Virus record (IMG/VR): IMGVR_UViG_3300025914_000009
Coordinates: 1-64,000 of that record
Reading direction: 5' to 3' (one strand)
Length of the DNA: 64,000 nt
From: a virus
The stretch's first letter is position 1; each line of letters starts with the position of its first letter. The notes under the pieces are model-generated. The model was not told where the DNA came from and ran no database searches. It was given only the letters and a program-made list of their open reading frames with translations. This document shows, one piece after another, positions 1 to 64,000 of this stretch. Made by a program: the position numbers and the translations under genes.

Positions 1-299
1 ATTTTGAGATCTTTACTAATGATCTGAGATGTCTGTAAAGCCCTTTTAGTGGGAGAGGTGTATACCACTTCCACACCTTCAGGTCTTAAATCTCTTTCCA
101 GAGCTTCTTTGGTTTCTCTATACCCCTCGGGGGTAATGGTTTCACCATTCTGACCACTATTTTTGCCTTCATTATCCTCTTGAGTAATTCCGTGTCTTAG
201 AAAAGCCATAGTTCTTGAGGTCTTTCCTCTCTGAGAAAACAGTTCTCTAAGCTCATCTTCTGTGTACCATTTACCTTTATATAGGTATTGACATGCCAT
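1..299 (-). CDS. Partial ORF (runs off window) with N-terminal histidine-phosphatase-like domain; probable virion cargo protein
   Basis: Manual translation from ATG 299 (TAATG overlap with the RNAP stop): MACQYLYKGKWYTEDELRELFSQRGKTSRTMAFLRHGITQEDNEGKNSGQNGETITPEGYRETKEALERDLRPEGVEVVYTSPTKRALQTSQIISKDLK; RHG and SPxxRAxQT motifs. Confidence 0.75.
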   Translation of the reverse strand, partial: MACQYLYKGKWYTEDELRELFSQRGKTSRTMAFLRHGITQEDNEGKNSGQNGETITPEGYRETKEALERDLRPEGVEVVYTSPTKRALQTSQIISKDLK

Positions 300-3200
300 T
301 AGTCGCAGTTTTTCTTTTGTAAACTATTTTTAAACTCCTCAAAGCTATCTATCTGCAAGAAAGGTGCTTGAGGAAGATCTGGTGGGTTACCATCATCATC
401 TTCATCTATGTCAGATTGCCCTGGTTCACCATCAAATCTATTTACTACATCAGCCACTACTTGCTCTGCAGCATTAGTTCTTATATCATCTTTTACTAAT
501 GCATAGAGTATCTGATCATCTGTAGCCTCAATTACCTTACCATTATCTGGCAGAACTGATTGACTTTGATCACTATAGAACTCTCTGATTCCACTATCTC
601 CCCAGGGGTTAATTTCAGTAAATAGCACCATATCTCTTCTATACTGTAAAGGTACTAAACCATTTACACCATATACATCTACTCTTCTGAAAAGTCTCAC
701 ACTTCTGCTAAGAATATTGCTGGTAGCCTTATCTCTGTCTACTTGTATTACCTTAATCACTTTTGCTCTTCTATATTGAGCAGCAGGTTGTTCAAGTAGC
801 GCTGGGGCTCTTCCTGTCTCAACACTCATTGCTTTGGCCAGATGTCCTGATACTGCTTCATTATAGAACCATGGGTAGTATGGTTCAGCATTCAGATCTT
901 CTATTTGCATACTCTCTCCAAGTTCAGGCTGCACCATAACTGCTGCAGGAACCAAGGTTGAATTGCTCCAGTTTCCTCTATATAGAGCCAGATTATCATA
1001 GAAATTATCTAATCTCATACTTCTGAGAGCATCTCTCACAATCTCAGAATATGTTTCACTAGGAATAAGATGGCTAAATGAACCTCTTCCTGATCTAGCT
1101 CCTCCCTGAATTAATGCAGTAAGAACCAATCTTCTATAGATTTGTGCCACAGATCTATTATCCTCAGCCCTGTCATTTATAGACACTATTACTCCAGCAT
1201 CATCCCTCAACTCCCTGAAAGAGTCTGTAAGAACGTTTGAGGTATAAGTATCATAGTCTCTCTCAAGCATTTGGATAGTAGAAGGAAATCCCTGTCTTCT
1301 ATCTAAAGTTGGCAATAATGCTTTTACCAAAGGATTTTCAGATAAAACTTTATCTCCCACTACTGCTACATGTCTTTTTAAAGCATCAAGATAGAAAGCT
1401 GTTGCTTTATTAGATAACAGAAGAGGTTGAATGTATGTATTTAGTGGTCTTCCTTCTACCAGAGCATTAGTCTGCACGGCATAGTCTACCAGAGAAAGCT
1501 CAGCTGTAAGCATTACTTGCTGCTTAACTGCTTCCCCTCCTCTCATTTTAAATACGTCTCTTGTAATAGCATTCAGAACTTGCCCAGCAGCCCCTGTTTG
1601 TACGTTGATAATAGACCTCAAACCTTCATCAAGATCCAGAATCTTGTCTCTCATTACTCCTATAAAGGTATCTCTCATCACCTTACTCACTGGGGTAATA
1701 CTCAAATCATTTGCTTTCTCGAACTTTAAGTTCTTGAGTCTCACTAAATTAGGATCATTCATTCTGGCTGTGTCCCAGTTATACCCCTGGTAGAAGTGGA
1801 ATAAGTCCCAGGCAAGTCCACTGTATCCAGTATACTTCCCTTTAGTTCTATCATAGCGTGAGAAGTCATCCAGGATCATCATCTGCAACTTCTTCTCATC
1901 TGCATTTAAGGAGGTAGGATCCTGTGCATATTTCCTAATCATTTCTTCCATTGCAGCTTTTGTATAATATCTAGGCTTATTTGCAATGTTTCTACCATTC
2001 TTACCTATTCCTCCAAATAGCTTATGTGTTTTGTTAAGAAGCTTGGAATCAGACTCATTTCTCACTTTAGGATTAATTTGAGATACTGAACTAGAGATGG
2101 CCTTTGTCTTCAAGAACTCTTGAATAGATGGTTGGTTCAGGTAAAGAATTGCCCACCATGGATCAGCACCCATTCTTACCAGTGTCAAGAAGGTAGAAAG
2201 AGTGTCCTTATTAATACCCATTTCTGCAAGGAATTTATCCTTAGCCACGTCCACCCCTCCATCAGTTGTCTGAGAGTTGATGTTGGAAATTAATCCTCCA
2301 TTCTCTTTATTTGTGCTCATTCCACTTAAGGAAATCTTACCATCTATGGTATTATGAGGAAAACGTGCTACTATATCTGGATCTTCAACAACCAAACCCC
2401 CCTCAAGGTTCTGGCCTATAGCATGAGCAGTCTGAGATACTGCAGAGATACCTACAACCTGTTTTGAGGCCATGTAGGCTTGTCTTTCCTTCATCATGAA
2501 TGTAGAGCTTAGCAGCTTTCCGTAATCCCCTAGGGGTGATGTAGATGTACCTTTCAGCTTCAACATTTCATTTCTGTAACCTTTTAGCTCAGAGGCATCA
2601 TTAGGTGCTATTAGTCTTGAATAGTTTTCGGGAAGAGCCAGTAAGTCCTGGATAGAGTCAAAATACTCATTTTCCAGAGTTTTCTGGTAATACATATCAA
2701 GTACATTATCCTGCCTGTTAGCCAGGAAGTCTTGTATAAGTCTCTCATTTTCAAACTCTTCTCCTACTCCTGGAACACTGTCAAATAATCCACCCTCCTC
2801 AAGATTCTCTGATTCCTCTGATATATACCTTTCCAGATCCTTTCTTATAGAAGTGGCTGGAATGCTTCTTTCCTGGATAAGCCCTGTCAGATATTCTTTA
2901 GTAGCCTGCTCAGAACCCTGATAGTTTAGTATTTTTGGAAGTCCAGTCTTGCCATCAATATAATAGTTACGTAGATAAACGTTTAATTTGTCAATGTCAA
3001 AGTCAGAACCTGCTTTTGCAGTAATTTCTGATGGTAGAACTACCACGTCTCCCATTTGCTCAGGAAGAAAATCTTTCACAACAAAGAAATCTACTGAGTT
3101 CAGACCTTGTGTAGGAATACGGAAACCTATACCAGAAAGGAGTTTCTTTCCTTCTTCAGTAGAGTTCAGGTACTTAATTACTTCTTCTTTAGTTTTACCA

Positions 3201-6200
3201 GATCCAGCTTCCATAATCTTCTTACCAAACCAGTAAGGAAGCATTATCTCACAAGCCTGAGTCCCATTTTCCCCATGAGTATAGAATTTCAGACGATCTG
3301 AAGTATACACAGGTTTTCCATTAACAGTTCTTTTTACCACCCTTGGGGCAGTTTCCATCCCTGTTACTGAAAGCATCGTCTTTTGACCTCCATTTACTTT
3401 AGGTCTGGTAATTGTCTTCTCTAGAATAGAGTAGATAATAGCACGGATCTTAGTATACTGAGGGTTAGCTTCGATAGGATTTGAGAAGTCTCTGGTTTCT
3501 GGAGAGATCTGAATAGCACTAGCTATATTTCTTGGCAGCTCTCTTCTTTCAAGTTCAGAAAGAATGAAGTCAGAAATCATCTTCTTGTCAGGTATTGTAA
3601 CACCTTCATCTCCAGATTCCATACCCAATCTTCTCATTGCCATAGTAGTTCTCACAGTTGTAAGATTTACCAGAGCATCATTATGTCTCTGTACCTTGCT
3701 ATAGATAGGAGAAGCAGCCATCTTTTGCTCTTTATCCAGACTGTTCCATGCCGCAAAAGCATCTTCTGCTGATCCATAAGCTTTTCCAAAGTCTATAGGA
3801 ACCCCATTTTCCATAAGGTCACCAATAGCTATTTTTCTCAGCTGAGACCCTTCAGTCTGACCTTTATCCTTCTTTGATTGCTCTACCTGAACTCCGATCT
3901 GCTTAAGGGGGATCATTTCAGGTTCCATAGTATCAAAAGCAGTACTATTCAGATCACCATTTTCTGCATAAAGACTAAATGAAGAAGCTTTCTGTATACC
4001 TACTTTATGAGCAGATTCCATTCTCACGTAGTCAATACCTCTTTTCTGCATTGCATCATAGAGCTTTCCAAGGTTCGATCCCTTATACCAGCGATAGAAT
4101 AAAGGTGCCCACGAGGCTTTATCCAGAGATACAATAGCTACATCATCCTTAGTCTGAATACCTGAGTGCATTAGCTTCAGAATAGGGAAAGCTACATCAG
4201 TATTTGGCTCTTCCTTTAATAAAGCCTCGTCATGTCTTCTTAACTCTTCTGAACTGTAAGTATACTTACCTTCTCTGGCTTTATCATTTCTTTCCCATGC
4301 CATTTCCCACTGGAACTGCTTTTCCTGAGCCTTTGTCCATCTACCTCCAGATTTCCACATCATTTCTCTATATGCCTGGATGCTCATATAGGCACCAGCA
4401 TCATCCTCATTACCTTCGGTGTATGGAGTAGCTCTATCTCCTAGTACTTCTCTAAGAGCATCTATTTCATTACTCTCATAAATTACATCATATGCAGTTA
4501 TTGTATTGAAATGATTCTTATGAGACTGATATCCAGGATCCCCAAGGGAAAGTTGAATATTACCAGCTTTATTAAGCTCACTATTAGCCCACTGATTGAA
4601 CCCTTCTGAGGTTCCTAAAGTGTCCACATGGGTATATTCCCTTCCTGATAGGAAGGATTTGATACGCTTTAATTCATCTTTGTACTGAGCAGGGTCTCCA
4701 AAGAAGAATTTATGCATTTCAATATTGTTCATCACATAGTTCATCTCTCTGAAAAGAAGTAATCTCTCCAGCTCAGTTCTTGAATAGTCATAGCTCTTAC
4801 CTAAAGTATTGTTTACTACTGTCTTATCAAATCCAAATAGAATAAATCTGTTCTCTGCAGTTGGGTGTATAACTCTCCAGTCGATAAGTTCATTGATAGT
4901 ATCCTGAACTTTCATTTCAGCATATTCTCTCATGTAAGCTCTCATCTGATCTGAACTTACAACATTACCCAGAGGTTCATTTCCATCAATCACTCTTCTA
5001 TTGATATCATCTACAATATCTTGTCTACCAATGCTTTGGAAGATATCTTTGAAAAATCTTAGAGACTTACCTACCACTCTATCTTCTCCTTTGGGTTTTC
5101 TATTAAGAGCATCTATGAACTTTCTATTTTCATAGTCTCTAGCCAGATCTACTTCTGTTTGAAGCCATTTATACATTTGTGACCCAAATGCAGTAACTTC
5201 ATTAGATCTTGTAGAGTCATCTCCAAAGAAACCATCAGCAGAAAGATAAGTGCCGAGGCGGAGAGCCCATTCAGTCTTAGCATCAGCAGGAAGTAAGGTA
5301 TAAAATACTCCATTCAAGTTATTGTTTATCTCATATAGCAGTCTTTCTGCTTGAGTCAGTTTTGAGGTTGAGGTGTTATTTCCATCCCAAGTTTCCCTAC
5401 CTTCAACCACACCTACCTGTACCTCTTTATTCCTATTCCCTTGGGGGTCAAAGATAATCTTGGTAAGTAGTAAGGAATCTTTATGGAAGATATCATCAAA
5501 GTAGCCATTATCTTGTCTACTGATGAAGTCATCTCTGTCATCAGCATTGTTTGCATCATTAACCATTGTTGACACAAAATTGTTCAGCACGAAGTTAGTT
5601 GTTGGCTGATTATCCAGGTTAGGGTGTTGAGATTGAGTATCTTCTCCTACCATATCATGGATATACATATTAGCTAACTTCTTAAGTCTTGTGCTAAAGT
5701 CCAGCTGCTTAGAAGATATTATAGGAACAGAAATGTTGTTATTAGCGGATCTATTAACTAGTGCTCGTATGCTATTTACTTCATCATTAAAGTTCGTTAG
5801 TTTAGATCCTGTGAGCTTCCTATAATCATCACGAGTTATATCAATACCAAGTCTGTTAAGAAAGTCTATATTATCCTTAACATTTACTATTGATTTTGAG
5901 AACAAGAATCTATTCTCTGCAGATGGTCTTACTGCAGAAGAACCCTTCACTCCAGCTACCCAAGTTGTAATAACCTGATCGACCTTTGAGTTTAACACTG
6001 TAGTATCAAAGTATGTATTCCTTTGATAGTCAGTGAATTGTCTGAAAAATGATGGTTTTTGCTTTGTTAAAGCATTCTCCCCTGAAAGGACTAGCCTAAC
6101 ATCAGCCTGAGTTTTCCCTTCAAATCCACTATCAAACTTCAACCTGCTCATCAGCTTTCTTACATTAGCATCAATGAGCTTTCTGGTAAGTGGATCCTCA

Positions 6201-9200
6201 GTCATGTTAGTCAGCTTAGCCCATATATCATAAATACCATTAATACCTGATACGTTGTGTAACAGATAGTTAAATAGCTTAGCATATTGAACCAGCTTAG
6301 GGAGCCTCATAGAAGAAGATTCTCTCTTGGATCTTACAGAGTCAGCAGCAGTCATTCCTGCTCTTGTAGCCTCTTTAACCCATTCAGAATCAGCTATACT
6401 AGCTATCAGCAGCTTCCATCTATTTGATGCATTGTTCTTTGCATCATATGTGAAGATATCCCTATCATACTCACTTTGATTCTTATTATCATCATCAAAA
6501 TCATCCTCATCTGCTATCTCTGTGTTACCTTCATCATCTGTTACAAACTCCACGTTGAATATCTTCAGATACCTTTCATGCTCTTTTACAAAAGATCCCC
6601 AGTTATCTTTTATTCTTCCCCAGATCTCTCTGATTGGTTCCAGCTCTCCAGCTATAGCTTCTCTCTCAGCATCACTAGTAGCCTCCATATAATCTCTCCC
6701 TATCTCAGCAAATAGAGTCCCTTCATCCTTTGCTTCATCTTCAAAGTAATCAGTGAATTTATCCTTTAGCCTGTCGTATATACTCTTTGCTGTTGTCTCA
6801 AAGTCATCCTCCAGCTGATCTATAATAGCTGCATTCTCACCGAAGATTTCTCCCAATAGTTCAGCAGTCATACCTTGAAGCATGTCCTGAACTATTCTTT
6901 CTGAGAAGTTCTCAAGTCCTGGTTCGCGATAATAACTAAACTCTGGTCTTTCCATAGGCCCCCTCAGGGAAGATGAATATTTTCTGTAATACCCATTATT
7001 CATCTTTTTGAAGAGCTCATTTCTCTTAGATGGATCTATTCCGAGAACCCATTTAATAAAGTCTAATAGCCTCTTAAAGAAGCTTCTTTGTTTAGGTTGC
7101 TCAGGTAGCTCTTCATTCATCTTATAGTTTCTGAACTCTTCAGCCAGTTGTTCTTTTGCTTCTTTTACAGTTGCATCAGAATAAGCTTTCTTCTCTCTAT
7201 TATATGTAGTGAAATCGCCCTTTCTTCCTGTAAACTCATCGTATAAGTCCTGCTGCTCCTTACCTGTAAGAAAATGATACCACACAGCTTCAAATGCCTC
7301 GTGGTAAGTTGTACCAATTTCAGCATTCTTATAGATATAGATCATATTATCTCTAAGAGCTCCCCATGCAAGACCTCCTTCAGTAGTTTTCAACATACCA
7401 TCAAGTATTTTAAACTTGAAGAAGTCAGGCAGAATTGATCTCACCTCAGCAAATTCAGCATTCAGATCGGCCTTAACATAACCCTTCCTTAGAGATTCAG
7501 CTCTTCTATATCTATCTGTTCCACGTTTGAAATCTCTACCTTTGAACTTGTCCTTTACGTCCTGGGTCTTATTAGAATTCGTATCATCCTGCTTGATCTG
7601 ATTTTGAGCGAATTTATTCATCAAAATCCTCTTAGCAACTTCTGGGCTTTTATAAGGAGTTATACTATTATCATCATTTACAGTTCCTATAGGCTCAATG
7701 TCAGTGATATTACCTTGAGCATCTCTTGTTAATACCTTGAATCCCAATTTCTTAATACCCATATCACCACCAAAGTTATGCTCGATATACTGAAGTGGTT
7801 CTTCTTGAGGAGCAGCCTCAGCCTCTGCTTTTGCTTCCTGTTCAGCTACTACTTCTGGAGGAGCCATCGGTTTAACTTCCTGCTCCTGAACACCTTGTTC
7901 CTTATTTTTTTTCTCTATATGCTCTATGAGAGCATCTACTGCTCCTGCAAGTTGAGATTTCTGAGCATCAGATAAATTAGTATCACTTAGATAAGCTTCC
8001 CTCAGGGAAAGCAAATTATCTATGGACATGCCAACTTTCTTTCCATCAGCAATAACTTTGGCTAAGGCAGCTTTAGCATCAGTAGCTGTAATGGCAGGAT
8101 TCTCTTCTACTCTTTTTTCCTCTGCAGTCTTTGGTTTCGTGAATTTTGAAGGGTCAAAATCAAAGCTTAGGATTTCAGAATACTTCTGAATAATAGGTCT
8201 TTCATTCCCCTGAGGGACTGCTATATTAGTAACTAGTGGTTCATTAGCCCTAGCCTTACCATCAGGAGTTCTATTTGATAAGAGGTAATAGTTATAATTC
8301 TTCCATCTATTAACAACTTCCACTTTACCATCATCTGCTTTAAGTTCTTGAAATTCAAGGTCATTTGCCTTGGGATCTCTGGCAATTCTTAGCAGTTCAC
8401 TATTCTTAATATTATGGTATGCCCCTTCAAGGAAGGTCATAATTCTATCCTTGTTGTCCTCCAGGGCTTGAGGAATTAGCTGAATAGCTTCTTTATTTGT
8501 ACCAAGATATAGGTTACCAAAATTGTCAATAGTAATAGAACTGGCTGTAGGAGCAATATTTTTCTCCGGGTTAGCCATATAGATTACCTTATGTAGGTAT
8601 TTAAAGAGTGGCCCAGATTCAACAGTTCTGTTTCTATCTGAGATAATCTTTAACATCTCAAAGATGTTCTTAGCTTCATCTTTTGTGAACTTTCTGGCAT
8701 TCAGATAGGTTAAATTACCTCCATAGTTTAGTAGTGGAGTTCCCAGTGGCATTGCTACACCCTGTTTGCTCGAAGCAATACCCTGACCTTCCTCATTGAA
8801 AGCCCCCATAACCGCTACATCCCCCAAGGTTGGCAGAGTGATAACAGGCTTATCCAGATCTCTTTCTCTTATGAGACCAGTTGTAATAACATTATTTCTT
8901 GAACCCTTATTTATAATATGAGGAATCCCTCTGCTAACTGCGAACTGGTAAGTTCTCTGCATAGCCCCCTCAGGGGTATTAATAGATAGAATGTTCTCTC
9001 TGGTTCCTCTCCACCAGTTTTTAGCAGCTTCTTCATCAATTCTATCTTTATTTGTATATCTATTTTCTGTTTCACCAGAAGAGTTTTGACGAGTAAGCTC
9101 TGTAGTAGCAAGTGTGGTGAAAATAGCCTCATTTGGATCTACTCTAGATCCAACCCTTCCCATTTTATCCCCTTTTGGACTTACAAAGAAGATACCCTGA

Positions 9201-12200
9201 TCACCATATTCAATAAGTTTATCTACCAGCTTTTCTCCTATCTGATCATCAGCTCCAGCAGCACTCTTGGCTTGTTCATAAAGATCTTGAATTGCCTGAT
9301 CAGGCATAGTTTTAGCCACTTCTTTAATATGATCAGGTAGTGTTTTACTTTTAGTGATAGCACTTAAAATAGCAGTTCTCTGTCTTTTTCTCTTGACAGG
9401 ATCTACTGTATCATCCACTACATAAACTGCCCTAATTGTAGACTCATCTGGATTTTTACCATCATCTTCTATGAAGCCCTCAGGGAAACCTAAAGCCTTA
9501 TATGTGTTGGCTGTGACTGGAATAATTCTCAGCTTAGGTTTATTATCCTGGTTAAATACATCTGGATCAGAAGATCCCATATCAAATAGGAAGTTCTGAT
9601 GTCTTCTATGAAAGTTATTGAAAGGAGAATCTTGTCTTGAATAAAGAGGATCAGTAGTTGAGAATAGGGCAGTTTTCAAATCTTTTTTCATTGCCCCTTC
9701 TTCACTCCTCTCTCCTCCTTCTACGGGAGGAGGAGGTGGAACATCTTCTGTAGAAGTATTCTTATCTACTTCCTCTTTAACCTCCTCTGCATTCTTGTCC
9801 TTAGCAAAGAAAGTTTCCTGAGGAACCTCAACAGAAGTACCATCAGCAGTTTGCACAACTACTTTACCATCAGGCTTTTGTTCAATTACAAAACCTTTAA
9901 TAGGATCTTTTCCTACCTCTACATTTACATAGTATTCTTTGTTAGGATCGAACTCCTTAACTGCTCCTGCTTTATCTTTAACTACAACAGATTTAGGAGG
10001 AGTTACCACAGTAGTCTCCTCTGGAGGAATGTTAGATTCTGGCGTAGGTGTAGGAGGAGTCTTATCTGAGTATCTATCTTGAGCAATATTAGCTTCCCTA
10101 AAGTACTTATTGAAACCTTCTTCGGTAGAAAGCTTATCAAATGCTTTATAGGCATCATCTCTGTACTTTCTTAATCTGTGTATATCTCTACCATATTGGA
10201 TTAGCTTTGGCAAAGCTTCCTGAGGAATATTCACATTACCAGTATCTTGTTGTCCATTTAAATGGAAGGTCAGAAGATTTTTGAAAGTACCCTCAAATCT
10301 CTTATCGGAGAAATTAGGATCTGATAGATAATTATTTATCAGTTGCACTTTAGTTTGCAGAGACTTAATTCTATTTCTGTCAGTTTCTGGATCTCCAGAG
10401 ACTTTCATATCCACAAGACCTTGTAACCCTTTGGCTTCTTGCTCAAGATTCTTAGCATAGTTCTGTAGATACTTCTTATCAGTGAAATTAGCTACATGAT
10501 ATTGATCCAGATTTGGATTTATAGTTCTTAAGTTGCTACTAATAGACTTGATTCTTGAATCTACATCTGTTGTAATAGATGCAAGGAATGTCAGACTATC
10601 TTTCCAATCTTCAAATGTCTTATGTTTTTGATCCTCCAGTGCAGCCTCAGGGGTAGCATTCTTGCCAGCTTTCTGGAAAGGATTGTTGAAGGTATCATTG
10701 ATCAGATCATAAGATTTCTTAATCTGTTGAGCCTTATCCATCAATGCATCTACATACTCTGAGGCAGTTTTCACATTCTCAGTAGTTTTGTCTAGACCAA
10801 ATGCCTTCTTGAACTCATCATTATCCATCTCCTTGAGCATCTTCAACTGCTCCATTCTTACATCAAATCTGCCAGCTTTGGCTCCAGATAAGATGAAGTT
10901 TACAAACTGCTCATGTTGAAAGTTCTTAAATTTGAATATATCATTAGTTCTAACAGCCTCTTTCATGTCCTCAGAGATTCTCTGAGCCGTAGCAGCTGTG
11001 TCATAATGGTTTTGCAGAACCCCTGTTACCCCTTGGGAGTTTAGAAGATTTAAAGTTGCAGAAACAAGCTGAGTATTCTTTTCTCTATCGAGGAACTGCT
11101 TTACTCCCCCAAACACAACTCCTGTGAGAGCTCCAAGAACCACATTTTCCAGACCTTCATCAGTAGAGAACTCATCATTTAAGCCTTTAACAACAGAGTG
11201 TACAATATTCTTTATCTGATCCCTCGAATCCCATGGAGTTTCATCTTTAGAGTAATTTGACTTAGCAAGCCCTTTATCATATAAATACTTTCTCTCATAG
11301 AAGTTTTCTACTCCTATTTGAGTGGCATACTGACCACCCTCTTCAAATACCCCCTCAGATAAAATAGCAGGTATCGTAGGTTTAATCTTCCCCCATATTC
11401 CCTTAGGGACTACTCTCTCAAAAGTATCCATGGTGCCTTTCTTCATACCAATAGCTGCACCTTCAGTCAATTCTTTCTCGACACTAGATCTGAACCCTGC
11501 CTTTGCTGCACTAAATGGCTTTAAGATGGAATCAAACTGGATTGCATTAGAAACACTTAGCAGAGCCATGTTTATACCAAATCTTAGGTTACCAGCAGCT
11601 CTTGCATATTTCTCTATTTGATCAAGATCCTCTCCTGTCGCAGAGTATCCTTTCTCTCTTTGATAGCTTTTCAGTAGATCTTCTCTTACAGTATTATATC
11701 CATCTCTGGCTTCCATTCCTGCCTCAGAGGCAGATGCACCATAAAGGTTCATAGCATACCTTGCTCCATTAGATACCTTGGTAGCAGCAGCAGCCTGTGC
11801 AAGATTTTTAAGATTAACAAGTTGCTCTTCAGTTCTACCTGCAGCTCTACCTAATTGTAGAAGCTCATCAGCTCTATTTGTTCCAGTAAATACTTTATTA
11901 AGCCACAAAGATGCTTTTCCAATCTGAGAGGCAACACCAGGAATTTCCCCAATACCTTCTGTAGCTGCTCCTATAATAGCATCTTGTGCTACTGCTGATC
12001 CAATAGCACCAACTGTGAATCCAAGGTTCTTAATGAACTTATCTCCCCAGAAGTTAGAGAATCCTCCAGAGAAAGGGACTGCTGACATGAAAGGGTGATC
12101 CCTTTGCCACTTTGTATAGTAGTTCGGGAAACTATCTTCCATATTCTTCAACCATGTATCTATGGAATTACCCATAGAATTATCATATGGATTTCCTGCT

Positions 12201-12622
12201 ATGGTAGAAGGAATAGCTGCCAGCCCATTAACAAATGTACCACCTGCAGTTGCTACTGTCTTTACAAGGGCATTTCCCCATTGTTTGTACCATGGCTGAG
12301 CCTTTCCAAAAGCTTCTTCACTATCTTCCCCAGGGAGAATAGAGCGGTATCTTGGATTATAAACATCTGATACTGAATACTCGGGCAGTTTTCCAGGGGT
12401 TACTTTATCCTTAGTCCCAAGGATAGATTGATTAAATTTATTCAGATAAGATTGACTACTATCCTGACCCTCTGTAAGCCCTGTTCCTGGAATTGGAATA
12501 GGGGCCACAGCAGGAGCATCAAATCCTGCAGGTGAAGGAAGTCCTTCTGTTTCAAATCCTGGATTTCTCTGTGCGGCCAGTACATCACCTTGTTGTAGTA
12601 CATCTTGTTCTGGTAGTGGCAT
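299..12622 (-). CDS. Giant virion-packaged DNA-dependent RNA polymerase (crAss-like, phi14:2 gp66 type), 4107 aa
   Basis: Catalytic loop AGSDFDIDKL preceded by GFRIPTQGLNS; zincin-like YHEAFEAVW segment; size and position after cargo genes. Confidence 0.9.
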   Translation of the reverse strand: MPLPEQDVLQQGDVLAAQRNPGFETEGLPSPAGFDAPAVAPIPIPGTGLTEGQDSSQSYLNKFNQSILGTKDKVTPGKLPEYSVSDVYNPRYRSILPGEDSEEAFGKAQPWYKQWGNALVKTVATAGGTFVNGLAAIPSTIAGNPYDNSMGNSIDTWLKNMEDSFPNYYTKWQRDHPFMSAVPFSGGFSNFWGDKFIKNLGFTVGAIGSAVAQDAIIGAATEGIGEIPGVASQIGKASLWLNKVFTGTNRADELLQLGRAAGRTEEQLVNLKNLAQAAAATKVSNGARYAMNLYGASASEAGMEARDGYNTVREDLLKSYQREKGYSATGEDLDQIEKYARAAGNLRFGINMALLSVSNAIQFDSILKPFSAAKAGFRSSVEKELTEGAAIGMKKGTMDTFERVVPKGIWGKIKPTIPAILSEGVFEEGGQYATQIGVENFYERKYLYDKGLAKSNYSKDETPWDSRDQIKNIVHSVVKGLNDEFSTDEGLENVVLGALTGVVFGGVKQFLDREKNTQLVSATLNLLNSQGVTGVLQNHYDTAATAQRISEDMKEAVRTNDIFKFKNFQHEQFVNFILSGAKAGRFDVRMEQLKMLKEMDNDEFKKAFGLDKTTENVKTASEYVDALMDKAQQIKKSYDLINDTFNNPFQKAGKNATPEAALEDQKHKTFEDWKDSLTFLASITTDVDSRIKSISSNLRTINPNLDQYHVANFTDKKYLQNYAKNLEQEAKGLQGLVDMKVSGDPETDRNRIKSLQTKVQLINNYLSDPNFSDKRFEGTFKNLLTFHLNGQQDTGNVNIPQEALPKLIQYGRDIHRLRKYRDDAYKAFDKLSTEEGFNKYFREANIAQDRYSDKTPPTPTPESNIPPEETTVVTPPKSVVVKDKAGAVKEFDPNKEYYVNVEVGKDPIKGFVIEQKPDGKVVVQTADGTSVEVPQETFFAKDKNAEEVKEEVDKNTSTEDVPPPPPVEGGERSEEGAMKKDLKTALFSTTDPLYSRQDSPFNNFHRRHQNFLFDMGSSDPDVFNQDNKPKLRIIPVTANTYKALGFPEGFIEDDGKNPDESTIRAVYVVDDTVDPVKRKRQRTAILSAITKSKTLPDHIKEVAKTMPDQAIQDLYEQAKSAAGADDQIGEKLVDKLIEYGDQGIFFVSPKGDKMGRVGSRVDPNEAIFTTLATTELTRQNSSGETENRYTNKDRIDEEAAKNWWRGTRENILSINTPEGAMQRTYQFAVSRGIPHIINKGSRNNVITTGLIRERDLDKPVITLPTLGDVAVMGAFNEEGQGIASSKQGVAMPLGTPLLNYGGNLTYLNARKFTKDEAKNIFEMLKIISDRNRTVESGPLFKYLHKVIYMANPEKNIAPTASSITIDNFGNLYLGTNKEAIQLIPQALEDNKDRIMTFLEGAYHNIKNSELLRIARDPKANDLEFQELKADDGKVEVVNRWKNYNYYLLSNRTPDGKARANEPLVTNIAVPQGNERPIIQKYSEILSFDFDPSKFTKPKTAEEKRVEENPAITATDAKAALAKVIADGKKVGMSIDNLLSLREAYLSDTNLSDAQKSQLAGAVDALIEHIEKKNKEQGVQEQEVKPMAPPEVVAEQEAKAEAEAAPQEEPLQYIEHNFGGDMGIKKLGFKVLTRDAQGNITDIEPIGTVNDDNSITPYKSPEVAKRILMNKFAQNQIKQDDTNSNKTQDVKDKFKGRDFKRGTDRYRRAESLRKGYVKADLNAEFAEVRSILPDFFKFKILDGMLKTTEGGLAWGALRDNMIYIYKNAEIGTTYHEAFEAVWYHFLTGKEQQDLYDEFTGRKGDFTTYNREKKAYSDATVKEAKEQLAEEFRNYKMNEELPEQPKQRSFFKRLLDFIKWVLGIDPSKRNELFKKMNNGYYRKYSSSLRGPMERPEFSYYREPGLENFSERIVQDMLQGMTAELLGEIFGENAAIIDQLEDDFETTAKSIYDRLKDKFTDYFEDEAKDEGTLFAEIGRDYMEATSDAEREAIAGELEPIREIWGRIKDNWGSFVKEHERYLKIFNVEFVTDDEGNTEIADEDDFDDDNKNQSEYDRDIFTYDAKNNASNRWKLLIASIADSEWVKEATRAGMTAADSVRSKRESSSMRLPKLVQYAKLFNYLLHNVSGINGIYDIWAKLTNMTEDPLTRKLIDANVRKLMSRLKFDSGFEGKTQADVRLVLSGENALTKQKPSFFRQFTDYQRNTYFDTTVLNSKVDQVITTWVAGVKGSSAVRPSAENRFLFSKSIVNVKDNIDFLNRLGIDITRDDYRKLTGSKLTNFNDEVNSIRALVNRSANNNISVPIISSKQLDFSTRLKKLANMYIHDMVGEDTQSQHPNLDNQPTTNFVLNNFVSTMVNDANNADDRDDFISRQDNGYFDDIFHKDSLLLTKIIFDPQGNRNKEVQVGVVEGRETWDGNNTSTSKLTQAERLLYEINNNLNGVFYTLLPADAKTEWALRLGTYLSADGFFGDDSTRSNEVTAFGSQMYKWLQTEVDLARDYENRKFIDALNRKPKGEDRVVGKSLRFFKDIFQSIGRQDIVDDINRRVIDGNEPLGNVVSSDQMRAYMREYAEMKVQDTINELIDWRVIHPTAENRFILFGFDKTVVNNTLGKSYDYSRTELERLLLFREMNYVMNNIEMHKFFFGDPAQYKDELKRIKSFLSGREYTHVDTLGTSEGFNQWANSELNKAGNIQLSLGDPGYQSHKNHFNTITAYDVIYESNEIDALREVLGDRATPYTEGNEDDAGAYMSIQAYREMMWKSGGRWTKAQEKQFQWEMAWERNDKAREGKYTYSSEELRRHDEALLKEEPNTDVAFPILKLMHSGIQTKDDVAIVSLDKASWAPLFYRWYKGSNLGKLYDAMQKRGIDYVRMESAHKVGIQKASSFSLYAENGDLNSTAFDTMEPEMIPLKQIGVQVEQSKKDKGQTEGSQLRKIAIGDLMENGVPIDFGKAYGSAEDAFAAWNSLDKEQKMAASPIYSKVQRHNDALVNLTTVRTTMAMRRLGMESGDEGVTIPDKKMISDFILSELERRELPRNIASAIQISPETRDFSNPIEANPQYTKIRAIIYSILEKTITRPKVNGGQKTMLSVTGMETAPRVVKRTVNGKPVYTSDRLKFYTHGENGTQACEIMLPYWFGKKIMEAGSGKTKEEVIKYLNSTEEGKKLLSGIGFRIPTQGLNSVDFFVVKDFLPEQMGDVVVLPSEITAKAGSDFDIDKLNVYLRNYYIDGKTGLPKILNYQGSEQATKEYLTGLIQERSIPATSIRKDLERYISEESENLEEGGLFDSVPGVGEEFENERLIQDFLANRQDNVLDMYYQKTLENEYFDSIQDLLALPENYSRLIAPNDASELKGYRNEMLKLKGTSTSPLGDYGKLLSSTFMMKERQAYMASKQVVGISAVSQTAHAIGQNLEGGLVVEDPDIVARFPHNTIDGKISLSGMSTNKENGGLISNINSQTTDGGVDVAKDKFLAEMGINKDTLSTFLTLVRMGADPWWAILYLNQPSIQEFLKTKAISSSVSQINPKVRNESDSKLLNKTHKLFGGIGKNGRNIANKPRYYTKAAMEEMIRKYAQDPTSLNADEKKLQMMILDDFSRYDRTKGKYTGYSGLAWDLFHFYQGYNWDTARMNDPNLVRLKNLKFEKANDLSITPVSKVMRDTFIGVMRDKILDLDEGLRSIINVQTGAAGQVLNAITRDVFKMRGGEAVKQQVMLTAELSLVDYAVQTNALVEGRPLNTYIQPLLLSNKATAFYLDALKRHVAVVGDKVLSENPLVKALLPTLDRRQGFPSTIQMLERDYDTYTSNVLTDSFRELRDDAGVIVSINDRAEDNRSVAQIYRRLVLTALIQGGARSGRGSFSHLIPSETYSEIVRDALRSMRLDNFYDNLALYRGNWSNSTLVPAAVMVQPELGESMQIEDLNAEPYYPWFYNEAVSGHLAKAMSVETGRAPALLEQPAAQYRRAKVIKVIQVDRDKATSNILSRSVRLFRRVDVYGVNGLVPLQYRRDMVLFTEINPWGDSGIREFYSDQSQSVLPDNGKVIEATDDQILYALVKDDIRTNAAEQVVADVVNRFDGEPGQSDIDEDDDGNPPDLPQAPFLQIDSFEEFKNSLQKKNCD

Positions 12623-12625
12623 TAT

Positions 12626-15295
12626 TTATTCTGTTTTATTCTTTTTAGCTTCTAAAGCTGCGTCTATATATTGATCTCCAACTTGTGATAAGAACTTTGT
12701 AACCTGAGCTTCATTTAAAGTTTGTCCAAAGTTTGCTGTCATGTCAGGTAGCCAGGTCTTGGCATTTTTATCATAAATATACATCCTTACCTGCAATCCA
12801 CCATTTTTAAGAGGATCTTCCACATGATATTTTACACTATATTTATTAAGAAGTCCGCTTTTAAGGTTAAATGCTCCATCTTTACCTAATCCCTGTACAT
12901 CTGTTGTCCATTTAGCTGTACCTTTTGTGAGCTGCATACTTTCCCTGATATTGTAGAAATCATCAAGGAATTTACCCTGCCCAAATAGCTCCTCTGCCTG
13001 TTGTCTTGATATATCCATTTCCACAGGTTGTCCTGTTACTTCAGTGTTACTTAAAGCTAGGGCATATTTTCCTCTACCTTTTGACACAAGTGAATAGGTA
13101 GTGTTTTCAGATTTCTTACCTAACATACTTTCTATATCACTCTTATTATATCTCGGATTAGGGCTTTCCTTGTCTTCAGCTATGATAGTATTTACCAGTC
13201 TACTTGCCACAGCTTGAGCTCTTTTTCTATCAGGTGCCTCAAATGCTTGAAGGGTGAATGAGACAGGTTGAGGAACACCGACAACTTCCTTAACAGCATT
13301 GTCCATATAGTTATCTCTTCCTTTGGCTACATGAATAGAAGGAATAACAGCCGTGCGCATTACATTAGCCATTTTACTTACAATATCCTTTTCCTCAGGA
13401 CTTAATGGTACTCCTTGGTTATTCTTCTTTAAAACTTGGTATATCTGCCTCTCTGCTGGTGTATTTAGTAATTTACCTGCAAGCTGATCATCGAATACAG
13501 TCCCTCTCACATATGGCTCATTTCTAATTATTTGTGCCATTTTCATCTGCAGATCATACTGCTGCTGACCTGTTAATGTACTTGTCCCCTCAGGGGCAGT
13601 TACTTTTAACGGTGGTATCTTGCGAGTGATTTGTTCAGTGCCCCATCCATCACGATCAGCCATCTCACCAACCTTAGCAATAGCAAATTTCCTATCACCA
13701 ATTACTTTGTCTGTATTTGCCAGTTTATCAAAGTATGCCCTTGTGCCATCATCTACACTCTCAGGGTCTTTATCATAAGCATCTTTCAGTTTAGCTACAG
13801 CAGCATTAGCTGCATTTATTACAGTAGAGGGGTCTTTTCCTGCTACATTATACTCGTATCTTGGATTCTTACCAGTAGGATCTCTTTTAACTGTGACTAG
13901 TCCTGTGTTCCCTAATAAGGCCATTTTCTCCTGGTCTATTTCATTACTAATATCACCTGTTTCCTTAAAGAAACTAGATACGTTCACATCTTCTAATCCT
14001 CCCTGGGGTATAGGTTCAAGCACGGCATCAGAAAGAGGTATGTCTGAAAGAGCTCCCTTTGCAGTCTTGGCTGCTTTGGCAGAAAGAGATAACTTGTATA
14101 CCTCTAACTTTTCTCTCTCAACTCCAAGTTTGGCTTGTTCTATACCAAGATTAGCTGCCTGGTAATATTTATTTACCATGAACTCCTGGAACTTAATATC
14201 ATTTTGCCTCTTCGTTTCAGCAGCCATAAAATATGGATTCTGCTCATAAGTGAGAGAATTTTGAGCATAGGCATAACCATCACCAAATCTGCTTAACCAG
14301 TTCTGGGTATACATATTAGCCTTATAACCTTCCAGATTAGTATTTATAGCCCCTATGTCCTGTCTATATGAATTTTGGTAAGATTCTACTCTATCTTTAT
14401 AAGCTTGGATCTGTTGATCTATTTGGGCAGCACGAGCAGGATCATTATTAGATGCGGCTCTTTCTACTATAAGACCTTGAATGACATCATTCATTTGACC
14501 CAGCTTGTATTTATAGCTCTGGTCAGTAATAGCTTTCATTCCAGCAGCATCTTGCCCTCTGTAACTATACCTTCCATCTATTCTCAACTGATTTACATCA
14601 TCTGCAGTCATATTAGCCTGAATAGCCTCTCTTATCCTCTCAGGAGTTAGAGTCTTAGAACCCTTTCTTATCATAGCAAGATCAATCTCAGGGAGCCCAT
14701 CTTTGTCCAACTGTATCTGCCCATTGGGGCCTCTTTTGAAAGGATTATCTTCTATCTGAGAATTTGGATCTAGGTCTTTAATTATCTTACTAACCTTACC
14801 TGTGACGTCTGTATAAGGTGTATAACTTCCTGAGAATCTTGATGATACATCACCGTCACTATACCATTTCTGGAATTGGTCATGGAAATCCCACTCATTT
14901 GAGATTGAAGACTTCCCTTTCTCTCTTGCTTCTCTAATAGCAGCAAGTCCTGTCTTATATGTCTGAGTAGAAGCTACAGAGTTCTGTATAATAGGATCAC
15001 TAGCTATCTTATTAGTAAGAGCTCCAACAGAATTAACCAGCTGTTGGTTGGAAAAGTCTTTCTGTACTACTTTCCCAACCTCTTGCTGTATGTTGCTTAC
15101 TCTTTGATGAAGATAGTCCTTCTGCTCCGGCTTAACTACCTCAAGTCCGGCTACTGAATCTATATATCCTTGTACCTTTTGTACTCCCTGATCATACTGC
15201 TGTTGCTTGATCATCCCCACTCTCACATAGTCGTCCACAGGGATCTGGGACACATAAGGGTTAAAGGCTACGAGCTGGTCGGTAAAACTTGCCAT
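12626..15295 (-). CDS. Virion cargo/ejection protein, 889 aa
   Basis: Helical protein between cargo protein 1 and vRNAP, as in crAss-like gene order. Confidence 0.65.
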   Translation of the reverse strand: MASFTDQLVAFNPYVSQIPVDDYVRVGMIKQQQYDQGVQKVQGYIDSVAGLEVVKPEQKDYLHQRVSNIQQEVGKVVQKDFSNQQLVNSVGALTNKIASDPIIQNSVASTQTYKTGLAAIREAREKGKSSISNEWDFHDQFQKWYSDGDVSSRFSGSYTPYTDVTGKVSKIIKDLDPNSQIEDNPFKRGPNGQIQLDKDGLPEIDLAMIRKGSKTLTPERIREAIQANMTADDVNQLRIDGRYSYRGQDAAGMKAITDQSYKYKLGQMNDVIQGLIVERAASNNDPARAAQIDQQIQAYKDRVESYQNSYRQDIGAINTNLEGYKANMYTQNWLSRFGDGYAYAQNSLTYEQNPYFMAAETKRQNDIKFQEFMVNKYYQAANLGIEQAKLGVEREKLEVYKLSLSAKAAKTAKGALSDIPLSDAVLEPIPQGGLEDVNVSSFFKETGDISNEIDQEKMALLGNTGLVTVKRDPTGKNPRYEYNVAGKDPSTVINAANAAVAKLKDAYDKDPESVDDGTRAYFDKLANTDKVIGDRKFAIAKVGEMADRDGWGTEQITRKIPPLKVTAPEGTSTLTGQQQYDLQMKMAQIIRNEPYVRGTVFDDQLAGKLLNTPAERQIYQVLKKNNQGVPLSPEEKDIVSKMANVMRTAVIPSIHVAKGRDNYMDNAVKEVVGVPQPVSFTLQAFEAPDRKRAQAVASRLVNTIIAEDKESPNPRYNKSDIESMLGKKSENTTYSLVSKGRGKYALALSNTEVTGQPVEMDISRQQAEELFGQGKFLDDFYNIRESMQLTKGTAKWTTDVQGLGKDGAFNLKSGLLNKYSVKYHVEDPLKNGGLQVRMYIYDKNAKTWLPDMTANFGQTLNEAQVTKFLSQVGDQYIDAALEAKKNKTE

Positions 15296-15302
15296 TAATC
15301 TA

Positions 15303-15350
15303 CAAAGTTATGTTCTTTCTAATTATGTTCCAACGGTTTACGTGTATAGT
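15303..15350 (-). promoter_or_regulatory. Bacteroidota-type promoter upstream of the cargo/vRNAP genes
   Basis: TAACTTTG (-7 box, 15303-15310) 7 nt before the ATG; degenerate -33; ACTATACACGTA motif upstream. Confidence 0.55.
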
Positions 15351-15364
15351 TAAACCAGATGGGT

Positions 15365-18300
15365 TTATTTAAGTGGTTGAAGAGGCATTAGAGGTAAAGA
15401 TCTCTGAAGCTTCATTACCTGGAGCATCTTCTGGTAATCTCTCAGTTCTGAATCATCGTATTGAGATGATCCTGTCAGGTTACCTGCTGCATCATACCTT
15501 GTTATAGTCCTCGAAGGGCTTGCAAAGTCATTGTGGCTTGCTCCACTATAGTTGAACATTGCATTAGGCCCAAAGTAAGTAGCAGACATACCACCATCTG
15601 TTTGAGGAACAAATCTGTAGTCATACAGATTCTCATAAGCTGCAAGTCTCTTGTTCTCAAACTCATTCTTAGCATATTTGTCAGATAAGCTATTGAGAAT
15701 CATTTGATTAAATTGTCTTGTCTTAGATCTTGCTTCAGATTGTCTAACCATTTGGGTATCAGCTATTCCAAGATTCTTCATATTGGCATCATTTACTAAT
15801 GCAACATTCTTATTAGTGATATCATCTCTAATAGCCTGATTTGTTCTGAATTCATCTCCCAAAGTTGCCTGATCTGCCTGATATTTCTGTGCTGCGAGAG
15901 TTCCTATTGCTGCTGGATTATTAGCTCCAGTTCCAACAGCTCTCATACCAGCATTCAGAGTCGCCTGGTTCTGATTCAGTCTATCCTGGAAGCTAACTTG
16001 ATAAGGGCTATATAATTGAGGCTCAAACCTTTGTGAAGGTACTGGCTCGACTTTATTAGTAGCTATTCCATATAACTCAGGCAGAATCTGATTGAGATGT
16101 AAAGGTTCTACATTACTTGGAAGCTTTCCTCTTTCAGGGATCTGCAGCTCATCATAAGGAGTTTTTACCTTTCCAGGCTTAGTCCCTGGGGTTTCCGATG
16201 TAAGTGGTATATCAGGTAAAGTGTATGGAGTGAATGGGCCAGGATTAGGCACCTCAGGCTTAGGAGTATTAGGAGTAGGTCTTGGTGTGCTTGGCCTTAC
16301 CCCATATCTTGTCCCTTCTCCTTTAGTCATAGTACCCATCACGATACTCAATTCATCAGGATCCATTTCACTGATTTTTTTATCAGTAAGTGGGCCAAGA
16401 TCATATCTGTAAGGATGTCCACCTGTCCATTTGTTTATAGCATCTTTTGCTGACATATCTCTATATCCCTTACTAGTGAGAAGGTCTCTCATTGCTTTCT
16501 CACCAGTTTTCCTATCAGGAAACACAGCAAATCCATCCTTATCTGTCTTAGCACCATATTTCTGTGCTAATTTTCCATATTTTATGTTTCCAGGATTATT
16601 GTTCCTATCTGCACGAGTGGGATCATTTCCTGGGTCTGTTCCCCCATCCTCGTAAAAAGGGATTGAGGCACCTCCCTTGGCCTTCTTCATTTTACCCTGT
16701 GACATTGCATGAGGGTCAAGACCATGAGCTTCAGCCATATCAAGCATAGACTTCTGAAGAGAAGCCAGTCTCTCTTTTTTAGAAGCTAGATCTTCCATAC
16801 CCATCTTTCCTCCCTGCATCATTACCCTTCCTGCATTGAATTTCAGTTGCTCGAACTTACTTGCTGGGTTGGCATCATTGACAAGATCTGCACCTTTAGT
16901 ATTCAGCATATCATACCTCTTCTCTTTATCAGCTATAGCTTTTGCTGCTTGTTTAAACTTTGTTTTTGTTCCAGGAACATACATATTACCATAAATAGTA
17001 AGATTTCCACTGTTATCTCTTGCTGCATATTCACCCCCCTCTACTTCAACAGGGTTTCCATTGTATTGCATCCCTATACCCCCTTGGGCATGTGAGTCAC
17101 CATTGAACTCTACAGTTCCTCCATCATAAGGATTATAACTCTCCAGGTTTGCATTTCCTCCCCACATAGTATTTATTTGTCCACCATCGTCATACATAAC
17201 TCCTCCGTTAGCCATACCTGCTATTGTACCAGGAGTGGGCATAGCAACAGGAGCATTTCTCTGGAACTCACTAGTACCATATCCATACCTCTTTATGTTG
17301 TCTTTCATGGACTGTATAGCTGGGTCATTAGACTGTATATTATAAAATGTTTGCATCCTCTGATCTGGAGTCATCCCTTTCAGATCAGATCTATTATTAA
17401 ACTCATATAAATAATTATACATCTTCGGGTCAAGTAGATCTCTATAGCTCTTTGCCCTGTTCTTATCCATCATGTGAGGCAAGACTCCTGATCTAATGGA
17501 TTCATTTACAAGATCTATTCCTTTGGCTGTTTCCATTTGAGGTCTGTCCATAGCAGCAAGTGCTCCAAAAGCATTAGTTCCGGCTATACTACCATGCCTT
17601 GGATCATAAGGTTGAGGCTTCACAAGCGAAGGTTTCGTAGGGTCTCCTGATAGAAGATCACCAAATGCAGCTTTACCAGCTGCTACCATACCAAAGTATT
17701 GCTTCTGTTTCTTGGTAAGCTTCTTTCCATGAGCTGTACCATCTTTCAGCATCTCTTTAGCCTTATCTGAGCTTAGGGTTCCCCCTTGGGCATACTCACC
17801 AGTCATCCATGGAATCCATTGTTCGATAAGATCTGTAGTGTCAGATCCTCCTCTCGCCAATCCACCATTTTTGTATTCTCCTGTCATCCAGGGGATCCAT
17901 TGCTCCAGTAGATCAGTAGTATCACTACCACCTCTGGCAGTACCACCATTCTTATAAGTACCTGTTCTCCATGCCACCCACTGTTCAAGCAGATCAGTTG
18001 TATCTGATCCTCCTCTTGCAGAACCTCCATTAGCATATTGATGAGGACTGAATACACTCATATTGTCAGGGATTATTCCACCCTTCTTATACTTATCATA
18101 TCCAGGTTGAATGAATCCACCCATATCCATATCAGCAGTTATCATGCTCATAGCATCATTGCGCTCAGTTTCACTCCAGTCACCAGGTGCAAGCTTTCCA
18201 CCATTTTTATGAAACCCATGATGTTTCTTAAAGGTTTTAGCAAGAGCTTTTCTCCTTGGAGTACATGTGGATTTAGTCATAGGAGTGCAATATCCTTTAT

Positions 18301-19441
18301 GTTTAGGATTTACAGCCTTCTGAATCCAGTGACCATCTTTAGCTTCTATGAGCTTATCTGCAAGTGTTGATTTTATAACCATACCATTTTTTGCTGAGGG
18401 TGAATTATTTTCATCTTCTCCTATATAATAACCATAATTCCCTTTGTCCATAAGAGCCCTTATTTCAGAATTAGGCTTTAGAGTATTTGTCATTATATCC
18501 ATAATCCTTTGTCCGTAAAGTGGATTCTTTTTAAAATCTATTCCACCCTTAGGGATTTCTTGACCATATATCTTATTTGCTCCTTCTAAGTCAGCATGAC
18601 CTCTTCCTATCTTTCCATATCCATTATAACCTTGCAATCTATATACATCAGTATTAGGAACTATTCCCTTATCCTGCATAGATTTGGCATACTTCATTTG
18701 TGCAGCTATATTCTCAACACCTGCTTCTGGGCCAGCTAGATTTGTTCCGAAATAATCTGGATTCAAGTGATATGGAGAGGTTTTATCTATTCCTGATTCC
18801 TGGTAAGCTATGGCCAAAGCTTCGTAAGGATCAATTTTGTTTCTCCTTGAAGAACTTATTATCTTTTCAATAGTGGATCTATCAACATTTCTATCCCCCA
18901 GTCTTATACTAGCGTTAGGAAGACTTGTATCTTTTGGCTTATAGAGTGGCATAGGATCAGTTCCTCCATCTTCCATGTACCCTCCATATTCCATAATGGC
19001 CTGAGATCCAGTACCATATGGGGTAGGATTATATACCATCTGAGGCTGTACAGGATAGTGTCTTTTATAAGGATTAGGTAATCCTGCATCAAAAGCTGTC
19101 ATGCCTATCAGAGCAGCATTACCCCAATTCATCCCAGCTTGTTTACTATTAGGTGGCTGTAGATCCTTTGGGCCAAGGAACTTTCCAGGTTTAACTTTAC
19201 CAGTGTCAATAGCAGGTAGCTGAGATGTCGATACTGCCCCTCTGGGATCAGTGGATATCCTTGGCATGGAAGGGTTCATTTGAACTGGTGAATCCCCTTC
19301 ATAGTAATCCTGAATACTCTGATATAAATTAGGCATCGTAGGCCCAGGCCCCATGTTCATACCATAATCTGCCATCAATTTCTTCTTACATCCTTTGCAT
19401 GGTAGATTTTCGTAGGATAGATATTTTGGCTTAACTTTCAT
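15365..19441 (-). CDS. Virion cargo protein (1358 aa) with putative peptidoglycan hydrolase domains and recurring xGG motifs
   Basis: SLT-like ALAIAYQESG; lysozyme-like RNNNPGNI...GFAVF; VEVEGGE motif; recurring KNGG/ANGG/EDGG/DDGG. Confidence 0.7.
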   Translation of the reverse strand: MKVKPKYLSYENLPCKGCKKKLMADYGMNMGPGPTMPNLYQSIQDYYEGDSPVQMNPSMPRISTDPRGAVSTSQLPAIDTGKVKPGKFLGPKDLQPPNSKQAGMNWGNAALIGMTAFDAGLPNPYKRHYPVQPQMVYNPTPYGTGSQAIMEYGGYMEDGGTDPMPLYKPKDTSLPNASIRLGDRNVDRSTIEKIISSSRRNKIDPYEALAIAYQESGIDKTSPYHLNPDYFGTNLAGPEAGVENIAAQMKYAKSMQDKGIVPNTDVYRLQGYNGYGKIGRGHADLEGANKIYGQEIPKGGIDFKKNPLYGQRIMDIMTNTLKPNSEIRALMDKGNYGYYIGEDENNSPSAKNGMVIKSTLADKLIEAKDGHWIQKAVNPKHKGYCTPMTKSTCTPRRKALAKTFKKHHGFHKNGGKLAPGDWSETERNDAMSMITADMDMGGFIQPGYDKYKKGGIIPDNMSVFSPHQYANGGSARGGSDTTDLLEQWVAWRTGTYKNGGTARGGSDTTDLLEQWIPWMTGEYKNGGLARGGSDTTDLIEQWIPWMTGEYAQGGTLSSDKAKEMLKDGTAHGKKLTKKQKQYFGMVAAGKAAFGDLLSGDPTKPSLVKPQPYDPRHGSIAGTNAFGALAAMDRPQMETAKGIDLVNESIRSGVLPHMMDKNRAKSYRDLLDPKMYNYLYEFNNRSDLKGMTPDQRMQTFYNIQSNDPAIQSMKDNIKRYGYGTSEFQRNAPVAMPTPGTIAGMANGGVMYDDGGQINTMWGGNANLESYNPYDGGTVEFNGDSHAQGGIGMQYNGNPVEVEGGEYAARDNSGNLTIYGNMYVPGTKTKFKQAAKAIADKEKRYDMLNTKGADLVNDANPASKFEQLKFNAGRVMMQGGKMGMEDLASKKERLASLQKSMLDMAEAHGLDPHAMSQGKMKKAKGGASIPFYEDGGTDPGNDPTRADRNNNPGNIKYGKLAQKYGAKTDKDGFAVFPDRKTGEKAMRDLLTSKGYRDMSAKDAINKWTGGHPYRYDLGPLTDKKISEMDPDELSIVMGTMTKGEGTRYGVRPSTPRPTPNTPKPEVPNPGPFTPYTLPDIPLTSETPGTKPGKVKTPYDELQIPERGKLPSNVEPLHLNQILPELYGIATNKVEPVPSQRFEPQLYSPYQVSFQDRLNQNQATLNAGMRAVGTGANNPAAIGTLAAQKYQADQATLGDEFRTNQAIRDDITNKNVALVNDANMKNLGIADTQMVRQSEARSKTRQFNQMILNSLSDKYAKNEFENKRLAAYENLYDYRFVPQTDGGMSATYFGPNAMFNYSGASHNDFASPSRTITRYDAAGNLTGSSQYDDSELRDYQKMLQVMKLQRSLPLMPLQPLK
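17787..18029 (-). repeat. 3 x 81-nt (27-aa) tandem repeat inside the cargo protein
   Basis: GGxARGGSDTTDL(L/I)EQW(V/I)(A/P)W(R/M)TG(T/E)Y repeated three times. Confidence 0.9.
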
Positions 19442-22400
19442 TATTTGTAAGAGATTTGAGTTTCTGTGGCAATGAACTGTGAGGTTATCCTTACATCACT
19501 TCTATTGTCAAGTATTTGTCTTATTCTGCAATCTTTAGCTCGCATTTGATACTTCTTGAATGATCTGCTTGTGTAGTTCAAGTTATTGGTATTCAGTACT
19601 TTATTCTCACTACCTGAAGAGCAATCTGGGAGCCAGATAGGTTGAGAGTAGTCTTTTACTATATCCCAGAATCCATTGTAATTATAGAAGTTATCTGACT
19701 TCTTAAATAAGATGTCTCTACTATCTATATTATATTTAGGATACTGGAGATAAGTAGCAAGGTTATTCACAGGTTTAGGAACAAGGTTAAGAATCCCAGA
19801 ACACTGTTGATCATTATATACAATAGCCTTGTTAAAGAAAATGTTATCAGTTTGTACAAAGGTAGAAGCATTAGTCATCAGATTCACCTTACTGTAGTCT
19901 TTTACAGACTGCAGGATCTCATCCTGATACTTGTAGGCAAATGGAACTTCTATCACATATGGCTCTACATCTCCATAGAACTGATTATATGTGTTCAGTA
20001 GAGTATTATGAACCCATCCTGTTGAGAGATCATTTCTTCCTGTATAGAATTTACTAATTGCTCCAACATAATAATTAGGTAGGTAGCTATGGAATGAAAC
20101 CCATGACTTTGATAGGAAAGAATATGAGATAGTAAAGGAAACATTACAGAAGTATGCAGGATCTCCAAGCTTAATTGTCTGCCCATTTAAGGAGAAGGTA
20201 TCTGTAGTACTATTATATTTGATATTACTATCAAGAGGCTTATAATCAAGCTTGGTAATAATTACTCTATCATACTTGTTATCATATACTCCATGTAGAC
20301 CTACACCTTTAAAGTTATTATCAACATCATAGTCTGGGAAAGCTTCAAGCATCTGAAAAGGTAGGTTGTCAGTTAAGAACATCTTAACTCCATCATTTGC
20401 AATATTTTGCAGCTGTCCTCCTTGAACCAGAAATACATCTCCCCTAAGGGCATCTACCCAAACATGTCCATACTCTGTATTTACCAGGAAATCATGTTGG
20501 CTACCTCCATATCCTAACTCTACACTCACAAAGTCTACTGGAGGAACATTGGGATTGAATATCTGTTGACCAAGATAAACCTCTCCTATTGATGAATTTG
20601 CTGTCAGAAGAGCATTATAAACCTGGGATCTGCTCTCAAACCTTGCCAGAAGCTGTCTCGTCTCTATACCATCAATAGCACTTAGCTTACCAAAGTTTAG
20701 AGGAAAGTCATAAAGGGCAGCAGGTCTATAGATCCTCCAGTTATTCTTCTTATAGTTTATAACATCTTGTTGTCTCTCAGAATAAATCGCCCTATTGGGG
20801 AACTTAAATACACATGTTTGAGTTGGATCAAAGTCCACAGGTAATGTGGTAAAGACATTTTCAATATTTTGCTTTGAGAAAGTCTTGTTGTAAGTATAAG
20901 TGTTGTCAAAAGCAATAGGTACATATGCTTCCTGAAGCCATGGATCAGGAACATCTCCTCCAACATGGGGGAAATAGTCACCTTCTTTATTATTGTAAGC
21001 CTGTCTTAAATCTACATTTACTTGACTTTCAACAAAGAAATTCACAATTCCATATGCAAACAGGTATATCTTACCTGCATTGTAGAAGAAGGCATTACCT
21101 TCACAGTCAAAGTTATTAACTTTTACCCCAAACAGAGCCCCGATATTGAAAGCTCCACCATCTCCCCTTCTTATATCTGTTGAGAACCAGAACCTTGGAT
21201 ATCCTATATTTCCAAGCTCATCATAGAATACATCTGAATCATCAGGGAAGTTAACTCTATTATCTATGAAGAAAGGTAGTTTTCTCTTTAGAGCAAACTT
21301 GTTAATGAAGGTATCACCTCCAAATATATCTCTAATAGTGTTTCCAGTGAGTTGAGCAGTGAGGTCAATTTCCAGCTGAAAACCTGTATCAATCGCTTGG
21401 TATGAGTAGATTTGCCCATATTGGTCTGGAATTATATTTTTTATTGATCCGTAGTAAGATGATATGTTTCTCGAATAGAAGGTATCATTACACCCTACGT
21501 CTCCTAGGGTGAACCTGGAATTATCTTCAGGTACTCCCGTTATGGTATTAGGATATGGTAAAGTATTTGTAGTCCTTAAGTAAACAGAAGATTCTCTTTG
21601 GAAGTTATTTACAACATGGAAATCTCCCACGCCTTGCATTCCACTGATGATGTAAGCTGCTATATCAAGCATTCTTACTTTATTACCTGTGTCATTTGGG
21701 ATCACCTTAGGGGTAGTGTAATTCCCTAATGAGTTGAATGAATAGGCCATATTCTTCCTTGGAAGAAGTCTGAATACTATATCATTAAAGGTTTGGAAAG
21801 CTGTGAATGCAGCAGTACCACTAAATGGATTTGTTGATACTCCATATGTTCCCGATGCAAATCCTATTCCTATCCCTACCCCAAGGGCAACGAGATAGGA
21901 TTGTAGAGAAGGAAATCTGTACCTGGCATGTTTATCTACCTGAACAAAGTGAGATCTTGTAGTTCCGTATTCTACACTCTCAAGCTTTAACTGTGTTCCC
22001 AGAAAGGGCTGATAGAAACTTGTATCAGGAGAATGGAAGGTATATCTCATTTGGCTTTCAGTACTACTAAAGCCATTTAGCAAATCACTATTAATTCCTG
22101 GTAAAGGAGCTGCTGCATAGCCTACTTCTATGCTGGTAGCTTGTACATCTCCATCCGCTGTCTCATCAGGAGGGAATAGATCAGTAGAACTTCCAAAGGC
22201 AGATATAGTATGAAGTACACTAAAATCAACTCCATTTATGAATCCACTGGTGTTTATTGTCCTTGGAGTCTGTCCAAATATCTGTAAAGTGTTCTTTAGG
22301 TCTAATCTATTAGTTCCATTTCTTGTAAATTGGACTGTTAGAGTATAGGAATTAGTATCATCTACAGTAAGAAGATCACTTTGATATACTTGTCCTCCAT

Positions 22401-24366
22401 CAAATCTTAGAGATAGCTGCTTTCTGGCACCCAGAAGCCCTGCAAATGTACCCCTCAGCAATACAGTAACTACATCCCCCGACGATTTCCATGTCCCTGA
22501 GGGGATAGGGGCATCATAGAAGTCAGTATTTTGACCCCTTACACTCTGTTGTTGTGTGAAAGAGGAGAAAATCTGGGTTCCTATATCTCCACTCTGAGCA
22601 TTAGATATGAAAGGATCAGGTCTAAGATCATTAAATGGGTAGTTAGGATAGTAATAAACAGTATTCTGCTTAGCATATCTTCCTACATTATAGAGAAGAC
22701 CCTTAGCAATGACTGATTTATTAGCAGCTCTGTTAGACCTTACGATCTTAATGGCTGCAATATTATCCTTTTGTGCCTGCGTTAGGTCTGATCTCTTTAT
22801 TATATCAATTAATGAAGCTTCATCAATCCTTATCCCTAGGGGGTATATATTACCTGCTCCATCATGGTGATGAGTAACAGAGCTGTCAGGAAACTTGTGG
22901 TGTCTTATAGGAGTACCCTGCAAGTCTCCCCAAACTGCTTCATTACAGGGGTAAGTCTCAGTAGATTCCCAGTAAGAGAATGATCCAAACTGATATGGCC
23001 CCTGGTAACAAGAGTCATTAGGATCAAATGCTGGATCAGTTCCAAGCACTTTGGCAGTGTTATATACCTGCCACCTTGGCTTCTTTTCAGGCTGCTCACA
23101 GACAGTTTTCTCAAAATCAGCATCATTATTATTCACAATCACTAAGTCTGTAGCCACTGGAGATCTTCCAGGAATATGAAATCTATCAGTCTGGTAGCCA
23201 TTTTTCAGGATGAAAACTATATCAAATGCATATACTTCATCTCTCATATAGCCCCTAAGGGTGGCGGCATTAACCTCATCTGCATATTGTTTTTTTGCAG
23301 GAGGCATCTTCCAACTGACCCATTGGAGCTCAATCTGATTTGCTATTTTCTGGTAATTAAGTCGAGCAGTGGATTGTAGGTTTGACCATACCAGAATATC
23401 ATCAATAGTAGTAACCTGAGTAGCAGTATCATATACTGGGAACTTCTCAAATATCTCATCTATTGTTCCTGTAATACCTGCTTTAGACTGACCAGTATAA
23501 GTGATAGTAAGTGTAGACCCCTGTATCTGGTAAGTACCTACAATGTCTACAGAAGAGATATCATTTATAGTCTTTATGACAGCTACATTTATAAAGTCAA
23601 ATACTCCAGTTGTGTCTATGTCTGTAATATCAACTATAATGGACTTACCAACCTGATAGTTAAAATTAGGTGTCACTACGAAAGGATCGTAGATAGGAAT
23701 AGGATTGGTTATAGAATAGTAAGAAGTATAAGCATCCCCAAGTACATTAGAATACTGGATTGCAAACTGATAGGTTCCTGCAGTAGTTGTACCTTCAGAT
23801 TCAACACTTCTATAGGTGGCCTGGGGAATGGAGAAGTTAGGTCTAACACTCAGCTTATTACAGTCGATCTCTGTGGATAATGTAACATCACAAGGATTAG
23901 TTCCATCTCCTTGCACGACCTCTTTAAATGGAAGATTATTGAGATCTATAAACCTCATGGGGTTCAGGCCATCTCCCCAATAAACCTCTATGCTACAATT
24001 AGTTATCTTGTCAACTATCTTATGTATAGGAAAGTTGATATTAAAGTTTAGGCAAGGAGCATTTATTACAGTACTATAGGTACATCCTATCACCTTACCT
24101 ATCTCAGATCCTCCTGTAGTAGGGTTTACAAGGAACAGAATTATTATACCCTTTTCTACTATGTTATGCTCTCCTATCACTATGTACCCTGAAGGAATAG
24201 TATAACAAAGTTCATTTGCTTGCTCATTTTGATAGGTGATTACATTACCCTCAAAACCAGCTATTTGTGCATTTTGGGCAAAGGTTAACTGACCAGGCTT
24301 TACCTGGCTTATAATAGAATCCAGGTTCATCCCCAGATATGCATTATTCGGTCTTATCTCTCCCAT
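19441..24366 (-). CDS. Tail muzzle / stabilisation protein, 1641 aa
   Basis: Beta-rich; CLNFNINFPI, YWGDGLNPMRFIDLNN, GYMRDEVYAF, FGGDTFI, WVSFHSYLP motifs; gene order. Confidence 0.75.
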   Translation of the reverse strand: MGEIRPNNAYLGMNLDSIISQVKPGQLTFAQNAQIAGFEGNVITYQNEQANELCYTIPSGYIVIGEHNIVEKGIIILFLVNPTTGGSEIGKVIGCTYSTVINAPCLNFNINFPIHKIVDKITNCSIEVYWGDGLNPMRFIDLNNLPFKEVVQGDGTNPCDVTLSTEIDCNKLSVRPNFSIPQATYRSVESEGTTTAGTYQFAIQYSNVLGDAYTSYYSITNPIPIYDPFVVTPNFNYQVGKSIIVDITDIDTTGVFDFINVAVIKTINDISSVDIVGTYQIQGSTLTITYTGQSKAGITGTIDEIFEKFPVYDTATQVTTIDDILVWSNLQSTARLNYQKIANQIELQWVSWKMPPAKKQYADEVNAATLRGYMRDEVYAFDIVFILKNGYQTDRFHIPGRSPVATDLVIVNNNDADFEKTVCEQPEKKPRWQVYNTAKVLGTDPAFDPNDSCYQGPYQFGSFSYWESTETYPCNEAVWGDLQGTPIRHHKFPDSSVTHHHDGAGNIYPLGIRIDEASLIDIIKRSDLTQAQKDNIAAIKIVRSNRAANKSVIAKGLLYNVGRYAKQNTVYYYPNYPFNDLRPDPFISNAQSGDIGTQIFSSFTQQQSVRGQNTDFYDAPIPSGTWKSSGDVVTVLLRGTFAGLLGARKQLSLRFDGGQVYQSDLLTVDDTNSYTLTVQFTRNGTNRLDLKNTLQIFGQTPRTINTSGFINGVDFSVLHTISAFGSSTDLFPPDETADGDVQATSIEVGYAAAPLPGINSDLLNGFSSTESQMRYTFHSPDTSFYQPFLGTQLKLESVEYGTTRSHFVQVDKHARYRFPSLQSYLVALGVGIGIGFASGTYGVSTNPFSGTAAFTAFQTFNDIVFRLLPRKNMAYSFNSLGNYTTPKVIPNDTGNKVRMLDIAAYIISGMQGVGDFHVVNNFQRESSVYLRTTNTLPYPNTITGVPEDNSRFTLGDVGCNDTFYSRNISSYYGSIKNIIPDQYGQIYSYQAIDTGFQLEIDLTAQLTGNTIRDIFGGDTFINKFALKRKLPFFIDNRVNFPDDSDVFYDELGNIGYPRFWFSTDIRRGDGGAFNIGALFGVKVNNFDCEGNAFFYNAGKIYLFAYGIVNFFVESQVNVDLRQAYNNKEGDYFPHVGGDVPDPWLQEAYVPIAFDNTYTYNKTFSKQNIENVFTTLPVDFDPTQTCVFKFPNRAIYSERQQDVINYKKNNWRIYRPAALYDFPLNFGKLSAIDGIETRQLLARFESRSQVYNALLTANSSIGEVYLGQQIFNPNVPPVDFVSVELGYGGSQHDFLVNTEYGHVWVDALRGDVFLVQGGQLQNIANDGVKMFLTDNLPFQMLEAFPDYDVDNNFKGVGLHGVYDNKYDRVIITKLDYKPLDSNIKYNSTTDTFSLNGQTIKLGDPAYFCNVSFTISYSFLSKSWVSFHSYLPNYYVGAISKFYTGRNDLSTGWVHNTLLNTYNQFYGDVEPYVIEVPFAYKYQDEILQSVKDYSKVNLMTNASTFVQTDNIFFNKAIVYNDQQCSGILNLVPKPVNNLATYLQYPKYNIDSRDILFKKSDNFYNYNGFWDIVKDYSQPIWLPDCSSGSENKVLNTNNLNYTSRSFKKYQMRAKDCRIRQILDNRSDVRITSQFIATETQISYK

Positions 24367-24367
24367 G

Positions 24368-25315
24368 TTAGTTATTTAATCCCCATGAACTTGCAGGCCA
24401 TGAACCACCTCTCCATCTCCAGGAATTTCCATACATCTGAGCTGTATAGGGGTCAAATCTGTGCCTATCTTGCTTAATCTCTCTGGCTTTTTCAAATATA
24501 GTCTTCTTCTTGATTTCAATATCTGCGAGGATGTAAGCTTCATCTGCTAATTGCTTGTAGAACAAGTACTTCTTCTCAATTTGATTGAATGTCTCATCTA
24601 CTATCTGATTATAGAGCTGCTCGAATATCTTTTGCTTAAGGAAAGCCTCAATGAACTCCTGAATCCTATAGTTATCAGGAATAAGCTGTTGGCCAGAATC
24701 ATCTCTTTGATCAGAGTAATAGATTAAAAATACGTCACCTTGTCTGAAATTTGTGACTAATTTTCCGTCTCTTACATCATACGTCAGTTCATTGTTACAT
24801 AATCCAAAGGTTCTGGCATTAACATTCATACAACCCAGGTTATGGTCACATTCATTTTTTGCATGAATATTTCCTGGAGTTAGTAGGTATTTCAGTCTTA
24901 TAGGCTGAGTTACTTCCGTTTGAGTCTTTGTAACTACCTGTATAATGTCAGGATTGCAAGGGTCACAATCAAGAGCCGGGTTGCAGGGGTCATAAGGCTT
25001 ATTTAAGACCGTAGTAATTTGTTCGAAGAATGCACCTGGTTTTCTAAAAGTGGGGGATAGCATCTGTGCTGTTAACCATACTTCCCTTGGGGCAATATAA
25101 TCAGGTGGGAGTTTAGCCTCAAAGTTATCTATGAATAAAAGCACAGAAACGATCTTATAGGAAGACCTTCCAAGCTTCTGAAGACATTTACTTGTCCATA
25201 CAGGGAACATAAGATCATCTACTGCATTAGCATCGAAGTAACTCTTCATTTCTTCCTTCACTCTTGCATAGAGAGGATCTGGTGATACAAATTTATACTT
25301 GTAGTAATATGACAT
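24368..25315 (-). CDS. Tail ring protein
   Basis: AKLPPDY and LIPDN motifs; adjacent to muzzle gene. Confidence 0.6.
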   Translation of the reverse strand: MSYYYKYKFVSPDPLYARVKEEMKSYFDANAVDDLMFPVWTSKCLQKLGRSSYKIVSVLLFIDNFEAKLPPDYIAPREVWLTAQMLSPTFRKPGAFFEQITTVLNKPYDPCNPALDCDPCNPDIIQVVTKTQTEVTQPIRLKYLLTPGNIHAKNECDHNLGCMNVNARTFGLCNNELTYDVRDGKLVTNFRQGDVFLIYYSDQRDDSGQQLIPDNYRIQEFIEAFLKQKIFEQLYNQIVDETFNQIEKKYLFYKQLADEAYILADIEIKKKTIFEKAREIKQDRHRFDPYTAQMYGNSWRWRGGSWPASSWGLNN

Positions 25316-25316
25316 G

Positions 25317-25808
25317 CTATTTTCGTTTTCTCTCCCATTCTTTGTAGAGCTCAGGATAGGGAGAATTAGGGCGCTTTAGATATTCTGCGAGCTTTCTGGA
25401 GGTAAATCTGGATGGCTTCCAAACCCACATTTCTACATTAGAAAATCTCGAATCATATGGGAACCAGTACCATTTGAATCTATACCCATCAGTGTGATTA
25501 TTGAGAAGGTATACTCTTTTGCCTAATCTATGGGTCTTTTCCCAATCTACAGCAAGGATTATGTGTTCTTTTCCATCTATGACAATAGACCTCTTGGATT
25601 TCTTCTTACTTACTGTGAATGCCCCCATTCCCCAAGGGAGCTTGCACTTATCCCCCGTCTCAAGAATATGGTCTCTAAAGTTATAATTGAAAGCATAGAT
25701 TATTTCTTCCCACTTTTCAAAGGAGATACTTATATTAGGATGGGCTGCACAAAACTTATTATACACCTTCCTGGAAGCCGTCCTATATTCCACTTTCACT
25801 CTTGGCAT
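25317..25808 (-). CDS. IHF/HU-like DNA-binding protein (crAss-like)
   Basis: KLPWGMGAFTVSKKK and VDWEKT...YRFKW motifs; basic. Confidence 0.65.
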   Translation of the reverse strand: MPRVKVEYRTASRKVYNKFCAAHPNISISFEKWEEIIYAFNYNFRDHILETGDKCKLPWGMGAFTVSKKKSKRSIVIDGKEHIILAVDWEKTHRLGKRVYLLNNHTDGYRFKWYWFPYDSRFSNVEMWVWKPSRFTSRKLAEYLKRPNSPYPELYKEWERKRK

Positions 25809-25956
25809 CTCTTACTGTAATTACTTTTAGAACCTCATGATAATCTACTAGAAGTCCTGCTTTGAATTTAAAGTACTCTCTAATTGTCTGGGTCAGTTTC
25901 ATATCAATCTTGTAGATCCTGTACCCTCTTCTCATTAAACTATCTAATGTATCCAT
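25783..25956 (-). CDS. Small hypothetical protein, 57 aa (below track cutoff)
   Basis: MDTLDSLMRRGYRIYKIDMKLTQTIREYFKFKAGLLVDYHEVLKVITVRDAKSESGI; TAATG coupling to the upstream gene; fills the gap. Confidence 0.5.
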   Translation of the reverse strand: MDTLDSLMRRGYRIYKIDMKLTQTIREYFKFKAGLLVDYHEVLKVITVRDAKSESGI

Positions 25957-26654
25957 TATGTTTTATTTACTTGGTCATCTTTATCATCTGAAGTATGATC
26001 CACAGGAACTCTGTAGTAAGTCTGAAGGAGGATCTGAAGAGTGTCTTTAACAACAACATCTTCGAGGTAACCAGGGCATTTAAACTCCAGGTCGAGAGGG
26101 TTTATGCAAGGATTAGGTATATTCTGTGAAGGACATGGACAACTTGGATATAAAAGGTCTGCAGACACATCCTCCTCAAAGTATGCCCATATGCTGGCTA
26201 CCTCAACCCTAGGGGAAGATATATATAGGTACCTATCATAGAACCAGTAATATATATCATTTGTGGGTAGTCCGAGCTTTAAAAGGTTTATATATCTACT
26301 TAGAGTGATTTCCTTTAGCCTCTTTGAGTTGTCTACAGAGAAGACACCATGTATCAAGAGTCCATATATCCCATCAGCTATCTTAGGAAGCCTAAACTTG
26401 CTTCTGGCAACAAGCTGATCAGAGACATAATCACAGCAATCAGAGGTTGGAACTTGTATCATCTCCACACAAGGGATATTAGTAAAGATCGTAGAGGTAT
26501 TCCAAAGCTTCCTCTTATCAGTTTCTCTTCTGATATAAAAGGTAGCCTTGCTCCTCAATTCTGAAGCTATGACTCTATCAGTTACACTATTGTCAGAATT
26601 TAACATCTTATCTAGTGATCTGACTCTTGATATCATCTGTCTTAGTGTGCTCAT
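25956..26654 (-). CDS. Tail ring protein
   Basis: CVEMIQVPTSDCC and RSKFRLPKI motifs; location in the tail module. Confidence 0.55.
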   Translation of the reverse strand: MSTLRQMISRVRSLDKMLNSDNSVTDRVIASELRSKATFYIRRETDKRKLWNTSTIFTNIPCVEMIQVPTSDCCDYVSDQLVARSKFRLPKIADGIYGLLIHGVFSVDNSKRLKEITLSRYINLLKLGLPTNDIYYWFYDRYLYISSPRVEVASIWAYFEEDVSADLLYPSCPCPSQNIPNPCINPLDLEFKCPGYLEDVVVKDTLQILLQTYYRVPVDHTSDDKDDQVNKT

Positions 26655-27904
26655 ACTTTCTGTTTCAATATGCCTGTCACACCATCATTTTCATCTATCA
26701 GGAAGGCTACAAGTTCAGACTTTGAGCAAGTATGACCTTGTTTATCATCCCAGGAGGATTTTGCTTTAGATAGTGCAGGTAGTTGGAAAAACATTATCCC
26801 ATGGAAGTCCATGGTTATTTCATGGTGCTTATCGCCCGTAAATATGTAGTAGTTATCACAATTAGACCACTCGTTTTTAAACTCAATAGGGAACATATTT
26901 GCAAGTTTTGGAGGTTTAATAGCATCCCCATGGTTAAACATAAGGGCATTCTTACCATATCTTGCATACTTCCTATAACGGGGTGATGTATCAAATCTGA
27001 CATTAGGTGTTCCATGATAATAAGCTTTTAGCCAGGTTATCAGGTGCCATCCTGCAAACTCATCATGGTTTCCTGATACATACAGGATTTCTACATCATC
27101 TGAATAGGCTAGGAGCATGTTGATCATGTTGAGTTCATGATTACATATACTCTCAAAGCTTTGATGATATGTACCTAGATTCTCCTGCTTAGTTCCTTTT
27201 GTTGTAGTTCCCATCCACTCAGCATTGAATTGGTCACTTCCTATTACATAGTATACCTTATCAAGCTTATTAGAGTTAATTGACTGGTTAAGGATTCTCT
27301 TGGTTCTTTCGTAGATAGCATTGAACCTTTTACCCATTGAGTTGCTACCCATTATATCATACTTGTTCAAGTGCTGGTCTTGCTTATTAATTACTAAGCA
27401 CCCTCGGGGAAGTGAGTGGTTAACTGCTGGGGAGATCTGTTGATATACAGTAGGATTGTAGGTCTTGAGAAATTCTATGAAATTCTTCTGGAAATTATCT
27501 CCTTGAGTCTTTTTAGAGAGCCAAGCCTTTACCTGCCAGTGGGGATCATTTGGATCACCCCATACATTCTGAACATACCTATCAACATTCCAGGTCTTTG
27601 TATCAATATTACATTTGGCTACAAGTTCATCCAGGGTTCTGATTTGCTCCTTTACTTTGGCTGTGATTTCTGCCTGATTATCCTTTAGATTCTCATCAAA
27701 AGTCATTATGAAATCAGTGCTTGCAGTTGTAGTAGCGAGAATTGGAGTAGGGGAAGGTTCAGGTTTGTGTTCCCTTTTCATTTCCTCAAGTAATTTTTGG
27801 ATCTGATTAATATCAACTCCAAGTTTCTCAGCATAGAATCTTTTTGATTTCTTCTGAGACATTAGCTTTTGTAGCTGCTCAATAAGAGCTTGGTTTTCAG
27901 TCAT
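26651..27904 (-). CDS. Calcineurin-like metallophosphoesterase with N-terminal HTH
   Basis: DQH, GSDQFN, SGNHD, NHGD, GDKHH motifs; YAEKLGVDINQIQK HTH-like start. Confidence 0.8.
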   Translation of the reverse strand: MTENQALIEQLQKLMSQKKSKRFYAEKLGVDINQIQKLLEEMKREHKPEPSPTPILATTTASTDFIMTFDENLKDNQAEITAKVKEQIRTLDELVAKCNIDTKTWNVDRYVQNVWGDPNDPHWQVKAWLSKKTQGDNFQKNFIEFLKTYNPTVYQQISPAVNHSLPRGCLVINKQDQHLNKYDIMGSNSMGKRFNAIYERTKRILNQSINSNKLDKVYYVIGSDQFNAEWMGTTTKGTKQENLGTYHQSFESICNHELNMINMLLAYSDDVEILYVSGNHDEFAGWHLITWLKAYYHGTPNVRFDTSPRYRKYARYGKNALMFNHGDAIKPPKLANMFPIEFKNEWSNCDNYYIFTGDKHHEITMDFHGIMFFQLPALSKAKSSWDDKQGHTCSKSELVAFLIDENDGVTGILKQKV

Positions 27905-27941
27905 TTGCGCAATTTATTCATTATGGATACTATACAGAGTG

Positions 27942-27989
27942 TAAAGTTATAGAATATTCCTCAGATTTCCAAACCTACTACGTTATAGT
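27942..27989 (-). promoter_or_regulatory. Promoter upstream of the phosphoesterase/tail genes
   Basis: TTTG-N20-TAACTTTA; ACTATAACGTA motif just upstream of -33. Confidence 0.55.
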
Positions 27990-28005
27990 TACACTACCCC
28001 CATTA

Positions 28006-28038
28006 AAAAGAATTGCCCAGTAGTAGACACTACCGGGC
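28006..28038 (-). terminator. Hairpin with GTGTCTAC apex followed by a U-rich tract
   Basis: GCCCGGTAGT-GTCT-ACTACTGGGC-AATTCTTTT on the minus strand. Confidence 0.55.
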
Positions 28039-28066
28039 TACCCCTGAAAAACCAAAAAACAGGGGT

Positions 28067-28309
28067 TTACTGACTCGTTGCTGGGTATATTACAGGTTCT
28101 CCAAATATACCCCCTGTACAATTCGGACAAATAGTAGTCAGTTCCACCTCATAGTTCCCTACAGGTAAACTTGAGATAGTATATGGAGACTGATTATAAT
28201 TTGGATAATTTGTGATATAAGTAAAAGGATTTGAGGAGTTCTGAATCCTATAGCCGATCCTTAAACTTGATCCAAATGGAATACTATAATTTATTGTTAT
28301 TGAAGCCAT
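28067..28309 (-). CDS. Small FN3/Ig-like structural protein
   Basis: Beta-strand pattern IGYRI...YTISSLPVGNYEVELTTIC. Confidence 0.55.
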   Translation of the reverse strand: MASITINYSIPFGSSLRIGYRIQNSSNPFTYITNYPNYNQSPYTISSLPVGNYEVELTTICPNCTGGIFGEPVIYPATSQ

Positions 28310-29391
28310 TAGGTCGTAGTTGTTGTGGTTGTAGTACTAGTAGTAGTAGTGGTGGTGGTATTACATGGTATTGGAGAAGCAGTTGTTACCTTTCTGCAAT
28401 AGGGAGGCCCATCACAAAGAACCAGCGAGTATCCACTTGGGCATGTATATCCAACTCCTCCTGATCCAACTTGGATAGCCTCTCCTATATGATCTTTAGT
28501 TGAGAATAGGAGATTTAGCTGTGCATATGATGTGGCTGCAGCTATTTCTGCTGCACTATTATCATATATCTCTGCCCCTATAGCTGCAGGGTTTGGTAGA
28601 GGTTCAGGCCCATTTTCTCCCAATATCTCTATTACATGGAAACCTGATAAAATAGTCACAGGATATATAGCCCATACTCTAAAAGGAGCAGAGCTTCCCG
28701 GAGTTCCATATTGGGCATCCATTGCTGCTCCATCCTGATCAAGAATAGTAACTCCATCTATTTTTATAATACCTCTGTTATCAGCCCCTATACCAATATA
28801 ATAAGTCTTACTTGAAGGGATATTCACACAATAGCTAAATCCAATCTGTTGGCTAGGTTGTGGACTAGGAGCCCATAAGGCAGTACGGTTTAATGGGCCA
28901 TCAGTAAAATTACCAGCAACAAAGCATGTTCCTGGCCCATTTACCCAAAATGGATTGCTGACAGATATCTGACTTGCTGTTCCTGTACCATTAATAGCAT
29001 AGCTACTATATATCCAGGATCCACATATCGTATAAGAATCTTCATGGACAGCTACAGAATTTACTGACCCTGAGGGGGGTGTGGCTGCAGTTGTCTCTAT
29101 TTTGGAACAATAGCTTCCATCTGCAGATATAATAAATCCACTAGGGCAGCATCCTGTAGAGCTCACAATCTGGAATGTTGTAGATTTTGGGCCACAAGTA
29201 GCTCCATTAGTAGTCAGTCTTACATCATAAATAACATCGTTATTTATTATAAGGGGGTAGCTATTGGAAGTAGTAGGATTCGTTGGGATATTTGGGACTA
29301 TCCAAGTAGTAGTTCCTGCTACTCTATATTCTACTAAAGTACTCAGAGATCCTGGAACAAACCCCCATGATATGATAGCTGTAGTAGACAT
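28309..29391 (-). CDS. Fibre/decoration protein with FN3-like start and C-terminal poly-Thr
   Basis: VEYRVAGTTTW FN3-like; Cys pairs; PA14-like YYIGIGADNRGIIKIDG; TTTTTTTSTTTTTTTT tail. Confidence 0.55.
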   Translation of the reverse strand: MSTTAIISWGFVPGSLSTLVEYRVAGTTTWIVPNIPTNPTTSNSYPLIINNDVIYDVRLTTNGATCGPKSTTFQIVSSTGCCPSGFIISADGSYCSKIETTAATPPSGSVNSVAVHEDSYTICGSWIYSSYAINGTGTASQISVSNPFWVNGPGTCFVAGNFTDGPLNRTALWAPSPQPSQQIGFSYCVNIPSSKTYYIGIGADNRGIIKIDGVTILDQDGAAMDAQYGTPGSSAPFRVWAIYPVTILSGFHVIEILGENGPEPLPNPAAIGAEIYDNSAAEIAAATSYAQLNLLFSTKDHIGEAIQVGSGGVGYTCPSGYSLVLCDGPPYCRKVTTASPIPCNTTTTTTTSTTTTTTTT

Positions 29392-30791
29392 TAAGTTGTT
29401 GTTGTGGTTGTTGTTGTAGAAGTAGTGCCTTGTTGATATACTACTGTTACATTAGATGGAGCTGCACATGGAGAAGGACAAGATGCAATTGCAGTACACA
29501 ATCTTGTAAATAGTGCAGGGTTGTCAGCCAGTTCATCTAATATTGCTCCGAATAGAACACCTGGATCTACTGATACATTGAGTCTTACAACATGATTTGT
29601 AGTATCTAGCACTGGTGTAACAGTAACTCCATTATTTCCAGTACCTGTCAGTAGTTTCTGAGATAGATAGTCAGGATTAGTATCTCCTGAATCAGCTGCA
29701 ACCTTATGATCTCCAGCTCCAGATCCTCCAGTAGTGTTAATTATCACAAACCCAGGGGAGGTGATGTAGTCAAGGGAGATATTAGTACCTGGGATAAGCT
29801 TATCCTGAAGTACACCAGGGCTCGTATCAGAAGCAGTTGCTGCTACAAATCTATCTGTGCTAAGAGTTCCTGTGAAAGCAACATGCTTACCAAGACATAG
29901 ATTACTATTATCTACATTCGTAATAGCAAAGCTACCAGACCATTGGGTTGGTAATGCCTGAGCTATAGCAGTAACCTTTGAGAGAATGTTTTGAAGAGTT
30001 CCTTGAAGATCAGTTCCATTTGCTACTGAGTTACTTACACATCCAAAAGTGAGGGCAGTCGTATCAATAGTACCTGTTTGACATAACCTTGTCTTGATCT
30101 TATTGATTGTATCAACAAGGGTATCTGATGTAGTAAGAGGAGCAGGAAGGCAACTTCCAACATTATTAAATGTTGGTAATGAAGCAGTTCCACTTTCTAC
30201 TAACCCTTTCAGAATACAGATCTGAGATATAAGAGTATTAAATCCTCCAACTATTGTTGTAGGAGCAGGACTTACAGTATAGCACTGACCCCAGTTAGCC
30301 CCTGAGGGGTTAAGAGTAGAATCAATCTGGCCAAACTTAGTACAATACTTATTTAGAACTGTGATAAGAGTATCTGTATTTACAACTCCTGCAGAAGAGC
30401 AGGTAATTCCTGGTATTTCCAAAGCACTTACTCTACCCTTTAATGTATTCTGATCATTTACATAGGTAGTTCCAATGAAAGTAGTGACTGTGGTATTAAG
30501 GTTACATACATAGTTTGAGATGGTCTCCACAAACTGCTTCTGGGTAGTAATTGGAGCAAGGCAGTAAGTATTGTATGTAGAGTAGTCTCCGGTAGAAGCA
30601 CACAATAAGGGATCTATAATCTGCAGAATAGTCTCCAGATTAGTATTAGGAGTAATACCAGAACAACTTAGGGCAGGGCCAGTATATACTACACAACCAG
30701 AGTCAAGAAAACATGGACTGGTTTCCTGACAGTTAGCTGGAACAAATCCAGTTATAGATGCGGTTGTTTGTGTACAGTTATTGCAAGCCAT
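29391..30791 (-). CDS. Cys-rich fibre protein with C-terminal poly-Thr
   Basis: CVVYTGPALSC start shared with the neighbouring gene; repeated LxxILxKI-C segments. Confidence 0.55.
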   Translation of the reverse strand: MACNNCTQTTASITGFVPANCQETSPCFLDSGCVVYTGPALSCSGITPNTNLETILQIIDPLLCASTGDYSTYNTYCLAPITTQKQFVETISNYVCNLNTTVTTFIGTTYVNDQNTLKGRVSALEIPGITCSSAGVVNTDTLITVLNKYCTKFGQIDSTLNPSGANWGQCYTVSPAPTTIVGGFNTLISQICILKGLVESGTASLPTFNNVGSCLPAPLTTSDTLVDTINKIKTRLCQTGTIDTTALTFGCVSNSVANGTDLQGTLQNILSKVTAIAQALPTQWSGSFAITNVDNSNLCLGKHVAFTGTLSTDRFVAATASDTSPGVLQDKLIPGTNISLDYITSPGFVIINTTGGSGAGDHKVAADSGDTNPDYLSQKLLTGTGNNGVTVTPVLDTTNHVVRLNVSVDPGVLFGAILDELADNPALFTRLCTAIASCPSPCAAPSNVTVVYQQGTTSTTTTTTTT

Positions 30792-30801
30792 TTATATTAT
30801 A

Positions 30802-31872
30802 TTAAGGGATATACATTATGTAATAAGCAGCCATGGAAGGTTGGATATTATTATGGGGCTGCCCTCCACCTTGAGAGTTCATAGTAATACCAGTTGTAGA
30901 ATTTCCTGTTTTATCAGGTATTGTGATTGGAGATATGGGGTTATTTCCAAGCGATGGAACTTGAGTGGAGCTTTGATCTTTAACATGAACACCATTACTG
31001 TAAGTGAGGGAGTGATTATGCCCTGGATCATTCAATGTGTGAGTATGAGTAGGCATCTCTGCAATAGTAAGAGTATGGAAAGTCTCACCTTGCTTCATGA
31101 ACACTGACCAGGCAGGGTTATTTGGATTTGCTGCTGGGTCTACCGCTGCATCCAGAGGCCCTCCGGGAACACTTGCAATAGCCCCTACTATGGTTCTACC
31201 TCTTAGGTCAGGAGTACCGTTATTACCATTACATAGATAAACCTTTGCAAATCCAAGTGATGATATACCTATTCCACTAGCATCAAAATTAGATAAAGGC
31301 CCAAAGTAAGCCATTACAGTGAAAGGTATCATCTTTGTATTGTTCTGAACTATAGTTCCTCCCCCTCCATTTATGTTAGTAACTATCTGAGTAACAAGAG
31401 TTGTTAAATCAGAGTTTTTAACATATGTTGAAGGTATAGCATCTACGGTAGTCTTAACAGAACAAAGTAAAGCAATAGCAGCTTGTAAAATATCATCTCT
31501 TGTAGGATTAGTAGGTAATCCTGTAAGGCAAGCAGTATTGAAAACAGGGTTATTCTCTATCTGAGTATTAATAGTGTCAATCAGTTGCTTCAGTGTACAA
31601 GATGCAGTGATAAGCATCTGTAGAACATTACTTAGAGTAGGTGAAGCTACTCCAATTATATCTTGCAGAAAGGGGCAGCTGATAGTCAGATTAGCAGGTA
31701 CAATTCCTGTGCCATCCAGGATACCTACTACTTCAGCAGCAATAGATGCTTCGAATGCAGATAGGGTGTCTCCTGTGCAGATCCCCAGTAATGGGATTGC
31801 AGGGCCAGTGTATTGAACACACTGATCAGATATTATGTCAGGGCAATTAATTAGACAATCTTTGCAACTCAT
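30802..31872 (-). CDS. Tail fibre protein with collar domain
   Basis: YLCNGNNGTPDLRGRTIVG, GETFHTLTIAEMPTHTH, PHNNIQP collar/tip motifs. Confidence 0.8.
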   Translation of the reverse strand: MSCKDCLINCPDIISDQCVQYTGPAIPLLGICTGDTLSAFEASIAAEVVGILDGTGIVPANLTISCPFLQDIIGVASPTLSNVLQMLITASCTLKQLIDTINTQIENNPVFNTACLTGLPTNPTRDDILQAAIALLCSVKTTVDAIPSTYVKNSDLTTLVTQIVTNINGGGGTIVQNNTKMIPFTVMAYFGPLSNFDASGIGISSLGFAKVYLCNGNNGTPDLRGRTIVGAIASVPGGPLDAAVDPAANPNNPAWSVFMKQGETFHTLTIAEMPTHTHTLNDPGHNHSLTYSNGVHVKDQSSTQVPSLGNNPISPITIPDKTGNSTTGITMNSQGGGQPHNNIQPSMAAYYIMYIP

Positions 31873-32756
31873 TATGTGGTAGTTGTTGTAGTGGTAGTTG
31901 AGGTAGTAGTAGTGGTACAGAATGTTCCAATATCTCTCATAGTGATAGTAACAGCTTGTGAATTATTTACAGTTACACCAGTAAATGTATAGCTACTTGC
32001 ACCTGTATAATCTTGACACTGTGCTACACTATTACTTCCTATAATCTTTATACTTCCAAATGCATTTCCATCTACTGAGATTATGAAGCTACCTGGTATG
32101 AAACTAGCTGCAATGTTAGCAGTCTTGCTTCCCCCTGGGATTACTGGATAAGCTCCTGATACATACTGATTATTATTCGGTGGATAATTATCGTATTGTA
32201 CTGCCAGAATAGCAGCTCCACCTGTAGATGCATTATTAGTTACAGTAACCTGTGGAGAAGCAGTAGTAGTTGTTGTAGTTGTAGTAGATGTTGTAGATGA
32301 AGTACTCGTACTTGTTGTAGTACTAGTACTTGTAGAAGTACTCGTTGAAGTAGTTGTGGAAGTACTTGTACTTGTGGTTGTAGAGGTTGTAGTAGAAGTT
32401 GTGGTGCTAGTTGTACTTGTTGTACTTGTAGTACTTGTAGAAGTAGTGGTTGTAAATGGCCCTACTTTCATTCTTCTTGCTATCTTAAACTCTCCACCAG
32501 TTAATGCTTTCACCCTGGATACTATTGCAGGAAAACCATAGGGGCAATAGAAATCCTGGTTCCATCTAAGATTATTTAGAATCTCCTTATAATACAATAG
32601 CTGCCTTACCCTTATATAAGGGAGGGGCTTTATGGTCATAAAGGCAGTATTTTGCCAAGCATTTTTTCCGTACTGAGCAAGAACTGCATCAATTGAGCAT
32701 ATAGCATCTTCGAGATTATCACAATCTGTACAGGTCTTTAGAAGATAACTAAACAT
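31872..32756 (-). CDS. Tail hub-like structural protein with ~65-aa Thr/Ser linker and beta domain
   Basis: CTDC start; long T/S tract; poly-Thr C-terminus. Confidence 0.5.
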   Translation of the reverse strand: MFSYLLKTCTDCDNLEDAICSIDAVLAQYGKNAWQNTAFMTIKPLPYIRVRQLLYYKEILNNLRWNQDFYCPYGFPAIVSRVKALTGGEFKIARRMKVGPFTTTTSTSTTSTTSTTSTTTSTTTSTTTSTSTSTTTSTSTSTSTSTTTSTSTSSTTSTTTTTTTTASPQVTVTNNASTGGAAILAVQYDNYPPNNNQYVSGAYPVIPGGSKTANIAASFIPGSFIISVDGNAFGSIKIIGSNSVAQCQDYTGASSYTFTGVTVNNSQAVTITMRDIGTFCTTTTTSTTTTTTTT

Positions 32757-32890
32757 TTAAGCAATAGTTTGTAAGCACTTTTTTGTTGCAATTTATCCCA
32801 ACATTCTCTACAGTAACCATTTATGAGCTGGCAAGCAGCGGCATAAGTATTGCAGTCTGGGTTTTTGCATTTAGTTGATTGGCATCCCAT
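32738..32890 (-). CDS. Small Cys-rich, putative Zn-binding protein, 50 aa
   Basis: MGCQSTKCKNPDCNTYAAACQLINGYCRECWDKLQQKSAYKLLLKCLVIF (manual translation). Confidence 0.6.
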   Translation of the reverse strand: MGCQSTKCKNPDCNTYAAACQLINGYCRECWDKLQQKSAYKLLLKCLVIF

Positions 32891-32901
32891 AATCTTTGGT
32901 T

Positions 32902-33474
32902 TTAGCACCAGAGGGTATTTGTAGTTCCTCTACATCTTCCTCTAATAAAGTTATCCAACATTGTATTTGCATCCTGGTACAGCTTCATGGCCAGGATATT
33001 ATTACATTGATTTGAAGCTGAAATAGCAGCTTGAATATAGAACCAGATTTCATCAAGAACTTTCATCTGCTCAATCTTTACATCTCTATTGCATTCTATC
33101 AGATCAGTCTTTAAAAAGGCTTTCCCGAACTTTTGCTCTATGCGAGTAGTTCTGAGAAAACTTTTCTCAATATTGAAGTCTATAGCAGGGCTTATAGATT
33201 GTTTGATTGTCCATATTCCGTCAGGGAGATCAGTAAGCATGCTTGGGTCAGTGACACAAGTCAAGTTGAGGTTATTTCCATTAAGGAAAAGAACTTCACT
33301 CTTGACAAAAGATACTGTTGCCTTAGGAAAGGAAGGAGGAGTAATCTCATATGTGGGATTAGTCACAACGAAATTACTTGGATAAAAGGAGACATCCGCA
33401 ACAGCCATTGTCAAAGTGTTGTGGGTATCTACTGTTGTGAAATCCAGTATTGGTGAAGTTTGTGGAATAGGCAT
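32902..33474 (-). CDS. Tail hub protein
   Basis: LPDGIWTIKQSISP motif; gene order. Confidence 0.55.
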   Translation of the reverse strand: MPIPQTSPILDFTTVDTHNTLTMAVADVSFYPSNFVVTNPTYEITPPSFPKATVSFVKSEVLFLNGNNLNLTCVTDPSMLTDLPDGIWTIKQSISPAIDFNIEKSFLRTTRIEQKFGKAFLKTDLIECNRDVKIEQMKVLDEIWFYIQAAISASNQCNNILAMKLYQDANTMLDNFIRGRCRGTTNTLWC

Positions 33475-33986
33475 TAGACATTAACATATTTTGTTCCTGG
33501 AATGAAGTCTCCACTGTTATACTTTTGGAAGAGCTGCTGCCAGGTATTTCCGAATGTTTTCTGTAGGTGAGGATAATCTTTAATGGAAGACCACTTTCCT
33601 CCCCACTCCCAACCAGCTTGTTCAAATACTTTCACTACTTCCAGCCAGTCAGCTACACCATCTCTATCATTATCCTTTTTCATATCCCAGGAGGTCTCAT
33701 CATATACTCCATCTCCATTAGTATCATAAACTAAGCAAAAGTCAATAGCAAGTCCATAATTATGATAGCTGCTCCCCCCACGGGCATTTGTAACAATCTG
33801 TCCTGGTGTAGTTCTCCCTTGAGCATATAGGGCGTTCTGCTCATCTATTGTCCTTAGTCCCTGAGGGACTGCTATAGCAACGGTCTTAGGGAGTGGTGCT
33901 TCTGCTTTTTCGATTAGTGCTTTTACCTCATCTCTCACCTTTGGATGGAGTAGGGCTATCCTAGCTTCTGACTTAGTATGTCTCAT
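33474..33986 (-). CDS. Endolysin, M15 family L-Ala-D-Glu peptidase
   Basis: GLRTIDEQNALYAQGRT, SYHNYGLAIDF, WGGKW..KDYPHLQ. Confidence 0.92.
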   Translation of the reverse strand: MRHTKSEARIALLHPKVRDEVKALIEKAEAPLPKTVAIAVPQGLRTIDEQNALYAQGRTTPGQIVTNARGGSSYHNYGLAIDFCLVYDTNGDGVYDETSWDMKKDNDRDGVADWLEVVKVFEQAGWEWGGKWSSIKDYPHLQKTFGNTWQQLFQKYNSGDFIPGTKYVNV

Positions 33987-34003
33987 TGGTTATTTTTTAA
34001 AAT

Positions 34004-34042
34004 AAAAAAGGAGAGAGAGCCTTGAATTGCTCTGCTCTCCTT
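34004..34042 (-). terminator. Intrinsic terminator after the auxiliary capsid gene
   Basis: AAGGAGAG(C)AGAGC/GCTCTCTCTCCTT stem plus U-tract. Confidence 0.7.
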
Positions 34043-34061
34043 AACTGCCAGGTTCAGATTA

Positions 34062-35219
34062 TTATGGTATTAGGGTTGTAGTAGAAGTGGTTGAAGTTGA
34101 AGTGGTTGAAGTTGTAGTAGTAGTAGTTGGATTAGTTCCACTCACATCAGTTGGTGCTCCAAGTGCTGCAGTAAGGGCAGTTTCGAATGTTCCACCAGTT
34201 CCTGTTGGGAAGGCTACAATTACTGTAGAATCCTGAGGAACTCCAGGGTTCCATGTATTCAGGTATTCATCATAAGGATAGTACTTGATGTAGTAAGTAT
34301 CATAGAACGTACCATCAGTTACATAGCTGGTAAACAGCTGATCCCAAGATGCATACTTGTATTGATGTTTGAACTGATTAACTTGGTAGCTCCATAAGTT
34401 CTTTTCAAGCTGCTTGATTTCTGCAGAAGATCCGGAAGGATAATCTGATCTTTGAACTACTGTAGATGTAGCTACTATATCACAGGCATTGCTTACAATG
34501 AAATCCTGAGTTGTGACAGGCCCTTTGATCACGAAAGCTCTGAACCAGAGTCTGTCGTATTCATAAGGATAAGCTTCGAAGTCACAAGGGTTTCCATAGA
34601 CTGTCAGAGGCTTTTCAGTTATATACAGCTGAGAGCTTGATCCTGTTCCAAATCTTGAGAAGGTCAGGAAGGTAGAAAGTGCAGGGTCTGCATTTCCTTT
34701 TGCAACAGCTGCATCCACAAAATTCTGCAGAGCAGTTCCTGTAACACTACTACAAGGGTTAGCACCACATGAGCAACATGGAGTATCTACCACGAATGAT
34801 CTTGTAAGACCATTGAAGAATCCAGTATCAATATAACTTGAGTGAAGTACGAAGGCAAAGGTGATCTGCTCACTGCATTCAAGAGCCCATGAGCTAACGG
34901 ATTGTACCTGTGTTGGCACGTTTGATACAGCAGTTATTTTGTACCACTCAATAACCTTGGTAGAAGTGATCTTATCAGATCTTTTACTTCCAAGTTGGTT
35001 ACCTACTGTACCAAATCCTACTGCATTATTTGAAGGTAATACTTCGATTCTACCTTGAGCAATGTAGAAGTACTTTGCTGCTGCTATATTACCAGAGGTG
35101 GCAATTGAATAGTCAGGACGAAAAAGCCCAATTTGACCTGGTGTAAGGTCTTGGGTAGATCCTGTGGAAGCCAGAGTTCCTGATGTGGCAACAAACAGCG
35201 TTGTTAATGAGAAATCCAT
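34062..35219 (-). CDS. Auxiliary capsid / conserved structural protein with Thr-rich tail
   Basis: Position three genes after the MCP; YPSGSSAEIKQLEK motif. Confidence 0.55.
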   Translation of the reverse strand: MDFSLTTLFVATSGTLASTGSTQDLTPGQIGLFRPDYSIATSGNIAAAKYFYIAQGRIEVLPSNNAVGFGTVGNQLGSKRSDKITSTKVIEWYKITAVSNVPTQVQSVSSWALECSEQITFAFVLHSSYIDTGFFNGLTRSFVVDTPCCSCGANPCSSVTGTALQNFVDAAVAKGNADPALSTFLTFSRFGTGSSSQLYITEKPLTVYGNPCDFEAYPYEYDRLWFRAFVIKGPVTTQDFIVSNACDIVATSTVVQRSDYPSGSSAEIKQLEKNLWSYQVNQFKHQYKYASWDQLFTSYVTDGTFYDTYYIKYYPYDEYLNTWNPGVPQDSTVIVAFPTGTGGTFETALTAALGAPTDVSGTNPTTTTTTSTTSTSTTSTTTLIP

Positions 35220-35240
35220 TTAGATATAGATTTTACGTGA

Positions 35241-35969
35241 TTATTCAGATGTTCTTATTCTTTCTTGGGTGTACTGGACTGCAGGATTATTTTCAGTATC
35301 CATTGCTAACTCCTGTACTGTAAGGTTAAGTAGTTCATCCTCAAGATATTCTGGCAGCTCACAGTCTACATGAGTAGAAGTAGTACCATCAAATTTTATA
35401 TATCCTGGGAAGTCTACCTTTTGGGGATATCTTATGTAGCTTACATAAATAGTCTTCGGAGTGAAGGTTCCATCTGTGTAGACACTTAAATTGAACTGGG
35501 CTATTGAAGAAAAGCTCTCTTCGTATTCAAAAGAGGGCCTATAGTTCGTGTTGATAAGCAGACTAATAACATCAGAATGCTTTACAAGATCCTTATTTAC
35601 GTATATGACCTTATCTTTACACGTCCCCTTGGAAGCTATAAAGTACGAGTCTATATAGAACATGTACTGGGGAGTAAGTAGTGTAAGATCAGCTGTCCAC
35701 TTATTCAGATCTGGATCAGTTAGAGTAAGGCTCAGAGGATGACTTCTCATGGGCTCTATTAAAACTTCAAGATCCTCATATCTCTTCTTGAAGCTATCTA
35801 ACCCGAGACCCGAAGGATTATTCGAGTCCATTTTTAGTTTAACCAGCTTGAGCTGGGCTTCATTCAGAGCGAGGATCTTGTTTTCTAAAGGTATAATCTG
35901 ATGTTCGAGAGCTGCTACCTTATTTAACTTAAGGTCTATCTTATATAACAGGCTCTCTACTGGGATCAT
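35241..35969 (-). CDS. Ring protein (crAss-like conserved core gene)
   Basis: LNEAQ, YVSYIRYP, CELPEYL motifs. Confidence 0.6.
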   Translation of the reverse strand: MIPVESLLYKIDLKLNKVAALEHQIIPLENKILALNEAQLKLVKLKMDSNNPSGLGLDSFKKRYEDLEVLIEPMRSHPLSLTLTDPDLNKWTADLTLLTPQYMFYIDSYFIASKGTCKDKVIYVNKDLVKHSDVISLLINTNYRPSFEYEESFSSIAQFNLSVYTDGTFTPKTIYVSYIRYPQKVDFPGYIKFDGTTSTHVDCELPEYLEDELLNLTVQELAMDTENNPAVQYTQERIRTSE

Positions 35970-36919
35970 ACTTCAGCAAGTTTTTTTACTTTTAACTTTT
36001 TCTCCAGTTCGAGTAAATCTTCCTGGTTTATTTCATCCATGAGGTGATCAATTAATTCTTGTTTATCTCTAAACACTTCCAGTTCTCCTTCATATACACG
36101 TCCACCTTTCTTCTCTTTGTAGATCTGGTGTTTGAAAGCTTGCTCTACTAAGTCTCTCACATATAAGGAGTCATCTTTCAGGTCTGCATATAAGCTGAAC
36201 ACTTTAACTGGATCTTTACCTTTGTGTACTCCATTGTCTACCTGGTTCTTTTTCAGGAAGTTATCTACAAGATTGTACACAGTTTCTTCTTTTGCACTAT
36301 CACCTACGGGCAGATCAAGTAGTCTTGCGACCTTCTTACGCTTTTCAAGAGACCAGCTATCAAACTTAATGATAGCATCATTAGCAGTCTTCTTTTTTCT
36401 GTACTGAAGAGCACTTTCAACATCCTCATCATTCACATAGTATTGTGTATCATGAGAATATTCTCCTCTCTCATAAGCAGCAAGTGAAGAGGCAATGCGT
36501 GGATCTGCAGCTAACCACAAATAAGTGATGTGCTGCCAGGGATCTTCCAGATTGAAGATGTTATCTCCATCTGCCAGCTTTACTGGTTCCACATGCGCTG
36601 TTCCTTTTTTAGATGTATAGTTGTAATACTCAGAAGTTGGTGACAGGTCAATTCCCGTAGCTTCTTCAAGCTTTTTTCTCAATGCTTTTACCTTCTCCTG
36701 CTCAAGCTTTCTAAGCTGAGGGTCTTCTATCTTGAGAATGTATTTAGCATGCTCATCTAGGCCATTTCTGTACTTCCCACTAAGTTCCTTAAATGGAAGC
36801 ATCATCTTGGTTGTACCAGGAGCTCTACTCATCCCTCTCTGTCTTAGAGATTTCTCCATAGTAGGGAATGCACCATCAAAGTCCTTCGGTATTACACTAA
36901 TCTTACCGATCTTACCCAT
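35966..36919 (-). CDS. Conserved protein downstream of the MCP (start reassigned to MGKIGK)
   Basis: ORF track; NIFNLEDP motif; the longer start overlaps the regulatory spacer. Confidence 0.55.
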   Translation of the reverse strand: MGKIGKISVIPKDFDGAFPTMEKSLRQRGMSRAPGTTKMMLPFKELSGKYRNGLDEHAKYILKIEDPQLRKLEQEKVKALRKKLEEATGIDLSPTSEYYNYTSKKGTAHVEPVKLADGDNIFNLEDPWQHITYLWLAADPRIASSLAAYERGEYSHDTQYYVNDEDVESALQYRKKKTANDAIIKFDSWSLEKRKKVARLLDLPVGDSAKEETVYNLVDNFLKKNQVDNGVHKGKDPVKVFSLYADLKDDSLYVRDLVEQAFKHQIYKEKKGGRVYEGELEVFRDKQELIDHLMDEINQEDLLELEKKLKVKKLAEV

Positions 36920-36992
36920 AAGTAGTTGATTATTTGGTTTACTGTACCCCTGGTGGTCATGATCCACATGCTTCTTAGGAAGGGGTATTTTG

Positions 36993-37030
36993 AAAAGAGG
37001 GCCCTGGAGGCGGGAAGTTTCAGGGCTCTC
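36993..37030 (-). terminator. Intrinsic terminator after the major capsid gene
   Basis: GAGAGCCCTG...CAGGGCCCTC stem plus TTTT. Confidence 0.7.
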
Positions 37031-37049
37031 TTCTCGGAAGGTTTCCTCA

Positions 37050-38594
37050 TTAGAACTGAGGAACTTCTTCTATAACGACGCAACGTGATAAATCTTCTAT
37101 AAAGACATCGTATCTATCATCCATGAAGATAGTATAACCATCAAACATGTTGGCAGCTGAGTGACCTTGTGATCTCATAGCTCCAAGGTGATGTCTACGC
37201 CCATCAATATATCCCCATGTCATTGAGGGTCTTCCCTTCATTCTTACTTCTCTGATATTGTTTCTCAGAGATCCATCTCCCTCAGGGGAAATGTCAAAGA
37301 CAAGGAATAATGGAGTTGATTTCTTATTCTGACCGAACTCAAGGTTAGATTGAGGTAAATCCAGTTCTTTTAAGTGAACCAGCTCAATTCTACCTGTTTC
37401 ACGAGTTACCATGCTTGAGAAGGCATAGTTTAGTGTTAGTTTCTGTTCAGCACCCTGAATGAATCTTGTATCAGCAATGATAGTAAGACCACTATTGAGA
37501 GCATCATCTTTCAGAGCTTGGTCGAATACATCGAACCCTGCTTCATTAGTGTATATCTTAACTCTTCTTTGTGCTACATCTACACGTCTGTAGAACAGAT
37601 CTCCAAACACAGCACGGAAGATATTAGTTGAGAACTCACCTCTGTTATACTGAACAAGGTTACCATTGTTTCTCATTCTGTAGTAAACTCCAGAAGATAC
37701 TTTCTTAACCTCTTGCTTAGAACCTCTTGTCTTCACGATACCTGGTTTACCCCAGATCATCTTTTGTACTTTCAGATCAAGCATTGCTTTTCTCATCCAG
37801 AACTCAATGAAAGGTTCCCATCTGATATCATGACGAGTAACTGGTTTCTCGTTTCTCTTACCATTGATGTACACCATCAGGTCAAGAGGCATACCATCTT
37901 TGTTCTTGAGCATACGATCATCTGCCCAACCAGTGATAGTATGTTTGTAACCTACAGCTGAACCTAAAGATTCATACATTGTGATCTTTTCAGCCATACG
38001 AGGAAGACCAGGAAGATCTTCATCGAACTCACCAATTGATTGATTTACAAGAGTAAACTCAATACCAGGTTCAAGGAATGTAGGATCAACGAACTCAACT
38101 TTAGGATTGCTCGATACAAGCGTGGCAGTGTAAAGGAATCCCATGTTGTAAGGCTGCGGATCTCTTATGATAGCAAATTGCTGACCATAGATCTTGTGTG
38201 GAGTGATGATCATATTCTGAGTGAACTCAGCTGAATCCATCACGAACTGGAACTCCTGACCATCAATACCTGGAGTGGTAAGATTCAGTGTGCTCGTAGG
38301 AACCTCGATGATCTTAGGGAATTTGTATGGTACTTCTACTTCCCATTGCCATGCATCAGAGTTGGTATCAATGTAGAACGGAGTAGACTTGTTGATCATG
38401 TCCAGGAAGTCATTGGCATACAATGAGCTCTGTGTATAAATGGAGATAATCTTCTTATCATAGTCCGCAGGATCTGTGGTATGGAAAGACTCCAGGTGAT
38501 TTGTGTCTGTGAGCTTACCAATAGCACGTTTGTCCATTGAAGCTACCCTGGCATAGGCAAAACCAGTAAAACCAGGTATTGTTTGTAAAGCCAT
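37050..38594 (-). CDS. Major capsid protein
   Basis: 514 aa; TPGIDGQEF, KIYTNEAGF, MTWGYIDG; portal-scaffold-MCP order; followed by a terminator. Confidence 0.85.
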   Translation of the reverse strand: MALQTIPGFTGFAYARVASMDKRAIGKLTDTNHLESFHTTDPADYDKKIISIYTQSSLYANDFLDMINKSTPFYIDTNSDAWQWEVEVPYKFPKIIEVPTSTLNLTTPGIDGQEFQFVMDSAEFTQNMIITPHKIYGQQFAIIRDPQPYNMGFLYTATLVSSNPKVEFVDPTFLEPGIEFTLVNQSIGEFDEDLPGLPRMAEKITMYESLGSAVGYKHTITGWADDRMLKNKDGMPLDLMVYINGKRNEKPVTRHDIRWEPFIEFWMRKAMLDLKVQKMIWGKPGIVKTRGSKQEVKKVSSGVYYRMRNNGNLVQYNRGEFSTNIFRAVFGDLFYRRVDVAQRRVKIYTNEAGFDVFDQALKDDALNSGLTIIADTRFIQGAEQKLTLNYAFSSMVTRETGRIELVHLKELDLPQSNLEFGQNKKSTPLFLVFDISPEGDGSLRNNIREVRMKGRPSMTWGYIDGRRHHLGAMRSQGHSAANMFDGYTIFMDDRYDVFIEDLSRCVVIEEVPQF

Positions 38595-38620
38595 CTTTAC
38601 GCTATTATTTTGTTATAGGA

Positions 38621-39889
38621 TTATTGGGAAAACCAAGATTTGGGTTGAGCTTCTTCCTCTGTCTTCTTATTACCACCAGTTTTCATGGCAGTCTTCTTAA
38701 GACCTTTGAAGAGTTCATTACTTTCTTTAGATACTGCCTTTTTGGCTAATTTCGTAAGTTGAGGATCTTCTTTCAAAAGTTGCATAAGCATAGCTACTTT
38801 AACTCTAAGTTCGTGATTTTCAGGTCTCTTCAGATCCATTATATCCTTGTCAAAAGTTGTAAGTAGTTCCCCATCGGGGGTTTGGAATCTGTCCTGGGTG
38901 AGATAGGCATATGTATTCTCAGCGAACTTCTTATCTACAGGGATTCCATCAAAATCTTTATTTTTCATCTTATCAGAAAGGATTCTGCCAACATTGTTGA
39001 CATACTCAGTTTTGATCTGCTGCTTTCTGGTAATTTCTTCTTGCTTTCTGGCTGCGGCCTCTGTGATTTCCTTTTCCTCTTTGGCTACCAGGATCTTTTG
39101 AGCTTCTGTAGCTTCATCGAGTAAGTCATTATAATTCTTTAGCTGAGTAACTCTTTTCTCGATATATTCAGAAGATCTACCTTCTGATCTGTACAACTCT
39201 CTCACAATTCTTTCCTGATTACCTTCATCGGTAAGGTCAATTTCTTTGATACCTTCTACTTTAGTATAGCGGCTCAGATAGTCAACTGGGTTAATACCTT
39301 TTACAAAGACATTTTCAAACATGTCCTTATAATTATCGCCAAACCTTGCAAGGAACTTATCTATTACTTGGGAAGCTTGCTTTCTTGATTCGTACTGGAA
39401 TCTATCGAGCAGTTCTTCCGGAGTACCTACTTCTATACCCTCCTCATCTTCATCGAGATTAAAGATACCATGATTCACAAGCTCTTGAGCTATTGTGTTG
39501 AACATGTTCTCCTCACCCTCTTCAGTAGTAGCTTCTTCCTCTGTTTCCTTAGGGGAATCTTTGGGAGATTTGGCTGGAGGTTTAGTTCCTTCCTCTTCGG
39601 TTTCTTCTGATCTTTCTTCAAGAACATCATAGATATCCTTGTCTTTTATCTCAGGAGTTTCTTCCTCAGTTTCTTCTTCTTCTTCTATAACCTCTTCTTT
39701 CTTCTTTACAGGTGGTTGCTTCTTAACTGCCTTCTTAACAGATACCTCTTCTTCAGTTTCTGTTTTGGAAGGTATTACCTTTATATCTTCAGGATCAGAG
39801 CTAAGGAATGCTTCCCCAGCTTGGATCTCTTCTGTAGACATGATTCCAAAGTCACCTGCAGAGAAAGAAAATTGTTCTCTGTCCGCCAT
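38621..39889 (-). CDS. Acidic scaffold-like protein
   Basis: Glu-rich N-terminus, helical C-terminus, directly upstream of the MCP. Confidence 0.65.
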   Translation of the reverse strand: MADREQFSFSAGDFGIMSTEEIQAGEAFLSSDPEDIKVIPSKTETEEEVSVKKAVKKQPPVKKKEEVIEEEEETEEETPEIKDKDIYDVLEERSEETEEEGTKPPAKSPKDSPKETEEEATTEEGEENMFNTIAQELVNHGIFNLDEDEEGIEVGTPEELLDRFQYESRKQASQVIDKFLARFGDNYKDMFENVFVKGINPVDYLSRYTKVEGIKEIDLTDEGNQERIVRELYRSEGRSSEYIEKRVTQLKNYNDLLDEATEAQKILVAKEEKEITEAAARKQEEITRKQQIKTEYVNNVGRILSDKMKNKDFDGIPVDKKFAENTYAYLTQDRFQTPDGELLTTFDKDIMDLKRPENHELRVKVAMLMQLLKEDPQLTKLAKKAVSKESNELFKGLKKTAMKTGGNKKTEEEAQPKSWFSQ

Positions 39890-39922
39890 ATTTAGTTGAT
39901 TTTATTGGTTTTCAACAGGATG

Positions 39923-39953
39923 TAAAATTATGTGTATTTATATTACCAGCAAA
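39923..39953 (-). promoter_or_regulatory. Promoter upstream of the scaffold/MCP genes
   Basis: TTTG-N19-TAATTTTA. Confidence 0.5.
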
Positions 39954-39996
39954 GACTTTGCTCCTAAAAGGCTGATTAATATTGCTTAATATAGCA

Positions 39997-40329
39997 TTAG
40001 GATTCATCATCCGATTCGAAAGATTCACCTGTTTCATTATAGACAGGCCAGTCTCCCTCACATAGTCTCATTTCAACAACTGCTTTCTCCCATCTTTCAC
40101 AGAGTTCTTCAAAGGATTCAGCTACCAGGATCTTCTCTCCATCATACATCTGGACTATGCTCTTAGTAGAAGTATATCCAATTACCTTATATATTTCCCC
40201 TACCGGAAGGGCCATTGCTCTCCATACCCATTGTTTGGACTTAGCAATGATGCCCATATCCATTTCCTCCAGCTCCATGTCTTCCTCCGAGACAAGCTTT
40301 ACCTTGGCTTTCAGTTTTAATAGACTCAT
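39997..40329 (-). CDS. Small protein with LytTR/FlbD-like beta-beta-beta-alpha pattern
   Basis: LPVGEIYKVIGYTSTKSIVQMYDGEKILVAESFEELCERW. Confidence 0.45.
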   Translation of the reverse strand: MSLLKLKAKVKLVSEEDMELEEMDMGIIAKSKQWVWRAMALPVGEIYKVIGYTSTKSIVQMYDGEKILVAESFEELCERWEKAVVEMRLCEGDWPVYNETGESFESDDES

Positions 40330-42917
40330 TATTTAGATTTTGATTTCTTTGCCTGGGCCTTCTTAGCCTTGATATCCATTCTCTTCATCTGGAGCTGAGC
40401 TTGGATTTTCTCCTTATCTAGCGCGATCTTTCTGAGCTCCATCGCAATATAATCATTCGACTCTTTGGCCTTCTGCTGGATTTGAGATAGTTTAAGTTGG
40501 TATTCCCTATCCTTACCAATGCTTTCTTGTGTAAGTCTATTAGCTTCTGCGATATCTTCATCTCCTGCATTTTCAATTGGGTTCATTGCACTTCTTTCTT
40601 TGGCTGCTGCTGCTATTAGAGCAATCTCCTTCTTATTAAGTCTATCCAGCTCATTTTGCCCGGCTTCAAATTCTTTATCTAATTGATCCTGGATGGCTGC
40701 CTGTTCCTGCTCATGCTGGAACATAGCTTGCTGCTGCTGTTGATCCTGTTGCTTAAGCTGTTGTTCTTGTTGCTGCATTGCTTCCATTTTCTCCTTTAAG
40801 GACTTGAATACTTGCTTCATTGTCCTGATAGAGTTGGTAGTATATAGTACAGATATTTCATATGGAGTAGCTCCATTCTGTAGCATTGGTTGAGCAAGCT
40901 GTCTGAGATCTTCAAAGGCTTTTTGATCCTGGGCTCTGGTAGTAACAAATACCTGTAGATCCCTAAGGGTGATGTCTTCAGAGTTAACTCTAATGAAGGC
41001 TTGTTCTCCTTCTGTATTGATATAGGAAATGGTTGACTCTGGTTTCTTTACTTCTATATGCTGAACTGCATCCAGAATAGCTTGATATACATCATTTAAT
41101 ACATACTCATGTTGTGCAAAGTATGGTTCTGTCTGAGCATAGGATTGAGATAAGGCAGTATTTGTACCTGTAGCAGTTTGAGTTGCAGCTACTCCACCTG
41201 TTCTTTCTCTGGTAATACCTACCAGTTCCCATGCTTCCTGTTTAAGCTGCATAGCCAGAGTGTATCTGCTTTGGATTTCAGCAGTCCTTGTCCAGTCTAT
41301 ATTCTTAAACATGTTGAAGTTAGATGGACTCTTCAGGTTTTCAGGAGAGTCATCTACTATAACAACCCCTCTTTTTCTGGCCTCCTGCTCCCAGATATCC
41401 AGTGCATCCTGAGCATCCCCATCCTTAGGGATAGGAATGTGCCTCATAGACATAAGGTACACATTACCAATTTCCTTCTCCAGCAGCTTATAGAGCTGGT
41501 TCATACATACATTGTACAGAATCTGATAAGGTTTTAGTAGGTCAATTAAGCTCTTAGCTTCATTTATGTTCTTGATCTCATGAACTACTCCAATAATAGG
41601 GCAGTAGTTCAGAAGTTCAAAGGGCTCCACATTATATACATCAGATCCAATCTTGTAGCCTTTATACCATTGGTTTATATAGTTCCACTCGATTGATACC
41701 TGGTTTGGTACTCTCTTATAAGACTCATCTACTAAAGTGGTCTGTTCTACTCCCTCTTCGTCCTTAAATATCAGTCTCCCCACTTTCTTTTTTGAGCACC
41801 AATAGGCTTGAACTACTACATACTTATTACCAAAAGTATTTACATTGGATGATAAGCCAAGAAAGTCATTAAGAGGATCCACGTTCTCTTTGAGCATTGA
41901 CTCAACCAGAAGTCTTTGTTGTACTATAAATGGGGAATAAGTATCATATTTGATTGATTCCCATCCACTTACGTTAGGATTCTCAAAGTTCGATTCCCTT
42001 GGGGAGAATAGAGAGAGTTCTCTTACACCTTTTCTTAAGTGATCAATCTCTTTCTTATCCAGATCAAATCTCTCAATAATCTCACTAAGCTCCATTACAT
42101 GCACTGTCCCTGCAGCAAAGGCATCTTTAAGATACTTCTTATCAGGAAGAGTCAAGAACCATACATTCTTTGGGTTTAGATTTTCTACTCCTACCCCCAG
42201 CTTTGAGTTAGTCTCATATATGTGATAGAACTCTCTTGAGCAGATTAAAAGATCTCTAAAGCAATCTTCTGAGATCTCCTTCATGTTCATCTGCATCTTC
42301 ATGGCTTCCAAAACATGATTTCCCCATTTCTCTGCAGTAGAAGTATAGTCAGTCAGATACTCTGATACCTTCTCCATTGTAAGTTGTTCCAGATCCTGAT
42401 CATTAGAAGGACTGCCTTGTCCTTGTACTCCTGACTGAACAGCAATCTTAGACTTAGCTTGTTCCATTATGAATTGCTGTAATATCTCAGTCTTGAATTG
42501 AAGCTCCTCATTTTTTGAATCATCATCAAAAGCCTTAACCCTAGCTACATCTGGTCTTCTTGTAAGCTCTCCTAACATGGTATTCATAGGAGGGTTTAAG
42601 ATAGGATAGTGCTTCACATAGTTAGGGAGTTCTACATCTCTTACTACTGTATCTGCAAAGGATCTAAGTTCAGGATCATCTGTATCATTAATATAGAAAT
42701 CCTGTGGTCTGAGAATCCCCTTTACCAGGTTATAGTTATTTACAAAGGTATCTTTACCTTTAATAAATTGAGAGTAGGCCACATTGGCAAAGTAGTCCAT
42801 ATTGGACTTTATCCAGTCATCTGTTCCTTTCTCTGCTTCTGGTACGAACTGATCAGGATAAATGTTCCACCTTGCCCAGTCAAGGTTCTGATCCTTTGAG
42901 TGAATGATTATAGGCAT
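40329..42917 (-). CDS. Portal protein
   Basis: 862 aa; HYPILNPPMNTMLGE, SLIDLLKPYQILYN, VGITRERTG; coiled-coil C-terminus; follows terminase. Confidence 0.9.
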   Translation of the reverse strand: MPIIIHSKDQNLDWARWNIYPDQFVPEAEKGTDDWIKSNMDYFANVAYSQFIKGKDTFVNNYNLVKGILRPQDFYINDTDDPELRSFADTVVRDVELPNYVKHYPILNPPMNTMLGELTRRPDVARVKAFDDDSKNEELQFKTEILQQFIMEQAKSKIAVQSGVQGQGSPSNDQDLEQLTMEKVSEYLTDYTSTAEKWGNHVLEAMKMQMNMKEISEDCFRDLLICSREFYHIYETNSKLGVGVENLNPKNVWFLTLPDKKYLKDAFAAGTVHVMELSEIIERFDLDKKEIDHLRKGVRELSLFSPRESNFENPNVSGWESIKYDTYSPFIVQQRLLVESMLKENVDPLNDFLGLSSNVNTFGNKYVVVQAYWCSKKKVGRLIFKDEEGVEQTTLVDESYKRVPNQVSIEWNYINQWYKGYKIGSDVYNVEPFELLNYCPIIGVVHEIKNINEAKSLIDLLKPYQILYNVCMNQLYKLLEKEIGNVYLMSMRHIPIPKDGDAQDALDIWEQEARKRGVVIVDDSPENLKSPSNFNMFKNIDWTRTAEIQSRYTLAMQLKQEAWELVGITRERTGGVAATQTATGTNTALSQSYAQTEPYFAQHEYVLNDVYQAILDAVQHIEVKKPESTISYINTEGEQAFIRVNSEDITLRDLQVFVTTRAQDQKAFEDLRQLAQPMLQNGATPYEISVLYTTNSIRTMKQVFKSLKEKMEAMQQQEQQLKQQDQQQQQAMFQHEQEQAAIQDQLDKEFEAGQNELDRLNKKEIALIAAAAKERSAMNPIENAGDEDIAEANRLTQESIGKDREYQLKLSQIQQKAKESNDYIAMELRKIALDKEKIQAQLQMKRMDIKAKKAQAKKSKSK

Positions 42918-42920
42918 CTG

Positions 42921-45017
42921 TTATATAAATAATTTTGATCTTCTTCTACCATTATTATATCTGATTGGAGAAGAGTTTGAGAAGTCGATTACTTTGTTTG
43001 TGCTTTTTTGTCCCTTGAAGTAAGCTTCAAATCTGGGATCTTTCTTTTCTGTGGATACTACGAACTGTGGATTAAGATGATCCGCCAGGGCAATGGCCAG
43101 CTCCGCAGCTACTATACGGTCATAGTTCCCTTCCTCTGAGTTGAAGTTAATAATTTCTTCCAAGAGCATAGGATCAAATACTCTGGTTACTCCCAGGGTC
43201 TCTATATTCTTCTCCTCTTCTCTGAAGATGACATCATCCAGATAAGATTTAAGTAGACCATCCAGGTGGTTCCTGATCCTATCACTCGATCTATGAATAC
43301 CATAATCCCTTCTAACTGAGGTATTTGGAACTATTTCTCTAAGCCAGCTCGGTTGAGGGGCCAGGTATCTTGCAGCTTCTCCTTTCTTGAGCATATAATC
43401 TATAAAGCTATACTCATCATTTTCACAAAGGGTATAGGCATTATAGTACTTAATGAGGAGTCTGGCAGTCTCATTCCACTTGTCTTTACTATCTGGCCTG
43501 GCTACATAAGAAGCTACAAATAGGTTTTGATATCTATCCGAGGCAATGTCATGTACCCTTTTAAAGATATACACTGCCCCAAGGGAGTCTGAATATTCAG
43601 ATCTACTCTGTCTATAAGGGTCAACTCCAGCTGTATAGAGTCCGAATGGTGGTTCATCATCTATTGGGAACTCCCAAATGACTGGAGGAGCATCAAGTGA
43701 AGTTGTGCTATCTGCAGGAAACTTGCTGATTGGTAGTTTATCACTGAACTTATGGCAAATCTTTTCTCCATCATGATATAAGTCTACCGGAGTACCAGTC
43801 TTCCCAAGGGCAGTAAGTCTATTCTTTTGAGCTTTAGCAGCTTCGATATTAAAGTCATTCTTTGTAAGAACCAGGAAGCTATCAGATGGAACCAGAGGCC
43901 AGAAGGCTTTGAACTTCAATACAGTCTTCTGATTACCAGATTTTATAGCTCTTGCATATTCTTTTTCCCACCACTCCCTAGCCTTCTCATAGTTGGTTAC
44001 CAGAATGGTAATTCTTTCTAAGTCAGGGTGTTGTATTCCCAAATAATCAGATAGCTTCATTGGATCCTTGTACTTGATCTTAGCCATTAAGGCATCAATG
44101 AATCTACCCATCTTTGTTCCTGGTATTTCAGGATTATCAAAGGGGAGTATGTTATAGGCTTCAGGGTGAAGGAACACTTCAGATGCCTCTTTACCTTTTT
44201 CCATATCACCCCCAGTGCCTGCTATCATAGCAAGACAGGAAGGTTTATCTTCTTTGGATGTACCAGACCACCAGGCACCTTCAGAGTCTTTGAAACAGGC
44301 AATGAAGTTTCTAATGGTACCAATTTCATCTATAAGATGGAAACCAGGTCTAGCTCCTACTGCTGCATCGCTCTTTGATCCTTCTTCAAAGTTTCTTATC
44401 TGTATAGATGATTGAGAAGATAAAGGAGATGTTATCCCTGTCTTCTTATCTTTCCAACCAGCCTTTATTTCTTTTTTCCAGTCATTAACAATCCTTTGCT
44501 TCTGCAGGATTGGATGTAGATTGATCAGACCATCTTCTACCTTATCAGTAGCAAGCTTGATATATGTACCATTACCTGCACTGATGATAGCTTCTGATTT
44601 GTCAAAGAGAGTGTACTGATAACCAGCTCTTGAGCCAGCCATGATAGATTTCCCGAAGTCACGAGATCCAACCAGGGCATAGAACTTACCTTTCTGTTCA
44701 CATTGAGTAAAGTCATCAGCTATTATCCACTCAATGTCCCTGAGATAGGGAGTATCAATAATTCTGATCTTCTTATTAAGTCTTTCATTTTCAATGTACA
44801 TGGCGATTTTCCAGTACACTGTGTGCCAATAGAGCCATCCAGAAATGTATACTTTCCCATCTGCCAGATAAAAGCCTTCCTTCATCCTACGCTTTTCTTC
44901 AGTCCAGTACTCCCTAAAGGTTTCCATAGCTGCTTCATCTGTAGGATCGTAAATAGGTTCTACCTGGTCGGGGAACCAAATGTTTTTAGTTTTCTGGGTA
45001 TACTTCTGGTCTATCAT
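42921..45017 (-). CDS. Terminase large subunit
   Basis: Walker A GSRDFGKS; Walker B HLIDEIG; GTGG; nuclease AGVDPY and YDRIVA. Confidence 0.92.
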   Translation of the reverse strand: MIDQKYTQKTKNIWFPDQVEPIYDPTDEAAMETFREYWTEEKRRMKEGFYLADGKVYISGWLYWHTVYWKIAMYIENERLNKKIRIIDTPYLRDIEWIIADDFTQCEQKGKFYALVGSRDFGKSIMAGSRAGYQYTLFDKSEAIISAGNGTYIKLATDKVEDGLINLHPILQKQRIVNDWKKEIKAGWKDKKTGITSPLSSQSSIQIRNFEEGSKSDAAVGARPGFHLIDEIGTIRNFIACFKDSEGAWWSGTSKEDKPSCLAMIAGTGGDMEKGKEASEVFLHPEAYNILPFDNPEIPGTKMGRFIDALMAKIKYKDPMKLSDYLGIQHPDLERITILVTNYEKAREWWEKEYARAIKSGNQKTVLKFKAFWPLVPSDSFLVLTKNDFNIEAAKAQKNRLTALGKTGTPVDLYHDGEKICHKFSDKLPISKFPADSTTSLDAPPVIWEFPIDDEPPFGLYTAGVDPYRQSRSEYSDSLGAVYIFKRVHDIASDRYQNLFVASYVARPDSKDKWNETARLLIKYYNAYTLCENDEYSFIDYMLKKGEAARYLAPQPSWLREIVPNTSVRRDYGIHRSSDRIRNHLDGLLKSYLDDVIFREEEKNIETLGVTRVFDPMLLEEIINFNSEEGNYDRIVAAELAIALADHLNPQFVVSTEKKDPRFEAYFKGQKSTNKVIDFSNSSPIRYNNGRRRSKLFI

Positions 45018-45313
45018 TATATTTCACCTTTCTCAATTGGAGAGAGCTCCTGATCTCCTCTAACTGAAGGAGACTTAGCTTCTTCTTTATCTCTGAGTTT
45101 ATCTATTGCTTCTACAATTAATATATAGTCTTTCAGAGTCTCTCTTATTGACTTTACCTGCTCTTCGATCTTGGATACTACTTTATCTCCCAGCATACGA
45201 TCTTTGAGCTTGTGTATAGGCTGATTACAATATTCGCGAATCTCTTTGGCTTTCTTCTCCAGCCACTCAAGCTCCATCCCTATATAGTTATTACTCGTCT
45301 TCTTAGTAGCCAT
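45017..45313 (-). CDS. Helical protein, candidate terminase small subunit
   Basis: Directly upstream of TerL; coiled coil; VRGDQE tail. Confidence 0.4.
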   Translation of the reverse strand: MATKKTSNNYIGMELEWLEKKAKEIREYCNQPIHKLKDRMLGDKVVSKIEEQVKSIRETLKDYILIVEAIDKLRDKEEAKSPSVRGDQELSPIEKGEI

Positions 45314-45584
45314 CTTCTTCCTCCTCTTCCTGAAATAGCTTATCCAGGTTTTGTCCCTCTTTAAGTACCCTATCTACCTCAGTATCTGAGACAATATTCA
45401 TTTCCATTTCAGCTCTGTATTTCTCCAAAGCAAACAGAAACTCTTTATCTGTCAGACCCCATATATCCCCATAGTCCCCCAGGGCAGTTGCGATATGCTG
45501 GCCCAGAGTATTATTAGGGTACTCTTTCTTCAGGCTCTCCAGGATATGGATGGCCTGATTATATGGTAATGCTTTCTTCGCCAT
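45303..45584 (-). CDS. Hypothetical protein
   Basis: ORF track; overlapping operon packing. Confidence 0.6.
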   Translation of the reverse strand: MAKKALPYNQAIHILESLKKEYPNNTLGQHIATALGDYGDIWGLTDKEFLFALEKYRAEMEMNIVSDTEVDRVLKEGQNLDKLFQEEEEEDGY

Positions 45585-45594
45585 ACTCTTTGTT

Positions 45595-45783
45595 TTATAC
45601 TATTGTCAGTCCCGATGCTTTAGCTGTAGATTCATTTACACTTGGCTCAAGTGCATCTACCAGCCTGTCAATATATCTGTTTACTTTGTACTTAATTTCT
45701 CCATCAATTCCTTCAGTTGCAACTAGTTGTGCAAAGAATCTGATTGACTCGACTATCTCGAATGAATTAATTGGTGCTCCCAT
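45595..45783 (-). CDS. Hypothetical protein
   Basis: ORF track; operon packing. Confidence 0.55.
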   Translation of the reverse strand: MGAPINSFEIVESIRFFAQLVATEGIDGEIKYKVNRYIDRLVDALEPSVNESTAKASGLTIV

Positions 45784-45803
45784 ATTTAGTTGTTTGGTTT
45801 TGT

Positions 45804-45992
45804 TTAGATTAATGTATATATGTTCTCATCTGTAAGCTCTGAGTCATCCTGCGGCCTTTCTACAGGGTCTAAGATAATTGTCTTGTTGTCAGTATCTACT
45901 ATAATATCTACAACATCATACTGCATTGACAATCTGGTAAGTACTACCATTAGATCTCTTATCTTAACATTACTTAGCCTGGCTACTTTCAT
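45804..45992 (-). CDS. Hypothetical protein
   Basis: ORF track; operon packing. Confidence 0.55.
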   Translation of the reverse strand: MKVARLSNVKIRDLMVVLTRLSMQYDVVDIIVDTDNKTIILDPVERPQDDSELTDENIYTLI

Positions 45993-46290
45993 CTTCCAGT
46001 TTTTTGATTATTTCTAACTCTTCTTCCTGAGTCATGTGAGCTTTCCATTTCCCCAAGGGGCATTCCTGAGATAGGGCTCTGGTCTTAAGATGTAGGTCAC
46101 AACCACATACTGTGCAGTGAAAATCTGGTCTGAAGGTCTTATAATTATTGATCTCTTTCTGAGCCTCAGAGTTTAGAAGGCAATGATTTCTGCATATATC
46201 CTCTCTCTGATTAGCCACATCTTCTATCTCCTTCTTAACGAAAATGGAGTTCCAGGTTCCTTCTAATATTCCTTTAAGACTTATTTTCAT
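45970..46290 (-). CDS. Cys-rich putative Zn-binding protein
   Basis: REDICRNHC...CTVCGC...KTR...CPLGKW. Confidence 0.7.
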   Translation of the reverse strand: MKISLKGILEGTWNSIFVKKEIEDVANQREDICRNHCLLNSEAQKEINNYKTFRPDFHCTVCGCDLHLKTRALSQECPLGKWKAHMTQEEELEIIKKLEDESSQAK

Positions 46291-46648
46291 ATCCTCCCTT
46301 TTTGGTTTTCATATAGGCAACTGTGGCCTTGAGCTTTTCCATCATGTTATTCCAAGTCTCCATATTCCTGATTTCCTCAGGTCTATCTTTAAGCTTAGCT
46401 TCCATATTGAAGATAAGTATTTCCAACTTCTGTATCTTCCTTCTAATCTTATTAGGAGAGGTCATGAACTTTCCAAATCCTGAGATCTCTACCTGTTCAT
46501 GATCTACCATTGCATCTCTTGCATCTTTAAACTGAAACATAATAACTTTCTCTACTATGTCTTCAGGAACTAAGGTCTTTATAGCAGTCCTTGTTATAAG
46601 AACACCTTTCAACTTGTCAGCATCTATACTACTCTGATTCTTTTGCAC
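46274..46648 (-). CDS. HU/IHF-like protein
   Basis: EDIVEKVI...QVEISGFGKF HU signature. Confidence 0.7.
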   Translation of the reverse strand: MQKNQSSIDADKLKGVLITRTAIKTLVPEDIVEKVIMFQFKDARDAMVDHEQVEISGFGKFMTSPNKIRRKIQKLEILIFNMEAKLKDRPEEIRNMETWNNMMEKLKATVAYMKTKKGGYENKS

Positions 46649-46988
46649 TTCCTGCCAGGTTTATTTGTAACTGAATATCTTTTGAAAAGTCAAGAGCAAT
46701 CTTTGGATTCACTCTATATTTCATATCTATCTGTACAAGAAAGCCAGCCTTCACAAGTTCCTGCTTCATATTCTCCAGAGATGCAAGTGAGCTATTAAAC
46801 ATCTCAACAAACTCCTTTCTAGCCGCAGGGGATGTTATGCTCCCTCGGGCAGCTGTGAATGCCAGGAGGTATAGCTGCTTTTGTGGAAGTCTTACTTCAT
46901 TCAGAGCAAGCAGTACAGAATAATACTTTATTGCCTTTTCCACCTCAGTAGCTACCTCTCTTCGTATTTTCTGCACAATTACCTTCAT
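46629..46988 (-). CDS. Winged-helix (RepL-like) DNA-binding protein
   Basis: RKEFVEMFNSSLASLENMKQELVKAGFL...YRVNPKI. Confidence 0.65.
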   Translation of the reverse strand: MKVIVQKIRREVATEVEKAIKYYSVLLALNEVRLPQKQLYLLAFTAARGSITSPAARKEFVEMFNSSLASLENMKQELVKAGFLVQIDMKYRVNPKIALDFSKDIQLQINLAGSAKESE

Positions 46989-47007
46989 GTAGCTTGGTTT
47001 TCTTTTA

Positions 47008-47015
47008 CAAAGTTA
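47008..47015 (-). promoter_or_regulatory. -7 box of the promoter for the packaging operon
   Basis: TAACTTTG about 20 nt upstream of ATG 46988; no clear -33. Confidence 0.5.
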
Positions 47016-47062
47016 TGGGCTTTTTTGGAAGTAATATATAACTCTTTGGGATGTAATGCTAT

Positions 47063-47094
47063 AAAAAGCAAAAATCCTCCCAATATGAGAGGAT
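47063..47094 (-). terminator. Terminator closing the tRNA array
   Basis: ATCCTCTCA-TAT-TGGGAGGAT-TTTTGCTTTTT. Confidence 0.8.
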
Positions 47095-47098
47095 CTTG

Positions 47099-47170
47099 AG
47101 GCAGATATCTGAATCGAACAGATGTATAGGGCTTTTGCAGAACCCGACCTTTCCACTTGGCTAATCTGCC
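47099..47170 (-). tRNA. tRNA-Cys(GCA)
   Basis: Cloverleaf; anticodon loop CTGCAAA; U73. Confidence 0.9.
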
Positions 47171-47175
47171 TTATG

Positions 47176-47247
47176 CACGTATCGGGGGAATCGAACCCAG
47201 TCCTCCTACAGTTTTGGAGACTGCTTGGCCACCATGGCCTGACACGT
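47176..47247 (-). tRNA. tRNA-Trp(CCA)
   Basis: Loop CTCCAAA; G73; weak T-stem. Confidence 0.85.
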
Positions 47248-47253
47248 GTGTAG

Positions 47254-47324
47254 ACTACCCTGCAAGATTCGAACTTGCGTTCTAACATCCGTAGTGTTGA
47301 GTCCTTCCACTGAACGAAGGGTAG
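47254..47324 (-). tRNA. tRNA-Arg(ACG)
   Basis: Loop CTACGGA; T-loop TTCGAAT. Confidence 0.9.
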
Positions 47325-47397
47325 TGGGGTGGAGTGCAGAGTCGAACTGCCTTACCTGGTTCACAGCCAAGTCCATTCACCGAATTGGTATCTCCAC
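47325..47397 (-). tRNA. tRNA-His(GTG), encoded CCA, atypical acceptor/T junction
   Basis: Loop CTGTGAA; C73-CCA. Confidence 0.8.
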
Positions 47398-47399
47398 AG

Positions 47400-47471
47400 A
47401 TGCCCCTGGAGGAATCGAACCTACCATCATGAGATCCAAAAGCTCACGCCCTTCCATTGTGCTAAGGGGCA
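47400..47471 (-). tRNA. tRNA-Gln(TTG)
   Basis: Loop TTTTGGA; U1-A72; 31-39 mismatch. Confidence 0.85.
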
Positions 47472-47482
47472 TTAAAAAAATG

Positions 47483-47554
47483 TGGTACAGAGTGGACTTG
47501 AACCACCAACGCCCAGCTCTTCAGGCTGGCGCTCTACATTGGAGCTACTGCACC
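47483..47554 (-). tRNA. tRNA-Phe(GAA)
   Basis: CCAGC-CTGAAGA-GCTGG. Confidence 0.9.
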
Positions 47555-47559
47555 ATATG

Positions 47560-47631
47560 AGCCTGAGCAGGAACTCGAATCCTGTTCTGATGCTTACAAG
47601 GCAACTGCACCACCATCAGTGCTTCTCAGGC
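47560..47631 (-). tRNA. tRNA-Thr(TGT)
   Basis: Loop CTTGTAA; GCC acceptor start. Confidence 0.88.
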
Positions 47632-47636
47632 TTATG

Positions 47637-47712
47637 TTGGGTGAATAGGATTCGAACCTACGCTTTCAGCCTCCCAAAGGCTGCCGGAAAAACCTGGCTT
47701 CCGTACCACCCA
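47637..47712 (-). tRNA. tRNA-Pro(TGG)
   Basis: CAGCC-TTTGGGA-GGCTG; A73. Confidence 0.9.
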
Positions 47713-47716
47713 ATAT

Positions 47717-47752
47717 AAAAGAAAAACCCCCAGTCTTGGTAGAAAGGGGGTT
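47717..47752 (-). terminator. Attenuator terminator of tRNA operon A
   Basis: AACCCCC...GGGGGTT plus TTTCTTTT, 4 nt before tRNA-Pro; 5' arm complementary to the leader ORF. Confidence 0.8.
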
Positions 47753-47773
47753 GACATGCAAGAGCTTTATATC

Positions 47774-47848
47774 CTATACATACATGACAACTCCCTTCCC
47801 TGGTTGAGGGCAGAAGGTAAACCACGTATGACGAAATACTTTATTCAT
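47774..47848 (-). CDS. Leader peptide A, MNKVFRHTWFTFCPQPGKGVVMYV
   Basis: 25 codons between promoter and terminator; codons 5-16 match the 8 downstream tRNAs. Confidence 0.85.
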   Translation of the reverse strand: MNKVFRHTWFTFCPQPGKGVVMYV

Positions 47849-47852
47849 AATG

Positions 47853-47884
47853 CAAATATATGGTGAATATTTTAATCCACCAAA
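47853..47884 (-). promoter_or_regulatory. Promoter of tRNA operon A
   Basis: TTTG-N20-TATATTTG, full Bacteroidota consensus. Confidence 0.85.
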
Positions 47885-47890
47885 AAAAAG

Positions 47891-47975
47891 TTGCACAGGT
47901 CAGATTCGAACTGACAAAGGCTAAAGCCCCGAGTTTTACAGACTCAGAAGGATCTCCCACTCCTGTCGCAGTGCA
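47891..47975 (-). tRNA. tRNA-Tyr(GTA)
   Basis: Loop CTGTAAA; long variable arm; A73. Confidence 0.85.
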
Positions 47976-47982
47976 ATGTAAG

Positions 47983-48065
47983 AGGAGAGCAGTGGCCCTG
48001 ATCCACATCCCCGAGGGAACAGTCAGCTTAGCAGGCTGCTCCTACATCGTGTAGGTTTACTCTCC
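47983..48065 (-). tRNA. tRNA-Ser(GCT), non-canonical T-loop
   Basis: GGAGAG acceptor; loop CTGCTAA; variable arm; T-loop ATCAGGG. Confidence 0.78.
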
Positions 48066-48072
48066 TTATAAG

Positions 48073-48165
48073 AGGAAGGCTGAGGACTCGAACCCCACTC
48101 CTGCTCATCGCCGAGCCCTAGTTTTCAAGACTAGTCGCCGCTCCTGTGCAGCTGCATAACCTTCC
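48073..48165 (-). tRNA. tRNA-Ser(TGA)
   Basis: CTAGT-CTTGAAA-ACTAG; long variable arm. Confidence 0.9.
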
Positions 48166-48171
48166 TTATAG

Positions 48172-48245
48172 TATCCCTGGTAGGACTTGAACCTACAGAA
48201 CTCAGATTTTAAGTCTGATATGGTTACCTATTACATCACAGGGAT
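48172..48245 (-). tRNA. tRNA-Leu(TAA), short variable loop
   Basis: TCAGA-CTTAAAA-TCTGA; A73. Confidence 0.85.
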
Positions 48246-48250
48246 AAGTG

Positions 48251-48323
48251 TACCGAGGATGGGATTCGAACCCACACTTTTCAGTTCCTAAGACTGTTGC
48301 CTCTCCCGTTGGGCTACCAAGGT
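48251..48323 (-). tRNA. tRNA-Leu(TAG), short variable loop
   Basis: Loop CTTAGGA; A73; two acceptor mismatches. Confidence 0.82.
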
Positions 48324-48327
48324 ATGT

Positions 48328-48362
48328 AAAACAAAAAACCCAGCTGTAGAAACAGACTGGGC
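48328..48362 (-). terminator. Attenuator terminator of tRNA operon B
   Basis: GCCCAG(T)CTGT-TTCT-ACAGCTGGGT plus TTTTTGTTTT. Confidence 0.85.
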
Positions 48363-48385
48363 TAAAAAATAAAGTCTAATGAACT

Positions 48386-48454
48386 TTACATACTATACCC
48401 AGCCTGTCTGTGTAACAGGAGTGAACTGGAATAGTATGATAGAAGATTGAACAT
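48386..48454 (-). CDS. Leader peptide B, MFNLLSYYSSSLLLHRQAGYSM
   Basis: 23 codons; codons 4-14 are all Leu/Ser/Tyr. Confidence 0.88.
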   Translation of the reverse strand: MFNLLSYYSSSLLLHRQAGYSM

Positions 48455-48458
48455 GATG

Positions 48459-48490
48459 CAAATGTAATAACTCTTTTTGAATTTTCCAAA
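48459..48490 (-). promoter_or_regulatory. Promoter of tRNA operon B
   Basis: TTTG-N20-TACATTTG. Confidence 0.85.
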
Positions 48491-48499
48491 TAATTCTAG

Positions 48500-48573
48500 T
48501 GGAGCTAAAGAGAATCGAACTCTTCTCAGGCTCCTTGCAAGGGAGCTTCGCCAGCCTTGGAACATGTAACCCC
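48500..48573 (-). tRNA. tRNA-Ala(TGC)
   Basis: Loop CTTGCAA; G3:U70; A73. Confidence 0.92.
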
Positions 48574-48679
48574 TAAATCTGAAGCATAACCTTTCTACCT
48601 TCTCTGTAAACAGCTTTATTACAGTTATGAAATTGTATACCAGTAGATTGTACATGCTCCAGAGGTTCTTTCAAACCAG

Positions 48680-48752
48680 TTGCCTGAGGTGGGATCGAAC
48701 CACCAGCCTTCTTCGTATCAGGAAGTTGCTCAGACCATTGAGCTACCAGGCA
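48680..48752 (-). tRNA. tRNA-Ile(GAT)
   Basis: Loop CTGATAC; A73. Confidence 0.9.
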
Positions 48753-48844
48753 ATTTGATATAGGGGAAGAGGTGGTTCTTACACAGCCCACCTTCAGAAG
48801 TGTGCTTCTTCCAGGTTTTCACCCTCCCCCACTATATCTTCTAG

Positions 48845-48918
48845 TTGTCCCTAAGGGAGTTGAACCCTTGATCTTCTCATTATGAGTGAGCTGCTCTGAC
48901 CACCTGAGCTAAGGGACG
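48845..48918 (-). tRNA. tRNA-Ile2(CAT), probable lysidine type reading ATA
   Basis: CCCTTAGCTCAG..GGTCAGAGCAG..ACTCATAAT resembles bacterial Ile2; C4-G69 and C5-G68. Confidence 0.75.
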
Positions 48919-48925
48919 ATTTGAG

Positions 48926-48998
48926 CCGAGAGTGGGGGATTCGAACCCCAACCTTCACCTTGACAGGGTGATACTGCAGCCATTACACCACACCCTCG
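48926..48998 (-). tRNA. tRNA-Asp(GTC)
   Basis: TCACC-CTGTCAA-GGTGA; G73. Confidence 0.9.
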
Positions 48999-49087
48999 GA
49001 TTAGCCACATGCCGGACAATTACTTGACTGCTGTTAGAAACCAGCTGGTTTCCATCTTTTTTGTCCGCATGTAGCTTTAATTATTTG

Positions 49088-49161
49088 TACTCCCAGTGGG
49101 AATTGAACCCTACATTTTTACCTTGAAAGGGTAATGTCCTTACCATTTAGACGATGGGAGC
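49088..49161 (-). tRNA. tRNA-Glu(TTC)
   Basis: TTACC-CTTTCAA-GGTAA. Confidence 0.9.
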
Positions 49162-49182
49162 ATAGCTCCTCACCCTCCTTTA

Positions 49183-49395
49183 TTACATTAGCCATCTTAT
49201 CAATAGTTTAGCCTCCATTACTGGAAGAAATTTCGCATCCTGTATGTCCCCCAGGGGAATGGAGAAATTAATGATTCCATCAATAGAACCTGTCCAAAGG
49301 TTAGTCATGTACAGCATCCTTTCTTTATCCACATACAAAAGCTCAGCCTTTGGATTTTTCTTATACAACTCCTTTTTAATTTCATTTAGTTCCAT
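49183..49395 (-). CDS. Hypothetical 70-aa protein inside tRNA operon C (start MELNEIKK)
   Basis: The track start overlaps tRNA-Gly; ATG 49395 lies just 3' of it. Confidence 0.75.
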   Translation of the reverse strand: MELNEIKKELYKKNPKAELLYVDKERMLYMTNLWTGSIDGIINFSIPLGDIQDAKFLPVMEAKLLIRWLM

Positions 49396-49396
49396 G

Positions 49397-49467
49397 AGCA
49401 CCAACAGGGAGTCGAACCCTGCTCTCAGGCTTGGAAGGCTAGTGCATTACCGAAATGCTTCTGGTGC
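49397..49467 (-). tRNA. tRNA-Gly(TCC)
   Basis: Loop CTTCCAA; U73. Confidence 0.88.
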
Positions 49468-49515
49468 ATAGAGGGGGACAGGTTATTTAATCCTTTAAGG
49501 GACTCCCCCAGACCC

Positions 49516-49593
49516 TGGTTGCGGGAGAGGGAATCGAACCCTCGTAGTTCAGCTTATGAGACTGAGCTGGCACCATCTCCAGTCTACCCCGCA
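49516..49593 (-). tRNA. tRNA-Met(CAT), fMet-like acceptor, encoded CCA
   Basis: TGCGGGG...TCCCGCAACCA; loop CTCATAA; lacks the three G-C anticodon-stem pairs. Confidence 0.85.
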
Positions 49594-49841
49594 ATCTTTA
49601 ATTGTTTCTTTTCCTCCTCTGTCAAATCATAATCCTCTTTTACCAAAGTCAAAATTAAGTTAAGTTCCTCAGCAAATCTAATTCTTCCTCTAAAGACTAT
49701 TTCATCAAACCTCTTATTTCTGATAGACACTATACTAAAATCATGAGAGTCATTTTTTAATATAGTTATCTGATAAGAATCATCATGAAACTGCCATGGC
49801 AACCTCTGCTCGAAACCTAGTTCTAACAAGTGCTCTTTCAT
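49584..49841 (-). CDS. Hypothetical 85-aa protein inside tRNA operon C
   Basis: ORF fills the Asn-Met spacer; its stop lies inside the tRNA-Met 5' end. Confidence 0.7.
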   Translation of the reverse strand: MKEHLLELGFEQRLPWQFHDDSYQITILKNDSHDFSIVSIRNKRFDEIVFRGRIRFAEELNLILTLVKEDYDLTEEEKKQLKIAG

Positions 49842-49842
49842 G

Positions 49843-49915
49843 AGGACAGTTTAGGGATCGAACCTAAGACCTAAGAGTTAACAGCTCTTTGCTACTGCCA
49901 CTGAGCTAACTGTCC
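49843..49915 (-). tRNA. tRNA-Asn(GTT)
   Basis: AAGAG-CTGTTAA-CTCTT. Confidence 0.9.
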
Positions 49916-49959
49916 ATTTCCAGTTTTGTACTCCACGCAGATACTGGTAAACTGACCTG

Positions 49960-50031
49960 AGGACTTACAAGGAATCCAACCTTGATAGCTTGCTTAGAAG
50001 GCAAGAGCTCTATGCATTGAGCTATAAGTCC
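49960..50031 (-). tRNA. tRNA-Arg(TCT)
   Basis: CTTGC-CTTCTAA-GCAAG; T-loop TTGGATT. Confidence 0.85.
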
Positions 50032-50034
50032 ATG

Positions 50035-50107
50035 TTGTCCCACTTAGAATCGAACTAAGGTCGCTAGTTTGTAAGACTAGAGCACTCAACCACTGTGCTA
50101 TAGGACA
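50035..50107 (-). tRNA. tRNA-Val(TAC)
   Basis: CTAGT-CTTACAA-ACTAG. Confidence 0.9.
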
Positions 50108-50113
50108 ATCTTG

Positions 50114-50185
50114 TTCCCCTGGAAGGGCTCGAACCTTCAACCTTCTCCTTAAGAGGGAGTAGCTCTACCATTAAGCTACAGAGGA
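50114..50185 (-). tRNA. tRNA-Lys(CTT)
   Basis: Loop CTCTTAA. Confidence 0.9.
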
Positions 50186-50197
50186 ATTTTATCTCTG

Positions 50198-50268
50198 TAC
50201 CCCCACCAAGGATCGAACTTGGTTCCACTGGTTAAAAGCCAGTTACTTCACCATAAAGCTTTGAGGGT
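50198..50268 (-). tRNA. tRNA-Lys(TTT)
   Basis: ACTGG-CTTTTAA-CCAGT. Confidence 0.9.
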
Positions 50269-50274
50269 AATTGT

Positions 50275-50311
50275 AAACAAAAATCCCCAGAGCTTATGGG
50301 CTCCAGGGACT
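50275..50311 (-). terminator. Attenuator terminator of tRNA operon C
   Basis: GTCCCTGGAGC-CCATAA-GCTCTGGGGAT plus TTTTGTTT. Confidence 0.88.
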
Positions 50312-50334
50312 CTTGTTTGCTGTTTATAAACCTG

Positions 50335-50415
50335 TTAATTAGCAGACAGTGGAATCCCTGGAGCAGATTTCTCTGCACCTCTTACAATCCCATTATCCAC
50401 TATTGAGTAAAACAT
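50335..50415 (-). CDS. Leader peptide C, MFYSIVDNGIVRGAEKSAPGIPLSAN
   Basis: 27 codons; codons 5-16 match the downstream tRNAs; A-rich 5' UTR. Confidence 0.85.
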   Translation of the reverse strand: MFYSIVDNGIVRGAEKSAPGIPLSAN

Positions 50416-50438
50416 TGTTTGCTTTTTTAAGATTTTAG

Positions 50439-50470
50439 CAAATATAATACCACTTTTTGACATGGCCAAA
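50439..50470 (-). promoter_or_regulatory. Promoter of tRNA operon C
   Basis: TTTG-N20-TATATTTG. Confidence 0.85.
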
Positions 50471-50478
50471 TAATTCCA

Positions 50479-50898
50479 CTACTTTTTTTCTCCTAGCTCC
50501 CCTGGGGAAGATAGCTGATTAGAGTCACAAATTATACCCAGGACTGGCTGACCTATCTTCCCTGAACTCTGCCTCTTCTCCATAAACTCATCCAGCTTAG
50601 CTTCAAACTTCTTCCTTGGCCAGGTACACACAAACTCTCCATACATATCACTGACCACAATAGTCAGATCAAATCCTCCTTCAGCTACCTCCTCTACCTT
50701 CCTCTCTCTGGAAAATCCATCATGCCACATAAGCTTATGAAGATCTCTGGCAGGTATCCTAACCCAACCAGTAATCCAATCTATTGGCACAGGCTCCTCA
50801 GTAGTATCTTTATCTTCCTGTTCCATAGCCTTCTTAACAGAGAATCCATCATATATCTTCATAGGAAAGCTAAAGAACTCTTCAGTGAATTTACCCAT
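50479..50898 (-). CDS. Hypothetical 139-aa protein, weak LytTR/FlbD-like pattern
   Basis: ORF track; own promoter; VRIPARDL...LTIVVSDMYGEFVCTWPRKKFEAKL. Confidence 0.65.
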   Translation of the reverse strand: MGKFTEEFFSFPMKIYDGFSVKKAMEQEDKDTTEEPVPIDWITGWVRIPARDLHKLMWHDGFSRERKVEEVAEGGFDLTIVVSDMYGEFVCTWPRKKFEAKLDEFMEKRQSSGKIGQPVLGIICDSNQLSSPGELGEKK

Positions 50899-50913
50899 AC
50901 TTTATATTTTATT

Positions 50914-50945
50914 CAAAGGTAATACGTTATAGTGGAATTTCCAAA
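50914..50945 (-). promoter_or_regulatory. Promoter with ACTATAACGTA in its spacer
   Basis: TTTG-N20-TACCTTTG. Confidence 0.75.
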
Positions 50946-51771
50946 TGGTGAATAAGTGAGAGAGACCTGTCAGTACTTATAGTACTTGCCCCTGGGAGTA
51001 CTTGGAAGTTAATAGATTTGAGCCCCCTACTAACGGTAGGTATCAGAAAAACTCGGGGTTTTGTCTCATAGGCTTTTTATATAACCTATTGATATATAAT
51101 TACTTAATCCCAATATCTTCGGTTAACCATGTTTTAAAACTTATGTATATCTATGAGTATGATGGTGACACCATCCCTTGACCCCTTGGCAAAATCGTCG
51201 TGCTGGGGGTATCCCCCCATGACCCCTTGGGGAAAGTGCGATTCAGATTATGTCACATCGCCTTGAAAATCAAGGATTTATGTTTTAAGGAGTCGAACCA
51301 AAGCCAGAGGTTGGGAACCAGTAGTACCAATACAGCGTGAGGAAAGCTCCTTATACATATATATAATGGTATAACCCTAAAACCCCATCAACATGGTACT
51401 AACAGCAGTCATAACAACAGCTTTAATAGTCTCTGCATTCATTTGGAACCACAAGATGAACAGAGCTAAGTGATTGATACACAATGAATTGGGACGGTCA
51501 GAGAGAGTTTGAGTACACTTTACAACTCATAACTCTCTCATTTTCTATTACTTAGTTAACCTGATGAGGAATAGTATACATTATGGCATTTATTACACCA
51601 CTACATATATGTTATCTACTATATTCCCTTAGGGAGGATATAGATAACCTTTTAGAGCTCAATATTAAAATGGTCTTCAAGCAGGGCTAAAATACTGTGA
51701 ATACTACAGAAAACAGTAGTTAGTTGACCTATTTTCGAATTAAATTTCTTCAACAATAAAACATCAAGACA

Positions 51772-52326
51772 ATGGCAGACACAAACACACAAACAACTGA
51801 ACAAGTTGCACAGCCAATGCAACAGGAGCCATCAGCTTTAGAAAGAGCTAAAATGGCTGACACAAGACAAGTTATTACTTTGGATGCTGAAGCAGCTTAT
51901 GATGAGCTTGAGCTATTTGGCACACAACCCGGTGAGTACAGAGAAGATTCACCAGTACAGGGTGAATACTGGAGATTTAAATTCAGAGGAGCAATTTGCA
52001 CTGTATCTCCTGAGTTTAAAGAGGCTTACGACAGTGGTAATCTGTTGAGCATTACAGCATCACCAACAGTATTTACAGTAACTAAAGCTGATCCTAACAA
52101 TGCTGGCAAGAAAATGGAGCAGGTTGGGTATGGTTACAGCCTGAGTTACAGCGATTTAGCCAAGAAACAGAAGGCACAAAAGGCTAAATTAGCTGCTAAA
52201 GAACTGGGCCTGAAAGCACAGGTACAGGAGCTTAAGATGGAGAAGAAGCTGGAGGCAATCAAAGCAGCTGATTTCAAAGTAGTGCTCACTGAAGATGAGA
52301 TGCAGGAGCTAATGGGAGCAATCTAA
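51772..52326 (+). CDS. Early hypothetical protein, 184 aa, coiled-coil C-terminus
   Basis: ORF track; A-rich 5' UTR; downstream hairpin plus T-tract. Confidence 0.8.
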   Translation: MADTNTQTTEQVAQPMQQEPSALERAKMADTRQVITLDAEAAYDELELFGTQPGEYREDSPVQGEYWRFKFRGAICTVSPEFKEAYDSGNLLSITASPTVFTVTKADPNNAGKKMEQVGYGYSLSYSDLAKKQKAQKAKLAAKELGLKAQVQELKMEKKLEAIKAADFKVVLTEDEMQELMGAI

Positions 52327-52421
52327 TTTACATGGAAGAACACAAGGGATAAACTGATGATTCTAACTGGTCGGGGAGCTAAGGCTCTCCGATCTTTTTA
52401 ATTAACTGAAAATCAAGAGTA

Positions 52422-52619
52422 ATGAAGAAAATAGTCATAAAACAGTATAGCAAGAAGCCTTGTGGATCAACAATAGGAGCATTTGAGTATCATTATGGAG
52501 TCAACTATAATGGTAGCTACAACTACTCTATTGTCACAACAGCTGAATCTATAATGTATATGATTGAGGCTTTAAGAAAAGGTAATGAGGTAGAGTTTAT
52601 AGAAGCTAAAGAGCAGTAA
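52422..52619 (+). CDS. Hypothetical protein
   Basis: ORF track; 5' UTR AAATCAAGAG resembles that of the previous gene. Confidence 0.65.
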   Translation: MKKIVIKQYSKKPCGSTIGAFEYHYGVNYNGSYNYSIVTTAESIMYMIEALRKGNEVEFIEAKEQ

Positions 52620-52756
52620 TGCTCTTTTTTCCAGCAGTACCACATAACTGTTTGATATTCAGCAGATTTCATCAACTTAAACCGTTCTTTTTACATCCAT
52701 TTAGCCCCAAAGCACAAAACGTTCTTTTATTAACCATTTAACCCAAGCACAAACAT

Positions 52757-53140
52757 ATGTCATTTCAGATACATGACCTTAAGGGAAGGGCAATACCTAT
52801 AATTGAGCTGGAAAGGGAAGTCTGTGAGTTCTGGAATGTAAAGGAAGATGCAAGGTATTATGCTCATCCTGATATGCTATCACACTACACTAATAGCTGG
52901 TTTGATACTATTGGCTGGGCAATACGCTATCCTGAGAACTATATTAAAGGTTGGAATGATGTCAGATGTACATTATGGACAATACAAGCCAAAAGCCTCT
53001 ATGAGCATTTGTACGACAATGAGAACATGCAAACTCATATAGAGAGAATACAGGTCTTTCTAAAGCCTTATTATGATCTCATAGATCATTGGGAGTCAAA
53101 GGGTTATATTCCAGTAAAGATTGATGATAAAACTACGTAA
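52757..53140 (+). CDS. Hypothetical protein
   Basis: ORF track. Confidence 0.75.
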   Translation: MSFQIHDLKGRAIPIIELEREVCEFWNVKEDARYYAHPDMLSHYTNSWFDTIGWAIRYPENYIKGWNDVRCTLWTIQAKSLYEHLYDNENMQTHIERIQVFLKPYYDLIDHWESKGYIPVKIDDKTT

Positions 53141-53353
53141 TATGAAGCGTAACCTTATGGAATTAGGCTTTGTAATAGTGTTTTCCATAGTATACTGGTT
53201 ATGCGATAAAATGGAAAGGAGAAAATAATGTCAGATCAGAAAGATATAAGTAATGATCCTCTCACAGTGCTCATAGGACTTATCTTTAGGATACTATGGG
53301 CACTATTTATCCTTGCATGGTTAATTAAGGAGTGCAACTAAATACTACATAAT

Positions 53354-53548
53354 ATGCTAAGCGAACAAGATTTGATTAAGATGAGATTCCTCACGCTCCC
53401 CGGAGGATATCCAAGACTATCTATTCAATGCAATACGGTATTAGCTATTTACAGATCAACACTAATAGCAGCCCTGAGGGAATACCCTAGAAAAAGCAAA
53501 GAAAATGCTGCCAGAGCTAAGCTATTGCTATATTATTGCCTAAACTGA
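53354..53548 (+). CDS. Hypothetical protein ending in CLN
   Basis: ORF track. Confidence 0.6.
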   Translation: MLSEQDLIKMRFLTLPGGYPRLSIQCNTVLAIYRSTLIAALREYPRKSKENAARAKLLLYYCLN

Positions 53549-53616
53549 TCCTTTGAAAGGCTTGTACCTTGTGAAAAAGTAAAACACATTGTTAACTCAT
53601 TAAATCCCCTAGAGCA

Positions 53617-54057
53617 ATGACTTACGATGATTTCGAAGAACTACCAGAAGAATTTCTCCAATCAGAGGCAGAACTGAGGAGAGAAAACAAAAGGCTTCTC
53701 AGGCTAATGAAGAAAGCTGAGAAGTGGCACGATAAGGAAATAGATGGATTAAGAGGCCAAATAAGAGAGCTTTTAGAAAAGAACATGGATTTAACCGAAA
53801 CCTGCAATCTGTTTGCCAGAGGTATTGACAGATTAAAGGATGAAAAGCACATTATTACAGAATCACACCACTGGACAAGAAAAGGAGCCAGAGGGCTAAA
53901 AGAAAGAATTGGAGATTTTACAAATGATGGTAAAAGGATAGTCACAATAGTACCAATGTTTACAGATCCCCAAGGGCATACAACTGAAGCTCTGATAGTA
54001 ACTGAGCATATAGAGAAAACCAAACCTAAACCAACAAAACTCTTTAATGACATATGA
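53617..54057 (+). CDS. Coiled-coil hypothetical protein
   Basis: ORF track. Confidence 0.7.
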   Translation: MTYDDFEELPEEFLQSEAELRRENKRLLRLMKKAEKWHDKEIDGLRGQIRELLEKNMDLTETCNLFARGIDRLKDEKHIITESHHWTRKGARGLKERIGDFTNDGKRIVTIVPMFTDPQGHTTEALIVTEHIEKTKPKPTKLFNDI

Positions 54058-54425
54058 CAAAGCAGACTAAAATACTGGCAGCTGCCATATTCATATTATT
54101 AATTATGACAATAGTAGCTGCTTATTTCGCCAAAAAGTCCATAGAGGGCAAGCAAAAGGAATCACAATTCCATCTCAGTGAGGGAACGAGCTTACTGAAT
54201 TTTAATAATAAGACAGTAAGACTTATCTATGTTGATAATTCAAAAGTCCTCACAATATATTTCACAGACAATAGTGTATTCAAAGTGGCTATTGGAGAAA
54301 GAGGGCTGGAATGGATCATAGTAGAAAATCAGATAATTAGAATAAATAAACATAAAAACCCTCAACAATGTTCAGAAAACTATTTGACAGGCTTACAGGG
54401 CATGTACCTGCAACCAGACAAGTAA
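54054..54425 (+). CDS. Membrane-anchored hypothetical protein
   Basis: N-terminal hydrophobic helix. Confidence 0.65.
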   Translation: MTKQTKILAAAIFILLIMTIVAAYFAKKSIEGKQKESQFHLSEGTSLLNFNNKTVRLIYVDNSKVLTIYFTDNSVFKVAIGERGLEWIIVENQIIRINKHKNPQQCSENYLTGLQGMYLQPDK

Positions 54426-54766
54426 TGACAACACACCGGTCACAAGGATATGTACTGGCAGCCAGAATGAGAACTGAAGAAGTTAAGCATGATGAAAAGG
54501 TTCTTGCTGATATAGACTGCGTGAGAATAACCAGTTTATCAGCTGTAGTGGGTGAAATTACCTTCTGTCCTGTATTAAGTATAAAAGTAAAGGAGATAGT
54601 GGAACAGGGAGATGGAAAAGAAATAGTTTCACACGAGCCTGTGGTAAAAGGAGGTCTTTTGGCACCTAAACAAGATGGCACATATAGGCTTAAAAATGTA
54701 CTACTTAAATCCAACGGAGTATTGAGTATCGAAGCTACACCTGCTACAAAATGGCAAAAAGCTTAA
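54368..54766 (+). CDS. Hypothetical protein (start may be 54425)
   Basis: ORF track. Confidence 0.65.
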   Translation: MFRKLFDRLTGHVPATRQVMTTHRSQGYVLAARMRTEEVKHDEKVLADIDCVRITSLSAVVGEITFCPVLSIKVKEIVEQGDGKEIVSHEPVVKGGLLAPKQDGTYRLKNVLLKSNGVLSIEATPATKWQKA

Positions 54767-55190
54767 ACGAGCAACCAAACAGCTATGTCCGAAGCAGACT
54801 ACCGCAAAATAGACCTGTAGCGACTAATTGAATCGCAAATGCAGACGAGAATTCTTAACATGGGCCCAATGTAAACCTCGCTCAAAAAGCAGGATAACAG
54901 ATTGGCAAAATGTTATAATTCCAAGTGTCTTGAGTGGTAGTTTGTTAGGACGTATTACAAAAGAAATTAATGTACCATTCCCAGAGGTATAACCAAACCT
55001 CCTAAATGAAAGGATCATTTAGCTTCCCAAGGGTGGGCTAAAGTAATTGGAAGACTACAATCTTCGCACAGACAATTACTTGAAGGGTACAGAGGGATTT
55101 CTGAGTGTTTATTTTTTCCATTCCTCTAGTGGCCCTACTATTGCTCAAGGGGGTAGGGTCACTTTTTCTCTGCTATCAAATCACAACAAT

Positions 55191-55361
55191 ATGAAGCAGA
55201 CACATTTTATTAGCAAAGAAGAGATCTTCACCATTGAGTTATCAGCATCCCTGCAGTATTGGCTAATAGTGCTAATGATGGACAAAGGGATATGGTATGC
55301 AAAATCCTTTACTGCTGACCAGAAAGGAATACATGGTGATTTTTACGACGAGAGATTTTAA
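55191..55361 (+). CDS. Small hypothetical protein (MKQTHFISK...)
   Basis: ATG with A-rich UTR inside track ORF 55047-55361. Confidence 0.5.
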   Translation: MKQTHFISKEEIFTIELSASLQYWLIVLMMDKGIWYAKSFTADQKGIHGDFYDERF

Positions 55362-55576
55362 ACCACATATTATGGGATTAATTTTGTTCTTATCTATTCT
55401 CGTTGGACTTGTACTATTCAAGAAATGGCTTGATAAGATCTCCAAATGGTAAAATATTTTAAGGGTATCAGAGACCACTCGTTAAAAACCTGGGTAGCCT
55501 GATTTGTCTTAGGTAAGTCTGCCGACCTCCCTCTAGTTGAAGAGGGCTACCCTTTTTCTGAGGAAAATTATATAAA

Positions 55577-55912
55577 ATGAGAATAACAAGAACTAACCAA
55601 GTCACAGGTAGAACACACCAGTTGGATCTTGCAATAACTAAACATGACCTGTTAAAATGGATATGTGGAGAGCTTATCTTATCCCCGGGGGATGGAGAAT
55701 TTCTGACCTCTGGGATGCTTAGCCATGAGCTTGACAGCATAATTGCAGAATGGGAAATAGCAGAATATGCCCTTGAAGAAGAAGAAATTGAAGGTATAAT
55801 ACTATTAGACCCTGAGCAAGTTGAAGAGGTATTAAAACTTATTGCAGCATATAAGCCTGAAAGGCCCGTAAGAGTCTACAAATGTCTCTCATGTGACGAG
55901 AGATTAGTTTAG
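55577..55912 (+). CDS. Hypothetical protein
   Basis: ORF track. Confidence 0.65.
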   Translation: MRITRTNQVTGRTHQLDLAITKHDLLKWICGELILSPGDGEFLTSGMLSHELDSIIAEWEIAEYALEEEEIEGIILLDPEQVEEVLKLIAAYKPERPVRVYKCLSCDERLV

Positions 55913-56206
55913 GGTTTGGATCATCTACTGTCCAGGTGTTTCTACACCTGGTTCTAAATTATTTCAGAGTGATCCTCTGAGAAACGCCAGTCCCTTTTTA
56001 GCCTTAGGGGGAAGTAGAGCTTAGTCAGAGGCTGATTTTGCTCACTTTGTGGGATTACACTCAACCCCTGAGGGGCTGGCAATGAACGCTTTACCAGTCA
56101 TCAGCATTCTGAGTCACTTGAAATTAAAGGGTTAGGAGGCACAGATGAAAGGGGTACTATTTATCCTGGATGACTGGTATTTTTAAACATTAACAATTTA
56201 AACTCC

Positions 56207-56509
56207 ATGAGTTCACTTACTAAAAGGAATCTCAAGAAGAAGATTACAAAAATGTCTATCAATGAGGTCATATCACTTATAGACATAGGAATTGCTAATG
56301 GAGCAATAGATGCTAAAGATGAAGATCTCGTAGAGTTAGCCTTTTTAGCTCAGCATCAGCATGAAAGGGCTGGAACTAAGTTTGCTGGTATGATAAATGA
56401 GGGCAGGATAGCACTTTTCTTCAATGCCCTTGATACTACTGTTCCCTTAGGGACAATAGTGGAAACAATACAAGTTGAGGGTATGCTGGTATGCAAAAAG
56501 ATTAAGTAG
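56207..56509 (+). CDS. Hypothetical protein
   Basis: ORF track. Confidence 0.65.
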   Translation: MSSLTKRNLKKKITKMSINEVISLIDIGIANGAIDAKDEDLVELAFLAQHQHERAGTKFAGMINEGRIALFFNALDTTVPLGTIVETIQVEGMLVCKKIK

Positions 56510-56750
56510 GCGCTTTTTCATAATTGAAAAGAGTACCTCCCGATATATCTATATCTTGGGAGCTTTTAAGATATTATCACTATGAATAAAGCCAAATAGG
56601 AAAAGGCACAATCTGATTTCCTATGAAAGCAAAGCCCCTAAGGCCGATTTGCTGATATCCTGTCATCTTTATAAGAGACAGAGATTTCAAGCTGTACCCC
56701 TGAAACCCACAGGGGGGAGGAGAGTTCCTCTCCCTTCTTATTTTAATAAT

Positions 56751-57056
56751 ATGGAAATAGTAGCATTTGACAAACTAGAACTAACTGCCAGTGAGATATA
56801 CTATGGCCTAGTGAAGGTGAATGAAGATGGAGACTATTACTATTATACCGAACCATGGAAGGAGAAGATATATGTCTGGTTACCACCACATGTAATCAGG
56901 GCTCACAATACAGGAAATCTGCGAACTTTAACTCTATTTGAGCACGAAGTAGGCCCATGGACTGTTCGTGAGTTTAGTATATATCTGGAGGAGACTTCAT
57001 ATATGCGCAAACAGAAACTACTAAAATTAACGAAACGAAAAAAACAAACTTTATGA
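56751..57056 (+). CDS. Hypothetical protein (start MEIVAFDK)
   Basis: ATG after a hairpin and A/T-rich UTR. Confidence 0.65.
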   Translation: MEIVAFDKLELTASEIYYGLVKVNEDGDYYYYTEPWKEKIYVWLPPHVIRAHNTGNLRTLTLFEHEVGPWTVREFSIYLEETSYMRKQKLLKLTKRKKQTL

Positions 57057-57172
57057 AGGTCAGAAAAACGATGGTAGCAATCCTAATTCTGGTGCTTGGT
57101 ATGATGGTGATCTCTTGTTCATCTTCTCGTAGGGGCTGTTATGCCACTCAGAAGTATGTCGGTTATCACTAA
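57053..57172 (+). CDS. Small lipoprotein, 39 aa
   Basis: MKVRKTMVAILILVLGMMVISCSSSRRGCYATQKYVGYH; lipobox VIS-C; ATGA overlap. Confidence 0.7.
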   Translation: MKVRKTMVAILILVLGMMVISCSSSRRGCYATQKYVGYH

Positions 57173-57520
57173 AATTGAACATGGGTAGTTTTCTGCCCAT
57201 GTTTCCAACTTCTTTCACTGAAAAACAGTATTCACTATAATAGGATAATCAGTGATCTCATGTAAAAATTTCTCGAACAACAATTAAGCTCAAGGGGGAG
57301 GAATGAATACTGTCCTGCCCCTTTTTATATTATTGAAAATCCCTAAATATGAACTATAGTAGAAGATACCAGAAAAGAGCACATACTCAGGGCCTAATAA
57401 CAGGACTCATAATATTTGTGATGTTCTTTCTGGCAATTTTCGGACGATTTTTATGGTAGAACCCCTCAAACGGCTACCATGAACTAGGGAGGAGAATAAA
57501 TCTCTCCTCTCTTTCCATTA

Positions 57521-57629
57521 TGTCCCTTAACTCAACGGTAGAGTATTCCGATAGCTGCAAGGGTAATTATTAACTTTTAACCCTTTTTCAGTGAATCAGA
57601 AAGTACCTGTTCGATTCAGGTAGGGACAG
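57521..57629 (+). ncRNA. tRNA-like RNA with greatly extended anticodon arm
   Basis: TGTCCCT/AGGGACA acceptor; ACTC-AACGGTA-GAGT D arm; ACCTG-TTCGATT-CAGGT T arm. Confidence 0.75.
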
Positions 57630-57935
57630 CTGTACAGCTTTAAGTATCAATGCTCTATAGGTGATCTACATGGAGAGATCACTAAATAGACAGTGTGCAA
57701 TAGTCTGAAACAGAGACTGCATAAGTGCTGGTAGTGGATAAGAAATACGCCACATTTAGAACATTGATACAGCTGTTGTATTGGTCAGCAAGGTACACCC
57801 TGAGAACGGATGTATCTTGTTTTGTTATGTCTGTCAAGTTGTTTTTTCATAGGATGTACCGCACAGCTGAAGTACAGAAGCTTGATCTGTATGGAGGCTG
57901 TGCATTTTTATTTCGAGTTACTAATACCTAGATAT

Positions 57936-58211
57936 ATGAGGCACAATGCTTACAGCTACCAACCGCAACTAAAAGTGGATTGCTACCACGTTGCCCAAGC
58001 CCCTAAGCTGTTCGTGAAAAGGGTAGAATTGCTTGAACTTATGAAAATGTGGTCACCTCATCACCCAAATGAAACCCTGTCCAAAGATGATGCTTACTAC
58101 GTAGAGTGTCAGGAAAGAGGGTTCGTTGACTGGAAAACTGCAAAAGTCTATACTTCCAAGCTACTGATCGGTAGAAACAATGTATTTGTTATTAAGATCC
58201 GTAAGCACTAA
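57936..58211 (+). CDS. Hypothetical protein (start uncertain)
   Basis: 3' part of track ORF 57810-58211. Confidence 0.5.
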   Translation: MRHNAYSYQPQLKVDCYHVAQAPKLFVKRVELLELMKMWSPHHPNETLSKDDAYYVECQERGFVDWKTAKVYTSKLLIGRNNVFVIKIRKH

Positions 58212-58579
58212 ATCTGTAATGTAACAGTACAATTTTCTCATCTCAAGAAGAATCGTAGTACCAACTACGGTTTAATTGAGAACAGTTCCCCTTGTTCTCA
58301 GGGGGAACTTAAATTAAAAAAGGAGGTATGTATGATTCAGTTGACAGAAGGGGTTTATCTCTGGTTATCACCATGGAAGGTTGAGAGAATCGACCTAGAG
58401 GTATTGGAAGAGCCAGAAGATATGTTCTTTCTCAATTAAGCTTTCTCTCATCCCCTAAGGGAATAGATGTACACTATTCCTTGAAGGGAGATTATAGTTC
58501 GAACTATTTGGTTAACAATGAAATGTAGCGTGTTTTTATTTGTTAACATGCTAAACCTGGTTCTCTTGTAGCGGCTTAT

Positions 58580-59131
58580 ATGGCAGGAATAGTGAAAGTT
58601 CACCGACATGGTGACACATTTGCCACAATGAACCCAGCAACTGGGGAGTGGCAGGAAATGGTGAATGTAGTCTTCGTTGAAGAGGGAAGACAAGGTGTAA
58701 ATCGCACATTGTCAGACACTTCAGATTATCTAAGCCAAATGATGGGTGAAGATGTGGGTCTAAAGAACACAAGGACTCATACTCAGCCTGTTAAGAAAGA
58801 GGCAATAGATAAAGGTCTCTTCCCTGTAGGATTTGAAATGCCTGGTTATATCAATCGTGAGATGTATTCCACACCTCAGATGGCAAACCAGCAGGATAAA
58901 ATCCCAAGGGTAGTAGATGGGAAGATTACATACTTTAAGACAAGCATCGAGGCAACGCCTAAAGATGATGCAGATTACAGGATAGCAGTAGCCAATGTGG
59001 ATATTGTACCTCAGGAGTTGATAACTCAGGCAGCACAAAACCTGAGAGCAACTCAGGTGCGTACAATCCACAGAGCCCCAAATCCTGTCCTACAGAGCAC
59101 TAATGCTCCATTAAGACAGGAACAGGTATAG
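58580..59131 (+). CDS. Hypothetical protein, 183 aa
   Basis: ORF track. Confidence 0.75.
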   Translation: MAGIVKVHRHGDTFATMNPATGEWQEMVNVVFVEEGRQGVNRTLSDTSDYLSQMMGEDVGLKNTRTHTQPVKKEAIDKGLFPVGFEMPGYINREMYSTPQMANQQDKIPRVVDGKITYFKTSIEATPKDDADYRIAVANVDIVPQELITQAAQNLRATQVRTIHRAPNPVLQSTNAPLRQEQV

Positions 59132-59238
59132 AGATGTCAATTATTAGTATATCTCAAAAGCGGAAAGGAGTTTCTACTCCTTTCTTTTAGTGTTATGTTT
59201 TTAATGGGTGGGGAGGGACTAACAATCCCTCCTTTTTT

Positions 59239-59345
59239 CGTTTCTTAGCACAAGGGTAGTGTATTACTTCTCTGGGCCGTTTTTCTATAAGAGTAGTAAA
59301 TTGGAGTGAGAAGTAAGGGTGAGAGTTCGACCCTCTCAGAAACGG
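59239..59345 (+). ncRNA. Second tRNA-like RNA with extended anticodon arm
   Basis: CGTTTCT/AGAAACG acceptor; GCAC-AAGGGTA-GTGT D arm; TTACTTCTC/GAGAAGTAA stem; GAGAG-TTCGACC-CTCTC T arm. Confidence 0.75.
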
Positions 59346-59415
59346 CGGATCTGTTTTAAAAGGTTATCAAAGAGTATATTTTGCGACGGCCCCTGTTTCT
59401 ACAGTGGGCCTCTTC

Positions 59416-59476
59416 TTATTACACTGGCTAGTGTATTCCTTAAGGGATAGTAAGGTTCGAATCCTTACATAATAGC
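59416..59476 (+). ncRNA. Miniature tRNA-like element
   Basis: GTAAGG-TTCGAAT-CCTTAC T arm; CACT/AGTG and TCC/GGA hairpins; TTATTA/TAATAG closing stem. Confidence 0.5.
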
Positions 59477-59590
59477 GACTTCACGAAGTGACCTTTGGTT
59501 GGGGCACAGAAGTCAATCACTATTGTTAAAAATGTCCTTACAGGACAGGGAACCATTCGAGAGGAGTTTCTACTCCTCTCACTCTTTTTT

Positions 59591-59663
59591 GGGTGTGTAG
59601 CTCAATGGATAGAGTGTCTGACTTCGGATCAGAAAGTTAAGGGTTCGAATCCCTTCATGCCCA
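59591..59663 (+). tRNA. tRNA-Arg(TCG)
   Basis: Canonical cloverleaf; TCTGA-CTTCGGA-TCAGA. Confidence 0.92.
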
Positions 59664-59855
59664 CAGGTTTTATGGCTAATGGTGTTTGATTAGTATTGCA
59701 AGAATTTAGCAATAATCAGTACTATTAAACGCGCCCTGAGTTTCTACTTGGGGCTCTTTTTTATTAACAAACTTAGTTTTTTTTTTAGAGCATATAATCG
59801 TTAGAGCCCTCTTGTGTCTACAGGAGGGCATTTTTAACCAAAAAAACCAAAAATT

Positions 59856-60563
59856 ATGACTAAGGTATATACCCCTGAAGGGAGCCTGCAGTTGAATCAC
59901 CAGCCTATATGGCAGGATGATACAGTCATTCCAGAGAAATACTACAAAAACCCTCAAAGCAGGCTGATAAAAAAGAGGGAAAAAGAAAGAGAGAAAGCAT
60001 CCTTCGAAAGGAAGTTTCAATTAACGGGATTAAAGGAAAGTACATGTCCTACACATGGAGTTCTTCCCATAAATAGATTTGGTGTTTTAGTAAGAAAAGG
60101 CAGGGCCTACGTAGATAAGCAATGTATAAAGTGTAAAAGTGCAAAACGACGAAAGATATCTACTAAAAGGAGGTCTACTGACCATAACATGAAGGAAAGA
60201 CAGAAAGAAGCAGTAAAGTTCCTTGCTGACTGGTATATAGATAGACTTTTAGTATGCTCCGGAATAAAGAAGGATCAAATAACTCCTGAAATGAGAGCAA
60301 GAAAAAGAATGGACTTAGAAGAGAAAAGGGAAAGGATAAAAAACCCGGGGGAAGTAAAGTATAAGACGAAAAAAAGCAGGAGGGGGAGAATGAAACTCTC
60401 TAAGTGGTATATAGATTCCATAATAAGGAATAGGAAATCATATAAAGGTGAAGAGATAACTGAGAAGATGAGAGAGAAAGTGAGAAATGAAATATATAAC
60501 AAAAGGCAGTCAGATGATAAAAGGTTCAGAGGAGTGAAACAAAGATTACAACAGGAAACTTAA
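59856..60563 (+). CDS. Very basic protein with CxxH/CxxC motif and duplicated WYID helical module
   Basis: CPTHG...CIKC; LADWYIDRLL..ITPEMR and LSKWYIDSII..ITEKMR. Confidence 0.7.
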   Translation: MTKVYTPEGSLQLNHQPIWQDDTVIPEKYYKNPQSRLIKKREKEREKASFERKFQLTGLKESTCPTHGVLPINRFGVLVRKGRAYVDKQCIKCKSAKRRKISTKRRSTDHNMKERQKEAVKFLADWYIDRLLVCSGIKKDQITPEMRARKRMDLEEKRERIKNPGEVKYKTKKSRRGRMKLSKWYIDSIIRNRKSYKGEEITEKMREKVRNEIYNKRQSDDKRFRGVKQRLQQET

Positions 60564-60657
60564 CAAATATAAAATGCAACTCAGGCCGTTTTTTTATAAT
60601 TCAGACCAGTAGGAGGGGTTTCTACCCCTCTTTTCATTTCATCATCAATCACCTAAT

Positions 60658-61491
60658 ATGAGATACAGAGCAAAAAATGATACAATTCTTGAGCATGAAG
60701 GAAAAGAAACCCTTACTGCCAAAGGGGACAAAGTATATGTCCAGCAATACAATGACAGATGGAAAGTTTTTAGTTTCTACAGCAGAAACATAGTTGTTTG
60801 TTGCACTAAAGATGAACTCATGGAATGGTTCTGTCCAGAAGATGAGTTCCAGAAACCCCCAAGGGAGAATAAATTTAGGGGTAGGTCATTTGGGAACAAA
60901 CTAATGACAGCTTTAATGCTAATAGCTCCTCTCATCACCACAGCTCAGATGAGTCCTGTAAAATGGAGTTATAATGCTGTAAGAGTAGACTCCAACTACT
61001 TTGAATTCCATCTAAGAGCTGATATCTATAGAGGATGGTGGATATATGAACCTAATAGACAAGAAGCATGTCCATATTCACCAATAGTTACCTTTGAGAG
61101 ATCCCCCCTTATGAAGCCTATAGAAAAACTATGCGTAATAGAATATGCCTATTATGCTGACAATGAAGAAATTGAGGGTGTAAATCCTCCACTGTGTCCT
61201 GTACCACAATATAAAACCAGTGTAATTTTTGTACAATTATTTAAAATGCCCATAAACAGGCTAGGGACTGTAAAAGGACAGATTATCTACCAGGCATTAG
61301 GAAGATATGTAATAGAACCTCCTATAACTGAGCAGTTTAGTATTAATGTAGGAGATGATTCAAACCTCGTGAGAACCAATTGTACTGCCGGTATTGCTAC
61401 TATTTACCCCAAGAGGACTATGAGAAAAGTACTCTGGTGGATAAGACATCCATTTGGCCCATCTTATATCAGCAAAAAAATTGTACCATAA
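60658..61491 (+). CDS. Protein with DsbD-N/DsbC-like domain after an internal signal-like segment
   Basis: LMTALMLIAPLITTAQ-MSPVKWSY...LRADIYRGWWIY...FVQLFK...VKGQIIYQA. Confidence 0.6.
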   Translation: MRYRAKNDTILEHEGKETLTAKGDKVYVQQYNDRWKVFSFYSRNIVVCCTKDELMEWFCPEDEFQKPPRENKFRGRSFGNKLMTALMLIAPLITTAQMSPVKWSYNAVRVDSNYFEFHLRADIYRGWWIYEPNRQEACPYSPIVTFERSPLMKPIEKLCVIEYAYYADNEEIEGVNPPLCPVPQYKTSVIFVQLFKMPINRLGTVKGQIIYQALGRYVIEPPITEQFSINVGDDSNLVRTNCTAGIATIYPKRTMRKVLWWIRHPFGPSYISKKIVP

Positions 61492-61926
61492 CTCTAGGGG
61501 AGCGAGAGGAGGGAATTGTTCATCCTTCAAAGGGTTAGCCCTCTATCACAAACTCCCCTATTCTTTAAATTATGAAACAAAAAAGAAAACAACGCGAAGA
61601 GCCCCTATTTTGGGGTATCGTAGGAATATTACTAGCATTTTATATGATATATCAAACATATAATATGCGTTAAAGATTGTCTGCACTTGATGTTGAAAAA
61701 TCCAAGTACCAGGGAATGATGTTCCCACAGCTCTGTGGAAGCTTAAGAGGGGGAAGGCAGACAAGAGTATAGACTTGTCCGTCTGATAGTCCAGTTACAT
61801 AAAAAGTGTTGTTCTGGTTGACATAACTATCAGGCTTTGTGCATCTCAACCATGGTTTGGTCTTAAGTGCACAGCCAATAGGTGTCTTCTCCCTTTTTAT
61901 TCAGTCATTTATTAAATCAACATAAA

Positions 61927-62301
61927 ATGAAGAAAAAAGACCAAACCAAAGAAGCAAGTGAGGGAATATCAATAATTGAGGTTCCCTTTACAGCACGAGA
62001 AAAGAAAGCTTTGGGTAAAATCCTCGAAACCCCTCACTGGGGAAGGAGGAAACTGAAGGACGAATTTATTGCCGACAATGGTAGGCTATCTGAAGAAGTA
62101 GATGCCTACATTATGGCTAATGGGAAGCGTAAGAGAGTTAATGAAGCAGTAAGTGATTCTGGATCAGCGAATGATCCTATAGGCTCTAAGGAGAATAAAA
62201 AGCTGAGTGAGCCTGTAAAAGCACCTACCTCTGAGCTCAGAATGCAAATCAAAGGTCTCAGAATAGAAGGTGATATTCTGGTTATTGAGCTCAATAAGTA
62301 G
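61927..62301 (+). CDS. Hypothetical protein (start MKKKDQ)
   Basis: ATG with A-rich UTR inside the track ORF. Confidence 0.65.
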   Translation: MKKKDQTKEASEGISIIEVPFTAREKKALGKILETPHWGRRKLKDEFIADNGRLSEEVDAYIMANGKRKRVNEAVSDSGSANDPIGSKENKKLSEPVKAPTSELRMQIKGLRIEGDILVIELNK

Positions 62302-62665
62302 TTTTAACTAATTCGGATCAGGAGTAGGACAAACTCCAGAGAGGGGGGCATTGATAATACCAACTTTGTCCACCTCTCAATTCATTTCTGATTAGTAGCA
62401 ACGATCAGAACCATCGGCAGAGCTGATGATATGGGCAAGAAACAAGCTAAACTGATCCAAAATAGAGTACCTCTATAGAGCAGATACACTTGAGGATCTA
62501 ACTTCTGTATTTCTTCCCATATAAAGCCACACACCACATATTCAAAGTAGTGGGGCCAAAGATATTTAATTTTTCTACAGTAAGGGACGTCTGAAACGTC
62601 GATTTAACCAAGAAAGGAGGGGTGTTTCTACACTCCTCTTCTTATTTAACTAAAAACATTAATAC

Positions 62666-62881
62666 ATGAAAAAGGAAAGATTTTTTAATATTGTTCATTG
62701 GGCATCATTCTGCTCTGTGGGACTTTTTGTGTGCTGGGCAATGATTATCTACTTCAGCCACTGGGATGAAGTTATGACTTCTAAAACACAGTTCATGTTG
62801 CAATGGAAGCCATTACTAGGCATATTCTTAAGCTTCGCATGTCAAATTGCTAGTAGTATACTATTAAACAGGGAAAAATGA
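62666..62881 (+). CDS. Small two-TM membrane protein
   Basis: Two hydrophobic segments. Confidence 0.65.
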   Translation: MKKERFFNIVHWASFCSVGLFVCWAMIIYFSHWDEVMTSKTQFMLQWKPLLGIFLSFACQIASSILLNREK

Positions 62882-63108
62882 AACTAGAATTCCCTCTTAC
62901 TGTAGCATACAATAAAGAAGACAAAAAGATTGGATGTGTCCTTTTGCAACCAGCAATGGGCGCCACACTTCCCTCAGGGGTAGTATCAAGCCTATTCGAT
63001 ACAGACAGTTGGGAATTAAGTCCTGTTAAATTAAAGCTGTATACCCTTCATAATCAAGAGCAGTTTGATCTCATGGTTAAAATCACTAAAGAAGCCAGAA
63101 AATCATGA
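62878..63108 (+). CDS. Hypothetical protein
   Basis: ATGA coupling. Confidence 0.65.
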   Translation: MKLEFPLTVAYNKEDKKIGCVLLQPAMGATLPSGVVSSLFDTDSWELSPVKLKLYTLHNQEQFDLMVKITKEARKS

Positions 63109-63314
63109 ACAATCATTTGGAAGAAGTATGTCAAATGGGCCAAGGGGCTAAATGTTGTAAATTCTTAACATTAGGCCCTGAGGGGTTTGCTTGCGCAAAA
63201 ACTGATCCAGCTTTGTATGCCGGGATTATTGCTACATGGCACCTTAGTCCACATGTTGCTCAAGGAGACAACTGTGAAGGAGCCCAAGGCTCTGTTTTAA
63301 ACAAAAAAAGATAG
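63105..63314 (+). CDS. Small Cys-rich protein
   Basis: CQMGQGAKCCKFL...CAK...GDNCEG. Confidence 0.65.
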   Translation: MNNHLEEVCQMGQGAKCCKFLTLGPEGFACAKTDPALYAGIIATWHLSPHVAQGDNCEGAQGSVLNKKR

Positions 63315-63342
63315 TCTATTAATTCACATAAAATACACGAAA

Positions 63343-63975
63343 ATGGAAACAAACCAAGCAACACTTGCAGACCTTGCTAAGTATGACATCTATGTAGTAG
63401 CAGACCGTTCAGGTTCAATGGGAAACACAGACATGCCAAATGGCAGAAGTCGTTGGAAAGCTGCTGAAGAAGGCACTATCGCAGTAGCTTCTAAAGCAAT
63501 CCAGTATGATCAGGATGGTATTACTGTAGGCATATTTGGTGGAAACACTATCAAACTTATTGATAATGTGAAGGATACTGCTGCAATCCAGAAAATCTTC
63601 ACAGAAAATGAGCCTGCTGCCGGCACTCCCACTGATCAGATGTTAAATCAGGTATTTGACAGGTACTTTGCTGCCAAAGCTGCAGGTAACAATCCTAAAC
63701 CAATCTTACTGGCAGTAATTACCGACGGTGAGCCTAATGACAGAGGTGCTACTAAAAAGGCTATTGTTGAAGCTACCAAAAAGATGGACAAAGATGAGGA
63801 AATTGCTATCTCTTTCCTGCAGATAGGAAATGATCCTTCTGCCGCCAGCTTTCTGGCTGAATTGGATGATGAACTGGTAGACAAAATGGGTGCTAAGTTC
63901 GACATTGTTGATACAAAGAAACTGGAAGATGTTGAAAACATCACAGAGACTCTGCTCGCAGCAATAAATGATTAG
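63343..63975 (+). CDS. vWA-domain protein
   Basis: MIDAS DRSGSM, GTPT, VITDGEP, FLQIG. Confidence 0.9.
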   Translation: METNQATLADLAKYDIYVVADRSGSMGNTDMPNGRSRWKAAEEGTIAVASKAIQYDQDGITVGIFGGNTIKLIDNVKDTAAIQKIFTENEPAAGTPTDQMLNQVFDRYFAAKAAGNNPKPILLAVITDGEPNDRGATKKAIVEATKKMDKDEEIAISFLQIGNDPSAASFLAELDDELVDKMGAKFDIVDTKKLEDVENITETLLAAIND

Positions 63976-64000
63976 TGATTCTTCCAAGCAGGTTAAGGAT

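What the first reader, a model, noticed from the sequence alone, without database searches (positions are those of the whole stretch)
50275..50470. Attenuator C: purine-start codon sensor with a long antiterminator helix
Codons 5-16 are ATA GTG GAT AAT GGG ATT GTA AGA GGT GCA GAG AAA, twelve different codons. They match Ile2, Val, Asp, Asn, Gly, Ile, Arg(TCT), Ala, Glu and Lys downstream. Both ATA and ATT appear, mirroring the two Ile tRNAs and supporting the Ile2 call. GCTCCAGGGATTC (50352-50364) pairs over 13 bp with GAGTCCCTGGAGC of the terminator, extended by TGTCTGCT/AGCAAACA. All 12 tRNAs in this block read A- or G-starting codons.
Basis: partly seen in the sequence, partly recalled or inferred. 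Interest (0 to 1): 0.85.

Follow-up and report, generated by a model that had tools for sequence, protein, structure and literature searches.

The report
Phage tRNA genes gated by attenuators
A phage places a tiny test gene and a stop signal in front of each block of its tRNA genes, and the test gene is spelled with the codons read by that block's own tRNAs, so the phage probably makes those tRNAs only when they run short.

Summary
On the minus strand, a promoter-like motif (50470-50439) is followed by a 26-codon ORF (50415-50335), a hairpin plus U-run (50310-50275), and then 12 tRNA genes starting 6 nt later. Codons 5-16 are 12 different codons, each read by a tRNA of that block.

Two more units of the same design gate the other tRNA blocks in the window. 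Their runs are very unlikely by chance (P about 3e-7 and 7e-8). The run of unit C alone is modest (P about 0.009).

The design recurs in four related uncultured sequences and in two cultured, distant phages: Leptolyngbya phage Lbo-JY46 and Cellulophaga phage phi4:1. Their tRNA blocks are composed differently, and the leader codons differ to match.

With a ribosome modelled at each codon, the terminator of unit C is lost only at codons 5-14. None of 150 shuffled leaders does this. Ten of 17 units show such a switch.

My best reading is a leader-peptide transcription attenuator that senses shortage of its own block's tRNAs (confidence 0.72). Ten literature searches found no precedent. There is no RNA or experimental evidence.

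The parts
50439..50470 (-). Promoter-like motif: TTTG (50470-50467), a 20-nt spacer, then TAtaTTTG (50446-50439). This is the consensus described for Bacteroidota sigma-A promoters.
   Evidence: The pattern TTTGN{18,22}TANNTTTG has 5 matches in the window, all on the minus strand, against 1.6 expected; 0 of 100 shuffles reach 5. It belongs to repeat family D3 and is conserved in L004 and L013. The consensus comes from passages of PMC7366714.
50335..50415 (-). Leader ORF C, 26 codons plus TAA: MFYSIVDNGIVRGAEKSAPGIPLSAN.
   Evidence: The ATG lies 23 nt after the -7 box. The longer upstream reading frame is closed by a stop in L004. Several differences among the three relatives are synonymous: TAC/TAT, TCA/TCT, GGT/GGC, AAA/AAG, GCT/GCC.
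50368..50403 (-). Sensor run, codons 5-16: 12 different codons, each read by a tRNA of block C.
50384..50402 (-). Region 1, the 5' arm of the 1:2 hairpin. It overlaps the sensor codons.
   Evidence: It appears in the minimum-free-energy fold and in the RNAalifold consensus of 3 sequences.
50336..50364 (-). Region 2. The proximal 13 nt (50364-50352) and a distal arm pair either with region 1 or with region 3. The stop codon lies at its apical end.
50300..50326 (-). Region 3. It pairs with region 2 (antiterminator), or its last 11 nt (50310-50300) pair with region 4 (terminator).
   Evidence: In the 2:3 helix, 38 of 39 cells are paired and 3 of 13 pairs changed on both sides among 3 sequences.
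50275..50293 (-). Region 4 (50293-50283, the 3' arm of the terminator; the 11-bp hairpin has about -17.5 kcal/mol) and the U-run TTTTTGTTT (50283-50275).
   Evidence: The simple terminator scan missed it because the stem can extend into the U-run.
48499..50268 (-). tRNA block C: Lys(ttt), Lys(ctt), Val, Arg(tct), Asn, CAT, Gly, Glu, Asp, CAT, Ile(gat), Ala. Two small conserved protein genes are embedded (49841-49584 and 49404-49183). The first tRNA starts 6 nt after the U-run.
48328..48490 (-). Sister unit B: promoter motif 48490-48459, leader 48454-48386 (MFNLLSYYSSSLLLHRQAGYSM), terminator 48362-48338 plus U-run. It gates Leu(tag), Leu(taa), Ser(tga), Ser(gct) and Tyr (48323-47890).
47717..47884 (-). 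Sister unit A: promoter motif 47884-47853, leader 47848-47774 (MNKVFRHTWFTFCPQPGKGVVMYV), terminator 47751-47726 plus U-run. It gates Pro, Thr, Phe, Gln, His, Arg(acg), Trp and Cys (47712-47098).

Best explanation
Unit C is a ribosome-mediated (leader-peptide) transcription attenuator that gates a block of phage tRNA genes. Units B and A do the same for the other two blocks.

Proposed sequence of events (inferred):
1. Transcription starts at the promoter-like motif, and a ribosome begins to translate the 26-codon leader.
2. If every tRNA needed for codons 5-16 is plentiful and charged, the ribosome runs on over region 2. If no ribosome is present, region 1 pairs with region 2. In both cases region 3 is left free to pair with region 4, and the hairpin plus U-run stops RNA polymerase 6 nt before the first tRNA gene.
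3. If any one of those tRNAs is scarce, the ribosome stalls within codons 5-14 and holds region 1. Region 2 then pairs with region 3, and a flanking CAGAG/CUCUG helix ties up part of region 4. The terminator cannot form, and the whole block is transcribed.
4. The new tRNAs relieve the stall.

The unit therefore works as a multi-input OR gate with negative feedback on the supply of its own products.

What is shown: the sequence anatomy, the conservation, the matching of leader codons to block tRNAs, and the alternative helices in silico. What is inferred: translation of the leader, transcription-translation coupling, termination, and the physiological trigger. That trigger could be a codon-usage mismatch with the host, or loss or cleavage of host tRNAs during infection.
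For: 1. Order of parts. Promoter motif, ORF, terminator, then the tRNA with only 6 nt between. No room is left for another promoter, so the tRNAs need read-through.

2. Three units in the window have own-block runs of 12, 11 and 12 codons, starting at codon 4 or 5.
 - Under independent codons P = 3.3e-7 (A), 6.6e-8 (B) and 9.2e-3 (C).
 - The longest such runs anywhere in 15 real genes are 8 (A set), 5 (B set) and 16 (C set).
 - Among 662 short ORFs of the window, only the leader itself reaches the run for A and for B. For C, 3 do, and two of those are the leader read from two start codons.

3. Fixed-position test on codons 4-16 of the three leaders of each genome.
 - Codons cognate to the own block: 35 of 39 (window), 32 of 39 (L004), 35 of 39 (L013), 28 of 39 (Lbo-JY46), 35 of 39 (phi4:1).
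 - Shuffling tRNA labels gives a mean of about 13, and 0 of 20,000 shuffles reach the observed value in any genome.
 - The other five whole-block assignments score 1-17.

4. Over 14 units, 107 of 110 block tRNAs have a cognate codon in their own leader. In phi4:1 the figures are 7/7, 10/10 and 6/6.

5. Leader codons follow block membership.
 - In Lbo-JY46, tRNA-Cys(gca, with U73) and a tRNA with anticodon ACA lie in the C-type block, and none lies in the A-type block. Its C leader has 6 Cys codons and its A leader none. In the window clade, A leaders have 1 to 4 Cys codons (5 of 5) and C leaders none (0 of 3).
 - In phi4:1, the Thr, Leu, Glu, Asn, Phe and Trp tRNAs sit in different blocks than in the window, and their codons sit in the matching leaders.

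6. Unit B peptides differ in sequence between relatives but stay limited to Leu, Ser and Tyr in the run.

7. Structure.
 - The free RNA folds as 1:2 plus 3:4 in all 11 units of the window clade and in the consensus of 3 sequences.
 - With a ribosome masking 15 nt upstream to 12 nt downstream of the first A-site base (-15 to +12), P(terminator) for unit C is 0-2% at codons 5-14. It is at least 93% at codons 15-26 and 96% for the free RNA.
 - This is stable for downstream footprint edges from +9 to +15, and appears in 0 of 150 shuffled leaders.
 - A switch of at least 3 consecutive codons appears in 10 of 17 units.

8. The 2:3 helix has 38 of 39 cells paired and 3 pairs changed on both sides. 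Slid controls give 26-65% paired and 0-1 such pairs.
Against: - There is no RNA or experimental evidence. No RNA run holds the locus.
- Unit C's codon statistics alone are modest: run P about 0.009; whole-ORF coverage of 11 of 12 tRNAs has P about 0.15.
- Seven of 17 units show no switch in the equilibrium model: B_L004, B_L013, A_L013, A_L012, C_JY46, and phi4:1 units 1 and 2.
- With the U-run left in the fold, the window's unit C switches only partly (41-49% at codons 10-11).
- Exceptions to the codon-tRNA match:
  - Lys(ctt) has no AAG codon in the window's leader.
  - The Lbo-JY46 B leader keeps TAT and AGT codons, although no Tyr or Ser(gct) tRNA was found in its block.
  - Lbo-JY46's C leader has Val codons but no Val tRNA was found.
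  - L014 has Cys codons but no tRNA-Cys was found, and no CGN codon for its Arg(acg).
- Covariation rests on 3 sequences. 83 of 500 column shuffles do as well. The 1:2 and 3:4 helices show no double changes.
- The host, the polymerase that reads these promoters, and transcription-translation coupling are all assumed.
- The modelled ribosome sitting exactly on the stop codon lets pairs span it (P(terminator) 66%). That is a limit of the model.
Confidence: 0.72

Rival explanations
1. The units are translation-dependent attenuators, but they sense overall translation capacity (any slowing of ribosomes, for example host shut-off or ribosome-targeting stress) and not shortage of particular tRNAs.
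For: The same architecture would respond to any stall. A cyanobacterial tRNA array is reported to be induced under translational stress (PMC8421152: abstract start in the listing; term search).
Against: A general sensor has no need for block-specific codons. Yet 28-35 of 39 fixed-position codons are cognate to the own block in five genomes, and the codons follow tRNAs that have moved between blocks.
Confidence: 0.1
2. The hairpins are ordinary leaky terminators, insulators or processing signals. The short ORFs are incidental or are small protein genes. tRNA output is constitutive.
For: Phage tRNA arrays often hold small ORFs, for example the two conserved small genes inside block C. phi4:1 annotates one leader region as gp075. 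Seven of 17 units show no modelled switch.
Against: This does not explain the runs with P about 1e-7, the diagonal codon-to-block matrices, the constant placement of promoter, ORF, terminator and tRNA, or the upstream segment that mimics the terminator's 3' arm and changes with it.
Confidence: 0.06
3. The leader RNA binds tRNAs directly, without a ribosome, as T-box RNAs do, with the codon run acting as a row of specifier codons.
For: The run presents one codon for nearly every tRNA of the block.
Against: No T-box or other Rfam family reaches its threshold. The start and stop codons and the frame are conserved, with synonymous changes. The run lies inside the 1:2 helix in the free RNA, so it is not displayed in a loop.
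Confidence: 0.04
4. The leader peptides act in trans as small proteins, and their composition reflects that function.
For: Leader peptides with trans roles have been reported (peTrpL papers, seen only as listings). The C leader is well conserved in three relatives.
Against: Unit B peptides vary in sequence while keeping their composition. Leaders of Lbo-JY46 and phi4:1 share no sequence with the window's, only the codon-to-block rule.
Confidence: 0.03

Closest known systems
Classical leader-peptide attenuators of amino-acid operons (trpL, hisL, leuL, thrL, and the multivalent ilvL); named from recall
   Same: A short ORF follows a promoter. Regulatory codons are clustered in it. Four regions form 1:2/3:4 or 2:3 helices. 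An intrinsic terminator precedes the regulated genes. ilvL and thrL already sense more than one amino acid.
   Different: The regulated genes here are tRNA genes, not biosynthetic enzymes. The sensor holds about one codon for each of 5-12 different tRNAs, not repeats of one to three amino acids. The product feeds back on the sensor directly. The element lies in a phage. No Rfam leader family matches: His_leader scores 18.8 bits against a threshold of 49, E = 0.48.
pheST (pheM leader) attenuation of phenylalanyl-tRNA synthetase in E. coli; recalled
   Same: Leader-peptide attenuation controls a component of the translation apparatus according to the supply of the cognate charged tRNA.
   Different: It controls a synthetase and senses one amino acid. 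It does not control tRNA genes.
T-box riboswitches
   Same: They sense the state of a specific tRNA and switch between terminator and antiterminator upstream of translation-related genes.
   Different: T-box RNAs bind tRNA directly, without a ribosome, and have a conserved T-box sequence. No such match was found here, and a translated ORF is indicated.
Long tRNA arrays of cyanobacteria induced under translational stress (PMC8421152; abstract start seen, term search)
   Same: Expression of a whole tRNA array responds to trouble in translation.
   Different: The main text of that paper has 0 occurrences of 'attenuat', 'leader', 'terminator' or 'uORF'. No leader-ORF mechanism is described there.
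tRNA arrays of other crAss-like phages, for example Kehishuvirus cr112_1 (MT774388.1)
   Same: A large tRNA array lies at the same genome position, between the divergent early region and the structural genes.
   Different: In the 9 inter-tRNA gaps I read, I saw no unit of leader ORF plus terminator.

Membership tests
Ribosome-mediated (leader-peptide) transcription attenuators | A short ORF at the 5' end of the transcript, just downstream of a promoter | tested here: met
   The promoter-like motif ends 23 nt before the ATG, and the ORF has 26 codons. The transcription start was not measured.
Ribosome-mediated (leader-peptide) transcription attenuators | Clustered regulatory codons that are cognate to what the operon supplies | tested here: met
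   Codons 5-16 are all read by block C tRNAs. 35 of 39 fixed-position codons match in the window, and 0 of 20,000 label shuffles reach this.
Ribosome-mediated (leader-peptide) transcription attenuators | An intrinsic terminator between the leader ORF and the regulated genes | tested here: met
   An 11-bp G+C-rich hairpin (about -17.5 kcal/mol) is followed by TTTTTGTTT, 6 nt before tRNA-Lys. It is conserved in L004 and L013.
Ribosome-mediated (leader-peptide) transcription attenuators | An antiterminator helix (2:3) that excludes the terminator | tested here: met
   13 pairs, 38 of 39 cells paired, and 3 pairs changed on both sides among 3 sequences. The statistics are weak with 3 sequences: 83 of 500 shuffles do as well.
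Ribosome-mediated (leader-peptide) transcription attenuators | A 1:2 hairpin that overlaps the regulatory codons, so that only a stalled ribosome frees region 2 | tested here: met
   It appears in the minimum-free-energy fold and in the consensus fold. The modelled switch is confined to codons 5-14, and 0 of 150 shuffles show it.
Ribosome-mediated (leader-peptide) transcription attenuators | Read-through that depends on leader translation and on the supply of charged tRNA | not testable with these tools
   No RNA run holds the locus. This needs experiments.
Rfam leader families (His_leader and similar) | A covariance-model score at or above the family's gathering score | tested here: not met
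   The best is His_leader RF00514 at 18.8 bits against 49 (E = 0.48). Nothing but tRNA-clan matches (tRNA, tRNA-Sec, tmRNA) and Plastid-ycf2 matches opposite tRNA genes appears at E <= 1 in 46000-52000.
T-box riboswitch | A match to the T-box model (specifier loop plus T-box sequence) | tested here: not met
   There is no T-box match at E <= 1 or at E <= 10 on 50260-50480.

The most novel reading that the evidence does not exclude
Phages of a broad group carry a self-tuning tRNA supply circuit. The group includes the crAss-like phage of this window, Leptolyngbya phage Lbo-JY46 and Cellulophaga phage phi4:1. Each block of phage tRNA genes sits behind a leader-peptide attenuator whose sensor holds about one codon per tRNA of that block. 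The block is transcribed only when one of its own tRNA species becomes limiting, for instance after host tRNAs are lost or cleaved by anticodon nucleases. This would be the first attenuator known to control tRNA genes, a many-input OR gate with direct product feedback, and it could be tested in two cultured phage-host pairs.
Probability: 0.55. Interest if true: 0.92.

Novelty: new variant of a known kind. Interest (0 to 1): 0.88.

Why it matters
How phages control their large tRNA arrays is an open question, and so is why they carry them at all. This design suggests that the tRNAs are made on demand, in response to the decoding state of the infected cell.

- It ties phage tRNA carriage to the depletion of host tRNAs and to tRNA-targeting host defences.
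- It extends leader-peptide attenuation from amino-acid enzymes to tRNA genes themselves.
- It shows a compact natural sensor that reads out up to a dozen tRNA species at once, which could be reused as a reporter of tRNA availability.
- It occurs in two cultured phages, so it can be tested directly.
- It also gives a rule for annotation: short ORFs in tRNA arrays, such as phi4:1 gp075, may be leaders and not protein genes.

Tried and rejected
Dead ends and negative results:

- Relatives through the upstream 139-aa gene: none found in the viral collection.
- Exact tRNA-derived patterns in the viral collection returned only the contig of L004. A six-protein alignment scan returned only that contig and a copy of L012.
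- Relatives with terminase about 60% identical (L006, L007) have no tRNA array near the terminase. One of them has 3 tRNA matches (2 inside L006, 1 beyond it), on the strand opposite the terminase.
- The Kehishuvirus cr112_1 array shows no leader units in the 9 gaps I read.
- phi17:2 is 99% identical to phi4:1 where it aligns, so I did not count it as independent.
- DNA searches of the phage collection with the window's array region and with Lbo-JY46's array gave only tRNA-level matches.
- No RNA holder is listed for 47000-51000. I did not use read laying, because only DNA contig runs were offered.
- The fold that included the U-run gave only a partial switch for the window's unit C. I replaced it with a fold cut at the start of the U-run because those bases sit in the polymerase hybrid when termination is decided. 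Both results are reported.
- A test of whether region 3 is already paired before region 4 is made did not discriminate between states.
- The simple terminator scan missed all three attenuator hairpins.
- Literature: 10 searches found no paper that describes leader-peptide attenuators before tRNA genes. I saw only listings and abstract starts, except for term searches and passages in PMC8421152 and PMC7366714. Supplements were closed and may hold sORF lists that I could not see.
I did not use the look-up of encoding contigs, which is closed.

Full report
**Setting.** The window is the first 64 kb of a 124,983-bp virus record. Its layout is that of a crAss-like phage. It has a 4,107-aa ORF and structural genes on the minus strand, and divergent genes on the plus strand beyond about 51.7 kb. 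Its terminase matches crAss-like, Cellulophaga and Flavobacterium phages, and the best match is Leptolyngbya phage Lbo-JY46 at 35% identity. A tRNA array runs on the minus strand from 50268 to 47098. Default ARAGORN finds 21 tRNA genes there. Relaxed settings add Ala(tgc), Ser(tga), Ser(gct) and Trp(cca), which makes 25 genes covering all 20 amino acids (Rfam sees three of the four as tRNA-like).

**The observation.**
- ATG at 50415 and TAA at 50337-50335.
- Codons 5-16 as quoted, twelve different codons.
- The 13-pair complementarity between 50364-50352 and 50312-50300, with 12 Watson-Crick pairs and 1 G-U.
- A distal extension with one mismatch.
- All 12 tRNAs of the block read A- or G-starting codons.

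The region folds much better than shuffles do (-66.1 kcal/mol, z = -4.64). The free RNA folds as 1:2 plus 3:4, which is the classical four-region layout.

**Promoter.** A motif of TTTG, a spacer and TAnnTTTG ends 23 nt before the ATG.
- The pattern occurs 5 times in the window, always on the minus strand, against 1.6 expected (0 of 100 shuffles reach 5). Three copies precede the three leader ORFs. One precedes the 139-aa gene upstream of unit C, and one lies at 28131-28102.
- This is the consensus reported for Bacteroidota primary-sigma promoters (passages of PMC7366714).
- Only 6 nt separate the U-run from tRNA-Lys, so the tRNAs can be expressed only by reading through the hairpin.

**Three units, not one.** Units B (leader at 48454) and A (leader at 47848) have the same parts.
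- Leader B has the run LLSYYSSSLLL. Its block holds Leu(tag), Leu(taa), Ser(tga), Ser(gct) and Tyr.
- Leader A has the run FRHTWFTFCPQP. Its block holds Pro, Thr, Phe, Gln, His, Arg(acg), Trp and Cys.
- Under independent codons drawn from the phage's own usage, these runs have P = 6.6e-8 and 3.3e-7.
- In 15 real genes the longest runs are 5 (B set) and 8 (A set). Among 662 short ORFs only the leaders reach the observed runs.
- For unit C alone the run is less striking, because its amino acids make up 58% of codons: P = 0.009, or 198 of 12,748 real-gene windows.
- A 12-codon stretch that covers at least 10 of the 12 tRNAs is rare: 19 of 12,928 windows.

**Relatives.** I found the array in five other sequences of the window's clade.
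- L004 is a viral contig with terminase 86% identical and array DNA 74-91% identical over aligned segments, mostly 75-83%.
- L013 is a metagenome contig. L015 is identical to L013 in units A and B, so I counted the two as one.
- L012 and L014 hold unit A only.
- Every leader keeps an own-block run of 9-14 codons that starts at codon 4 or 5.
- C leaders differ mainly by synonymous changes, and by V/I/M swaps that stay inside the block.
- B leaders differ in sequence but stay Leu/Ser/Tyr in the run.

**Distant, cultured relatives.**
- Lbo-JY46 (PP438436.1) has a syntenic array and three units with the same promoter motif. There tRNA-Cys(gca, with U73) and a tRNA with anticodon ACA lie in the C-type block, and the A-type block has no Cys tRNA. 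Its C leader has six Cys codons and its A leader none. In the window clade this is the other way round.
- Cellulophaga phage phi4:1 (NC_021788.1; terminase 26% identical) has three units with quite different blocks:
  - QRLHLQELEQP precedes Pro, Glu, Gln, His, Leu, Leu, Arg(acg).
  - TKTGITVIDKTKGARA precedes Ala, Lys, Ile, Gly, CAT, Asp, Thr, Val, Arg(tct), CAT.
  - NYCTYNNSNWSFSY precedes Tyr, Ser, Ser, Asn, Trp, Phe and an odd tRNA with a GCA-like loop.

**Fixed-position test.** I scored codons 4-16 of the three leaders in each of five genomes. Between 28 and 35 of 39 codons are cognate to the own block. Shuffling tRNA labels gives about 13, and 0 of 20,000 shuffles reach the observed value in any genome. 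The other whole-block assignments score 1-17.

**Structure and switch.** I masked a ribosome footprint (-15 to +12 around the A site) at each codon. The transcript was cut at the start of the U-run.
- For the window's unit C, the terminator's pair probability is 0-2% at codons 5-14. It is at least 93% at codons 15-26 and 96% without a ribosome.
- The result is stable for downstream footprint edges from +9 to +15.
- It is absent from 150 of 150 dinucleotide-shuffled leaders.
- Ten of 17 units switch by a uniform criterion. Seven do not at equilibrium, and kinetic effects are not modelled.
- With the U-run included, the window's unit C switches only partly.
- The 2:3 helix keeps 38 of 39 cells paired, with three pairs changed on both sides among three sequences. 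Slid controls give 26-65% paired. With three sequences the shuffle control is not significant (83 of 500).
- In A units the terminator stem differs between relatives, and an upstream segment resembling its 3' arm differs with it (by eye).

**Exceptions.**
- Lys(ctt) has no AAG codon in the window's leader.
- Lbo-JY46's B leader keeps Tyr and AGT codons without matching tRNAs in its block, where a promoter and a 75-aa gene sit instead.
- Lbo-JY46's C leader has Val codons without a Val tRNA.
- L014 has Cys codons without a detected tRNA-Cys.
- cr112_1, a Kehishuvirus, has an array without such units.

**Comparison with what is known.** The element works like the trp, his and ilv class of leader-peptide attenuators, and it met each structural feature that I could test. 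It is not a member of any Rfam family: the best match is His_leader at 18.8 bits against a threshold of 49, and there is no T-box match. The new points are:
- the target is tRNA genes;
- the sensor holds roughly one codon per tRNA of the block;
- the product feeds back directly on the sensor;
- the setting is a phage.

Ten literature searches found no description of such a system.

**Verdict.** It is unproven experimentally. Confidence is 0.72 and interest is 0.88.

Noticed in passing
window 48573-48499, 48165-48072, 48065-47982, 47247-47175 (minus strand): Default ARAGORN misses four tRNA genes: Ala(tgc, with G3:U70), Ser(tga), Ser(gct) and Trp(cca). With them the array covers all 20 amino acids.
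   Followed up: partly
window 48323-47890 (minus strand): Block B holds exactly the long-variable-arm (class II) tRNAs: Leu, Leu, Ser, Ser, Tyr. That they are class II is recalled knowledge.
   Followed up: no
window 49841-49584 and 49404-49183 (minus strand): Two small protein genes (85 and 73 aa) lie among the tRNAs of block C. They are conserved as proteins in L004 (95 and 78 aa). Their function is unknown.
   Followed up: partly
window 48918-48844 and 49593-49516 (minus strand): One CAT-anticodon tRNA has a C1-A72 mismatch, as initiators do, but lacks three G-C pairs in the anticodon stem. The other shares acceptor-stem positions 1-3 and 7 with tRNA-Ile(gat) and encodes its CCA end. Which one is Ile2, Met or initiator is unsettled.
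   Followed up: partly
window 59591-59664 (plus strand): A lone tRNA-Arg(tcg) lies outside the array, among the plus-strand genes. I did not look for a leader in front of it.
   Followed up: no
window 47097-47071 (minus strand): A 12-bp hairpin with a T-run follows the last tRNA (Cys) directly. It is probably the terminator that closes the array.
   Followed up: no
window 51160-51235: Two 35-nt direct repeats (71% alike) lie in the region between the divergent gene sets.
   Followed up: no
L018 (PP438436.1, Leptolyngbya phage Lbo-JY46), 1790-1830, 5350-5390, 6080-6120: Its tRNA-unit promoters have the Bacteroidota-type TTTG/TAnnTTTG motif, although the record names a cyanobacterial host. Either a phage factor reads these promoters, or the host assignment deserves a second look.
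   Followed up: no
L018 2168-2241: A tRNA with anticodon ACA (it would read TGT) sits where the window has tRNA-Val(tac), next to a regular tRNA-Cys(gca). The leader in front of this block has five TGT codons and one TGC.
   Followed up: partly
L021 (NC_021788.1, Cellulophaga phage phi4:1) 9393-9274: The annotated gene gp075 (39 aa, TTG start inside the promoter motif) is probably a mis-called leader ORF of tRNA unit 2. Units 1 and 2 share an identical promoter segment.
   Followed up: partly
L003 (MT774388.1, cr112_1) about 6010-6060, minus strand: After a TAtcTTTG motif comes a 4-codon mini-ORF, ATG ATT AGA AGA TAA, just before tRNA-Gln and tRNA-Arg(tct). I saw no terminator. This may be chance.
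   Followed up: no
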